Positions 1 to 64,000 of a stretch of 64,000 nt of DNA are shown piece by piece. The DNA comes from Raillietiella orientalis (Eukaryota), in contig JAYWIR010000015.1 of assembly GCA_036172245.1 (NCBI GenBank), forward strand, positions 2,294,001-2,358,000. Direction: 5' to 3'. Made by a program: the position numbers and the translations under genes. Below the pieces are notes generated by a model that had not been told where the DNA came from, ran no database searches, and was given only the letters and a program-made list of their open reading frames with translations. The stretch's first letter is position 1, and each line of letters starts with the position of its first letter.

Positions 1-1050
1 TTGAATTACGACACCCAGCTTCCCATGCCAGTGGGCAAATCAAGACCTTTGCTGAGATCTTAGGCACGTCGAATCGAATGCATGCAAATACATGGTTCCA
101 CTCCAAGTGTGCAAGATACGTGATGCACTCATAAAAATGCACTGATGTGATCAGATGAAAGCCAATCGAAGGCAACTGAACCTCACTACGGTGACTCAGA
201 GGTTGTCCATGGAATCCTCAGATGGATGTATTCCGACTGCTGAACCCAGGATAACCTTATGGATACGACAGTCGACATTCGATTGATGCACAAGCCAGAA
301 ACGTGGTTGCTCAACACGAAGAATGTTTCCAGAGGCGCCTCTGAAGCTGAAATGGGCAGCAATAGGAGGTCAACCTCGTAGACTGCCAATAGTTAGCGTG
401 CATAGACTGGTCGATGGCTGGGCGACCGGAGCCAAATTGAACATGTACAGGAAGACGTATTCTGTGCCCATTTGAAGTAGATGCTGAACAGCATGGGGCT
501 TAGTCTGTCCCCTTGCCTAATCCCCAATCTCACCAGCATGCTACAGACGGAGCGACTGCTGAAACATGCTGATTAGCACATCACTCCAAAGCGATATATC
601 GCAAATATGCATCCATGATGAGCGAGAAGTGCAGGTTTTGAAGAACTCCCTAAGTAGCTGCGTTCACGCCATGGGTCGCTTTCTGCAGATCGATTCGGGT
701 CGTCAGAATGTCGATCTGTGCTAAGAACCTACTATCCTGCATTCTTAGGCCTTATCGGCTTCTTTCGATGGAGCTGGAGCCAGATCTGTGCCAAGAACCG
801 ATCGGCCTCCCATGCTCCTCCCGGTGCAGCATACATTTGTTCCATGCTAAGCAGGGAGTCCACTACCCATTAAGGGCGAGCAGACCACACATTCCCAATC
901 AAGTTGATACCCGCGTTCAATAAAGCGATTAGATGCAAGTTCGTATAGTTGCGTGAGTCTCCTCTGACGTGGACTTGACTGGTTTGATGCATTCATGTTC
1001 TCGTTCCACCCTGCTCCCTTCATCGTGTTTTCCATTGGCTTTCTCTAAGG
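1..1050 (-). mobile_element. Decayed L1/Tx1-like non-LTR retrotransposon, reverse-transcriptase part of ORF2 (runs off the window start)
   Basis: Minus-strand translation across stops and frameshifts gives RT motifs in order: GDSRNYTNLHLIALLN (NWRPISLLN-like, ~915-965), IDLQKA (~678-695), LGIRQGDRLSPMLFS (~485-530), AVYEVDLLLL (YADD-loop remnant, ~357-386) and GLCIN. More GC-rich than the flanking gene. Confidence 0.8.
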
Positions 1051-1214
1051 CTTTTGTGGATGACATCTGGGTTCTAACACTGAATTTCGGCTAACGCTCC
1101 TTATTACATTTGAAAGTTAGTGTAATTGTAAGCTGCACAAATATGCTGTTATAAATTGCACTAGAGCAAATAATTTACACGAAGGTGAATTATACAAAAA
1201 TGTAAACCGAAATA

Positions 1215-1220
1215 TTTATT
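1215..1220 (-). promoter_or_regulatory. Candidate polyadenylation signal (AATAAA) of loco/RGS12
   Basis: TTTATT on the plus strand about 150 nt downstream of the loco stop codon. The sequence is AT-rich, so a chance match is possible. Confidence 0.4.
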
Positions 1221-1366
1221 TAATGCCTCTTAATAAAAATTTTACAATATTATCTTGGAAAACAAAACATTAGTAGAAAATCATTAAAAAATATCACTTT
1301 AATAGTTATGAGTATGTTCAGATAAATTGCAAATATGAAAATCTAACTATGATTATCTCAAAAGGA

Positions 1367-4300
1367 CTAGTCAGGAATGAATTTTGTTGAACAGAGTTTT
1401 ACAGGAGGGCGGGGAGGTGGTACTCTTTGCAAGTCAGACTTTGGAGGAAGTGGGGGTTGAGGACTGTTTTGAATAAGGATAGCTTGTTTGCATGGTAACG
1501 AAAATTCTTCAGGATCCAAATTTGAGGATGCATTAGATTCCTCAGGAAATGCAACATGTGAAGGTATTAAAGTTTCATTGAAACCGAAGTCAAAATTCTG
1601 TTGGGACTCTTCTATGCTGGGATTAGCTCCATTTTTGCTGCTATCTGCAGGTATCAAAGTGTTTGACCTTGCTGCAATATGAGAATCAAAACCTGAGAAA
1701 GATGAAAATTCAGATATGCAAACAATGGAATCTGAATCAAAGTCACTGCCATATTTTGACTGGTTCTCATTTTTTGAGTGGCGCAAAAACTCTGGTAGTT
1801 CACAGCTTATCTTGGTTCCTCGCTGGTCTTCTAGACGATTATCTTGAGCTTTCTTAAGCTCCTCAATCAATTCTGAAAATTATATATCGTTATGACAATC
1901 ACGTGTTATACAGTAGCATCAACCTTCGCAGTCCTGAGTTATGTCTGGAGGCAAACAAGCGTTAGAATTTAGTGGAACACATGAAGAATGAGTCTGCAAA
2001 ATCTTTGGCTCATGATGTGAGATGCTTAGGTCCTGACCTGGAGCAAGTCCAATTCTTCAAATACCTTGGATGTAATTTCTTTTAATGATGGTCTATTATT
2101 ATTCTGCGAATGTTTTATAGACAATAATAATTTCTGTCCATCTACCACCGAGGCGGTACTATTCACTGGGATCACCGTTCCATCTGTCTTCTAATTACAT
2201 TTTTCATGAGTCGTGTTCACTACTACACTAAACTCACCTTAACGATAGCAATATTCTCTACTTTTAATCCATGAGAGCGTAACCAGGGTTGCAATATCTG
2301 TGTAAGACGATGGGATGGCCTTGATTTGTAAACAATCACACTTCCACTAGATAATTCAAAAGAAACAAGTGCTCTTTGTTCTACATAAACATCCTTTCCA
2401 CACAGAATGCTGCAATCTGTATCTAAATCTACTGGATGCTTACTACCAGCTACATGTACTGCCAGTGTATGATAACTCAACCCCTTTTTCTGGAGAATAC
2501 ATTGAACAACTGATTCTACACTTCTGTTTGGAATAATCTCCATGACAGTGGTTGAGCCATCTGGTAAGATAAGGCGAAATAAACCAAAACCTTCATTTGA
2601 ATCTAAAGAAGTTAAGGAATCACTTGAATGTGATTGTGAGAGAATGTCAAGATTAGAACATTTGTTCATTGCATGCCCTTGTCTAAAAGGCAACTTCTTA
2701 TGTCCTCTAGATGAACTCCGATCTAAAGATCTCAAACGTGTGAATGGTGGCTGCATATCTTTAGACTGAGTTCGCCTACTTTTGCGGCTCCAAAGTAAAA
2801 GAGAATGCCTCCTTTTCTCCTACGTAAAAAAATATTCATAATCGCAACATTGACCGCAAAACAACTGATTTACTTTTTCCTGTTTATTAAAGTTGATCGA
2901 TTCTTCTTTCTGGTCATCTGAGAACGTGTGAAAATCTTCCAAGAGTTTGTACTCTGAAAGACCACATAAAACTTGTTGGTAAATGGAGGAACGCAAAAAA
3001 CGAGGATAACTATCCTGCTTCATCAGTTTATACACTTGTTCTTCTGCCTAAAGTTCACTTAGATTTTGAATGATTGAAACAATTCAATACCAGTTTGAAA
3101 ATGTTGGGATGTGGATTGTTTAGCTGTGTTTGAGCATCCTGAATAGCTGGTGCATCAACATTAATCGGATCAGTTGCATTAGGTCCAAGAAACTGATCAA
3201 AAATAGATTGCGATAGCTCCTTATACTGCGACTCCTTTGCATGTCGAAGTTCTTGAATTTTCAACCAAAAATTCAAATTTTCGTAACTAAATTCTTTTTT
3301 GAGGAATTGCTGAAAACCACATGCAACTTTTCACCATACTATCTGCATCTTACAGAAAATAAATGAATTCCTAAAGAATCACTGAATAATTTTTCAAAGG
3401 AATGAGACCAAGCGTTAGCCCTGTTAAAATGATCAATGGCTTCTGAAGTCGCTTTTTCGTTTGCATCCTTGTTAGCTTCAGAAATCTGAGATTTTCAAAA
3501 TATTACCAATGAAATTTTTTTACTTATGAATACCTGCGTTACTTCTGATGTCGAATCCCTTGAGACATTTATGAGACTCTTACACATGTGCTGCTTGTGA
3601 ATTTCATTCTGGAATAAATTTTTGATTTCTATTTCTTGTATCACATTCATCAATTTGTGGTTAGTCATGTGTTTGGTTAGGAAATGGCAATCAGATTAAA
3701 TGAAAACAGAGCAATCTAGTGAAAAATAATGCATTAAAATAAAGTAAATGTGATATGAAATTTAGTAACCATATTTTGGAGAATTTTACATGAGTGCAAT
3801 ATTTAAGTCTTTTTTGCTTTCTTTCATTTCCAAATATTAAAAGCACAAAGAAAAATGTATATGCATTTCGTAGGAAAAGAAAAATACTAGAAATAAAAAA
3901 AAAGGAGGGAAACTAAACAAAACAAAAAACAAAACAACTAGAATTTCTATTAATGCATGGTAGAAATTCTAGAGACCAATGTAAATACAGAACATTCACA
4001 GAATGCAGTCTCAAAATGAATGAAAAAAAGGAATATTCATGTGAACTACCTCTCACATAAAGAAGGTTCATCAAGATGAAATATGAAAGTCTGCAAAACA
4101 AGTTTTTGCAGATTTTTTTCTCTGGACCAAACAAAACTAGGCAAAAACAATCAAAGTGCAATTAAATTATCTTATGCACAAGAATGATCCATACAGCTTT
4201 GAGCAGATTTTTGAAAGTGTGAATAAAACATCCACTGAAAGAAATCATTTCACACTAGAGAATAAAAATTCAGTCAAAAAAAACAAACAAATTAAACAGG

Positions 4301-7300
4301 ATCAAACTTGTCCGAAACCATCTGAAAACTACAAACAATAGCCAAAGCAAAGCATGAAATTTTGCTCTATACTGGGTAATATAAAATGATTTTAATTTTA
4401 AAATAAAATTTTTTGGAGAAATAGCAGCATGTAATCTAAAACAATTTATAGTTCATTTCCAAGTTTTCAAATTATGCAATCTTAATCACAGACTATTAGG
4501 ATTTCAACAAATTTATGAAAGCAGAAGGAAAACGTATCTTTCAATAATTACAAAAGCAGAAGCAATGTTTTTTTTCTTTCTGGATGCTAAATTAATTAAG
4601 GGCTTAAACTATTAAAACATGACTGGTGAGCAAATCAAAAATTAAATTTAAAATGTGTTGAAAAGGTAAGTAATACAGAAAATTAACTGTTAGTAAATGA
4701 GAAACGCACACTTTACAAGTAATGAAATATAGAACATTAAAATTTCTAGGAATGCACCTTCAAATAAAAATGCAAACAACCTTCAGGCACAATTAATAAA
4801 TACGTGTAAATAATTTCAAACCATTTAATTAAATAATTATAAATTACCAAATATGGATTAATTTTGGGGCGATTTTTTTTTCTAAAGAAAGAGACCACAA
4901 TAAAATTTTTACAAAAAACCATCAGCAAAATTCTGTTACAAAATAACAAAATAATGATAAGCCATTGGAAATGGATAAGCCATGTGGTACAGATCCATAC
5001 ATTTTATCTACAAAAGCCATCAGTTAAGAAAATAAATTTATATTTATGATGGCTGTTCTCACAGCAAACAACTTAATGTAATAACCAAAAATGTTATTAC
5101 AAGATCAGTGTATACTTTACTCCTAAGAATGGACCTATACAAAAACAAAACCTATATCTAGACAAGCCCATATTTAAACAGAAACCTTAATGCCTGTCAT
5201 CCAAATCAAGCACAAATCTTTCAATTACAATGTGCTTTAATTCAGAGAATGATAAGATTACTTTTATTAAAAACGGCTGTACACAAATTCAAATGAATAA
5301 ACATTTTGTATTTCAAAATGTGATGTAATTTGTTTGTGCTTTTAGTCAGCACAAAACTAAAACAGTTCACAACCAGCCATTTGTAATGCACACCTATTTG
5401 ATTATACTGATGTGCATAACTTGATGCACTTCTATATAGCATTTTTCTTTATAGAAATTTTCGGGTTTTTTGAAAAAATAAAAAACTTGAAAAACGAGTA
5501 ACTTAAACTCTGAACAGGGATTCACTCATTAATATGGCATAAAAAATGTATAGTTAGGGCAGGTCATGGAATAGATAAGCCACTAGCGAATAAATCATGA
5601 TAAAAAAATACTCATTTTTAATTGAACACCAGCTACACACCCGATTCAAATTAATTTAAAACTAACCTAACTTTAAAATTAAATAATGATACAATATTTG
5701 TAACACACATTTGCTTTTTACTGCTTTGATAAAGCACCGTATAATGAAAGTGGATTTAAGGGACAATTGGATAACTCCATCTCTTCAAGCGAAAATTCGG
5801 TTTTTAATGTCACCAATAGACATGATCATCTTATGAGCTGGAATACTGATATCAATAGATCAGTTTCCAAACTCAAAGCATTTTGCATAATTCGAAAAAT
5901 ATCAAAGATTATTAAAATACTGCGAAATGTGAAGCTGACTTGAAAACTGTGGAGGAATCTTTCTTTTAGAACAGGAAGAAACTGGACCATTAAAATCAAC
6001 ATTTAAAACTTGGAATAATCAAAAAATGAAATTTCTCTACTGCTCTGTTTGAAATTCATGATTATTATACAGAATAATTAATTATTAATTATTAATTTTT
6101 TATGTTTCAGCAAGAATAAGCATTATTACATCTGAAATAAAATATGAACTGTAACTGTGAAAATTATACACTTAAAAGGAAAGACTCCCCAAATTGTACA
6201 TAACAGTTAAAAGCATCAACTTTCCTATGAGTAATCTCAACTAATAGATTTACGTATTAAACATACTGTGATGAGCATAGTAAGATAGATCTACAAAATA
6301 AATAATTAAAAAGCACTTATTAGAATAAAAAACATTCAGTGTCAATCAAATTTATGAAGAATTTTTGTTTTCCACATCAATCACACTAATCAGGCTAACA
6401 ATAAACATATGTACATGCATGTACACATACACACACAGACATATGCACTATGAATAGTTATCCCATAGTTATCCATTTTTCACAATAAAGCAATACTTAC
6501 ACTATTAAAATCCCTGTTCATCAAACTTTTGGAGAATGGGTCACTATTGGAATCAACACGTGAGGCTTGTTTCTTTCTATAAACTGCAGGGGGCAATGGA
6601 CAAATTGCACTAAAATCGGATTCTGAACTTTCAGCACAAGATAAATTGTTAGCATCAAGATGAGCACCTGTATTATCGTGTAACTGAGATTTCAGCTCGA
6701 ATTTCAATAATTTAGAATGGTCAGCATGAGTGATTTTGGAAGATGACTTGTGTTTTTCCAAAGGAACAAATAACTCTCTATCACCTTGACTTCTTGTGGA
6801 ATATTTTAAACCAGAAGCTACGATTTCTGAAGATCTTCCTTCATCATGAAACCCAATTCCAGAATCACAATTGCTGTTACTTGAATTGCTACTGCTGACA
6901 GAAAAGCATGGTAATGGTGGAGGAATCTTGTCCAGGCTAACTATTTCAGGGCCAACAGTTTTTTCCAATAATGGGATGCCACGACGATAAAGGTAAGCTA
7001 TGTTTTGTATAAGCAAATCAGAAGTGGAAGGAAACTCAACACAAGCTCCAAGTTCAGGAATTGGGGTGCATTTAAAACCAAATGCTTGCGCATGTGACTT
7101 ATGGAACTTATGTTTACAAATCATGGGATCAACCACGAAGGCATGACAAGAACTTCCAGTTTCTTTGGGATCTTTACGCAATGTGACCAAGCCAAAAAAG
7201 TGATTATCATCACCATAAACACCACAGAACTGTATGACATCAGCCGAGTAACACACCAACACAATTCCTTGCTGATTCACTAAAACAACTTGATCTCTGT

Positions 7301-8072
7301 AAATACACAGCAATACTTGCATATGTACTTTGCGCTCTACACGTAATCTACGTATGCAACTACGTATTAATTGTAAAACTGATGTTTCGGTGCATGCTTG
7401 CGTAGGTATTTCTACAGACCCTAAATAACCAACAACTGCACGAGTTAGCATATACTGGGATGAAAAATGAGGAAGCTGATAAGGTAGCATTCCATGAAGT
7501 TCATTTTCACTAAAGAGAGTTTGTATATTTTCAAAAAATGCATTTCTGGGATTGTTTTCTAAATCATTATACTTTGGAGTATTGTTTGAATTATTTTTGG
7601 AATGATACAGTAGATTTCTCTCTTTTAAGGGATAAGTATTTATCTTTTTGAACAATCTTTCAGACTGACTTTTACTCATTGGGCCATTTGTTAACTTTTC
7701 AGAAACATACTTATCACAGTAGGGAATCTGGGACTGCTTACTAGTACAGTGCTCAGCCCAGGAAATCACATTTTCATTTTCAAAATTATCAGAGAAATAA
7801 TTATCAGAAATATGCAAAGTAAGCTGTCCACCACTTGTTCCTATCAACCTCACAACATCATCATGCTGGGCTTGAGATACATCGTGACCATTTACTGAAA
7901 GCAGGTAATCACCTTCTTTTAAGCCAGCATTTTCGGCAGGGCTTCCACTAACAATGCAGCTAAGCACACATGGAGTTTGCCCAGATATTGTAAAGCCAAA
8001 TCCATCTTTGCCTCTTTCTAGGCATATTAATCTTGTCCTGGAATTTGTGTTCTTCTTTCTTATGGCGTTCAT
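1367..8072 (-). CDS. loco: Regulator of G-protein signalling 12 / loco orthologue (PDZ, PTB, RGS, tandem RBD, GoLoco)
   Basis: Exons joined at GT-AG sites with frame kept: 8072-6501 (PDZ 'ERGKDGFGFTISGQTPCVLSCIV', PTB 'AVVGYLGSVE'), 3608-3534, 3485-3354, 3309-3091 and 3047-2874 (RGS 'QFLKKEFSYENLNFW...MKQDSYPRFLRS'), 2819-2238 (RBD 'FRLILPDGSTTV'), 2190-2038, 1993-1924, 1872-1367 (GoLoco 'ELIEELKKAQDNRLEDQRG', stop at 1367-1369). Extra exons in 3609-6500 are not excluded. Confidence 0.93.
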
Positions 8073-9299
8073 TCTTTTGGTTATGGGATCAAGGTAGCTG
8101 GGGCATTCTTCTCTCAGTTCGTTTCACCTTTGGTCAGGGAGGCAAATAACGTGAACACTCTCACAACACACGCGCATGGCTATCCATGAATCCACTGCAT
8201 TGCCGCAGTTTGGAAACCTAAACTTCTCATCCAAACAATATCTTCCTCAAATTATCACACCCTAGAGAAACCACGGAATATGGCAATCTCAAATGTAAAT
8301 ACAATTTTTTGAAAATACACTTTTCCTCGTGATGTTCGGATCTAGGTTTTGGAGGCTCCTTTTTCTCGCGTCAAACCATTTTACCTATTGCAGCGTGTCG
8401 AAAATTTTCGTACTGAAAGCGTACGGAACTTTGTTTTGCACAACGATTCTATGGGGAATTTCACAACTCCATCCCGTACAGCGACTTTGTCGTTAAAACG
8501 AGTACATCTAACGGCAAAGATCAGCATTACAGTTCAAGCATCTTCGTTAATGCGCATCGAAGTTGCCCAGGAAACCCCGATGCAGTCCCTGCTTGAAGCT
8601 CAGAAGGAAAAAAAAAAAAAAAACCATGCTTCTTGCTAGCACACACCGATATAAATATAATTTTATTCAGTGTTTTTTCTGAGTAAACAAATCACTTCCT
8701 GCAAGTTTGTAGATGGAATCACGAACTTCCTGAAAAACCATGAGATCGAAGGAAAAAAAATCGTGAACCGGTAGTCAAAAACAAAAGAAAGAAAATTTGC
8801 GTTTTTTTTCGATGCACTCAAGTTAGAAACCAAAACCCAGAAGGAAAATTAAATTTTTATTCCAAATTCAGTGAAAAGTACGAAATTTAATTACTACGAC
8901 ACTTGAGAAACGATTTGAAAGGTTCATGACTGGTATCTCCGGCTTCGTTATTTTCCAGAGGTTTTTAAGGTGTGTTTCTGAGTCTGCTACTTGAGATTTA
9001 CCTACATTCATCCGTCTGAGAAGCCTGGAAGTAGTTTTGTTCAAAACGACGACAAGATTGCGGCATGAAAAGAAAAAATGATGCGTTCATGTCACACTTG
9101 ATCCAAATCCGCTAATGCTCCAGGAAGTGAACCTCTGGTGCACCCCTGGTAGGCGACAGGATAGCGGTCACAACAATTTGTTTGATAGTATTTTCTCTCC
9201 TTGGAAGCTTTTTCTTTGCTCTTTCCATCTCGCTGTTGGACATATAGTCCGTACATTTAGGGATTTGATTCACAGTCCTCATCTATATTGACTTGTGGA

Positions 9300-10800
9300 G
9301 TCAGATGTTGCATCTGCCAGTTTCTTTTTTCTTCAATCCGTTTAGCCGTATTTGTTCGACTCCTTTGGTCTTAGTTTAATGGCACTTGTGAATCTTCACG
9401 ATTTCTTTTATTAGCGAATAGAGTGGCATTGCCGACATTCGTTGTAACTTCTGCCAAGTTGGCTCTTTAGGTCATCATGAGATGTTTAGTTCATTATATC
9501 ATCTCACTCTCTCATGAACTCTTCCAATCGCAGCGCTTTTTGCTCATACGAATGGATTTCTACGTTTGTCACATATTTTTCTGATCGCATTGGCGCGACA
9601 GCCCTGTCGATTTGCTCTTTTCTTTTTCAGCTTTCTTCCCATCTCGGTGAACTCCGTGTACGTGGTCACCTCTCTGCTATTGTAGGTTTCTTCTCTCCCT
9701 GGTTGTTGTCTTGCAGTGAGCTCCTTTTAAGGGTTTCTTCTTCCTTATAATTGGAGCAACTGCATGTATTTCTTGCATTCATGGTTCATGTCTCCTGCCA
9801 TCTTGCAGATGTAACATTTCTAGGACTGGGTGCACGCATGCTGCAAAAGCACCTGCTGACCGCACTTGTGGCATTTCGCCTTAAACAGGCTGCTATTCTG
9901 TGGCCGAATTACTTAAGGTCCATCAAGAAAGCAGGGTACTATCTGCCACGTATGATCACTTCCTGGGAGTGAACGGTCATTTTTGCTACTCATGGAATGA
10001 TTGCGTTATCTCGACTGGTCTCAGATCTTCCCCATTAAGTCTTCGAATTCCACGTTCTGCACTCCTCCATACTTGGCCAAGAAGTTTTATATAGCCTTCT
10101 GGAGCGTCTGAAAACTGAGCCTGAACAGGAACACAGTGGTAGACGCTGTTTCATCGATCCCGCATGGTACGTGCCCGTTGGAATTAATCCTCTTCACAAT
10201 CCGTGTATACTATGAACAAGACCCTATGTCTGTATACGTGCGAAATCTACGTTCCGCTTGCAAAGTGCAATATAGATATCGCTACCTTCTTGACGGGCAT
10301 TATCTTGAACTGGAATGAAGGTCACTGGTTAGACCTTTAGGTCCATCTTCATGATAGGTTCGTCAGTATTCCTAATTTGCAATGTGGCAAACTGCTCTTC
10401 AGCCCATTCAGTAACGGGCATGTTGGGAGCTGCTGCCGTCGCCGCACCGTCGCAGAGGGCAATGTCGCCTCGGTCGTGGGTTCGTGTTTATCTTTGTGGG
10501 AGTGATCACCACTGACGGCTGTTGGCACACCGTCATGGCGGCACCAGGTCGTTGCAATACTCCAAAGGATTGTTCGCTCCACTCCAATTCTTCCACACTT
10601 CCGCGTCTCCACTTGCATTGTCCACTGCTCGCTGCACCGGAGAGAGGGTCCACCGATCATTTGAATACGACGATTCAAAGCCGGGTGAGTACAGTTGGCT
10701 GACGGAAACAACGAACGCAACCCCGAGATTGAGTAGCGTACAATAAATTCAATAAATAAGACCTTGCCTGTTTGGATAGAAGCAAATGTAGGTGAACCTA
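9300..10800 (-). mobile_element. Decayed L1/Tx1-like ORF1 (RRM-like region plus CCHC zinc knuckles)
   Basis: Minus strand reads TTVFLFRLSFQTLQKAI*NFLAKYGGVQNVEFE (~10040-10140), then KCHKCGQQVLLQHAC and KCYICKMAGDMNHEC (~9775-9876), two degenerate CX2CX4HX4C knuckles. Internal stops are present and the boundaries are approximate. Confidence 0.7.
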
Positions 10801-11855
10801 TGCATGTATTCAAAGTAGAGTCCCGTGATCATCATTCAAAAAATGATCTTCCTTAACTGTTGCAACAAATGTATGATGCGTGCAGTCTTTCAGTTTTTCC
10901 AGTTTATTCCATGTTCTAATTCCAGAAAGTTATTTTTCATTAAAAAATTAATAATGACCAAAAGAACTCTAGGGAAATTAGGTGTTCACAGCTATATCGA
11001 TATACTATGCTTAGCAATTTTCATCAAATCAAAAATAAGAGCTCCGCACATATCAATAATACAAGAGAGTTTGGAATATAGCTAATAAAATAAATATGTT
11101 GCAATGACAGTCCCAAACACCACAATAAGTGAATTCGTTTATTAATTTATTTCTAAATAGTTTACATCGTTTGAAACTAAATCCAAAAATTCATTTTCAG
11201 GTGCTAATTTGAATAGTTTATTTTTAAAAAAAAAGTAAAAAAAAAAAATTGCCTTCCCTAAAGTTTTTAAATTTGCGACTGACTTAACTTGAAATGCAGA
11301 TGAAGTTATTCGGGAAAATCATTATTCGTGCCACACATTTTTCCCCCCTCCAAGTCATATGATTTGGGTGATTACTGGGACTGAAAGTTGTCACACAGAG
11401 TACTGGAAATCATTTTAGATACCGAAGACATTATGCAGTTCTACAAAATTGAATTTATAAAAATTCATTTTCTCCTTCTAAGACAGACTCATGTCTTAGA
11501 AGAAGAAACGCTAATGTCCGAGAGCTGATCAAACAAAGAAATTAATCAGTAATCATTATAGAGTAATCATCCGCCAGCGTCCAACAGGTATCATCGTCCA
11601 ATTTTGGACTCTCGATTTTCTGTGACTTTCATGTCCTCCCTCTCTCTCACCAACATGCTCGCTAAAATTTAGGAACGTTCCCTCTGAAGAATCACTTTCC
11701 ATCGTGATCTGGAATTGCCAGCCATAGTCATTTTCTTATTTCGAGTACAAACTCCAATTTCGTCTGCTCTACAGTCTTGTCTGATCAGTACAATTTTGCT
11801 TGCCTTTGATGTGCGCACAGTCTATTGTGCATCGTTTAGCAGAATGCAGTGTTAA

Positions 11856-12452
11856 AACTAATTTCTTAAGCTTTGGCAACATTGATACACTCCTTAACTA
11901 ATCAGAAGCAAAACAAAATGGTATCCGTAGAAATATTTCTGTCAACATAAAAATAACTGCTGGAGAAAATACTAAATCATGTAAATGGTACGGCTTTCTG
12001 AAAGTAAACGGTTTGTTGCATTGAGACTTAGTTTGAGAGTGCTTTCAAATCAAGTCTCAATGCAAAAAACCGTTTCAAACAGGAGCAGTGTTAAAAGAAG
12101 AGAAAGGCAGCACACTTCAAATCATTTGCTCACTGCATGATCTGATCATCGTTCTTTAAATGTCTGATAAAATCCAATTAAGGCATTCATTGCTTCAAAA
12201 TTCTACAAATCCAGTATTCTCAAGGCAGAATCCAGCAGAAGAAATCCAAAAGAATAAAACCTAATATAATATTTTCTTAATTGGAAACTTGTTTCATTTC
12301 AATGGATGTTTCAATACTCACTGCATATTTGAATGTCTAGTTTTAAACATTTGAAGACAGCTTGGAGAGAAATATTTCTACGGATACCATTTTGTTTTGC
12401 TTCTGATTAGTTAGGGAGTGTATCGATGTTGCCAAAGCTTACGAAATTAGTT
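11856..12452. mobile_element. MITE-like / foldback element with ~85 bp terminal inverted repeats
   Basis: 11856-11940 (AACTAATTTCTTAAGCTTTGGCAACATTGATACACTCC...CGTAGAAATATTTCT) is the near-perfect reverse complement of 12368-12452. The interior is non-coding and AT-rich. No clear target-site duplication. Confidence 0.6.
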
Positions 12453-12949
12453 CCTTCCATTGCTGTATTTGCTCTGATAGTAAGGATGATTCAGCAAAGT
12501 TGGATTACTATCATATTATCATCATATTACTCTCATGTTACCGTAGCACCCTGGTAGGACAAGCTGGTCAAGTCGCTACAGTTTTACACCATATTACTGT
12601 AACATGTGTTACTAAATATGTTGCTATGTCGATGACAGAATCCTGAGAGAGTGGTCCTTTTTTTTCCCTTCCAATTTACAGAACTGGTTGGTATCTAACT
12701 GAGTTCAATTTTTTTAATGCTTCCATAAGAAACGATATGGAGTGGATAGTTGACTGAAACTGGTATAAAAACAAGCGATGAGTATGCTGCCTGCCATTCC
12801 TTGGGAAAATGGAAAGTTTTTTTTTTTTTAAAAAAAAAAACTCAGTACGAAATGAACTCAGGGCCTTCAGTAGTACTATGAACTGCTGATATTTTGAAAA
12901 TATTACTTGAGAACTTTCAAAGCTTCTGACTCCGCATATTTCGAGAAAT

Positions 12950-14590
12950 TTCTTGACACTAGTATGGCAGATGTCTATTTGGGAACTTTTCTACGGAAGA
13001 GCCACAAGTGATCAAACGCTGAATTCTCTCCGAGAATCTTGCAGCACTGTTTCTAATTCCGGCTTCAGGAAGACAAAAAGTTATGAAACTGATGCACAGA
13101 TTGGGCAGGTGCCAACTCCAACAAAACATCGACGTTAGTGAGGTTATGGTAACCAGCCTGCAACGCCAAGTCATCACCTTTCTGGAAAGACGCGGCTCCA
13201 ATTTTGCTGCAGCCCCAACTCGGCTCCGAAGATACGGAGAGGGTTTCACCTTTTGAGTGGATTCCGACCCAGACGTCTACGAGGGAAGACTTCCAATGCT
13301 TGAAGCTACCCGGAAGCGTCGCTCTTTGAACTCGGCGAGTTTTTTTCATTCCAAGAAAGTTTTCCGCTGCTCCCGTCAAGCAACCAGCGAAGTCACAGAG
13401 TATGCATTCAGAAAGGGATGAAGGGTGGTAGCATTGCACAGGCCACTTTTTTGTCTGCATGAGGAAGGAAGTACCCCCGATTCTCTTCTCTCTACCTTCC
13501 CCTTCCTGACCTGTGGGGTAATTCGAGGGCTTTCTTCTACAAACGACCACTCATCATCAGGGCGATCTCATTAGCACTACCGATGACCAATGGATTTCCG
13601 ATTCAGGGTCTTCAAGGAACCCAGCCACTGCCGGTTTCCCGAGCCTGAAAAAAATTCTTTCAACTATCTGCGTTCTATCGAATCTCTTGAAATCACCACC
13701 CTCTATTGATCAGGCAGCCGAGTCTTCTGTCCATTATCATACTCAGAAGCATCGTCTCGCATACCGGCCACCGCATTCAGGGGGCTACTGCTAGTGGCAC
13801 TTCAGATTCCCCCAGACCAGAACCAAAAAAAAAAAACTCCTCCACGCGATTCCTTCTTCTGCTCTGGGCTTTTCCGTCCGAAAGCTGGATGCTCAGAGCT
13901 GGGGAAGCAGCCCGGCTGCTCGGATCGGCAGCCTCGAAAAGCGTGGCCCGAAGCGTGACTTCCTGGGACGAGACCAGCGCTTTCGTCCGCTCCCTTCCGG
14001 ACCACTGTCTCGGACGAACGGGTCTTTGCCCGTCCCTCTGCAGAACCTTTTGCCGATGTTATCCCTGAGGTTTCTTTTCCGATCCCGGATCGCGGAATGC
14101 GTCGCACTCATCCTTGCTGAGGCACCATTGTTTCAGGGATGGAAAATGTCCAGCTCCCTTTGGGGTGTCCTGGCTTTCGAGGGAGCCGGCGGACCCAACT
14201 GACACCCGTTCTCACGTCCGATTCCTTCGTGGCTTCGGGACGGACGTCTTTGTCACGAAGCGGAGCGGTGAGAATCGGAAACGGAAGTTCTCTAGCACGC
14301 AGGAAGAAGTAGAATTCGCATCGCTTTCGGTGCTCCCAAGATGCTTGGTGGGGTGATCGAGGCGCGAGGCCAGAACATCTTCCTTCAGTTTCGTGCCCCT
14401 AAGGCCCGCAGACCCACGCGTCTTGGGAGCACCTAGGAAGTCGGGACCGACCGAAGCACTCCCAGAGGCTGTCCGCATGGGTCAATCCTCCACCCCAGAC
14501 CTCTGGGATCTCACTGGAATTCTTGCTGCCCTTACCGAAACCCTTTGAGGGCCCAAACTCTTTGAGCCCACGCCACCACCCAATGCTGAT
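12950..14590 (-). mobile_element. Decayed L1/Tx1-like element, ORF1 remnant plus APE endonuclease start of ORF2
   Basis: Minus strand shows DVRTGVSWVRR and GAGHF (ORF1-like, ~14140-14220), MDRRLGCLINRG (ORF2 start, NVRGL-like, ~13700-13735), CILCDFAGCL (GDFN-like) and LVDVWVGIHSKGETLS (LxDxWR...T) in ORF 13065-13550. Heavily frameshifted. Confidence 0.65.
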
Positions 14591-14596
14591 CAAATC

Positions 14597-14922
14597 CCAA
14601 AAGACATTAAAAATAAATACACATGTTCATTATATATACTAATACATAAATTGAAGTATAGGATACAATATATATTATAATAATTATATAAAAATAAATA
14701 TATATGCTTATTATGTAGACTGATACCTATATTTATATATAGATATATAAATTTATTTAATCACACATATTTTTTAATATTTATTGAAATGCAGTCATTA
14801 ATAAATTTACAATATGCTTATTCATATATTAATATATACATTTGTATACAGATCAGTATATACTATAAAGATTATGAACGATACATATGTTTAATAAATA
14901 CATATGAGATATATAGTTCAGG
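14597..14922. repeat. Extremely AT-rich low-complexity (TA-rich) block
   Basis: Abrupt switch to almost pure A/T with TATATA runs, between two GC-rich retroelement pieces. Confidence 0.7.
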
Positions 14923-14924
14923 AT

Positions 14925-16065
14925 TTTGAACCCAACCCGTCGCGGCTTTCCTCTCTCAGGAACCCGAGGGAACCTGCCGTGCTCGAAGGTCGGAACGCCG
15001 GGAGGCAGGAATGGCTCTGTCACGGCAGCTGGATGTGGACTCGGGGCTTCAGCACCATCCAGGGTCGGTTGTTTCGGCAGACGAGTTGTTGGTGACACCC
15101 CTCAGAGGATTCCGACTTCCATGGTTGCCACCGTTCTGCTACCCATGGCAACTGATACCTTCCATGGGATCTCATGAAAGTCTCAGCAAGGTCGCCGTGA
15201 CCCGCGCCAATTTCGGCAAGCAGAAGTGGCGCTCCCGCAGCCTTACTTCCACTTGCCAAAATTGGCCCGCTGGTGACGTTCATGGATCCGATAGTCCGAG
15301 CTTCAAGCAATCCGGACTTCTCACCCATTCGAAGCCAGGAAATAGACTCTTTCGGCCCCAAGGCCTCTCTGATTGTTCGTTTTGGAGGACGACACTCCTT
15401 TTTCCTTCCGCCTAAAGGAGTGCCAGCTATTCCGAGGGAGACTTCGGGGGAAACCTAGCAGCCACTAGATGGTTCGATTTGTCCTTCTTCCCTGTGCCTT
15501 AGTGCGTGGACAGGTTCGCACGTCACCACCCTCTCGTCCATGGCAATATTGCCCTCAGTTCCCTGTGGGAACGCTTTTCTGCGCCCCTGAGGATCCCAGA
15601 GGGCAACCCCAGAGACATTGTGAAGCGCCTCTTCCTGCATGACGCCCTCACGCCTGCCTCATGCCCAGCAGCACTTTCCTGTTTACGCGACTTGTGGCTG
15701 CATGGAACAACGCAAGAGGAAGCCAGCACCGTAGGGACACTATCTATTTTACGGTCCTCTACATGAGGATAACGTAAAGATGGCCCCACGTGGGGATCGT
15801 AAAACAGAAACTTGCCGGCGTCCTGGAAAAGATGCAGAGAACGCCCTGCAGAACCCAGTGATCTCTTCCCGAACTCTTTCGTTTTTTTGTATACATTTTT
15901 TGTTTTATTTTTCTTTTTGTTTGTTTCCCTCTCTTTTCTGCGGCCGATGGCGAACTTCGCCGGCCTGCGTGCCGGTTCTCTGCAGGTTCTTTTTTATACC
16001 ATTTGTAACGTAGCAAGACCAAGCACCCTGCTACCGACTTTCCAGTTTATTTCATATAAATAAAC
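14925..16065 (+). mobile_element. 3' end of an L1/Tx1-like element (C-terminal zinc-binding region and 3' UTR)
   Basis: Plus-strand remnants GVPAIPRE...GSICPSSLC...H and LSSLWERFSAPL...LRDLW resemble the zf-RVT/C-terminal region of L1/Tx1 ORF2. A T-rich 3' UTR and AATAAA at 16059-16064 follow. Confidence 0.5.
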
Positions 16066-16089
16066 ACCCTGGCGCAACCGGGTGTCAAC

Positions 16090-16790
16090 TGCCTTGGACG
16101 TTGGGGTCGCTGCGCATCCCCACCAGAGTTTTCCGACCAAGTTCGCGTTGTGACTCAGTAGTGAGACCACGGAAAATTCTGCTCATATCGATTACAGGTT
16201 TCACACGTGGCTCCTGACGAACCGCCACCTGCCGTCCTGGTCTTGAAGGCTTACTTTGCTTTTCAGCTAAATGCCTCATCAGGCAGCAAAAAGACGGAGA
16301 TGGTTGCTCTGCATGGCTTGGTGTCTTTTAACGAGTTGCTGAGCTGAACGAGATGGAACAGTCATCATAACAACGATTGATGCCTCAGTTCACTCTCCCT
16401 CAATTTTTGATGAAGAAAAGGCAAGTGTGGACAGATTTCGTGCACACGATTTTTCTTCTCATACCTGAGCTGAGAATTGCGTTGGATCCCTGTGGACATC
16501 CTGATCCATTCCTTCCTGCCAACCTCCTCTTTTCAACCGTCTCTGTGTATCACTCGATTTCGAAACGCCTGAGAAGTTCACAAGAGCACCCCATAAATAA
16601 CGGAGGTCCTGAAGCAGATTGCAAGGCTCTGTCAGGGAGATCGCAAGAAACTCGCATCAGTCCAGACCAAGAGGCGATTCGGTCGGTAAGAGATGAGATG
16701 GAACGCACTCCCAGCTGCACTTCTGAAACCCAAAGCAGACGTTCAAAGACTTCGAAGAATTCAGAGATCAAGACGAGAACACAAGAAACT
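16090..16790 (-). mobile_element. Probable Ty3/Gypsy integrase remnant
   Basis: Minus-strand fragments in integrase order: ASWSGLM (WPGM-like), PDRALQ (PxRPWQ-like), ELLRRFEIE (DYYSRYFEV-like), DPTQFSAQV (DNGPQF-like), RPGRQVAVR (post-integrase). Very degenerate. Confidence 0.4.
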
Positions 16791-17559
16791 GTGAAATAAT
16801 CAGAGGGCAGGATGATTTTCTGGAAGGAACACAGGGATATGTATGAGGGATGGAGTGATGATTTGCATCTCATCTCTATCAGACAAATTCTAACCCTCTC
16901 GTACTTCCTATTTTTAATATTATTGCCATTATACTTCCACATCACCATAAGCTTAAAAAGTTTATTGAAAATATCGATTTTGTAAATTGGAGACCAATAA
17001 AGGACCTCTCTCACCCCTCTACATAAAGAAATAATCCCCGAATACTCAAAATTAATATTCTTATAAATTAACTGTTGACTACCTCCAATTCATCCTTACC
17101 ATCACTACCCCCTAACCTCACAAAAAATAAAATTTACTATACAACAAAATCCTTCAACACCTATATACTATCCCATCATACCGATATCGAGGCACCATTC
17201 TTCGTCATTACGTAACCACATACATTACAATTAAATTCTTCACCATCAGAAGCTTAAGCCACATGAATTTCTTCGAACTCACACCCTCTCCTGAGAATTT
17301 AGTGACATCTTTCAGAATGGGGAGAGCAGGACATGCTCGAGCAAAAGTGAACGCTGATGGTGGTGTGGATTTGCGAACCCATAGTAAAGATGGCACACCT
17401 TACATAGAAACGCTTTCACAAGAAGGTTAATGATGTGCAAGCAATCAAAGCCTACTTATCCTGTATACTGTTTTGTGGCTAGGCAGACCCAATAATGAAC
17501 TGGGATTCCCCCCTTCCCGTTGACCATCTGAATCACAAATTTTCTGGTTATTTTGCAAA

Positions 17560-17800
17560 AGTCTTTCTTTTCCTCTTCTTTGTCTGGATTGTTCAATACC
17601 TAGACATTCTTCTATGAACCTTCTGATTTGCCTTATCAACTTTTATGTCCTTGAAGAACTTCATTCCCGAGTTCATCTTTCATCACTCTTTTATTCCTGG
17701 GGAATACATAAACAAATTACTATTATTGCTGCAATTGATCCAAAGATCCCAGAACTGTACGGAGGTATCCTCAGATGAGGAATCCTTGTTGAAACAATGA
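17560..17800 (-). mobile_element. Possible Penelope-like GIY-YIG endonuclease remnant
   Basis: Minus strand reads KD...SGIF/WINCSN across a frameshift (SGVYxIxCxxC-like), then IRRFIEECLGIE (R..LE..I-like C-terminal helix). Confidence 0.4.
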
Positions 17801-20800
17801 TGGTTAAGTGTTTCATTATTCAGAAAAGAATACAACATGAAGGAACTTTAATTATCAAGCGAAGATCAAGGGTAAAAAGCATGTTTCAAAGAAGTCAGTA
17901 GAAACAACTGAAAATAGCCTTTTGTGTTTTTCCTTCCTAAGGAGCATTTGGCAAACTGCAGATCTGACGTATACGTCATTGTTTCTTTTCGAATTCTAAT
18001 GCCGTATCAATGTGGTGCCGAGTGTTATTTTTCGAGAGTGCAGAGTTGCCAGGTTGCAGATCACTTACCGAGGACTGAAAGTCATGTATCTTTCCATGTA
18101 GGAGGATGAAGACTTCACTGGCATTCGCTCCTGAATGCTATTGCGAGGGTTTCGTGAAACCGTTCATAGATGGATAGCAAGGGCTGGGGATATAGGCAAA
18201 CTGTGTCCTCGCCGCCTGTTCGTTTTGTGGTTCACGAAATTTTTCCCTCGTGTGAAAGCTCCCCCTCTTGCGCAAAACGGTTCTGGAAAAGTGAAGTGCT
18301 TGTCATTATTTTCTGCAAAAAATGATCCACTCGATTTTTCGCATTTGTTGTATCTCTGATTAAGAAGACTCCGTGCTTTATTTTTCCTGCTGTCTTGGAT
18401 ATATGAATATCACTGCCTGAACAACTAGAGGACCCTTCGGCTCACTGGACAAACAAATGAGTTGATACTTCCAATGAAAGTTTCACCCGAGAGAAAGGAG
18501 GAGTTTCCACAAATCATTGGCGACTTGCATTAGTAACGTTTCTTCCTTTCTCTCACGATGGTTACTGACACTGTTTCTGCCGGGACAACAACTCTCTAAT
18601 AGTTGAATATCTATCTGTTGACCTTCATGGTTCATTTCATTTGTTGAATCAAAAAAAAAAACAACAACTCTGCTGCCCTGCATCTTCATCCGCTGTAGTC
18701 AAAAACGAATGTAAACAGGTTGGATGTTCCAAACTGAGTTGGATGTTCTTTTCAAAAAGCGTTCCTTTCAAGATAGGCACTCAAAGAGCATGCTATCTCG
18801 AGATGGCTACTTTTGATTTCTACAACACAGTTGCCTTTCAACATGTTCATCGGCTCTGATCCGCTGGAATATACACTGATGGCAATGGCAGCCGTGTGAC
18901 TGATATACTTGACAAGTGAACAACTATGAATTCTACTTATACAACTACTCGTTTCATTTCCTACAAGCATTCAATTGGGAACTGCTAGGACTGCTTTGCT
19001 TAAAATGCTCCTTCTCTTTTAGTCTATACTGTCTCTGACCGACCAACATTCCGAAAGCAAGTATTTTCAGAATCTCTTATGAAACATGATGTATGTATAC
19101 ATAGTAATCGCTACTCGTCAACATATCCTTTTGAGTAATTCATCAGTAATAACAAAAACCGATTTGAATCAAGTTTCAACTAAGACAAAAGTATTTTAAA
19201 TACAAGAGGATCACGTTGAAGAAGTGGCCGTTTGGAGAAGTAAACTCTTATTGTACTAGCTCAGAGAGAAAACTTATGTGAAAAGTATGTGGTTGGTTTG
19301 TTAGTTATTTTTCTACCGTAAAGTTCTTGAAAAATGAGAAAGTTTGGTGATTAGATGAGAATATGGTCAGATACACTCATAGAATGGAACTTTGGATTCA
19401 CTTGAGGATTTAGGGGAGTGACCAGTTTCAAGAAGAGAACAGTCCTTTCAGAAAGAGAGATATCCAACAGTCCTGTCTACACAATCCATAGCTCATTCCA
19501 TGGAGTCTGCACTCGGGAATGTCTTGAAGAATATAAAATATCGTCAATGAGCAAAATATCTGGAAGATAAGAGAACTATGCTCTTTCATTTCAATTGGTT
19601 TTCCCATTGCGAAGCAGATGTTGTGTTGCTAAAAAGTCAGCTAAAGCTTGCCTTCTAAGTAAACTAGGATAATTTGGAAAAATACCATTTTTCAATTCAT
19701 GGATCTGATTTGTTTGATTTTATACTTTTCAAAGTGCTTTACTATCTCATACATCTGAGGAACTGTGTGCCCCTCGGTCTGCATTAGTGATTTAGTCCAG
19801 CGAACAGTACGAAGGTTGATTCCATTCTATCATTATGACGCTTATAACGGTTGGCAGTTTTGATCAGTTGAATTTGAAACGTTTGGCACACAAGGAGACT
19901 TTATCATATCGGTCGGTACAAAATCCTGGCTTCTTTCGTATGGCTCCCTTTTCTCAAAACGAAGTGTGGATAGAAGCGGATGCAGAAGGAAAACACGTTT
20001 TTCAGTATACTTTTTTCCAACTTTTCGAATCAAATCACATCACTTTGAAATACAGAATTCTTCCTTTATTCTCAAAGTGCAAAGTAATCCCCATAGCTTC
20101 ATAGGAAAAATAGGCTTTCTCGAAAAAAATAAAATAAAATACTGATTATCTAACTTTGCATACTTTCATCAGAGTTGAACCATGTTCTACAGTGCCAAAC
20201 AAATGAAACACACACACACAAAAAAAAACAAAACAAAACAAAGCTAAGTAAGAACTGCATTTTAAAATCGAAAAAAAAACTCACTTTTTCTCAAATATCG
20301 TCATCAGTAGTGATGTGTGATCTGGCATCAGTATAAATACGATATTATGTGGAGGATCCCCTGCTCATTTGCTCCTGTCGACCGGGGAGCCAATAGGAGG
20401 ATCCCCTTTCCCAGCCGAACCTCCGTTTCCCTAAAACAGAAGTAGAGACTGTTTGGTTCCCTCGGGAGGATCCCCATGCAGGTGCTCTTCAGGTGAATTC
20501 CAGCATTCGAACCCGTTTGCACATGGGCGAGCTGCGGTCCTGTCTCGAGCCAAAAATAGTGAGTACACCATTCGTGTTTTTATGCGAAGGGGTTCACCCA
20601 TTTAGACGGGATGCGTTCCTAGTTTTGGTGAAGAAGAATAATCTTGAATCGATATTGATTTCTTCTGAAAGCAGCTACATACATACATATATGTATGTAT
20701 GTATATGTATATATATGTACATGTATTTATTTACGTGTGAATCAAATCGCGGTTCAGGCTGCAGAGGTGTTGGTACGCATGACGGATGATGGTACGGTTT

Positions 20801-21946
20801 ATACGCGGTTTTCGATTGCAGCTGCTCTCGTGGATTAAGAAAGTTGTACAGCGCTCGTGCTGAGCGGAATCGAAACGGATAGGAAACGATCAATGAGTTT
20901 GGTACATATCCATGCATCATCATCAAACTGACCCTCGTATTCAGAAGGTTTCCTTCTTCCCAGTGCCAGCTGATTTTTCGAGCGGAGTGCCGTTTGCATA
21001 TTTTCTCTCGGCTGGCAAACGTCTGCTTGTGTTTCGAAAATCAGAGGAGAATCCGAAATCGGGCTGTTTTCTTGTTCTCCTCTCAAAGTGAGAAAGTTGC
21101 ACCAGATCGATGGTGGGCTGAGGGAGACGCGTGAATGGGACCAGGTTTCCTGAGAGCAGCTCTCTCCTGAAACAGCGGTTTCTGTTCTCGGTAGAAGATT
21201 ATTCTTCGAGAATCCAGGAACACGAACGATCTGTCTTGATGACGAAGGTTCTCGGGGGATAAAGCTCTTGACATGCGATCAGACCACTGGAGAAAACTGC
21301 GAGTTTTTCTTTTTTTTTTTTTGTCTTCCAGATTTACGAAAATTGTCTTCGGGAGGAAACGCCAGTTTCCTAAAAAAAATTCTCTTTTTCCTGATCTTGA
21401 TCATGATTTCACACGAAGGACTCATTTGCCACTCACGCCAGAAGTTGAGCTCATAATCTAATCTCCAGTTTTTTTTTTTCGCTGCCAACGCCACTGGGAA
21501 ATGGAGATTTCCGAGATGAGAAAAACCTCAAAGGTCCTGTGAAAAGTATGATGATTCCTTCTTTTTCGGTTTTTGGTACAAGCGGTGTGTGTGCAATGTA
21601 AATCACTCTGGCATTTTGTTCTTTCCCGAGAAGTAAAGTAAATCCTGTCATTTCCGGCTACGGAGTTCTTCTCAGTAAGCAAAGTGAATTCTCAGACGAA
21701 CCGAAAAAGAAAAAAAGAAAGGGGAAAAAAAAGTCCCCTTCAGGGCATTTCTTAATTAATGCTCAACATCAGCCGAATTCGGTATGCCTCCGAAAGAATA
21801 GTAAGAATGGTGATGTCACTTTTTTTAATACCAGAACAAGGATTTTTTGATTTGAATCCTCTAACTGCTTGAGGTGTCTTGACGGATATCACGTTTCATG
21901 TTTGTTATGAGTTTTGAGCGGGTGCTGATGCAACGCGCTATTTTAG

Positions 21947-24900
21947 GTCTTGATATCGGGAACCGTGTGAGGGGCTTCCGGAACTCGCAAACCATGCAGC
22001 TTACCAACGATGTGAGTATCGATGAGATGAAGCTTCAGGCGTCCTTGAACAACGCTTCCTTAGAAAACGTATGTAACAGCATGCATTCATGTAGCAACTC
22101 TTGGCTCACACGTCGCTTGTCCCCTTTTTGCCTTTCCCTCCAGAACGAATTAAACGAGCTAGCCGTGTTCGCCGCTCTATACGGGAGTCTGGGGAACTGT
22201 TGCAGGGAAGATTTGGTTAGCCATGTCAAGCAATATCTCTGCTTGAGTGACGAAGAGTGGAACACATACGAGGCCCAAATTAGGAAAAAGGCAAGTCGCA
22301 TAGCAATCCGTTCACGATGTTCTGATCAAGTGAAAGTCTAAGATGATTTGTCCCTTGAAATTCTCGAATGCATTCACTATAAGTGGCTCAAAAATTATAT
22401 TACGTGATATGAACAAATTCCCCTAAACACGTATGGATCACAGGGATCCAACTTTTTGTATTTTGCATGCACATACGTTCCTTTCCTGCGACGAGCTGAA
22501 TTTTGATTGTATGCAAACACTCGTTCTATGCTGATATATGTGAAGCTAACGTTCGACAAAAGCTCCAGCAGCTGGAAACAGCACAAGGCAACAGAATTTC
22601 AAGACTGCCTGCCTGACCCTGAGGAGGTAAAGCGTGCCGGTTCCTCAGCAGGTGAAGAGCTCACATGACGAGCTCACATTCCATAGTATTACGGCTTATA
22701 TTCATTACGGTTTCGTTAAAGTCGATGGTATTGATATTCAGGCATGATACTGATGCCGGAATGTAAGAAGGCAGATAAGCCTCATTGTGCACTCTCACAG
22801 ATGTTCGGGACCCTACAAGAGGTGCGCATCATGCTTAGTAGATCACATTCACTTCCTGTACATCCGCTGAAAAAATTAATTACTTTCCAGTTCGTTACCC
22901 AACGAGAAACGAGGAACGTTGGGCTTGGATGCGCGGGTTGCAAAATCACCATAATTGGGAAGAGAATAAGGGGGGAGGGGAGACGGAAGTAGCTGTCCTT
23001 TTTGTTTCGAGGAATAAAACGGAAACAAAGCAAAGCCAAAAAAAAAAAAGAGAAAACACGAGTAAAAACACAAGATGTGTGTAGCTGCAAATATCACCAG
23101 GAATCCTTGCATCTACGTGACTGAGTGCACCTGATTTCTTTTCGAGATTGGGAGGTGTGGTGTGCTGCCATTCTGATTTGATTGCCCGATAATCGCGAGT
23201 TTCCGGAGTCCTAGTCAATGGCACAATGCTTCAGACTTCTCGGTCTCTTCCTGTGTTCGCTGCCGGGAGCAAGGGGGGAGGGGGGGAAGGATCGAGGATA
23301 TCAATCATTTAGGACACATGCGACGATAACCTGCAAGGTATCCATCCACGGATCGAATCGAACCGCAATCGCTCCCATGCGAAAGAGGATAATCTCCAGG
23401 ATGTTTGGGGCATTTTTCCTGAATGAAAATTTCATTCCTTCGTGCTTCAGCACATCTGAAAATTTCGAAAATACGAGGATAAGTCGGTTCGCTTTCGTTT
23501 GTCCTCCGTGGGTGCGACCTGCTCAAAGATCTTTCCACGAAAGGCAGAAGAGCTGCACGGCCACAGAATCTCACCAGCAAGATGAAACGTCATTTCTGAA
23601 ATGCAGGAGCAACTTTCTTGTGTTACCTTCATTGATGGGAGTGAGGCACTGCTCAGGGCACATCGGCTTCCACGATGTAGAACGAATTGACCTGTTATCC
23701 AAATTTTCCCTGGGCAAGTATCCCAGTAATTGTACCGAAAGTCATCAATTAGACTCGATGCACTTGCATGCATCCAGGAAGTGCAGTCGCTACTTGAGAT
23801 TTGATTATGCACTTCAGCAGGGTGTGTAATGTGTCATTAATGTGAACACAGAACTCAACAACTTGTAGAGGAACTCAACAAGTCAAGTTTATATATTCGT
23901 GCGAGTAGCTTCGAATGGATTATTCTCTTGAGACGAGTATTGTGGTACCATTAAAAAACCCAGTTCCTTCTCATCGCCCCTGAATAAAATGGTCTTGGAG
24001 AACACGATACGATTCTCAGCACAACACGAAAACTTGTCAGGGCATGCAACTTGGTGGTAAATTCTACAAATTCATGTCGGTAGCTTACAAAATGACTTCA
24101 AAGGCTGTGCACTTTCTGCCACAGCAAAAAACGCCTTCTTTCGAATCAGAAATGCGATGATTGCAATAAAGGAACGCCCATGCGCCTGCATAAGAGAGCA
24201 GTCCCCTCCATACGACCAGAGGAACAGACAGATGGACATTAGAAAATATCGAAATCCACAATGATGAAAAATAATGAAAAATAATAATTCTGACTTCAGA
24301 GCAATAAGTCCCACGAGCGTACGTACGTTCCAATGTGTATGCTACCGCCGGATGGCAAACCAACTAACCTGTGTGGCTTGTTTTCCAATCTCAGTATTCG
24401 TTCCAAATTGTTTCTTACCAATGGAATTCAAATTCCACCCAGAAGAAAAAATTGCTATTTCTGAGAATCGAGATCAGTCAATAGTACAGGTATTGGAACC
24501 GCCACTGACATTCGCCCTTATCTCCTCATTGGTCAAAAAATCTGTCCCTTTTTATTCTCAAAGTCACAATGCTACAAATGATGCAAGTAAAAGGGGGGTT
24601 CGTCCTCATCTTCCAATCCTCCTACCTGTTCATTGAAGCTGCGTTACGATGGATGTCACAGTAGGTTTCACTCATCGGGACGTCCTGTAGGCTGTGTTTC
24701 GGAAAACTTTCCTCTTCGTCCACCAAGCTGCTTCTCTTCATGAGGTTGTCGCAGGATCGAAGCATCATCTGGTAATCGTCCAAGCCGATGTGCCCAGTAA
24801 ATATCGCGAGTGTAGTGAACGCACGAGGCAACCACGATCTGCCTCATTTTATCCGCATACGGTCGCTGGACACTTATTTCGCTGACGACTGCTTCAATGC

Positions 24901-27900
24901 TGGGGTCCCAAGTTCCGAAAGGTCCAATGGTGATGGCCAGCAGCCTCAGCATCGACCACTTTCCTGGCTTGCTGGTTGGCAATATCTTGGTATTTGGAAA
25001 CCTTCTCACTCCTGACGATGCTGAAGGTTCTCCCCAATTCTCAAAGGGGCAAGTCACGTCCAGCATCATCCTATTTCTCTTCTGTAACACCAGATCTGGT
25101 CTCAGAGTTGAATCGAGAAGAGAGAGGCGCTGATTCTCGGACACCAGTTTACAACTTGCCGTTTCGACCGCTGCTGTTTTGATCTGATCCATAATCGCAT
25201 CATACCGGGCCGTACACAAACGAGAGTGTCTCATGCAGTGATTTGTTATGCGAGGCAGCGTCTTATCCCACAGGCCAGAATGACAACACTTGTGTTGTCA
25301 TTATGGCCTTGGAGCGTGGATGAATCAGTAAAAAATATTGTAAAAAAAAATCTGCAACACATACAAATCTCAGTCATAAAGCTGTATGGGTGGGAGTGAA
25401 AGAAGAAAATAAAATTGCGGATCTTTGTAAATAAAACCCCATCAGTTCAGAAGGTTCCTTAAAATAAAACGAAAAACGATCCAATACTGGTGTTCAGCTG
25501 ACGTTTTATGCCTTTTTTTTTTTTTAAGAAGGATCATTTTTTGTTTTGAAAACAAAAAATCAATCTGGAATTAATGATCGATTCTTTCTTCATGTTGCTT
25601 TCAGATCCCACTCTGGGAAGGCACAATCAGAATGATAAAAGCAAGGAACCTGAAAGGAAGCTCAAGAGATGGTATGTAAAGACGCACTTCAATACCTTAT
25701 CGTACAATGTACGACTTCCATTTCATACTGTTGTATGCTGCAATAACAGTGCTCTGAGTTTGCATGCCCTATTGGAAAGCGACTAACCTATTTAGAACGT
25801 GCCGTGATAGTTTTTACTATTCTCGACAGCAACAAAACAAAAAGCGAAAGCGAAAAGATGAAAAAAAAACAGCACTTCGTTTCCGAACTCAGTCCTTCGA
25901 TTTCTGCGATGGGATGCATTGAATTTTTCTCGAGTATCTTCTTGAATTGCCCCACCCAGCATCCCACACCGGTTCGCACGGAATGTAAAGGGTAGTTGGG
26001 ATCGCTTCACTCGAAAAACTTTCCGTTTCGATCCTCCGTTCCTAAGAACGAATTTCACTTGCTTCTTACTAATGGCTTTCAATCTTACCCAGTATCGGGG
26101 AGGAAGCTTATTTTCCTACCTTTTGTCGGAGGTGGAAGACGCACTTCCACTTATGAACGGACCCTGCGCGGGGGGCGGTCATTCAGCTGGCTGCAAAACC
26201 GTACTCTGGTTCTCTCCCTGCTCGGTTCCTGCTGTCTCCCTTGACTACGTGGCTTCTGTTTCAGCTGTCTGTGTATGACCTGCCTTATCTTTCTTTTTGT
26301 TTCGATTTAGTTTGCTTTCTCCCTATTTTCTCCCGAGTATGATTTCTTCCGATCAGTGGCTCCTTTTTTCCCTTTCACGTCTTGCGGTTAGTAACACCTA
26401 GCATGTCCAGGCTCGGATCTTAGTTGATCGTTGCTCACACAGCCTTCGACTCTCCTAGTTAATGATCGCAGTACTTCCCAAAACCTCGCTGTTGAGCAAC
26501 TTCGACGGTTTCGTGTTCGAAAGTTTCCACCTTACGCAGTCCACCTCTGCAAATCGGACCTCGAGGTTTTCGTTCCTTTGAAGTCTGCCTAATTCATCAG
26601 AAAATTACGTGCCCGGGTAGCTGTGGATCGTCTGTGAAGAAGTAATACTTTATTTCATGGGATGAGATGATTCTTCCTTCTGTTCGTGTTCATTCAGGAT
26701 TTCCTTCAGTGTTTGAAGCTTTAGGTGCGTTATCGGACCCTAAGTGTGATCCCAGCTTGCCTGCGAGCTAGAACCCTGCTGACGTAGCTATCTTTTCACA
26801 CCAAGGCTTTTCTCAGTTCCTGATCTTTGCCGAATTCTCTCGGCGCAAAATCTTCGGGACGTCTTCCCTGTGCTCGTCTCTGATCAGCATTTTCTCCTTT
26901 TGCTCATTGGTTAACGTCGAGAGGAGCCCATCTCCAATATTTGCATTAAAGAAAAAAATGCTTATCCCCAAGTCTTAGGTGACAGATGCTTCTGATTCTA
27001 AGGTGGCTCGGAAAATGCAAGGATTTAAATTATTGCAACGAAATACAGAGCGTCCGAGGAAGAAGAGCTCAAATGAAGAAGGAGGGACTCATGAAACTGA
27101 TCTACAGGGTCTTAGAGTAGAGCGATTCCCGGCCAAAGTAGTTCTGTGATTAGTTTTTGGAGAGAGAGGGAGAGAAGGGTGGGGGGTGGGGCAGAAGGGA
27201 AAGCGACAACATTGGATTCAGAGAAGGCCAAAGGAGTTGTCGAAAAAATCTAAGACAGGATGCATTTCCAGTGGTATATCCGAGGAAAACGCTCTCTACC
27301 CTCATTTGCAAAGAATCCACGCGTGTCGGGGAAGAATGGTCGCCATCTTTTATGCCACAATGCCAGGAAATGTGTATCGTGTCACAAACATTTCCTAGCA
27401 CTGTGGCCCAATGCCCGGATCGTGACACATGGCAAAAGTTTGGTGCTCGTGAACTCTTGAGCACTCTTGTATGGTCGCGCTCTTACATCGCATGGTTGAG
27501 CAATTATAATCAAAGATCTGCTGTCCTGGAGATACAAATGCCTAAATATTGATTGATTTTAGAACAATCGGAGTTCATCTTTGCGTGATGGCATTGTAAT
27601 AAGACTTTTTTTCTTTCTTTTTATCCTCATGTTATACACAGAAACGCAGCACCAAAGGATAGAGAGAAAAACTGAATCTATAAACTTAAGCTCGCTCTAG
27701 GAGCCCCAATTCCCTTCCCCCCTCCCCCCAACCGTTTGGTGCCCCAAGAAAACCATCTTAGGTGATTTGCATTGCGAGATTCTTCTGGGAGAAGCGATTG
27801 GAATTCCTAGCGCTTGGAGTCTTTTTGTCAGAGATGCTACCGCTCTCATACGATGGCAAACCGATTTGGGAAACAAAACTTCCGCAAACACCGCCTTGTC

Positions 27901-30900
27901 GAAACGGATATCACTGCTGAGCAGCCAATCCCAAAATGACGTCTGGAGACTCGCGGATGTAGAGATGAAAGCAGCAGGATGATCATTCTGAAAATAGCTT
28001 GTAGCTTTCAGTTAATTCCAGATAGGATTCTTAACTCAAATCGAAAAATGTTGCAATTCCATTAAATGCGGGATGCCATTCTCATTTGCGATTTTTCGAT
28101 TTCTTCCACTTGATTCATTGGAAGGCAGATCGAAAAGAATTTCCTATTTCTGGCTTGTTGAACTTTCGAGAGAGAGAGAGAAATGGAGCTAAGAAGTCTG
28201 ACTCTAGTTCTTTCGTTGTGTCACTTTGGTGTTCGAAGTCTCGGTATACACCTTGAGCTCAAGTGATGGTCACAAGTGATTTTCCCTCTGTTCTTGCATA
28301 TTCGAAGGAAGTTTCGTAGGCTCGGCTTTTTGTCCTAAAACGGCAGTCTCTACTCGACACCAAGGGTAGGGAAATTTGCGAAAAATGCCGCTGCACCTGC
28401 ATGAGAGAACGAGCTGCTAGTCCGGAAACTCTTCACGGGAAGTCGAAGACTTCTATTTCATCCGGCATCGCCTACATCCAGGATCCTGAAGTCTTGAATA
28501 GGAACATCACTTCCAGCCCTCCGATTTCGCAGTTTGGTAACTCTGATCCCAAACTGCCTTCAGCAGTTACTGATGAGAACTGGATTCCGAGAATCAAGAA
28601 GTTGCAATTTCTTGTTCATCCGAAGATCTTCCTTCAATTCGCTTCTATAAAGTTCGGCATTTAAAGATTGTAGGATTTCCTTATTTGCAATTTTCTTTCG
28701 TATGAAGTTCCATCTTTTAATGGGAAAGCTTCCGTCTTCCAGCCCATCCATGCCTTCCTCATGGGAGATTCCATCACATCGGAATACATGAAAATGAGCT
28801 TACTTAGACACAAGAAAAAACGTATCACTTGATTTTTGGACCTTTCGTTCCTTTGGGCTGATGGCCTTGAAGTTATCATAAAATCAAATCGGTTGTGGTC
28901 ATCAAATACCACGTTTTGGATTTTTATATGCGATGGAATCCACTTGCTCCAATTTTTACACTCGCTACAACTGTAAAAGGAACTTTCTTCCCGTATTAAG
29001 AATCTCACATGAAGACATGTTGCCGACTACCTGGGATATTATTATTATGTACCAAATTCCTGAGACTTGCTTTGCAGGTCCATTCCGCTTTCTGGTTCTT
29101 TACTCGAAGCTCAGTTTTCCTCCCGAGTTCTTCGTCTTTGGTTTGTGAACAACAAAAATGAGGGGGAAATTATAATAGAGGAATGTGGCACGAAGAACAT
29201 GGAATGGGCATTAAAAAGGATTAATTAAACAGCAAGTAAACGCTGAAGGCTTCACTCAATTTCTGAATTCACACTATTCATTTGGAGTCATTAAAAAGGA
29301 GTCAGCTAACCGTTTAAACCCAGTCAGCTCTCTACGCCAGCAAGTAGAGTGTGTTCCTCCAGGAAAACATCAAGTCGCGAAAACGTTCGAGTTTGAGAAG
29401 CCATCCCCGTACACGATAACAAATGGTTGATTTCTTTCTGGATAAGAGCTTTCTCTAGTTCAGTACGAACTTCTGGTTCCTCTGGCTCTCGTACAAGGAG
29501 CCATGCGCCACCATCACGTACATCTTCACGTTCCTTGTATGGGAGAACCCAACGTGCGCCATTATAATGTGTTTGAACGGTCACTAAAACTGAATGTCAT
29601 TGTGGGATCACCGATTGGGTACAGATAGGCCTGGGATGTCCCATGCCTATTTGTTCAGCATATGTGGTTACAAGGAGGACAGAAACGTTATTCTCGGATA
29701 GGAGACGCAAATGAAATTAGGTATTTAACTTATCTATTCCTTCGAAAGGGAAGCTAGTGGCAATCTAGTTGTTTTCCTCAGAACTGGCGATCATGCATCA
29801 TTCTAGTCGTAATTTTCTTGCAGACATTTGGCTCAGGGGAATCATCATCACAGCGTTGTCTATTTCATCTCTAATCTTCCGTAGTCAATTTTCATCGACC
29901 AACAAAGATAAGAACTATAAATAAATAGGAAACGGTTCTACCCAAAAGCCGAACAGATAACAGTTGATTATTTGATTTGCAAGGAAGAAAAACAAAGAAA
30001 GAAGAAAGGTTATTTGGGTATATCTTTCTTCAATAAGGATGACTTGACCTGGCGTATCGATATATCCCTAAGAGTGGCTTCAACAGGACAGATTTCTGGA
30101 AGCTGAATACCACCTGCGAATGAAACTAAGAGCAGATAAGCGATTTTCTCATTGAAAGTCAATAAGATCGCCTGCTTACGGTACTCTCTTCCACAGCTGA
30201 TAATCTGTTCATTATAGAGATTAGTGTCATAGAGAGAAGTATGGCCAGGTGTGAAAAGCAAAGGATGAAAAGAAAGAGTTGAGTTCTGGGTGACATGTAA
30301 AAGGCAGATAAAGAGGGAAATGGCTGAGCCTCGAGTGACTCTTTAGGGAAAACTCAAGAATCTATCACAAATGCAAGAGCCAACGAAATTTGCTAGGTTG
30401 TGGATCATTTCATTACCGGTACGAATTATTTGACGGATTCCTTGTTTTTGAAAAGCGGGGATATACTAAGCCCTATAAATCTCTCACAAAGCATCCTGAT
30501 ATGATCGAGAGCGAAATATGGGTGAATTTTATCAGTAGAAGGTGAAAAGAGTCCATATGTATCTGTAAACTCCTATCTTTCGTCCGCATCTATCCTTTCC
30601 TATCTAGTTAAGCTATCTCTCAGCTGCTATCTATTTTACTTTTCTGTGAAACAAGTAAGTATCAGGAGCATGGAGGAGAAAAACGAGGAAGGAAATTTAC
30701 CTTACAGGATCTTGGATGCATTAATCCAACGGTCACCCCTTTTCCCACGATTTGGAATTATTAGTACGTTCCTCGCAGGTACGTTACTTGCAGCTCCTTT
30801 CTTCCTTGTGGAAGTCGCACGTATTTTACATGACGATTACTTGCCGACTTTGGAAAACATAAGCACGCCTTTTTTGTTTTTTCACTCTTGGACACTCCAG

Positions 30901-33900
30901 TCCCCTAAATATGGTGACTCTTGTTAGGAAAAAAAAAAACAAAGAAAAAAAAAAAACAATAGCTTTCCGCCTCCTCATCCTGTTAACCTGTTCTACGGCA
31001 GTGTGTGTATGTTCCTTAACATTGCAGGGAAGCTTCCGGTGGCTTAAATCTGACGCATTCAATACAGTGGGAAGAGCTTGTGTTGAGTAGAACGACTGAG
31101 ATTTGAAGAAAAAAAAAAAAAAAAATTCGACAATTTGTTTAGAGTTTTCAATATTTACGTTATATGATTATGATCGGTGCGATGTGCATATTCTGAAATT
31201 CTACATACTGGTGCCTGTTACCTGTGCTGCGGGAACTCTTTGTCTCTTTCCAATGAAGAAAATCGGGTCTGCAGTTGGAAGAAGAAGAGTTCCTCAACAG
31301 AGGAGTGAAACTGAAAATGAATTCCATAAAATTTTTTTCATCTTAGTAGTGCATTCCTTGTCCCCACGACCATAACAAATCAATCCTTCGCCTTATGCAT
31401 GAGTTATCAAGTATGTAGCAGTAGGTTCCTGTCCTATTCATCGTATGTGTGAATCCATCTTCCGAATGTGGCCGAGTGGGATGCGCAAGGCCCTCTGACT
31501 GTTTTAAAGACGCGATCCTCATAGCAATCTGAGACTTCAGTCCGTATGAAATCCTTCCTTAATCTGGAAATACAGACTTGGAGTGGGGTTTGAGAACCGG
31601 GTTAAAGAAACTCGGAACTCTTCCGTACAACGCAAAACACCTGAAAGAATGCAATGACCGGGAATGAGGAGACGAGGATCACTAGGAAGATGATCAGAGA
31701 TTATAATCCAGAGGAGAGGGAGAGATCCTACTAACAAGGGAGATTTCTCTTGTTGGCTCTTCTTGGAACCGAGTGATGGTGCCTTCCCTCCTCGGAAATC
31801 CCTTTCATCTCAGAGCATCATCACGATTACCTGAGTAGGACCCTCGAGATTCCGCTGCAAGGTAGCCGAACTCGCGAGGGGAAACCGCAGAAAGCGAAAG
31901 AGAGCTCCAAGAAAGATTCGAAACCCAGCCAGCAATTGGCGAAGGGAACGAATTTTCCGTCTCTCGCACGCGCGTGCTTGCGAGCGGCCACACGGACGAG
32001 TGCTCGATGCGAACGTGCGCGGTGTACTTGGCCGTGAATCTCGGGCTAATCTTGGTGTTCCCTCTGCAAGCTCCGGACGTGTACTTTTGCGACCTGAGTC
32101 TGTACGACGAGCACTTCAATAAACTGGAGGAAAGAAAGGAGAAGTTTGTTACGGGATCCGAGGACACGGGATGGAGCCAGACATTCCAATTGTAATTAGC
32201 AGAATTTCTGCAGATTGCTCTCTCCCGTTCTTTCCTCTCAATCTTTGTTTTTAGGAGAAGCTGCAACCCGAATAAAGAATACCTAAAATTATCGATCAGG
32301 TAGGGCTTCCTGATTTGTCAACACGATTATGCACGTGTTCAGGAATTTTCGAACGAACTCTTCAGTGAGCCACGTGACGTTGTTCCAGAAATACTGCTTC
32401 CAGATGCCATTCAAAATCAGGAAGTCTTCCCGGGTAGGATCCGTGATAGTACCATTTTCGGTGAGCATTCTGAAGTTCCCTGCAAGCACAACAGTCTCTC
32501 AGGCTGTGGACAACCAAGAGTGCCAGTGGTTCCCCCTTTCCAAAGGCAAAACGTACCGTTTTGTACGTCACATCTACATACGCGGCATTCGCCGCAAGAA
32601 GAGGAGCAGGGAAGTGCTCCTCGAAGTTGCTTTGACGGAGAAAAATTACTCTCACCTGCCAGAACTCCGCCGCGTCGCCACGTGCATCGTTTTGCTTCGC
32701 AGGGTGTACCAAAACAGATGCGGAAAGCACAAGGTAGCGACCATCCTCCTCGCCGGGAAAGCCTCCTCCCTCCCGGGGATACATTCTTCCCCCCACCCTT
32801 TCCATCTGTGTTTTCGCTGTTGTGAACGCTCGACCCACAAATCATGGCGGCCAGCAACGCCATCGTGCCTGTTTTTCAGAATAAAGATGAAGAACTGTGC
32901 TGCTCTGATCGTGTTTTCTGCAGCAGGCTCGTAGCTGTTTTGGGATGTCCTGCTTCTCTTTGCCACTGTCTTGTCAGCTTGCTGATGACATCGCAGGATT
33001 GCTCCTCGTTCCCCATGGAGCAACTCGATCACCTTGGTGACGAAGTAAGAGCACGACATCACTTGGAACCCAGAACCAAGCCTTTTTCACTTTTGGATAG
33101 ACGAAGAACATTTTACTGGGATTCCTCAGGATGGTGCAGACCACGGAGGTGTCTTCCATACGCTACTTGAGGGAACTTTTCCCACTCGACACGATGGAAA
33201 CATCGAAGTCGGCCCTCGAAAGACACATCAAGTATTATTAGATGCATATAAATATTGCATTTCCATGTACTGTTTGCCGATAAATGTCATGTTATTACGC
33301 TAAGGTGTAATAACAAGTGTAACTATTATTATTGCGCTTTGCTACACCGAGGTTGAATTGCACGTGCTTCTTTCCCTTAGGAAAATGCGTGTCATCGAGG
33401 ACATACAGATTCACATGCACGCGGATGAAGACTTTCGTTCGGCTGTGATCTCTGCTTTGCGGGACGGGAATGGGAAATGGTGAGTCACAGCATTTGCCAG
33501 GCGTCGTCGTGATGCCCCCAGAAAGGTTCGAAGTCCACTGGGCTAACGCTTCGGCCATCTATCCCTCCGACGAAGAGATGCTTGTGTGCTTCATCGAAGA
33601 GCTGACCGATGAACTTGCTCGCGGAGGAGAGATTTACGAGCCCATCTTTCAAAAGTGAGATCTTGAGGCTCGGGAAAGAATAAACCGTATCTGTGATCAG
33701 GTTACTGAACATTCCTTTCCTGCAAATTCTTGCCGAGGATTTCGAGGAGAAGGTTGAATTTTGTTTGATGTTCTGCCCGTATTTCTGAATGTAACCGCGT
33801 AAATGTTTGAAAGCGAAAAAAAAAAAAAAAAAGACGGAAAGATACCACGATATTCGGACGGGAAAGACGCCACGTTTTTTGAAACTGTTTTCAAAAAGAC

Positions 33901-36900
33901 GTGTTGTTCAAACTGAATCTCACCAACTGTCGTGCCTTTGGTCAGATCGATCACCGATGTGCAGCCACCATCAGAGGGATGTGCGAAACATTCCATTCAG
34001 CCGTTTGCCAAACTCCCAACTCGTCGGAAGCCCAAGGAAAGAGCATTCTAAGGCTGTACTTCGCTTTCACCGGGTACGTAAGGTACGCTTGTACGTGCGG
34101 CTGCGGCTGTTTCACCTCTGCTTCGGGTCTTCCGATCAGCAACGTGCAGCGCCTTATTTCGAAACCATCTCAGCTGATGGAGCACTTTTACGAGTGGTTC
34201 ACGCAAGCTTTGTTCGGCTGGCTGCTTCAGCTCCTGCAGCAGGCAAAGTCCGCCGTAGAGAACGCCATCAAGTTGGATCCCATGCAGGCCATCGAATCCG
34301 ACTTCCACCATAGCTCCAGTGCTTTAGACGTCACTACTTTGTTCTATGAGATGGTCAGCTTCTGGGAGAATCTTCACTGGCCCGAGAAGGAAAACAATTA
34401 CGTATTCATCTGCCGCCTCGTCGAAGTAAATGGGATTCTCTTCTCTTGCCGAGATTTCCCCCCTATTTGCTAGGATGTTAACAGCTGCATTGCCCATTAT
34501 TTCGATTCTTTGATGCAGGCGGCTGGTCCTTTGTTCAAGCAGTTGTCAGACGCACTTTACCTGGATGCTCTGAAAAAGGTAGGCAAAGCCCTTCACTTGC
34601 GAGGAGACGTTTTCCTTTTTCTCTTCAAGCTATGCGTGATCTTGGAGGACATGAATTTCGTGGTCGAAAACGAGCCCTCCATCTATTCCACCGTGTCAGC
34701 GACAGAGCAGAAGAAATCGGAAAAAGTGCAAGATTTCATCACCAGGAAGCTTCAAGGAACGAAGAGCAGATTCGATTCTATGAGGGCAAAGATGTTTTGC
34801 GAGATACTTAAAAAGGTGATGTGTCTTGCAGTTATTCTTATGGTTCCAGAGTGTGGTTTGAGAGGCGAGTGATTAAACAACAACAATCCGAGTCTTGTTT
34901 AAGATATGGAACATCACTGCTCCCGTGGTGGTTTTTTGCAGCTCTCGATAAGCAAAGGGGCGTGGCCGAACTCGACAGTCAGCGTACGCGAGCTATTAGC
35001 TGGAGTGCGACCAGCAGCCTGCTTCCCGATTTTTGTGCAAGCATCAGCACTTCAATGTGTCATACAGCAACGAAACCGTGAAGCTGATAGCTTCTGGTAC
35101 TCTGTTGATGGAGAGGCGAACGGCATCTCCGGCGCAATCGCGAGCGTGTTTGGGCACGGAGATGAGAGAGGACGATCCAAGTTTCGGTCCATGGTTTTCA
35201 CGAGCTTGTGGAACGCAGGAGCAGTCGATGGGTGAAACCCGGCCGCGGTGCTCTGAGACGCAAGGTGTGCTTTCCGGTGGAACCGTCCGAGAGCAAGAGT
35301 GACGTGTAGAAGTCGGAAAATCATCAAGTGTGGATGCACGATTTCACGATCAGTTTGGATGCTGGGTTTTCCTTCAGTCAGTCTTCCCAGATGGGCTTCC
35401 TAGAACAATTAGGCCGAACACCAATAAGTGACATGCGAATATACATATATATATATTCAATCAGGAATTTTGAATTTTGAAACCGGAGAACAAGACACCC
35501 TTCTGAACGGAGGGGGAAGTTATTTCAAGATGGTGCAACAAATCAGCGAGTCCAAGTCTCGAAAACACCCGACGTGACGGCGATGTCTTGCAATGCATCT
35601 CTTGGAAAACATTCCTCTCATTGGAAAAGGCAACAGATGCCATAATTCAAAACGAAAACACACGGTTTTTGATTTTTTTTTTCTTTCAAGTCATCACGTC
35701 AGGGAACCAGAAAAGTGAAATTGATTTACGAACCGGAAGTATGATTCAAAGGACATATGATGGACGGGTTCCTAACGTACATAGGGAGAACCACAGTAAA
35801 GCTCAGGCACTTGTTTTGAGATTGCTACTGAACCACAATGGACTTCGATGAACAAAAGTCAAAGTTCGTTACCAAAAGCGAATTGCTTGCTGATGTTGAA
35901 ATGCAATGCCCCCCTTCCCCTTCTCCTTCTATTTGAATGCGTGCTTTTTGCAATCTGATCATCTGCGAGAGAAAATGATCAGATTTGCCATCGAACCCAT
36001 TGTCAGGAATGTTTCCTGTCTTAAGAAGAGATCCCAGGAGTCATGCGCGGTTGTTCGAATGCATCCGGTCACACTAAAGTGCCTGCATCGGTGCTCACTA
36101 CTTGTCTTCTAAGCAAGAAGATTTTCCTTTCCGAAGTGCTGCCCGTCCCTGAATTATTCGGGATGCAACCTCACTCAAAGCGTAGGGTGAGATCACCTGT
36201 CGAATTATAAGATCCAGGATCCTTTCCTACGAGGAGTGGGTGTCGGCTTCAATTCCAACCTGGCCGATGCATTGAAATTTGTGCATCGCGCGTGTGCCCG
36301 AATCTCCTCCTGTACTCAGCCACCGGACGCGAAACGCGGGAGACCTTGCCCATCCGTTCCCTGTAGATTCTGCTTCTCTGGAAGCTCTGCCGATGCATTC
36401 CTTTGTCGTTCCTCCGAGCAAACCTAGAACACCAAGGGAACCCGTTTTCTTGTAGGCTCTTGCATATGAATTGGTGACTGTTAGGATGCTGCGATACAAC
36501 GGAAAAGCTTGCGAGGCTCAGCTTGCGTTTCTTCCTTCCTTTCCTTCTCAAGTTCTGTGAACTCTGTCCGTGAATGCAACTTGGGATCTCACCAGCGACG
36601 TTGTAATGAAGTCGCCGTTGGCAGGGAGACTGAACTACAGGAGATGACCGATAAGACCGCCATGGTTCCCAAACCCTGGCGGCAATTGAACGAAATTTGT
36701 CAAATGAAGGGTTATTCTTGCCAGAAGAAAGAAAGGATGGAGCATGGTTCCGAAAAGAAGCAGCGTTGACAAGTCTTGTTGTCTGCAATGCAAATGCTCT
36801 CAATAAGTATCTACGGATAAAAATTTGTGCAGTTGAGCAAGGCGGCACGCGAATTCGGTACTTTGAAATGCACTGTGCTTTCCGGAGGGGTCGTTCGAGA

Positions 36901-38736
36901 GCGAGAGTGAGATGCAGAAGAAACGAAAAATCATCAAATACGGATGCCAATGGCAAGCAATTTGGATGCTGAGTTTTCCTTCAGTCACTCTTCCACGACA
37001 GCTTCCTAGACCACAACCCAGTAGGACGAAAATGGACCAGGGAGCCCAATAAGTGCTCCGAGCATTGTGAGCTCGTACAAGCTGGCACTGCTCGACTTAT
37101 GATGTAACTATTGAGGCCATTCACATCCTTATCTACGCGGATGCAGATGTTCTCATGAAATCTCTACTTTTAATGTAATGTAATGGAAAATGCTGGTAGC
37201 GCTTTTCAGCATTCCAGGGAAATATCGATATTTCTCCTACTATGCACTCCCTATCTTTCGAAATGCTGATGGTATTACCTTCTGTTTGATGATTTTTTGT
37301 ATTTGGAAAGACCCGAAGCATCAGCATTCAGAGTCTGAAGTTTTTTTTTGATGACGTGCGGCCAAGTGTCAAGTGGAGTGTTTGAAGTAAAGTGACAAGT
37401 AACCGTGTTTTTTATTCAGATGAAACCATCAGTTGTGTCCAATCTGGAAAACGGTACTGAGCTGATCGCCTACCTGGAAGGGATCCTAGTAGAAATCAAG
37501 AACTGCTGCTCAGAGTCGCTTTTTGCTTGCTTCCTGAATGGAATATGGGAAACTCTTCTACAGGCCATTTTGGAAAAGCTGCCGCATGTAATTATGGTTT
37601 CGTTGCATCATTAACCTGAGTTACCCGAGTTTTTTTTTTTTTTTTTGCGTAGAAGGTTACTCTTTCATGGGGTAGCAACGTGTGGCAAACTGTAAATGCA
37701 ATGCAGGAGTACCTTCACGGTCGAGGAAAAGGTCTATCCTATGATACCATGCGCTCGGCTGATTTTCACCAATTGGAGAGGGAGTTCGCAGCTTTCACCT
37801 TTGACACGAATGAAATCGTGGCTCTTTTTTACCGAAGCCGTTCGCAGAAGAGTCTGATCTTGACCGAAAACGGCAGCAAGGTGGCTTTGAAGGCCTGCCT
37901 TCAAAAAACAGATACGGCCACGCACGTATTCGTGTACGTACTGAACGTATCTCAGCTAAGGCCGGCTGAACACGCAGGTTCTGATCAAAGTTTCCCTAAA
38001 AGCACATCCCCACATTTTTCTTTTTTCGATTTCTAGGAACCTTCAATATATACGTCTCACTGCAGTTGGTTCCTAAGATGAATGCCAAAATGAGCTCAAC
38101 CAACAAATTCCACACTAAAATATACAAGAAAGCACTGGATGCGATCTTTGATGAGCAATTCAGAATGTGAGTGAAGAATTGGTTGAACTTTTTAAATTGA
38201 GATGCTTTCAACTTTGGTATACAGGTTGTACATTAATTTTGAACGTGAAGCAGTCCCCTGAAAAGTTCGTAAGAGTTACTTAGTCGCTGACGGAAATGGT
38301 CCCGTGCACGAAATGTTGTTACGTTTTGTAGTAGCATGTACATGCGTTGATAGTCTCAATGTGCACACGCGCGCGCAAATGTGTTCCCGTTTGGGATGCC
38401 TGGGAGAATGGGAGAGTGCATTGGAGCAGTTTCTCCTCGAGAGGGCAGATCATCCTTTCCAAAGTGTTGTGTGTTTCCAAGGCGTCGCCGTCTCTTGCAG
38501 AGCTTGCATTCAAGCTTTGCTGTTACCACAGATAAAATGTGGCCACGGATGCTTGAATGCAAACTTCAGAGGATCTTTCGCCCACCTCTCAGGATGGTTA
38601 AAAGATCCCAATGACTGCGATTTTTTATCTTGTATTTGGGAAGCATCTGTCTGGAAGTTCCATGTTTTCGCTCACAGTCAGAAATTCGCTTCCAGAGAAC
38701 CAAAGAAGGAATTCACAGAATCTTCCAAATTCATTA

Positions 38737-38770
<34 letters not shown>

Positions 38771-41581
38771 CACGGGAGCCAATGGTGATTGAAGTATTCT
38801 GTCGTGTTTGCTATCCGAAGCGATCGGAGCAATGCTACTCAGGTGTATCTGTGAATGCTGGTTGTCTGAAAGTGAGCTAGGATGGTTTCCTCCTAAGGAA
38901 TTTGAAAAACTGAACGTCCATTATTTGCGCTCCGGCGACTCGTTTTCACCTCGGATGCGAATTTCAAATCTGTCTGAGAAGACCCTAGCCCATGCCTATT
39001 TGACTTGGCTCTAAATGATCCCTGAGCTTGAACCGATCTGTTCCTTATCCGACAACGACTCGTACTGTCAGACGGTCCTGCAGACCCCGAAAATCCATGC
39101 TCTTCCCTCAGGGAACCGGATTTCCAGAGCATGACGGGAAGCTGTTTTGAAGAGCGAAGCGACTGCTGTCACGTGAACCCCTTTTGCATGGTGGTGGATC
39201 ATTCGAGAATTTTCCGTTCACAATCAACCGTTCCGTGTGCCGTATAACAGAAATTTTGACAAACCATTCCTCTTATTACTCCTCATGCTCACAGACTATT
39301 CCTCAAGTCACATCTGATGTCACTGTTGAGGTGTCCTAAATGTTCTCAAAACTCGAAAGAATCCCGAAGCCAGAACCCCTTTTCCCACGGCCAGCAAGTC
39401 CAGTGAGTGATGAATGGAGGAGCATCCTGAAGTTCTACGCTCTTTGAATGGAAGAGGTGACGGACATGTCGATCCTTCGATTTCATTCCAGTATGATGAC
39501 AAACTGGAGTTGAGATACATGAAGTAACAGCTGTTCATGCGTGCAGTATGTAAATGTAAGCTGAAAGCAAAAAGCACACAGACGATCAGATGGGTATAGC
39601 TTTTGCGTGACCTTGCGGTTAACCTGGCGGATTTTGAGATGTCCACTGTGGCGTTTATGGTCCTGGGGGAAAAGGTGTGTCTTCTAACAGAGAAAGTACC
39701 CAAACAAGTAAAATCTTATAAATTCGCAGATGGTTCAATGAGTCGACATCGTCGATGAAATTTCTGACAAGTGGCATTCGATTAAGGAGCAAAAATTATG
39801 ACGTGCATCGTGGATTTTTTTTTTTTTTTTTTTTTTAAAGAACTCTAAAGAGAGTGACCAGGAAAGATTAGCGGATAAAGCAGTGGAAAACTTCCCAAAT
39901 GATGTTAAAGGAAACGTTGTTCACGAAGATGAGCCCCAAGCAAAAGATGAAAGCACCAGAGTGGTTTGGGCAAAAAGTTTTGGTTCCTTGATCACGTATT
40001 GAAAAAGAGTTTTCGAATTCCCTTGGACAGTCGGAGCGTGTCTCCGGACTTCCCAGAGCCATGCTCAGATTTCAGTTCCTGTTTGAAGAGCTCGTGGGAT
40101 CTTCAACTTGTGGTTACGTAGACAAAAAACGAAGACGGTGGGAGAGGTTCGAGAAATTTCAAAGCAACGGAGTTTCCAAAAGCCGATTTTGGCGTTGGTT
40201 TGGTTTGAATTTTCATTTGACTCAAAATGAGTTCACGTTTGTGGCACAACGTACACGACGTACGTTTCAACCTGTACACACATGGGTGCGCACGCGCATG
40301 TACATAGATGTCCAGGGAAACGGGGGAGGGAGTGGTTGCTTCGCTCGGGACTGGGAACAACAGAAATCGCAAACTGAAGTGCGCCTCCAAACACTATTCC
40401 ACAGCAGGAACCAAGTTCTCCATGGAATATCCTTTTGGGAACCGAGATTTACTTTTGGGCATCTTTTGTATTGATGACACACGCACTCCCTCTTGGTATC
40501 GAATCCAGACGACTTCCGAGATTACTCTGATTATCATATTTCAGGAAATACACGGTGGATACGTACGCGGTGCCGATTGGCGCCCATTCCCGCGGTCCTA
40601 ATTTCACAAAAATCGAAATTCCGACCGCTTTGTGCTGAAGACGAGTCAGCTTCCGACCCGGCTGAACGGCGGTCCTCGGAATAGGTGAAGGATGCGCCGA
40701 GTCGCCGTGCGCCTTTAGAAGGGAAAGCTCTAGTTGTTCGACTTGGCATCTTTCACCTCCTACTTCATGAAACTCTCACAGATTTGGAGTGCAGCTTCTT
40801 ACACCGTTCGGTTCCGAGACTCGAGGTCATCTTCCTGAACGTGGACTTTTTTCTTTTCCGTTACGGATTTCGAATTGCAAGATTTCGAAGCAGGCAGAAG
40901 AGTTGCACTCTGCGGTGAAACGAACCCTTTGAACTATCGGCAAAGCCATGAAACTCCCAAAAGGAAATCCTTTAAGATTCCAATTCCGCCCACATAAGTA
41001 CAGTACGATTCCGAACTCAGCGTGGTTGCGAATGGAATGACTGACTTTGCTGGTGGAACGAATTGCCATTTTTTTTTTCAAGCCTCTCTGTTAATGGAAA
41101 TGTTACTTACCTTGGAAATTATTTTGGGGGATTTTTTTTTTTTTTTTCTGAACTGAGGCTCTTGCTTTTTCAATTTGAGAGTTCTTGCATCTAGAGGAGA
41201 AATGTTATGTTCGTAGAAAACTGTCCCATCATCAACGTCTCCCTAGTTTATTCTTGCAAATCTCAGTAAAGGATCAAGACAAATTTGGTCACAAGAGTCT
41301 CATAGGTGAAGCATACCTTCCTATTGAAAACTTACCAACTGTTGATGATGTGAGCGAAGCTCTCAAAATCCCTTCCATGAGTCTGAATATACTGGACCCA
41401 GAATATGATGGTAAGAAACCTTAAATAAACGGCATATGTCAAAATCACTGTTTCTTCAGAGAAAGACCTATTGGACACCTTGAGTCAAAGAAAGAAATAT
41501 GGAGACAAAATAGCTTCTCAGTTTCTGCAGCAGTTGTCAAACCGAAGTGCCAGTAGCATCAGAACGAAGAAAAGAAAATGA
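21947..41581 (+). CDS. Divergent BAIAP3 / Munc13-4 (unc-13-4)-like protein, C2A-MUN-C2B; 5' end not resolved
   Basis: Exons assembled by eye: 21947-22068; 22144-22290 (EDLVSHVKQYLCLSDEEW, GC donor); 25605-25671 (C2A 'TIRMIKARNLKG'); 32071-32191 (WSQTFQL); 32255-32299; several short exons 32343-33751; 33946-34082; 34140-34425 (MUN 'FYEWF...AVENAIKLD...HSSSALDVTTLFYEMVSFWENLHWP'); 34474-34578; 34630-34815; from 37420; ~37653-37977 (YLHGRGKGLS, C2B 'VYVLNVSQL'); ~38037-38166 (IFDEQF); 41217-41410 (ISVKDQDKFGHKSLIGEAYL); 41460-41581 (stop TGA). Confidence 0.85.
24770..25300 (-). mobile_element. 5'-truncated RLE-type non-LTR retrotransposon (NeSL/Utopia-like) C-terminus in a BAIAP3-like intron
   Basis: KCCHSG..KTLPRITNHC (CCHC), ARYDAI (RHN-like), LRPDLVL..MLDVTCPFEN (PD..D endonuclease), KY after a frameshift, IGPFGTWDP and TRDIYWAH, the typical end of NeSL/Utopia ORFs. 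Confidence 0.8.
28400..28760 (-). mobile_element. Possible decayed LINE fragment (region just upstream of RT domain)
   Basis: QSLNAELYRSELKEDLRMNKK resembles the 'LN..IT.EEL..AL..M...K.PG' region before LINE RT domain 0. Weak. Confidence 0.3.
34950..35420 (+). mobile_element. Decayed RLE-type retroelement 3' fragment, copy 1
   Basis: Nucleotide similarity to 36870-37015 (GTGCTTTCCGG...AAAATCATCAA...TTTGGATGCTG.GTTTTCCTTCAGTCA.TCTTCC). Translation DARCAF...RARV.CR.RKIIK(C/Y)G resembles the RLE 'DVxCPF...K..KY' motif. Confidence 0.45.
36550..37015 (+). mobile_element. Decayed RLE-type retroelement 3' fragment, copy 2
   Basis: NSVRECNLGSHQRRCNEV (RHN.V-like), YFEMHCAF, RKIIKYG. Homologous to 35265-35410. 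Confidence 0.45.
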
Positions 41582-44500
41582 AAGCATTTACTTGTAGCAT
41601 TTCCTTGCCGAAGGTATGGTGTCGATGAAAATTAGAAGCTACCAGAAGACCTAATCTATAAAGAACTTTCTTAGGTCCTTTGTCTTATTTCATTTTTTGT
41701 TTTTTTTGGACTTCAAGTACTCAGGAGCGAACGTATGACTCATCTGCTATATATATATATATATATAGGAAACGATCCTGGAATTAATCCTAGATTCCAG
41801 AGTTGCCGAGAATGAGTTTTCCGTTAAATTTATTTATCTTCAGTGGCAAAATTTTCATTAACGGACCGCTTTGTTGGTGAGGTCACATCTTACACGAGCT
41901 TCCTGCCTTCAGTAAATACGAAGCTCATCGAAGATGAAGAATTTGCATATTAAAAGTTCATTACAACCGTTTTTTTTTTTTTTTTTTTTTTTTTTTTGCG
42001 GGGATAAAGCAGACACTGAAAGATTATCGAACACCGCACGCTGCTGCCAAACGTTCCAACTCTTGGCCGTGTTTACGAGTTCTTGGAGCCATGAAAGCGT
42101 ACCCATCTTTGGCCTTTAAACAACACTCCATCAATGGACCGTAGATGGAAATTTACAGACAGAAAATTTGATCTTCGTTTTAGCACAACAGACGGCATTC
42201 GGAATCTCACTGAAATACCCCTCTTCCACCGGGAAGTGATTTGAGGGCAGCTAGGTTGGGTCAGCTATCCGTGCCTCTTGCCGTCGGGTCATGACTCTCT
42301 TGCTTAAACCGAACAATTGTGGTTACTCAGATACCTTCGAATAATTTACAACTTTGGTCACATTTGGCTGAACCCGTTGGGGGACAAAAAACTCGGCATC
42401 TTTTGCTTTTCCCCGAAAGCAAGAATCTCCCCCCCCCCCGACCCCCAATTACCCTGGAAAAAAATCCCATTCCCGAGGACAACGAAGTTTGTTTGCCCTT
42501 AGTTCTGTTACGGAAATCGAAAGCAAAATTTCATTCAGACTTTGCAATGTATTCAAGCCTCAAGGTTGTTACTACAAGTGTATATGGATATGCTCTCAGT
42601 CAAAACATTTCAGGACCAAAAGGAATCGGATCTGAGACCGGAACGTCTGCTTTTCTACATATTGCAGGACGGAGAGGTCGACGAAGGACCCCAACTAGAA
42701 AGCAAATACAAATTCTACTTCCAAGCAGCTCCTTCTGGAACACGGGACTTACGATACAGGGAGCTGAATTCTACGACACCGTGTTGCGATCAAGCTAATA
42801 AACAAGAACGATCAGACATGCAACTCCCGGTCCTTTTTTAGTGCAATCGCCAGATTTTTTTTTTTGAAAACGAAAGGAAGGCTTCATTTCACCATCCGCC
42901 CGTTGCAACGCGCTACATCTTGTCTTTTCTTCCCTTCGCATTCCCTTTCCAGCTTCTCGATCCATTTAGAGCTCCGGTCCACTGCGGCATTGGGCAGTTC
43001 AAGAGGTTTCTTTCCTAACCCGCGTCCCTTCAAAGGTTTCCTGGTGCTTCGTAGGCGATTCCCGGGTGCTTGCAGCAACACACGGGGGTTACACCACATC
43101 CTAGATGGTGAATTGCTGCTTCCACTACTTCCACCACAGTGGTGTTCTGCAAGGTGGTCATACACTTTCTCGGTTCTGCGACTCAGATTTCGAGTGATCT
43201 GAAAATCACCCTCCAAATCAGTCCCTGACACGTTACTTCATATTGCCACGTCAAATAAAGTTGGCGGTGGGTCTAGAAATCCTCTTGAATTACCAGGGGG
43301 TGAACCATCATCACAGACAAGTCACAAAGAGTGAATTCTCATTTGTTTACTTCACCAGCGTTACCTGGCGTGTCGGTTTTTTTTTTTTTTTAAAGAAAAG
43401 AAAAAAGCATCAAAGCTTTAAAATTTATTCCCAGACACACTGCAAAAAATTCTCATTGATCGGCCATTTTCCAACTGCAAACACGACATCGACATTCAAC
43501 CATAAAAGCATATTTTCCCACCACGCTGTGCACCGAATCTTCCCATTAGCGTTGTGAAATCGGATAACATATAATTTTGGATTTTTGGGGTATTCACATA
43601 GGTGTTAGGTATGTGGGAAAAGCACCTGCATGGCTGTCAGGCACTGAACAGGGAAGCTCATGCGAAACCGACCGGCAGTTTATGCAACAAGCGAGAGGGC
43701 AACCTCTTTGATGAGGTGAGAAAACTAAGGGAGTATACTTCAAAGAAATCCCTGCAACCATCATTCACCTGCACGCTTCCCTGGGACCTGGGAATCCAGC
43801 TCGTTTCAGCTGCCTTCGCTTCTCTCAAGGGATAAACAGGCAAAGTGTGTTGTGCACATAACCAACGACCTCGAAGGAAAAGACCACGAAACGTCTCGAT
43901 CCCAGCAAGAACTTGGTGGATTCTCAGGTCATCGCAGTACCCACTGCTGGATGAAGAGTCTGCTGGGTTCCCTCCAGCCATCCCTTACCACTCTGCGTCT
44001 GACGTTGTTCTCTTGTTAGCATTTCGTCCGATCACCATGAATTCGCGTTTTCTTTCAAACGAATGCATCATTGATACAAAAATATGGAAGTATTACCCTT
44101 CCACGCAGAACCGAATCACTCGGCAGACACGTATGAATAAGCTCTGCTTTAGTAGTGAAACTGACTTACCCGTTTCACAATATCAGTTTCAGCTCCCTTT
44201 TGCATCCCTTCACTTGCACAGGTGTCCGCCAAAGCTTTCGCGGGACCTTCCTTCCTGGATGACTCTTCGCGGCGTAGGACAGTGAGTGCTCGACCTCCCC
44301 CCCCCCCCTTTAAAAAAAATAGTAGGGACACATGGCAAGCCACCGGTGACCTTTGCCAACGTGCATTGCGTGCTCGCGTCCGACCCCACGGGTTCATCGG
44401 CTCAGTGGAAACGACGCTCCCATTGAGCGAGAGTCCGGAGTACATTGAAGTGCCGGGCGGGGAGGCGGGGACAGTAGGGGGAAAGAAAGGAAGAGGAGGG

Positions 44501-44585
44501 ACCGGGAGCCTTGGTATTGAAACCGCTCCTTTTTGCGGAAGTCAACTGGAATTTCTGCTTCTCTACTCATCTAGAATTCCCATTG

Positions 44586-44617
<32 letters not shown>

Positions 44618-45010
44618 CCAACTATTCTCTTAAGAAGATGTCTAGAAACACAACAAGCGAATTTCCAAATTTTTAAACCTTACTGACTGTACACACGGTA
44701 ATGATGACTACTGTTCGAGTTCCTGGAACGATGTTTTGCTCTCCACCATGGGGGCTGGGGTTACCTCAGAAATGAATCAACGAGAACATCTCGAGTGTAA
44801 CGGGAGTGAAGTAATGGAACACACGGGCGGGAATTTCTTGAAACATGAATTCCTAAAGAAAAATGAACTCTCCAACACTCGGAACATGGGCCAAATTGAA
44901 GGGCAATCACGTCAGAACACATTGGTCTCTAGCTTGCATTTTAAGCTTTAGAGAGAAATGAACGCAAACAAATAGCATCAAATCTTAGACACGCATGTAT
45001 TTCCCAAGTT

Positions 45011-45016
45011 TTTATT
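45011..45016 (-). promoter_or_regulatory. Candidate polyadenylation signal of the ECE/Nep3 gene
   Basis: TTTATT on the plus strand (AATAAA on minus) about 220 nt past the stop codon. Confidence 0.4.
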
Positions 45017-45237
45017 CCATCCACAAAACTCTAACAATCAAAGAAAGCTTCCTTTCATCGAAAAGTGCCATACTTTCCAATGTTTACTATAAACACATAC
45101 GTTCATTCACACCACAAAAATAGTGATACAAAATTCAATACTGATAGTTGATAGTTTGCGCGAAAATCAAACTATTATGGTCAGCTTTATCCACCTTGAA
45201 GAATGGTTAAGGAATTTTTTTTTTTTTTTTTAATATA

Positions 45238-48200
45238 TCACCAGAGTTCACACTTATTTTCGGGATTCATTGGACTTCCAACAGGACAATCGAATTCTTT
45301 TGAAAATTCCCAGGAATTGGACAAAGTTCCTATGACTCTGTACTGAGAAGGCGTGTGAGGATCGTTCAGCATCATGAGATTCAGAAATTCATTTGTAATG
45401 GACGAACACCAAACCTTTGAGGCAAAATCATCAAGCAAATCGCTGCGATAGGTTCCGCAGTACCTGTGCAAATCCCAAAAACAGCAACTGTGACTGTGTG
45501 CAATTCAGCACCGGAATCAAAAGGTCTTCGCCATGAACTCTGATGTAGTCTTTGTAGGCATAGTATGCTGCTTTGAGACCTCCGTTATCAGCAATATTCT
45601 CACCTACAAGAAGAAAATAAAGGGGAAATTTAACAACAGCAGGTGATCACTTCAAGACCACCGTAAGTGCCCCAAGATTCTGTAGCAAATACAAAGTTAA
45701 CCAATAGATTCTTAAAGTGTGTTCCTCGAGAATCCGAATTTCGTTTTTTGGTCATTTTTCTCCCATTTTTTGTAGTACATAATTCATTTCTTCAGTCACT
45801 GCCTTGTTCCTGATTCTGGAAGCAATCTCCCCATGATGGCAACTTATATTTTCGATTAAAGATGGGGAAAGTGCATAGTGACCCCAAAGGCAATTTGTCG
45901 ATTACTTATCCAAAACATGTGACCATCTTATATGGCTCAACAGCGATCGTTCGTAACTTACTAATTATCAAAACAATGACAATCAAAACCCTTTTTTGCA
46001 ATAACTCACACAAGAAACACAAAGTATGAAAGAGCCGATTAAATAATAAATTTGCAAGCAATTGAAACAATCCACTTGTACTTAGTTTCTGCATAGCTTT
46101 TTGAAGACACTGTTTACAAGAACAGTTGACCTGCCATTTTAATAGTCAATTAGAGTACGACACTCACTTGGGATTCGGCAGCTGACAACTTGTAGTCGTA
46201 AACACAATCAAATTTCACTAAATTAAAACGATGTGATGTATGATGACTGGGAGGCTAAAAACCCACCACAGACCCTTGGTTGAAATAGTGAAACCACGAA
46301 TCGCCATCCTGAAAAGCTATGCTGCCATGGGCTCAGTGTTACAGTTCTCAAGAGTTTGATACTGATTCACCTTCTTTAATAGTACAAACATTGCAAATCA
46401 CTGTTAAATGCCCGTAAATAACCGTGAAACATTCAGGTGGATTCATCATGAGTCACATCGAAACTGACAAGTTCAGATTATACGTAACTACATACATGAA
46501 AAATTGGTTACCTACACATGCATTTTTTTCACTGCTGCACAAACCTGTCTCAAGCAGTACGGGAAAATAAAAAATATAACATTAAATACATGAAAGAAAA
46601 TAAAATAAAAACGTAAATATAAAACTCTGAAAAAGTTAAGAATCTAAATTCAAAAGGAAGATTATTGACTTCCTTATTTCTCAGAGTCTCCTGATTAATT
46701 TCCCTTTGCCAGTATCACAATCTTAAAAACATGAGAAAAAAGTCACCAAACTGAAAGACTTTTGATGTTGCCTGAAGTGATGCTTTTACAAGCTTACCGA
46801 ATGCATTGAAACACAACTCAAGCAATTAGAGAATAAATCAATTTTCTTTGATTTTTCTAAACACTTATGCGTAGCACACCAGGAAAATTACTAAGGCTGT
46901 CGACGAGCTTTAATTTGTTCCTTCTTTCGTGCACACGAAAATCCTTCACCAAGGATCGATAATGCACTAAACTACCGGTCTCATAATGTTTGAATTTCCT
47001 GAAACTCTGCAAAGTCTACAAAATTTATGTAGTAAACACATAAAATAAAAAAAACTTCAAACAGTGAAAACTAAAAATTGCAATTTAAACTAATAACAGG
47101 TACTCAACAATATCTTTCTAATTTCCCAACTTCATAAGATCGTGTTCGTCATGATGAACAGTGAATGATAAAATCTATTCTAGGCGAGAAATTTCAGTAA
47201 ATTACCGTATAAAAACGCTGTCTACCAAATTTCAACGTGAAGAATCATAGGTCGCTTGCTGAAAGCATGTAATTTGTTTCCGAAACAAATTTTTCAAGCG
47301 TACTGAATGGCTGAGTCAATAAGACTGGATATTTACTTGGAAAACACAATCCTCTTTACATGAACGCTCCTAGAAAATCTTGATCTTAAACGAATCGTGT
47401 GCATTAATTATAATAACTTAAATACATTAATTGCATGAAGCTGATTACAAAAAGCACATTTAAAAAAAAAAATACATGGATGCTAACAACAAATAACTTT
47501 AAAACCATAAAACATTCTAACTGAACTCTGACTCTGATACGGGACTTATGAGATATGATTTTTACAACAGGAATTTACATTTCTACTGGAAAGTGCTTAC
47601 CAAGTGTATTTTTGCCATTGATAAATTTTCCATCAATAGAATACTTTGAGTACTGTTTGATTAAACAATCTGCTTTTTCTTCAAACTTCTGGATAGTCTC
47701 ATTATTCCACCACTGTTTCATATTTCCATATTCATCGAATTCTCGGCCTTCACATTTCAAAATTAAAGGAAATGATGTGCTGGATTTACCTGTGTCATCA
47801 AATGCATGTGTCAGTTCATGCCCCATAACAACTCCCATTCCTCCAAAATTTAGCGAAATAGGATATAAAGAATCATAATAAGGAGACTGAAGAATACCTG
47901 CTGGAAATACAATTTGATTTTTCGAGGGTGTATAGTAGGCATTTACTGTCGGAGGTGTCATACTCCATCTGGAGAATATTAAACAATTTTAAATCAATTC
48001 TGCCAGCCAACCTTGTTTTGTTTGGAACTTGATTCAGGTATTTCAAATTCTCCTTCAACTGGAAGTGTCGACCATTCAGCATATTTTTGAAGTATTCATC
48101 ATTGTTCATATCCAAATCTTTATATTTTTTGTCCAATTCCTCTGGATGCAAAATGTATTCTGGAAAACCTGGAAAAAATTTAGAAAACAGTGAAGTCTAC

Positions 48201-51200
48201 AAATTCTTATTTAGGTATTTAAATGATTATTTAGTTCATAAAGACACTATGAATCACTAATCAATACTGACGAATCAATGCATGTGGGCTACTGCTAAAA
48301 TGCATGAGCCTATAAGTCATTTTCAGTTTCCTTCTTCGAATTATTGTCCTGCGAGTGTTTTTCATTTCATTTTTTTTTTTTCTCTCTCTCTCCAAGATAA
48401 GTGCATTTTTGTACACTCGTCTGAAATGTTATCTATATTCCCTAGGTTTCACTATGATATAATCAAAGAATGAAGATTCTCAAATCAGCATATAGTGGAG
48501 TCAAAAGCTAACATAAAATGCTTATAGCTGGCTTCACTTTTGCAGAATTCTTAATGGTGAAATTGGTGTTCTTTACATGCTTAACTATAATATATTGCAA
48601 ATACATATCCCCCTAATGGCAGCAATAGTTACATTCCAAGACGGTATTACATACAAGCTACCAATTTCAAGATTTCCTTAAGAATTTTTACTATCTTCCA
48701 AATTTCAACTCTTTAACACTATTTGTATGTTGTGGTATACAACTCCTATAATACATTAAGAGAGTAAAAGTCAACTAGCTATTTATGATGTTTTTTTCGA
48801 ACAATTGGTTAATTGTTTACATGGTTTGTTGGCTAAAAGACCAAAGTTTTCTTGGTCATCACACACGAAATACTTGATAATTATAAAACAGTTTTTGATG
48901 AATATAGACTTGCAATATGTTCTACAAATCCGAGTAGGTTTATATTTCCTTCACCTGCATATCCTCATATAATACATAAATTCATTCATTATTATGTCAT
49001 AAAAGAAGTTCATTATTATGTCTATCAGAAGTTTGCTTTACCTTTATTATCAAAACTACAGAAAAGTATTAAAGTTTTCCTAAAAATCGAGATCATTGAA
49101 ACGACGCAAAACACTTTTTTGCAACATAAACTATCGTTAAAATATCAAGCTCAGTTCTACAAATCCTGGTAGTTGAAATTGCAGTTTCAGTTTTTTTTGA
49201 ATATTTACATAAGGCTAATTGCATGAAAAAGATTTTTCGATACTTCTACTTGAGAAGATTACTACGCTTGGTATGATGGATAAATGTATAAAATGCAGCA
49301 GTGTTTTTGCATCTTAATCTGTTTATAATCATCCCCATCATTAAGTGAAAACAAGCTGATATAGACTTCTTTATACTAATTGGACTTATAATAAAATAGT
49401 GTTTGGAAAGACAAATGCCAAATGAAAATAAACATCAATATACCTGCAAGAGCATGCTTTCATATACCTATGAGACCATTACTCTGATGTCAAAGAAAAC
49501 ACAAACGTGAAAAATGCATCAATGCCTTTCTTCAGTCAAAAAAATTTTGTACACTTTCATAATCTACTTATGTTCCTAGTTTCAAACTGAATCATCTAAA
49601 CTTTAGGAATATCTTTTGGGAATTTAATTTTGTTCATTACATATCAGCAGTTAGTGGTCATATGTCATTACATTTACAAGCATATGCACATATATTAAAC
49701 ATTCTCTAATTAAAGGTCAACAAAATATTTTATTTCCAAGAATTACCTATCATATTTGTAATGGATTCTACTTTCGATTTTGTTTTCTTTCTAGTTTGTT
49801 CATCCATCCAATCTAATGCAGGAAGATTTTTAATAAATGCTTGTTTTATCATTTCAATCATAATTTCTACCTGAAATTAAATAGAACTGGGATAATCATA
49901 ACAGGCAACTTATTCCTAACATTAATTTGAATTTTTCATAATCCTTAAATTACAAAATACATTATACCACTTCTGATCATTGGTATTATTAAAAAGCATA
50001 AATAAAATTAACACTTGCACTGGATAGTATTCATCTTTAAAACAAAATAATAGAGAGCTCATAGAAAAATGAATGAGCTCATTCACGAAAAATGAAAATT
50101 CACGTGAAATTCACGAAAAATTAATTGAATAATTCGCTTCACCTAGAATGGAAATGTGGATACTACACTTAACCCTTTAACATCACCGCTTTCCTGACTG
50201 AATTCATTATCTATGAACACGCTTTTCGTAATTTTGAAACACGCAAAATACAGTACTATTTCTGAATCCTGCTGGTATTAAACATGTATAAACGTTTACC
50301 GAAAACTAACGGGCAGTATATGAAATGATCATTTCCTTTTCAATCTAACTTGATTGGAAGGGAAAAATGCTGTAACAACTTTGTGCTGATTTAAACTTCC
50401 AACAAACAAACAAATGGCATATTCTTACTGGGTGAAGAATTAGAATGCCTTTTGTTTCATTTTCTGTTAGCGAGAAAATGAAATACAGGAATTCACCTTA
50501 AACAAGACAACAATATATTAAAAAAATTCAATCTTTTGAAGTGATCGGACTTTGGAAATTCCTTTGCAAAAACATGACATAACCCATAAACAAATTTTCA
50601 AGACTAACAATTCAAAAGTTCATTTTCTGCTTTGTCCTTTCAAAAATTTATCTATAATTTATTTAACATAAAGATCATTTCTCTTGGAGATTTTTTCTTC
50701 TTTCAACTAACTTACCTGTATTTTTTCTTTTTCTTGGAATTCTTCTTGAACAAACAAAGCACCAAGTGCAAAACCCAATACATGATCTGCTTCCGCAACA
50801 CAAGTTCTCCATTTCTCTTCAGCACCCTTTAAGCCAATCAATGCTCTATGCAAAACTAATGCAGCGTCCAAAAAGTTTCTAGATAGGTAGGGCACAGCCT
50901 CATTGATCAATCTCCATATAAAGTAATTAAATAACAGGCTAGAAAACAATTTCAGAATGAGCATCACACAATTTTCAACAAAAGTAAGAGAATCTAGAAT
51001 GACGTAATTCTTCAGAAAAAAGGGAGTTTTTAGATTATGTGTAAGAGAGAAACTGATTGAAGTTAAGTTCACAACCTTACACAAAAAGCACACAAGCAAA
51101 ATAGGACTTTAAGGAAAACATGTAACATTCACGAAGGCAAACGGGAGATAAAAAAAAAAAATCAAAAAACAAAAACAAAAGATCATACTTACTAAAGAAG

Positions 51201-54200
51201 AAATCAAAAACAGCATAGTTCCTTAAATGATCTAATTAATTATTCATATATCATGCAGTTTTTTTTTTGTTTTTTAAAGTGGATGCCTGAAGATGAAATC
51301 TGCAAAGCAAATTACTACGATGTGGTTTAGAAATCAACAAATCCAAGAACAAAACAAAGAATAGAAGATTTTACAAACAGATTTGCAGCCATTCACATTG
51401 CAACACAAATGGACAAGACATGAGGTAAAGGAAAAATTACTTTTTGCCTTCAGAAGTTTGTAAAGTTTCATTGATGACAGCTGATAAATTATAGAAATAC
51501 TCCAAGCTATACACTACAACTGACTGATCTGCAGTTATTTGTATGCCAACTTGTGAAAACGCGTATTGGAAATAAGGAAGCCATTGTAACTATTATACAA
51601 AAAAAAATTCACTTAAATTTTAGGATGTGCTTACAAAAGGAACAACTGTTTGTAACTGTTCTAATGTCATTTCATGATAATTCGAATCTATATTTCTTTT
51701 CTGTTCCTCTGATATACAAATCTGGGCTAACTGAGTTTCGAATTTTATAATGGCTTCCATCTGTTTTCTAATTTCATCTTCATCTGTACCTCCAAGAAGT
51801 AATCTCACCTAGAATAATAATTACGAAATCAATATTTTCTGTGAAAGTTTTGATGATCATTTATTACACGAATCATGTAATCAAGATATGCTTCAAGAAT
51901 ATGTTTATACTGGGTCTGATTGAGGTAGTAATCACGATTTTCGAGGATAAATGTAGGCTGCTGAACCTATCAAACAGAAATAAACACATTCGATTATTAA
52001 TTTGACAACAACCTCCACACAGATATACACATGCACTGTGAAGCAAAAAATGACCAAAACGTGTAACCATTTTACTATTCGGATTTCACAGATTATACAA
52101 TTTCGGAATCACATTGTATGTCTCATACATTTATAAAATGCCTAACATCTCTAAAAAAATTTTGTAACTTGCATTCAAGAAATATGATTGTGATTTGTAA
52201 AATAATGAGCAATTCTACAGAAAAATTATACTCCAACTACTTGAATTCTAAAGGCAAAAGATTTGGAATGCAACTCTTACCTCAATAATATAAACAGACG
52301 AATTTCTGTCATCTTCTTCCACTTTCCAAGCAAATAAAGTGCTAACACCATAATAATTATTCAATATCTTCATTGTGGATTGAAAATCCCAATCCTCAAC
52401 ATCAGAGATTCCAGAAACATTCCATGATCCCACTTCAGCTATTAGTGTCTTCAAAGGCTGACTACCTAACTTCTCTCTTGTTCCATTGTAATCAATACAA
52501 GACAAGTAATATCTCTTTGCTTTTTTGGCTGCATTACTTGTAAAATTTTCAAATGGCATTTCTAAAATAAGTCACTGTTAAAGCAACGCTCAAAATACAA
52601 GAAACAAAGTAGTCATGTAAAATCTTTAGGTGTTAGATTGGCTCAAATTTGCTATTTGATTTATGATAAGAGTTTCAACTTCCAAAAACTCGAATGTTGC
52701 TGCTGCAAAATGGAAAATGTATACATTGTTTTTTTCATTTTATAAAATTTGCTTCAAAGATATGCAAACATATGTGCAAACATGAAATTTTTGCCATACC
52801 TTTACAACTATACAACCTTCATTATAACTATTTACTGTTACAAGGAAATCCTATAAAGGTTGTATGAAGGCACCATCCCTACTACGATTTCTAATTTTCA
52901 GCTTCTGTAAAGCATGACTTCATTTCAGAATTCAAAACCATATTGGAAACTTCGTAAAGCAAATAATTAGCGACACCCTTCTGTCCAGTTCTTCTATCAG
53001 TATAGTTATACTCTCCAGCTATTTGAAGGTTCAAAACATTCTGTTCATTTGGATCAGAAAAAGTCTTAGTGAGAGGTTCGAATGTGTAATGCACAGTACA
53101 CAACTTTACAAACCCAAACACATTCCACTCAAATCACATCACTCAGATCAATCCGACATCACTCACTTTGGTGGATTCTTGTACACATCGAATGATTAAC
53201 CAAATCCTCGTTATAAACAAAACAAGACATAAACAACGACTCATTCCTAGACACGAACGACAAACGAAACTCAGAAGAAACAGTTGCAAAAATCAAAACC
53301 AAAGGAAACATGAGAAGATGCTTTCAATACAGGACCCATCCATCTGCTCTTACAAGCATAATTACCCCTCTTAATCATACGTCTCCTACGACGATATTTA
53401 ACATTCGAACGTCTAATATGCTTACAACTTATACGTCGGCATTTAGCAACCAGATAACGTAAAGCAAGATAACGACCACGTGTTATCACAGGCATGTCAA
53501 AACACGCACTAAACAATTTCATTAAAAACATGGAGATAAAACCAAAACCCCCAATCCCAGAACTCTTACACCTAAAGGTCACAGGTCAATTAGATAATAC
53601 TATTCACTTCACCTTCACATTACATATAAAAGCACCTACCACAACTACATACCTCAGTCAAAATGCCATATGCAAAGACTACACAATGGTGCTTCACTAT
53701 TAGCAACTACTCTACAGATGAAGAACAAGAACTTCAACAATGGCTACAAGCAAAGACAACCTACGCCATCATAGGCAAAGAAAAAGGAAAACAACAAACT
53801 TCACATCTATAAGGCTATTTTCAACGCAAGCAAGCCTACACAATACCCCAACTAAAAAAACAACACGCCTTCCAAAGAGCTCACTTGGAATTATCAAGAG
53901 GAAGTCCACAAAGTGATAACGGATACTGCTCAAAGCACGACCAACAACCATGGGGACATGGATCCATCACAACAACATACCAGCAAAGCATTCATCAATA
54001 AGTACACATCATCAAAAAATTAAAAAAATTCTAACTACTATACTTCCAGATCATCGCATTGATCAAACAAGGACACAGAAAAATGGATATGGGAAAACAA
54101 ACCAGAAATTTACGAAAAGCACTGAACATTCATCATGTACAGCATAAGACTCAGCAAATTCAACCAATCCAGCGATTCCAAGATAGCAATCACCATTACA

Positions 54201-56886
54201 AAATGGCAAAAACAATTACTAGAAATGCTACAACAACCACCGAATGACAGAGACATATACTGGTACTCAGACTACCAAGGGAACTCCGGAAAAACAACCA
54301 CAGCATATCTACTTAAGATATGATGCAAAATATCTACCTAACAAATTCCAAAAGGGCACATGCAAGCTAAATGTACAACGGAGAAAAAGCAGTTATCATT
54401 GATATAACAAAAGATACACAAGAAATCAACTATGGCCTCATTGAGACCATCAAAAATGGCATAATCTGCAGCACAAAGTATCAAGGCCACATAAAGCCAT
54501 TCCAATTTGCAATGTCTGCTTATACTATTACAAAGTCACTAAGAGAAAGAGTAATGTTCATACATAAGGTCGAGCATGTTTGAAATAATCCTTTTTCACA
54601 CTCAATAACATTAGAAAAGCATGCTTTTCACTGGCTGTAGGAAATTAACCCAACTGACGAAAACAGAAGTGCTCATGTGCAAAAATCACGAACTAAACAA
54701 ATTGAACAAATTGCTCACATCTGTACCATTTGGTCATCCTTGACCTGCTTTGTGTAAACAAATCTTATTCACACTAAATTTACTACTTAAATAAACTATT
54801 TTTTAAAATGAATCCATTTTGATATTTAATCAATTTTGCTTGGTGTTTTCATGAAAATTACTTCGCATCGTCTTAAACAGTTACATTTTTTTAGCATTTA
54901 TTTTCAAAACCTTAATACCAAACACAACAGTTTCTTTGACAATCTGACTTTGTCTAAACTTATTAACTAGGCTTTTGCTGGCATTTTTGCATTTTCATGT
55001 GTATGCATTCATGAGCAATACAAAGACATGTAAAGTTTGGAAAAAGCCTAATTTAGGACATACATGTTAATAAGCCACCCTGCATACATGGCAACAGCTT
55101 TAATATCATTTATTAAAGCTGTTGATTTTATTTATTAAACCTAAAGATTAATAATTATCTAGTCTCATTCCTTGATGCAAAACAGCTTTGATGAAAAACA
55201 TGCCTGCTCTTTTTGTTGTTGTTGTTTTCAAAAAGATAACCAGTCTTCAGACATTTTTACAGTGAACATGTCCAAAGAATTTAATTACTTTAAACTAAGA
55301 CACATTTTCATTAGCATCAAACACATAAAGCCAATTAATGGATTTGATGTACTTTGGGAATGTTTCATGTTTTAGTATAACTGCAAGAAATTTTTGTGTT
55401 GAATGCTACATTTGATGCCTTGAAAACTTTGAACAGCTTCAAATATTCTTCAAAAGTTGCAACTTTTGTCATAACACCTGAAGAATTAATATTTACGAAC
55501 TACATTTACATGCTTAAATGCAATCATACTTTAACAGTATCTTTGATATAGTATGATTACCACAGGACTACATTTAAATGGTTAGCACATCTGCCAGAAG
55601 TCTAAAATTTTGTGCATTTAAATGAATAGCGGCAATAAATGCTCTTGTTTTCAGAAACATACCCTATAAAAATACGAAAACTGATCACCAAACATGGAAT
55701 GAGAGTTCATTTACCCACTGAGAATATTTCTAAAATGAATTAAAACACTCCAAACAATATAATTTTTAAATTAAAAATTTTCACATTTTAAAACAGCATG
55801 AAGGAAATCTGTAGTTATTAAATTTGTTAAAACTTTCTTTGCTATCAAACAGGTAATAAAGCTCATCAAATGTCTTGTAACCATGTTAAAAAAAAAAAAA
55901 AATCTACACCATTTTTATATGAGAATGCACCAACAAGGAAATAGTGAATTAGTTCACAGTGTCTGTATCAAGGAAATATGGGTTAGTTCACAAGGTCATT
56001 TTTTTCTGAATGATTTCATGATTCATAATTTTTTAAATAGCTAATTCTTACCCAATATATTTTTCAGTATCAATTGATTTTGTTGCCAGAGCATACCAAA
56101 TGTGGCCCAGAATGGTTTTCCATAAGGAATAGGATTCTTCTTGATCCAACCTCCACAAGCAAAATGATAAAAATCCTCACAAGGATCAACACTCTCATCA
56201 ATTGATGAAATAACAGCAGATGCAACCGATATGCAAGAAGATGTCAAGCAATACACAGAATGCTGTGGTTTTCCTTATCAGATAAACAAAGAATTAAGAC
56301 AAAAATCATGGGAATAAAAAAAATACATCAAATTTTACTATTTTAAAAAAATATATCAGAAGACAACAGTATTTTTGGAACTGTATATTATTTTTAAGAT
56401 TAGCATGCAGGTGATTTTAAAAGATTTTAATTTTTCATTTACCACATGAACTAATATTTTGATCTACATTCTGCCTAGGAAGATCACTTTGCTTTTGATA
56501 AATTTTAGTGACGAAGCCCCAAAAAATTATTATTATAATGAAGAAAATACAGCATAATACGAGAAGAGATTTCTCTAAATTAGTGCGTTTATCCCAAACA
56601 GAAGAAACCTAGCAAAATAAGGGGTGAATGCAAAGATGAATAGTAAACTTCAATCACATAAATTAAAAATCAAAACAGCAAACTTGAATCACAACTTACT
56701 GAATTACAAGACTACTTTTCACATATTAAACCCCTTGGATTAGTTTGAATAATAATGCAAATAATGGATACCAACCTCTTTGAACTGTATTCCAGATCTA
56801 GCTTCATTGATTTCTTCAAAAGCTAAAACTGAATTAAAACTACTACTTTCCTCATCCTCTAATTCAGAGTGCTTATATTGCTTCAT
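45238..56886 (-). CDS. Nep3: M13 metallopeptidase, endothelin-converting enzyme / neprilysin-3-like (type II membrane protein)
   Basis: 14 exons in frame: 56886-56776 ([16 protein letters not shown]), 56608-56443 (TM helix [16 protein letters not shown]), 56273-56052 ([14 protein letters not shown]), 52561-52281, 51966-51868, 51808-51635, 51589-51441, 50938-50716, 49870-49747, 48168-48012, 47968-47790 ([14 protein letters not shown] = HEXXH), 47747-47601, 45603-45464 (GENIADNGG), 45414-45238 (CELW stop). The N-terminus resembles insect Nep3/ECE, but orthology needs a tree. Confidence 0.93.
52891..53495 (-). pseudogene. Putative capsid gene of the endogenous CRESS virus, frameshifted
   Basis: ATG at 53495 gives [44 protein letters not shown], an Arg-rich N-terminal arm typical of ssDNA virus capsids. 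It is oriented divergently from Rep. After frameshifts it continues into ORF 53121-52891 ([15 protein letters not shown]...YNYTDRRTG...), stop at 52891. Confidence 0.65.
53582..53632 (-). promoter_or_regulatory. Degenerate rolling-circle origin (TAGTATTAT, cf. TAGTATTAC) and Rep TATA box
   Basis: ATAATACTA at 53594-53602 reads TAGTATTAT on minus, one mismatch from the circo/nanovirus nonamer. It is flanked by a partly complementary AGGTCAATTAG / TTCACTTCACCT. TATAAAA on plus (~53625-53631) lies about 30 nt before the Rep ATG. Confidence 0.55.
53663..54583 (+). pseudogene. rep: CRESS-DNA virus replication initiator (Rep: HUH endonuclease + SF3 helicase), disrupted
   Basis: From ATG 53663: [16 protein letters not shown] (motif I), IGKE.G..TSHL*GY (motif II HLQG, TAA at 53810-53812), frameshift, AHLELSRGS...YCSK (motif III, 53924-53935), [26 protein letters not shown] (Walker A, 54279-54296), [11 protein letters not shown] (Walker B, ~54392-54406), [19 protein letters not shown]. 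Confidence 0.93.
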
Positions 56887-59800
56887 CTTGGAAGTTAAAC
56901 ATTAATAAACATAATAATTACTTTTCTTGATATATTTAATGATCAAATACATTTAATTTTCATTTAAATAAATGCAGGAAAAAACAAGCTGCAAAAATTC
57001 ATAATTATTATTAATGAATAACACATGCTAACTAGTGAATAATCAAAAAGTAAAAAAGCAAAAGCGATCGAAGAAAATTCAAAATCTAATTGAAAAAATG
57101 AAAACAAAGTACAAGTTCGAAATGAATTATCCAATATTTTGCGAGGTCATTTACCATCCACTGAAAAAGGAAAGAATCATGATAAATCCACACGTTTTCA
57201 CAATAATAAGCATGTACTTTCACAGGTTTTCTGGTATTATTTTGGATAGTTTCTACACAATCTACCACATTTGTAAGAGTTCTACCTAGCAGTTACTATG
57301 CACAGAAAATGATCCAAGGCTGATCTCCATCTACACGGATAATGCATAGTTTTAAAGATCTATACTCTTTTCTTAAGACAATTTCAAAACTGCTTAAGTA
57401 TATTAGGTATATCACATTAGCTTTATTTTTTATGCATATCCAAAGCTTCATATTTCATGTATAAAAATGACTTAGCACTGTCACAAAAATGACATAGGAT
57501 GTTTTGAGATATTTTGATTCCATTCAATTTGCAAACTGACTCTGTTGCTCACTAAGTTAATGTTTATATCGAACCTAAAAATTGCACTATTAAACATCAT
57601 ACAACCTGCAATTCAAAGAAAACATATGAAACGTGAAAATATAAAAATCACACCGAATTGTATTAAAATTTTACAAAAACGGTTTTAAGCTTATATTAAT
57701 AGCTAATTATTAGCACCAGCTGGATCATTGAAATACTGATCGCTTCCTCAAGTGGAACGTTACGACTGGTCATGAATCCAGAATAATGGATAAGGGATAT
57801 TTACACGATTGCTAAAACTCATGGTCTTTGATATACACTACAGTAGAGAAATGAATGTCACAAAGGATTTTCAAAATTGCTTACAGTTGGGGTGGAACAG
57901 GGTACATTGTAAATGTACCCTATTCTATGTTAAATGAAAGGGTAATTAACACTTGTTGGCGCACTTTTTGAAGTTTGCTGTTTTCAAATCATACGAATTA
58001 AAGCGCTAAGGACATTTCGTCGGCAAAGCAACGGGAAAATCTGGATGTAAACTGCTAGATTCTGAGTTATGCTGCATTGCTCATGCTCACATTGCTCTAC
58101 TTTTAAGGCAATACTCTTGAGTGGCCTACGTCTTCCAAACTACTAAGTTTTCGAAATACAAAACAGACTTTTCCGAAGACCGAAAGTTTCACTGCTGTGT
58201 TTCATGCTGCTTCAGCGTCCAATACACTCTTACTTATAGCAAATCTGCATCCATTCAAACCTCATAACATCTTGCATCAAACACCGCACAATACAAGATC
58301 GCTTTCAAATTACGTAAACTGACACCATATGGGAAAGCATTTGGGAGGATTCGAACGTAATGGTGTTTTCATTTTATACACATAAAAACTTGAGCTGGAA
58401 TTCATGATATATACCATAGAAACTCCACGGTATTGGATAACTTTATTATCAGTACAAAAGATGAAGCAGAAGCTCAACCATCAAAACCAACAACAGATGC
58501 AGTTATGATCACATGAATGAAAAGCATTCCAATTAACCTAAATTAAAGTCTTTCACAGCTCTTAATTTCTTATACATATTAGATACTTCAAAATACCACT
58601 GTCTATGCATGATACAATATTTTCTTGATTCATCAGAGTCGCAAGTTCACCGTTCGATTGAACTAGATGGACTAAGAAAATTAAACTTGAGGACTGGAAT
58701 CATTTAAACTTTTGCATTTCCAAGATCATTGTCTTTGAGTTTCAACTGTACGAAGTTTTCATTCAGTTAGGCAAGATTATGTACAGATAACGACGAATAT
58801 AACATTGATAGCTCATATTTTTCATTTGTTGACATGTTTCATGTTCATCATCCTTTAGCTTTTAGCATACCCTCACCGATCACGCATTAATTGTTGATGA
58901 CGACTATCTTTCCACAGAACTTTTTGAACGATGAATGGCATCGTGTTCCGTAATGTAGCCTAAAGCTCCGAAGAATGTGAAGCTCTTTTTTGAGAACCTC
59001 ATAAAAAAATACTCTTCTTTTTATAAGTAAAAATTGAGTCCCCGTAAATTTCGTGATCGAAAGAAAGTAACCTGACTTCCCCCCACTCTTCATCCAATTT
59101 GCTTGCAGCCGTCGTCACCACTATATTTGCTGCTCAATCGTCATAAAATGAGTACCATAGATCAAAGGTACATTTCCACGCATTTAATGTCAAATATTTA
59201 CCTGTTCAGTAATTGTGAAAAGTCTGTCTCTTTCTTAATAATAATCAAGGGGAACAGGGGAAATTATGCAGTTTCTAAACGGATGACGAGTTTTTCTGTA
59301 TGGTCCACCGGAGGAAATAGTAGAAAATTGGATTATTCTATGACGATATTTTTTTTGATTCCATTCTACCACAAGATATCTTACTTAATATCTTACAAGA
59401 TGTCTTATCTTATATAAGTTAATTTACTTGGTTAGCTTTTACCCTTAAGTATTAGATGAAACACGTAAGTTCTCTATTATTTGCTGTATTCATTTCCTCA
59501 AACAATTTTTTCCTCTAATTTCAAGAATTTCATGAGAATATCACTTTTTTATAAGAATATTCTTTCATTTAGACTGATCCTTACTATATCCCTCTTTATA
59601 GGTTCTCCTTTTTCCAAAAAATAGAGAAAGAGGAGAACTCACCTACCCTTGAACCTAGGGATATTATTTACTGTCTTAAGATATTATTGACAAGCATAAA
59701 TTCCCAATTAGGCAGTCGATTATGTAAATTTTTCTAAACCGAATTTTGCAAAGTCTCAATCACTCCTTGATATTTCAGAAGCATAGCTGCTCGTGCCTTT

Positions 59801-60368
59801 ATAGAAGATGAACCGGTGATGTAATAAAGAAAAGTGTGTACTAAATTTAGGCCTTTATAGACCTCAGTATCCGTGATTTGGTGAATATGATTTTTCCTGG
59901 ATCTAAGTTCTGAAACTCTTGTCTTTATAATCTGCTTTCATCTTAAGAACCAATAGATTGGTTCGGATTTAAGGAACATAAGTAGAGTAAAAAGATGAAG
60001 CTTATTAGCTCCTCTTTATTACAACATTCACAAAATTGGAAGATTTTTCGAATTATCAGCTGAAAGCAGCACAGAAGATTTCTTTTTATTTGGATGTAGA
60101 GTTGGATATAGACCTTTTTTCCTGATCCGAGGAACGTGCATATACATATGTTATGTATTCGCTACACTTAAAACCGCAGGACATTATAGATGTCCGTTCG
60201 TTATTTCTTTATCAAACAAAACGTTGGTTTGGTTACCTATAACTAGAATTTCGCTTAGAAATATGATAACAAAACAATGATCCTATTCTATCTGCAAGTG
60301 TGAATAGACGGTATAAAGAAAACAAGATAATTGTTTTGAATTCATAATAGTGTGTCTTTAGAATTCCA

Positions 60369-60421
60369 TTTGAAAAATAACAGTGTTAATGCAAAAATGC
60401 TTAACACTGTTATTTTTCAAA
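60369..60421. repeat. Perfect 21 bp inverted repeat (hairpin)
   Basis: TTTGAAAAATAACAGTGTTAA (60369-60389) and TTAACACTGTTATTTTTCAAA (60401-60421), with an 11 nt loop. Confidence 0.85.
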
Positions 60422-62107
60422 ATGGCTCAACGGATATATCCAAAATGGTGCTTTCAAGCTATAATTCTAGGCTGGCGACCTATAACAAAGACATTGCTTG
60501 ATGAGAACAGATAAAATGAATATTTTACCCTTGGTTCAACCCCATCATTTGAGCAATCATGAAAGAAAAAGAAATGATTCATTACGGTTTAGAAAACAGC
60601 TGAAATTCCGATGATGAATAGCTAACAGAGTTAACAGTCACGTGTGAATTCGTCTTTTTAATGTATAAGAGTTTTTGAAATCTCCTAATAAAAATGATTA
60701 CTTTCACAAGTTCTGGGGTTGTAGGTTTTCTTGCACTAATTTTTCAGGCGCTTTTTAAAAATATATTGTAAATATGTCAAAAATGCCATATACTTGTAGC
60801 ACTTTCACATTCACATAAGTGGTGTCAAGGGAACTATATGTAACCATGAATCTTCTTCACATGGTGTGGGGATGATAGTTTGATGAAATTTTTATTATAT
60901 ATATATATATATGATTGCTACATGCTGCATATGGGTCTCCACACGTGTATAGCATACACATACCAGAGATGAAAGAATGCAAGTGGCACCACGAGCAGAA
61001 GAGAATATAAGCGCAAGGTGAAGCTCCCTGGTTTGGCAACGCTAGAAAAGCACATTCAAACAGTTCATTGGTCTCAGTCACTTTTCGAAACGGATTCTTC
61101 CTTATGTAAAAAAAAACCGTCACGGTTCTTTAATTCAGAAGTTCTGCTTCAAACGCCTTTAGGTTGTGGACTACAACAGATCATCGTTAGGAAAGCATCT
61201 TCCGGCGGAATGCTTCAAATCGATCGCGAGGAATCCCGTCAGGTGTCTGGTTCCCGGGGCTGCTGAAATGAGTGGAACGACAAAGATCACACACGGAAAC
61301 GGGAACACTGAAAGAAGTTGAAATAAGATTGGAAGCTGCAACATTGCCAGCGCTTCGAACCACTGGCGTCGCACAAACGAGGCTCCAGTCCAAGAGTCGT
61401 CCTATTTTCATGATCGTTTTGATGCAGAAAAATGTGCTTCCCAACTTGCTGCGAAAAGTTCGAGTGCACCGAATAATCCACGTACAGGGAACATGTGCGA
61501 AGCCAAATAAAGGAGTGGCCACTGGACATTCACGGCATCGACTGAAAAGACTGCATGCAATGATCGTAACAACTCGGCGAGTTGTTTTTCGGGAAAGTAA
61601 TGAGGGAAAGATTCTGTTGGCAACTCGTTAATGGACCACGCCCAACTAATGTCCGAGAGGGTCGCGTTATAAATACGACGATGGTTGGCCACCACGAACG
61701 ACCCTGAAAAACACTGCAAAGCTGTGCAGAATGAGAGAACACATAAACGAATAAATGGTTCTATTCGTATTACGGCACGTGACCGACGATTTCACTTTTT
61801 GATTCCTTTCCAAAGAATGCACAGGTTTGGAGAACCCATCGAAATATGCACACTAAAAAATCTGGACGGCATTTTTCATGGAGTTTTCTCACTTCCATAG
61901 TTACACGTCCGAAGCATCGTTCAACTAGTCAAGGAAGTGAATCTGGAAATTTTTCTGAATGTTTCCCGGAAATTCAAACTGAGTACTATTGGAAAATTTA
62001 TGTACAACACGATAGCAAAAGGACCGTTCCAAAATTGATGAAATACGAGTCAAACTGCTATCCCTTGAAACGATTCACTACCATCCTTAGTGGCTTTGTT
62101 TTGTGAC

Positions 62108-62467
62108 TCAAACTTCTATCTTTTGTTTTTTATTCTCTGTTTCAAAATCCTCCAGGAAAGAAACGTCATCCAAAAAAGACATATCGCCTACGCAAATTTC
62201 ATCGAAAAAGTCCAATATAGACTTCTGAGAGGCCTTAAAGAGGAAAGCCATTAAGAACTAAAGTTTGGGTTCACTCACTTTCAGAGACGATGTATCAGCG
62301 TCGGAAAACGAATCCTTGCTCAAACCAGCTTCATTTAGAATGCGCAACTTCTCTTTCACAATTGGCCAAAGAAGGTCATCCGCCGTATCTTGGGCAACAA
62401 GATACTGAATGATCACGAAGTTGTTTTGGCCAATTCGGTGGACTCTGTCTTCTGCTTGAGTCAATAT
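62108..62467 (-). CDS. SMARCAL1: SMARCAL1/HARP annealing helicase, last two coding exons (upstream exons lie beyond the window end)
   Basis: Exon 62467-62279 reads [14 protein letters not shown] (SNF2 motif VI)...[31 protein letters not shown], the SMARCAL1-type tail. A 45 nt GT-AG intron follows, then exon 62233-62108 [10 protein letters not shown]...NKKQKIEV stop. Confidence 0.88.
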
Positions 62468-63030
62468 CTAAAACGTGGAGGCATTTCCTTATGTTGCAAT
62501 CTCAATGCAGTTAAAGCAAATCAACACACTTAACTAAAACGGAGGAGGAACGACTGTAAAATGAATGAATGAGCAGCAGCAACCCCACCATTCGGGACGA
62601 TCACAATCTCAAAGATTCAACAGCACGCAAACATACAAATTACATACAGTAAATATCTTTATATCAAGAAAACCATCACAACTTTTACAAGCCAACGATT
62701 GCAACTAAAGGTCATTCATCTAACCACAAAGAACACGTCCCAGCTTCATGGAGACAATTCAGTCAAGGCTTCGTTTGATATCAAAACACACTTAAAAGTA
62801 CGACTTTGTATGAGCACACTGCAAACTTGTGAAGAACCCTTTTAGAAATACAAATGATTTCGTGAAGATGCAAAGGACAAGGCCATGCTGTCAAGTCTGT
62901 GGGATGGAGAAGTCTCAGAATCAACACTTTCGATGATTCACAGTTAAGTATTTTATTCTTATGACAAAGTAATTTCGAAAGAGCACAGAAAAACGAACAC
63001 GGCGCATCAATCCACTAAACGGAAAAACGT

Positions 63031-63067
<37 letters not shown>

Positions 63068-64000
63068 AAAGCCACATCTGCACTTTGTTTTTAAGAGAAC
63101 GCTATGTGCGTATCCCACGAGCTTTTCGAAACTTTTTGCAAAAGATGCTCACGAAATTCAACGAGCAGCCTTTGAACACACAAGAATCGGCACTGGGGGT
63201 TCACAAAAGTTCGTAGGGTAACGTGGTAACAGGGGAAAAGAACAGGAAGATACAGAGCACCTGATTAATGACGTGTCGTTAACGTATATGGGAGGAACAC
63301 GAACTCTGGGATTTCGAAAGAGACATTACAAGAGACAAAATGAAGATTCTGATGTAATTTCATCACAATCATGTCTTCGCACCAAGCACAACAGCTGTTT
63401 ATGGTTAAAAACAAATCAATGCAAAATCATTCATCCTGTGATTCATTGCTGACATCGTCCACAAGTCGGGGGCTTATCGTTGGTCGCCTTGCCGACGCTA
63501 ATGAAATCTGGGAAGAAGTTCCAGACGGAAAACATAGCATCAACCGACCTTCCGCCAAAAGCATACCTAGTGCCTTGGAAAAAATCAGCAGCAGCAGCAG
63601 CTGTGTCACAGAAGGCAATGATTACTGAACGGCAGAACCAGAAGGGAGTAATCACAACTAATGACCAAAAAGCACACAAAAACTGGAGCACGAATCGATC
63701 TCGCAAAAGCTACAAAAGTTTGGAAATGCAGCGATTCTTAATAGGACTCTGTAAAAAGCTTGCCATCGGATACTTTTCCAAAGGTTTTATATTTTCGGAA
63801 ATGAAAAAGCCACGTTTTCAAGGAGGAGGGGAGACGGTCTTTTTAGCAAGGGTCAGGAACCCCAAAACAGTGAATACCCAAATACAAATCTGAAACCCAA
63901 ATAACGGAAAGTAGCAACTTCCCCTTCCCTTACCTGCAAAGACGTCTTACTGAGGATCAATACTCTTTAAGCATAGTCTTTAAAAGATCAATTAAGGGGA

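What the first reader, a model, noticed from the sequence alone, without database searches (positions are those of the whole stretch)
52860..54590. Roughly complete endogenous ssDNA (CRESS) virus genome fossilised in an intron of the ECE/neprilysin gene
Seen: a Rep with rolling-circle motifs I (CFTISN), II (HL*G), III (YCSK), Walker A (GNSGKT) and Walker B (VIIDI); a divergently transcribed Arg-rich capsid-like gene; and an origin-like nonamer between them, all within ~1.7 kb. Known: this is the ambisense layout of circular Rep-encoding ssDNA viruses, most of which come from metagenomes with no host. Inference: the stops and frameshifts, plus host intron on both sides, indicate germline integration. 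That would link an unclassified CRESS lineage to this animal host. Keeping rep, cap and ori together is less common than Rep-only fossils.
Basis: partly seen in the sequence, partly recalled or inferred. Interest (0 to 1): 0.88.

Follow-up and report, generated by a model that had tools for sequence, protein, structure and literature searches.

The report
Decayed CRESS-virus fossil in host intron
A dead, roughly unit-length copy of a small circular single-stranded-DNA virus sits inside an intron of an invertebrate M13 (ECE/neprilysin-type) peptidase gene, which is an ordinary kind of viral fossil but a fairly complete one.

Summary
Window 53663-54583 (+) is a Rep pseudogene. Its N-terminal piece passes Pfam Viral_Rep (E=1e-13, 51.8 bits, cut-off 26) and aligns to PCV2 Rep over motifs I-III. 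The helicase part matches the same full-length Reps in two other frame segments. The reading path has 5 in-frame stops and 2 frameshifts.

A 167-nt spacer carries an 8-of-9 copy of the nonamer that the closest viral genomes use, on the same strand as in several of them. A divergent, Arg-rich, frameshifted cap-like frame runs 53495 to about 52891 (-). No search found a homologue for it.

Host M13 peptidase exons flank the element collinearly. It is a single copy in the window.

The best Rep relatives are about 40-47% identical. Of 30 looked up, 28 are unnamed, on contigs mostly about 2 kb long. One of the two named ones is Uewvirus (Anicreviridae).

Verdict: a genuine endogenous CRESS-DNA virus element, close to one genome unit, opened between the 3' ends of the two genes. 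It is a new member of a known kind. Read support, orthologues and host identity could not be tested.

The parts
53663..54583 (+). Rep pseudogene (HUH endonuclease plus SF3 helicase), about 305 codons. Reading path: frame 2 for 53663 to about 54079, frame 3 for about 54081-54320, frame 2 for about 54323-54583. In-path stops at 53810, 53999, 54032, 54123 and 54368. Frameshifts near 54080 and 54320.
   Evidence: Pfam Viral_Rep E=1e-13; PCV2 Rep 2hw0 E=9.9e-9; tblastn of full-length Reps in three collinear segments; frames and stops
53663..54001 (+). Rep endonuclease domain with motifs I, II (interrupted by a stop) and III
54186..54505 (+). Rep helicase region with Walker A (about 54281-54298) and Walker B (about 54389-54403), split over two frames
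   Evidence: tblastn HSPs from 26 and 22 of 150 Rep relatives; consensus of relatives; translation
53496..53662 (.). 5' intergenic region between the two start codons (167 nt)
53594..53602 (-). Origin nonamer remnant TAGTATTAT, 8 of 9 to TAGTATTAC, on the cap-sense strand; flanking stem decayed
   Evidence: match; no stable fold; relatives carry TAGTATTAC in GC-rich hairpins, on the strand opposite rep in 5 of 12 and 5 of 5 genomes examined
53607..53618 (+). Tandem hexamer CTTCAC CTTCAC, 4 nt from the nonamer; iteron-like, significance untested
   Evidence: read directly
53625..53631 (+). TATAAAA, 32 nt upstream of the rep ATG; TATA-box-like, untested
   Evidence: read directly
52891..53495 (-). 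Cap-like pseudogene, about 200 codons in three tiled frames (53495-53271, 53323-53159, 53133-52891); Arg-rich N-terminus; at least 2 frameshifts; no homologue found; 3' end uncertain
   Evidence: blanks
56047..56253 (-). Host M13 peptidase exon upstream of the intron
   Evidence: tblastn; Pfam Peptidase_M13_N positions 1-44, E=1.5e-14
52269..52568 (-). Host M13 peptidase exon downstream of the intron
   Evidence: tblastn; Pfam Peptidase_M13_N positions 51-134, E=4.4e-16
52569..56046 (-). Host intron (about 3.48 kb) that holds the element; rep is antisense and cap sense to the host gene
52810..52865 (.). Hairpin (13-nt arms, 92% complementary, 30-nt loop) just outside the cap-like frame; viral or host origin undecided
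   Evidence: I8; -9.7 kcal/mol, z -3.18, 1 of 200 shuffles as good

Best explanation
This is an endogenous viral element: one roughly unit-length copy of a small (about 1.7 kb) ambisense CRESS-DNA virus (phylum Cressdnaviricota), inserted into an intron of an invertebrate M13 (ECE/neprilysin-type) peptidase gene and now dead. SHOWN: a true but broken Rep; a cap-like frame in divergent orientation; a nonamer remnant between them; intact host exons on both sides. INFERRED, step 1: the double-stranded replicative form was opened between the 3' ends of rep and cap, not at the origin nick, and joined into the chromosome by non-homologous recombination. The reason is that the origin region is internal and both gene ends face the host flanks. 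INFERRED, step 2: the copy was inherited and has decayed without constraint, by roughly 0.09 changes per site (0.03-0.21). INFERRED, step 3: it has no present function and is removed with the intron. The source virus belonged to a clade known almost only from metagenomic contigs of about 1.6-2.8 kb. That clade uses TAGTATTAC in a GC-rich hairpin, often on the cap-sense strand. Its one family-level named member seen here is Uewvirus yahnais (Anicreviridae, Mulpavirales).
For: REP: Pfam Viral_Rep at 51.8 bits against a cut-off of 26. Eight solved Rep chains match at E 1e-8 to 3e-4, with motifs I-III aligned. There are 3087 hits at E<=1e-3, the best at 42% identity. The helicase part matches the same proteins in frames 3 and 2. 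DECAY: 5 in-path stops in 305 codons and 2 frameshifts in rep, and at least 2 shifts in the cap-like frame. In the same contig the host exons read open and conserved, for example 137 aa at up to 67% identity to ECE homologues, so the breaks are not general assembly error. HOST FLANKS: collinear exons at 56253-56047 and 52568-52269 (Pfam). COMPOSITION: T falls to 0.18-0.21 and A rises to 0.40-0.46 from about 53200 to 54400, against T of 0.30-0.44 in the flanks. GC is 0.37 against 0.30. LAYOUT AND SIZE: all 5 of the 5 metagenome contigs examined from the top of the Rep ranking have rep (+), an Arg-rich cap (-) and TAGTATTAC in a hairpin on the cap-sense strand. Three of them have terminal overlaps that imply circles of about 1.63, 1.64 and 1.89 kb. 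Of the 12 best IMG/VR genomes, 10 carry TAGTATTAC and 2 carry CAGTATTAC in stable hairpins. CAP-LIKE FRAME: 13 Arg in the first 50 residues (4 of 1554 windows reach this). The three tiled minus-strand ORFs exceed all but 6 of 2000 dinucleotide shuffles. There is no terminal redundancy or target duplication above chance.
Against: No read-level or population evidence for the junctions could be obtained, and no orthologous or empty site could be examined (no genome held). The cap-like frame has no detectable homologue in any search, including profiles built from the caps of the nearest relatives, whose scores were no better than those of reversed and opposite-strand controls. The + strand of the same 605 nt is about as open (11 of 2000 shuffles). 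The leftmost 200 nt have host-like composition, so the cap 3' end and the left junction are uncertain. The nonamer is a one-mismatch match of a kind that occurs at chance frequency in the window, and no hairpin survives. The Rep tree places the element on a long branch (1.52) joined to two other long branches. It also contains no reference set of named families.
Confidence: 0.85

Rival explanations
1. Rep-only fossil. Only rep plus the upstream non-coding region and perhaps the first part of cap are viral. The rest of the 'cap' (about 52891-53130 or more) is ordinary host intron that happens to be open.
For: No homologue for any cap piece. An 80-codon longest ORF is reached by 109 of 2000 shuffles, and the + strand is similarly open. 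Composition at 52800-53199 is closer to the flanks.
Against: The Arg-rich start sits exactly where relatives place cap. Three ORFs tile the minus strand (6 of 2000 shuffles). A cap ending near 53130 would have only about 120 codons, against the 170-256 aa of the complete (Met-initiated) cap ORFs in the relatives examined. Caps of related CRESS viruses are reported to lack detectable similarity to one another (PMC7493932, passages), so a blank is expected.
Confidence: 0.1
2. Assembly artefact: an exogenous or contaminating CRESS virus genome was wrongly joined into the host contig.
For: CRESS genomes are common contaminants of sequencing samples (general knowledge). No reads could be examined here.
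Against: A replicating virus would not carry 5 stops and 2 frameshifts in rep plus shifts in cap. Host exons of one gene lie collinearly on both sides within 3.5 kb. There is no terminal redundancy of the kind that circular assemblies leave.
Confidence: 0.03
3. A Rep gene of non-viral origin (plasmid, transposon or domesticated host gene) rather than a virus fossil.
For: HUH Reps also occur on plasmids and transposons (general knowledge).
Against: The fused Viral_Rep plus SF3-type helicase matches proteins encoded on contigs mostly about 2 kb long. Every one of the 17 contigs whose DNA was examined has a TAGTATTAC or CAGTATTAC hairpin, and most of them a basic-N-terminus second ORF. The gene is broken, so it is not domesticated.
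Confidence: 0.02

Closest known systems
Endogenous CRESS/circovirus-like elements of animal and protist genomes (Dennis et al. 2018, PMC6069186; Dennis et al. 2019, PMC6372831; Kinsella et al. 2020, PMC7493932; passages read)
   Same: A Rep-derived sequence with stops and frameshifts lies inside host DNA and can be used as a host marker for a metagenome-only virus lineage. Whole-genome (rep plus cap) integrations are described in Entamoeba and Giardia, and four vertebrate cases carry both genes.
   Different: Here rep, a cap-like frame and the origin region lie together in about 1.7 kb. In those surveys most elements are rep-only. The source lineage differs (see below).
Uewvirus yahnais Rep (AXH75585.1; Anicreviridae, Mulpavirales)
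   Same: It is one of only two named proteins among 30 top relatives looked up, and the only one named to family. It matches all three Rep segments at 38%, 51% and 36% identity. It sits in the same 31-row clade as the element (local support 99).
   Different: Identity is low. The element is on a long branch and no other named family was in the tree, so family membership is untested. No cap comparison was possible because its DNA was not in hand.
Small metagenomic CRESS genomes L080, L086, L126 and L098 (about 1.6-1.9 kb)
   Different: Rep segments are only 32-51% identical. Caps show no similarity to the element's cap-like frame. Their hairpins are intact.
Porcine circovirus 2 Rep (PDB 2hw0, 7lar; Circoviridae)
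   Same: HUH endonuclease motifs I, II and III align over 86 residues, E about 1e-8.
   Different: A distant relative only. No Pfam circovirus capsid match. In PCV the nonamer is on the rep-sense strand (PMC6069186 introduction, for the orientation of the genes; the strand of the nonamer is recalled).

Membership tests
Cressdnaviricota Rep (HUH endonuclease fused to SF3 helicase) | Endonuclease domain recognised by the family profile, with motifs I, II and III | tested here: met
   Pfam PF02407 at 51.8 bits against a cut-off of 26. Motifs align with PCV2 Rep. Motif II is interrupted by a stop.
Cressdnaviricota Rep (HUH endonuclease fused to SF3 helicase) | C-terminal P-loop helicase with Walker A and B collinear with the endonuclease domain | tested here: met
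   tblastn of full-length Reps gives collinear HSPs at 54186-54320 and 54320-54505. The motifs are visible. The pieces alone gave no Pfam RNA_helicase hit. Of 8 relatives scanned, 2 pass that model.
Endogenous viral element (germline-fixed) | Host sequence on both sides in one molecule | tested here: met
   Collinear M13 peptidase exons on both sides, at the level of the assembled contig only.
Endogenous viral element (germline-fixed) | Inactivating mutations incompatible with a replicating virus | tested here: met
   5 in-path stops and 2 frameshifts in rep; at least 2 shifts in the cap-like frame.
Endogenous viral element (germline-fixed) | Junctions supported by reads; presence in several individuals or an orthologous site in relatives | not testable with these tools
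   No genome is held and no run could be listed for read mapping.
Complete CRESS genome (rep + cap + ori) | Capsid gene recognisable by homology or fold | tested here: not met
   Blank in Pfam, the word search, the Atlas (best score 0.83, recognition 1476), tblastx, phmmer and profiles against 158 CRESS contigs. The model of the 80-aa piece has pLDDT 48.6. Only position, size and the Arg-rich N-terminus support it.
Complete CRESS genome (rep + cap + ori) | Origin: conserved nonamer in the loop of a stem-loop | tested here: inconclusive
   An 8-of-9 nonamer lies in the expected spacer and on the expected strand. The stem is not foldable now. The canonical pattern is absent from the element.
Anicreviridae (Mulpavirales) | Rep falls inside the family clade in a tree with reference Reps of all families | tested here: inconclusive
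   A FastTree of 100 rows puts the element in a 31-row set with Uewvirus (support 99), but on a 1.52 branch joined to long branches. No other named family was present.
Circoviridae | Rep close to Circovirus or Cyclovirus; circovirus-type capsid | tested here: not met
   PCV2 Rep matches only at E about 1e-8, while unnamed CRESS Reps reach 1e-20. No circovirus capsid profile hit. One relative carries the loose label 'Circoviridae sp.'.

The most novel reading that the evidence does not exclude
The fossil is the first physical host anchor for a clade of very small (about 1.6-1.9 kb) ambisense CRESS viruses, with the origin on the cap-sense strand, that is otherwise known almost only from metagenomic contigs (Anicreviridae-like). 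It would show that this clade infected the germline-accessible cells of an invertebrate animal. It would also carry a capsid gene of a family with no detectable relatives.
Probability: 0.4. Interest if true: 0.45.

Novelty: new member of a known kind. Interest (0 to 1): 0.3.

Why it matters
Most CRESS-DNA viruses are known only as metagenomic circles without a host. An integrated copy is direct evidence that a lineage once replicated in the nuclei of a particular animal line. This one keeps rep, the origin region and probably cap in one piece. It therefore records the gene order, origin strand and size of the ancient virus, and it shows that the circle was opened away from the origin nick. That is a useful data point for host assignment and for how ssDNA viruses enter genomes. 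It does not change what is known: such fossils, including whole-genome ones, are already described.

Tried and rejected
1. Sequencing runs: none was listed for 52300-55100 and no RNA holder was listed.

2. Own genome: not held.

3. Earlier notes of this scan: none by place or by sequence.

4. Word-index search with the Rep N-terminal piece against longer proteins: 18 candidates, none significant. The full HMMER search then found thousands.

5. Scan of viral contigs with the element's own peptides: no relative. Scans with alignments worked.

6. Cap homology was blank everywhere.
- Pfam at E<=1.
- Atlas: best 0.83, below the level at which a hit counts.
- Word search: 22 candidates, none at E<=0.1.
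- tblastx against 78 IMG/VR loci: 0 hits at E<=0.1.
- tblastx against 80 metagenome loci: 2 hits at E=0.62.
- phmmer: best under 6 bits, and only the Arg-rich stretch.
- Jackhmmer profiles of the relatives' caps: at most 2.8 bits, like the controls.

7. AlphaFold of the 80-aa cap piece: pLDDT 48.6, unusable, so no fold search was run.

8. An intron inside rep (GT...AG around 54002-54054) was considered and dropped. The spacing between motif III and Walker A equals that of relatives without splicing.

9. Terminal redundancy, target duplication or inverted ends: the best local scores were 19, below the shuffled median of 21.

10. The flanks are not repeated elsewhere in the window.

11. Host identity: the best exon is at most 67% identical to any listed ECE homologue. 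The named ones are mostly insects, with arachnids, crustaceans, molluscs, echinoderms, hemichordates, birds and an annelid also listed. The host is most likely an invertebrate metazoan, but the group is unresolved.

12. A second nonamer-like site, TACTATTAC (+) at 54523-54531, lies inside the rep 3' coding part with no flanking stem. It is treated as chance.


Full report
WHAT IS THERE

The + strand of 53663-54583 reads as a CRESS-type replication protein. It shows WCFTISNY (motif I), SHL*GYF (motif II, cut by a stop), GYCSKH (motif III), QGNSGKTTT (Walker A) and AVIIDITK (Walker B).

The N-terminal piece 53663-54001, with stops read as X, gave these results:
- It scores 51.8 bits on Pfam Viral_Rep (PF02407) against a cut-off of 26, E=1e-13, covering profile positions 2-81 of 82.
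- It matches eight solved Rep chains. PCV2 Rep 2hw0 is best at E=9.9e-9, with the three motifs aligned.
- A full HMMER search of 1.84 billion representatives gave 3087 proteins at E<=1e-3 and 136 at E<=1e-10. The best was P0001 at 42% identity, E=1e-20.

When the 150 best were laid back on the window by tblastn, 196 of 198 HSPs fell in 53615-54622. The other two were weak (E 0.008 and 0.010). Of the 150 queries, 148 hit the endonuclease part, 26 hit 54075-54325 and 22 hit 54320-54622, collinearly. The helicase half is therefore present as well.

HOW IT IS BROKEN

The reading path is frame 2 (53663 to about 54079), frame 3 (about 54081-54320), then frame 2 again (about 54323-54583). In-path stops lie at 53810, 53999, 54032, 54123 and 54368. 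That is 5 stops in 305 codons plus two frameshifts. An imperfect direct repeat, two 17-nt copies 25 nt apart, lies at the second shift (D7).

About 6% of point changes in these codons would create a stop. Five stops therefore imply roughly 0.09 changes per site (95% range 0.03-0.21). This is a rough inference that assumes equal rates and neutrality since insertion.

The host exons in the same contig are open and conserved. The breaks are therefore not general assembly error.

THE OTHER STRAND

An ATG at 53495 on the - strand opens MPVITRGR..., with 13 Arg in the first 50 residues. Only 4 of 1554 stop-free 50-residue windows in the whole window reach that count.

Three minus-strand ORFs tile 53495-53271, 53323-53159 and 53133-52891. 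Their summed length is reached by 6 of 2000 dinucleotide shuffles. The + strand of the same stretch is nearly as open (11 of 2000), and the longest single ORF is not unusual (109 of 2000).

Every homology test of this frame was blank:
- Pfam.
- The ESM Atlas: best score 0.83, recognition 1476.
- The word-index search: 22 candidates, none significant.
- tblastx and phmmer against 78 IMG/VR CRESS genomes.
- tblastx against 80 metagenome contigs: two hits at E=0.62.
- Profiles built from the caps of the nearest relatives: at most 2.8 bits, no better than reversed or opposite-strand controls.
- An AlphaFold model of the 80-residue piece, which was unusable (pLDDT 48.6).

The capsid reading therefore rests on position, orientation, size and the basic N-terminus. 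A blank is not surprising. Kinsella et al. report caps of closely related CRESS viruses with no detectable similarity (PMC7493932, passages).

THE SPACER AND THE ORIGIN

The 167 nt between the start codons (53496-53662) hold TAGTATTAT on the - strand at 53594-53602. On its own this is weak:
- One-mismatch matches to TAGTATTAC occur 9 times in the window against 8.94 expected.
- The exact consensus is absent from the element.
- The region no longer folds (z +1.3 and +1.5).

The relatives give it meaning:
- Of the 12 IMG/VR genomes that best match the element's Rep, 10 carry TAGTATTAC and 2 carry CAGTATTAC in stable GC-rich hairpins. In 5 of the 12 the hairpin is on the strand opposite rep.
- Five contigs from the top of the metagenome ranking by summed Rep score were examined: ranks 1-3, 7 and 8 (L080, L086, L097, L098, L126). 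All 5 carry TAGTATTAC on the cap-sense strand next to the rep start.
- An alignment of these origins with the element keeps the nonamer columns, but the arms of the element are degenerate.

Next to the nonamer lie a tandem hexamer (53607-53618) and a TATAAAA 32 nt before the rep ATG. Both were read and neither was tested.

COMPLETENESS AND ENDS

Rep relatives end about 10-30 residues after a ...DRW.I... block. The element's frame reaches its stop at 54583 with a recognisable remnant of that region, and one relative aligns as far as 54622. The cap-like frame stops at 52891. The span 52891-54583 is 1693 nt.

The nearest small relatives are contigs of 1749, 1766 and 1720 nt. The last two have 127- and 90-nt terminal overlaps, which implies circles of about 1.64 and 1.63 kb. 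The element is therefore about one genome unit.

Both gene 3' ends face the host flanks and the origin is internal. The circle was thus opened between the 3' ends, not at the origin nick. This fits non-homologous joining of the double-stranded form, which is an inference.

No terminal redundancy, target duplication or inverted ends exceed chance.

The left end is uncertain. Composition is virus-like (T 0.18-0.21, A 0.40-0.46) from about 53200 to 54400 and closer to host at 52800-53199. A hairpin at 52810-52865 (z -3.18) and a 16-nt palindrome at 54614-54629 lie just outside. Their origin is open.

HOST CONTEXT

Seven full-length ECE homologues align to the - strand collinearly from 56253 to 45241. 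In one example, residues up to 164 end at 56047 and residues from 161 resume at 52568. Pfam finds Peptidase_M13_N positions 1-44 in 56041-56274 and positions 51-134 in 52248-52571. It finds Peptidase_M13 in later exons.

The element therefore lies in a 3.48-kb intron, with rep antisense and cap sense to the gene. The flanks are not repeated in the window and the element is a single copy there.

The best exon is at most 67% identical to any listed homologue. The named ones are mostly insects, with arachnids, crustaceans, molluscs, echinoderms, hemichordates, birds and an annelid also listed. The host is most likely an invertebrate metazoan whose group I cannot name.

RELATIVES AND PLACEMENT

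Of 30 top Rep relatives looked up, 28 are unnamed, on contigs of about 0.5-4 kb (most about 2 kb) plus one of 55 kb. One is AXH75585.1, Uewvirus yahnais (Anicreviridae, Mulpavirales). One is AXH77070.1, labelled 'Circoviridae sp.'. A review table lists Anicreviridae with invertebrates and vertebrates as hosts (PMC11945456, one passage).

A FastTree was built from the element (read through with X) and the 99 hits of 250-420 residues; 51 of the 150 hits were left out by length. It puts the element in a 31-row set with Uewvirus (local support 99). Within that set the element is on a 1.52 branch joined to two other long branches, and its highest identity is 32% over 247 columns. No other named family was in the tree, so family membership is untested.

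Scans of IMG/VR and of the metagenome collection found nothing closer than about 44% in the endonuclease domain.

COMPARISON WITH WHAT IS KNOWN

CRESS and circovirus-derived fossils are well described in animal genomes, most of them rep-only (PMC6069186, passages). Four vertebrate cases with both genes are reported (PMC6372831, passages). Whole CRESS genomes integrated in Entamoeba and Giardia were used to assign hosts (PMC7493932, passages). For these papers I read only the search listings and the cited passages, and no supplements.

This locus is a further example: more complete than most, from a poorly sampled lineage, with no sign of function.

NOT DONE

Read support, empty alleles, other genomic copies and small RNAs could not be examined (no genome held).

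VERDICT

This is a real endogenous CRESS-DNA virus element (confidence 0.85) and a new member of a known kind. Interest is modest.

Noticed in passing
window 52810-52865: A hairpin with 13-nt arms (92% complementary) and a 30-nt loop lies 26 nt beyond the stop of the cap-like frame. Its DNA fold is -9.7 kcal/mol, z -3.18. It could be part of the viral 3' intergenic region or host intron.
   Followed up: partly
window 54614-54629: A perfect 16-nt palindrome (overlapping 10-nt arms, I17) lies about 30 nt beyond the rep stop. The surrounding 101 nt do not fold better than shuffles.
   Followed up: partly
window 54523-54531 (+): A second one-mismatch nonamer match (TACTATTAC) on the rep-sense strand, inside the 3' coding part of rep, with no flanking inverted repeat seen.
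   Followed up: partly
window 53136-53165 and 54305-54346: Short spaced direct repeats (10 nt twice, 20 nt apart; 17 nt twice, 25 nt apart) coincide with the places where the cap-like and rep frames shift (D14 and D7). They look like small duplications acquired during decay.
   Followed up: no
window 53200-53599: 16 CpG in 400 nt, within the Arg-rich start of the cap-like frame, against 0-3 per 200 nt in the flanking intron. CpG o/e is 0.61 for the element, 0.39 for the flanks and 0.80 for the whole window.
   Followed up: no
window 41179-41424 (+): An ORF piece with a weak C2-domain match (PF00168, E=4e-4, 21 bits, just under the cut-off of 22). It probably belongs to a neighbouring host gene on the other strand from the peptidase gene.
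   Followed up: no
window 62258-62467 (-): A 69-aa open piece containing ...DRVHRIGQ..., which I recall as a motif of SNF2-type helicases. Pfam gave no hit at E<=0.01.
   Followed up: partly
L009 (IMG/VR contig, 6.7 kb held of 7.3 kb): One contig carries three Rep ORFs and three TAGTATTAC or CAGTATTAC hairpins. It may be a concatenated or multi-component CRESS assembly.
   Followed up: no
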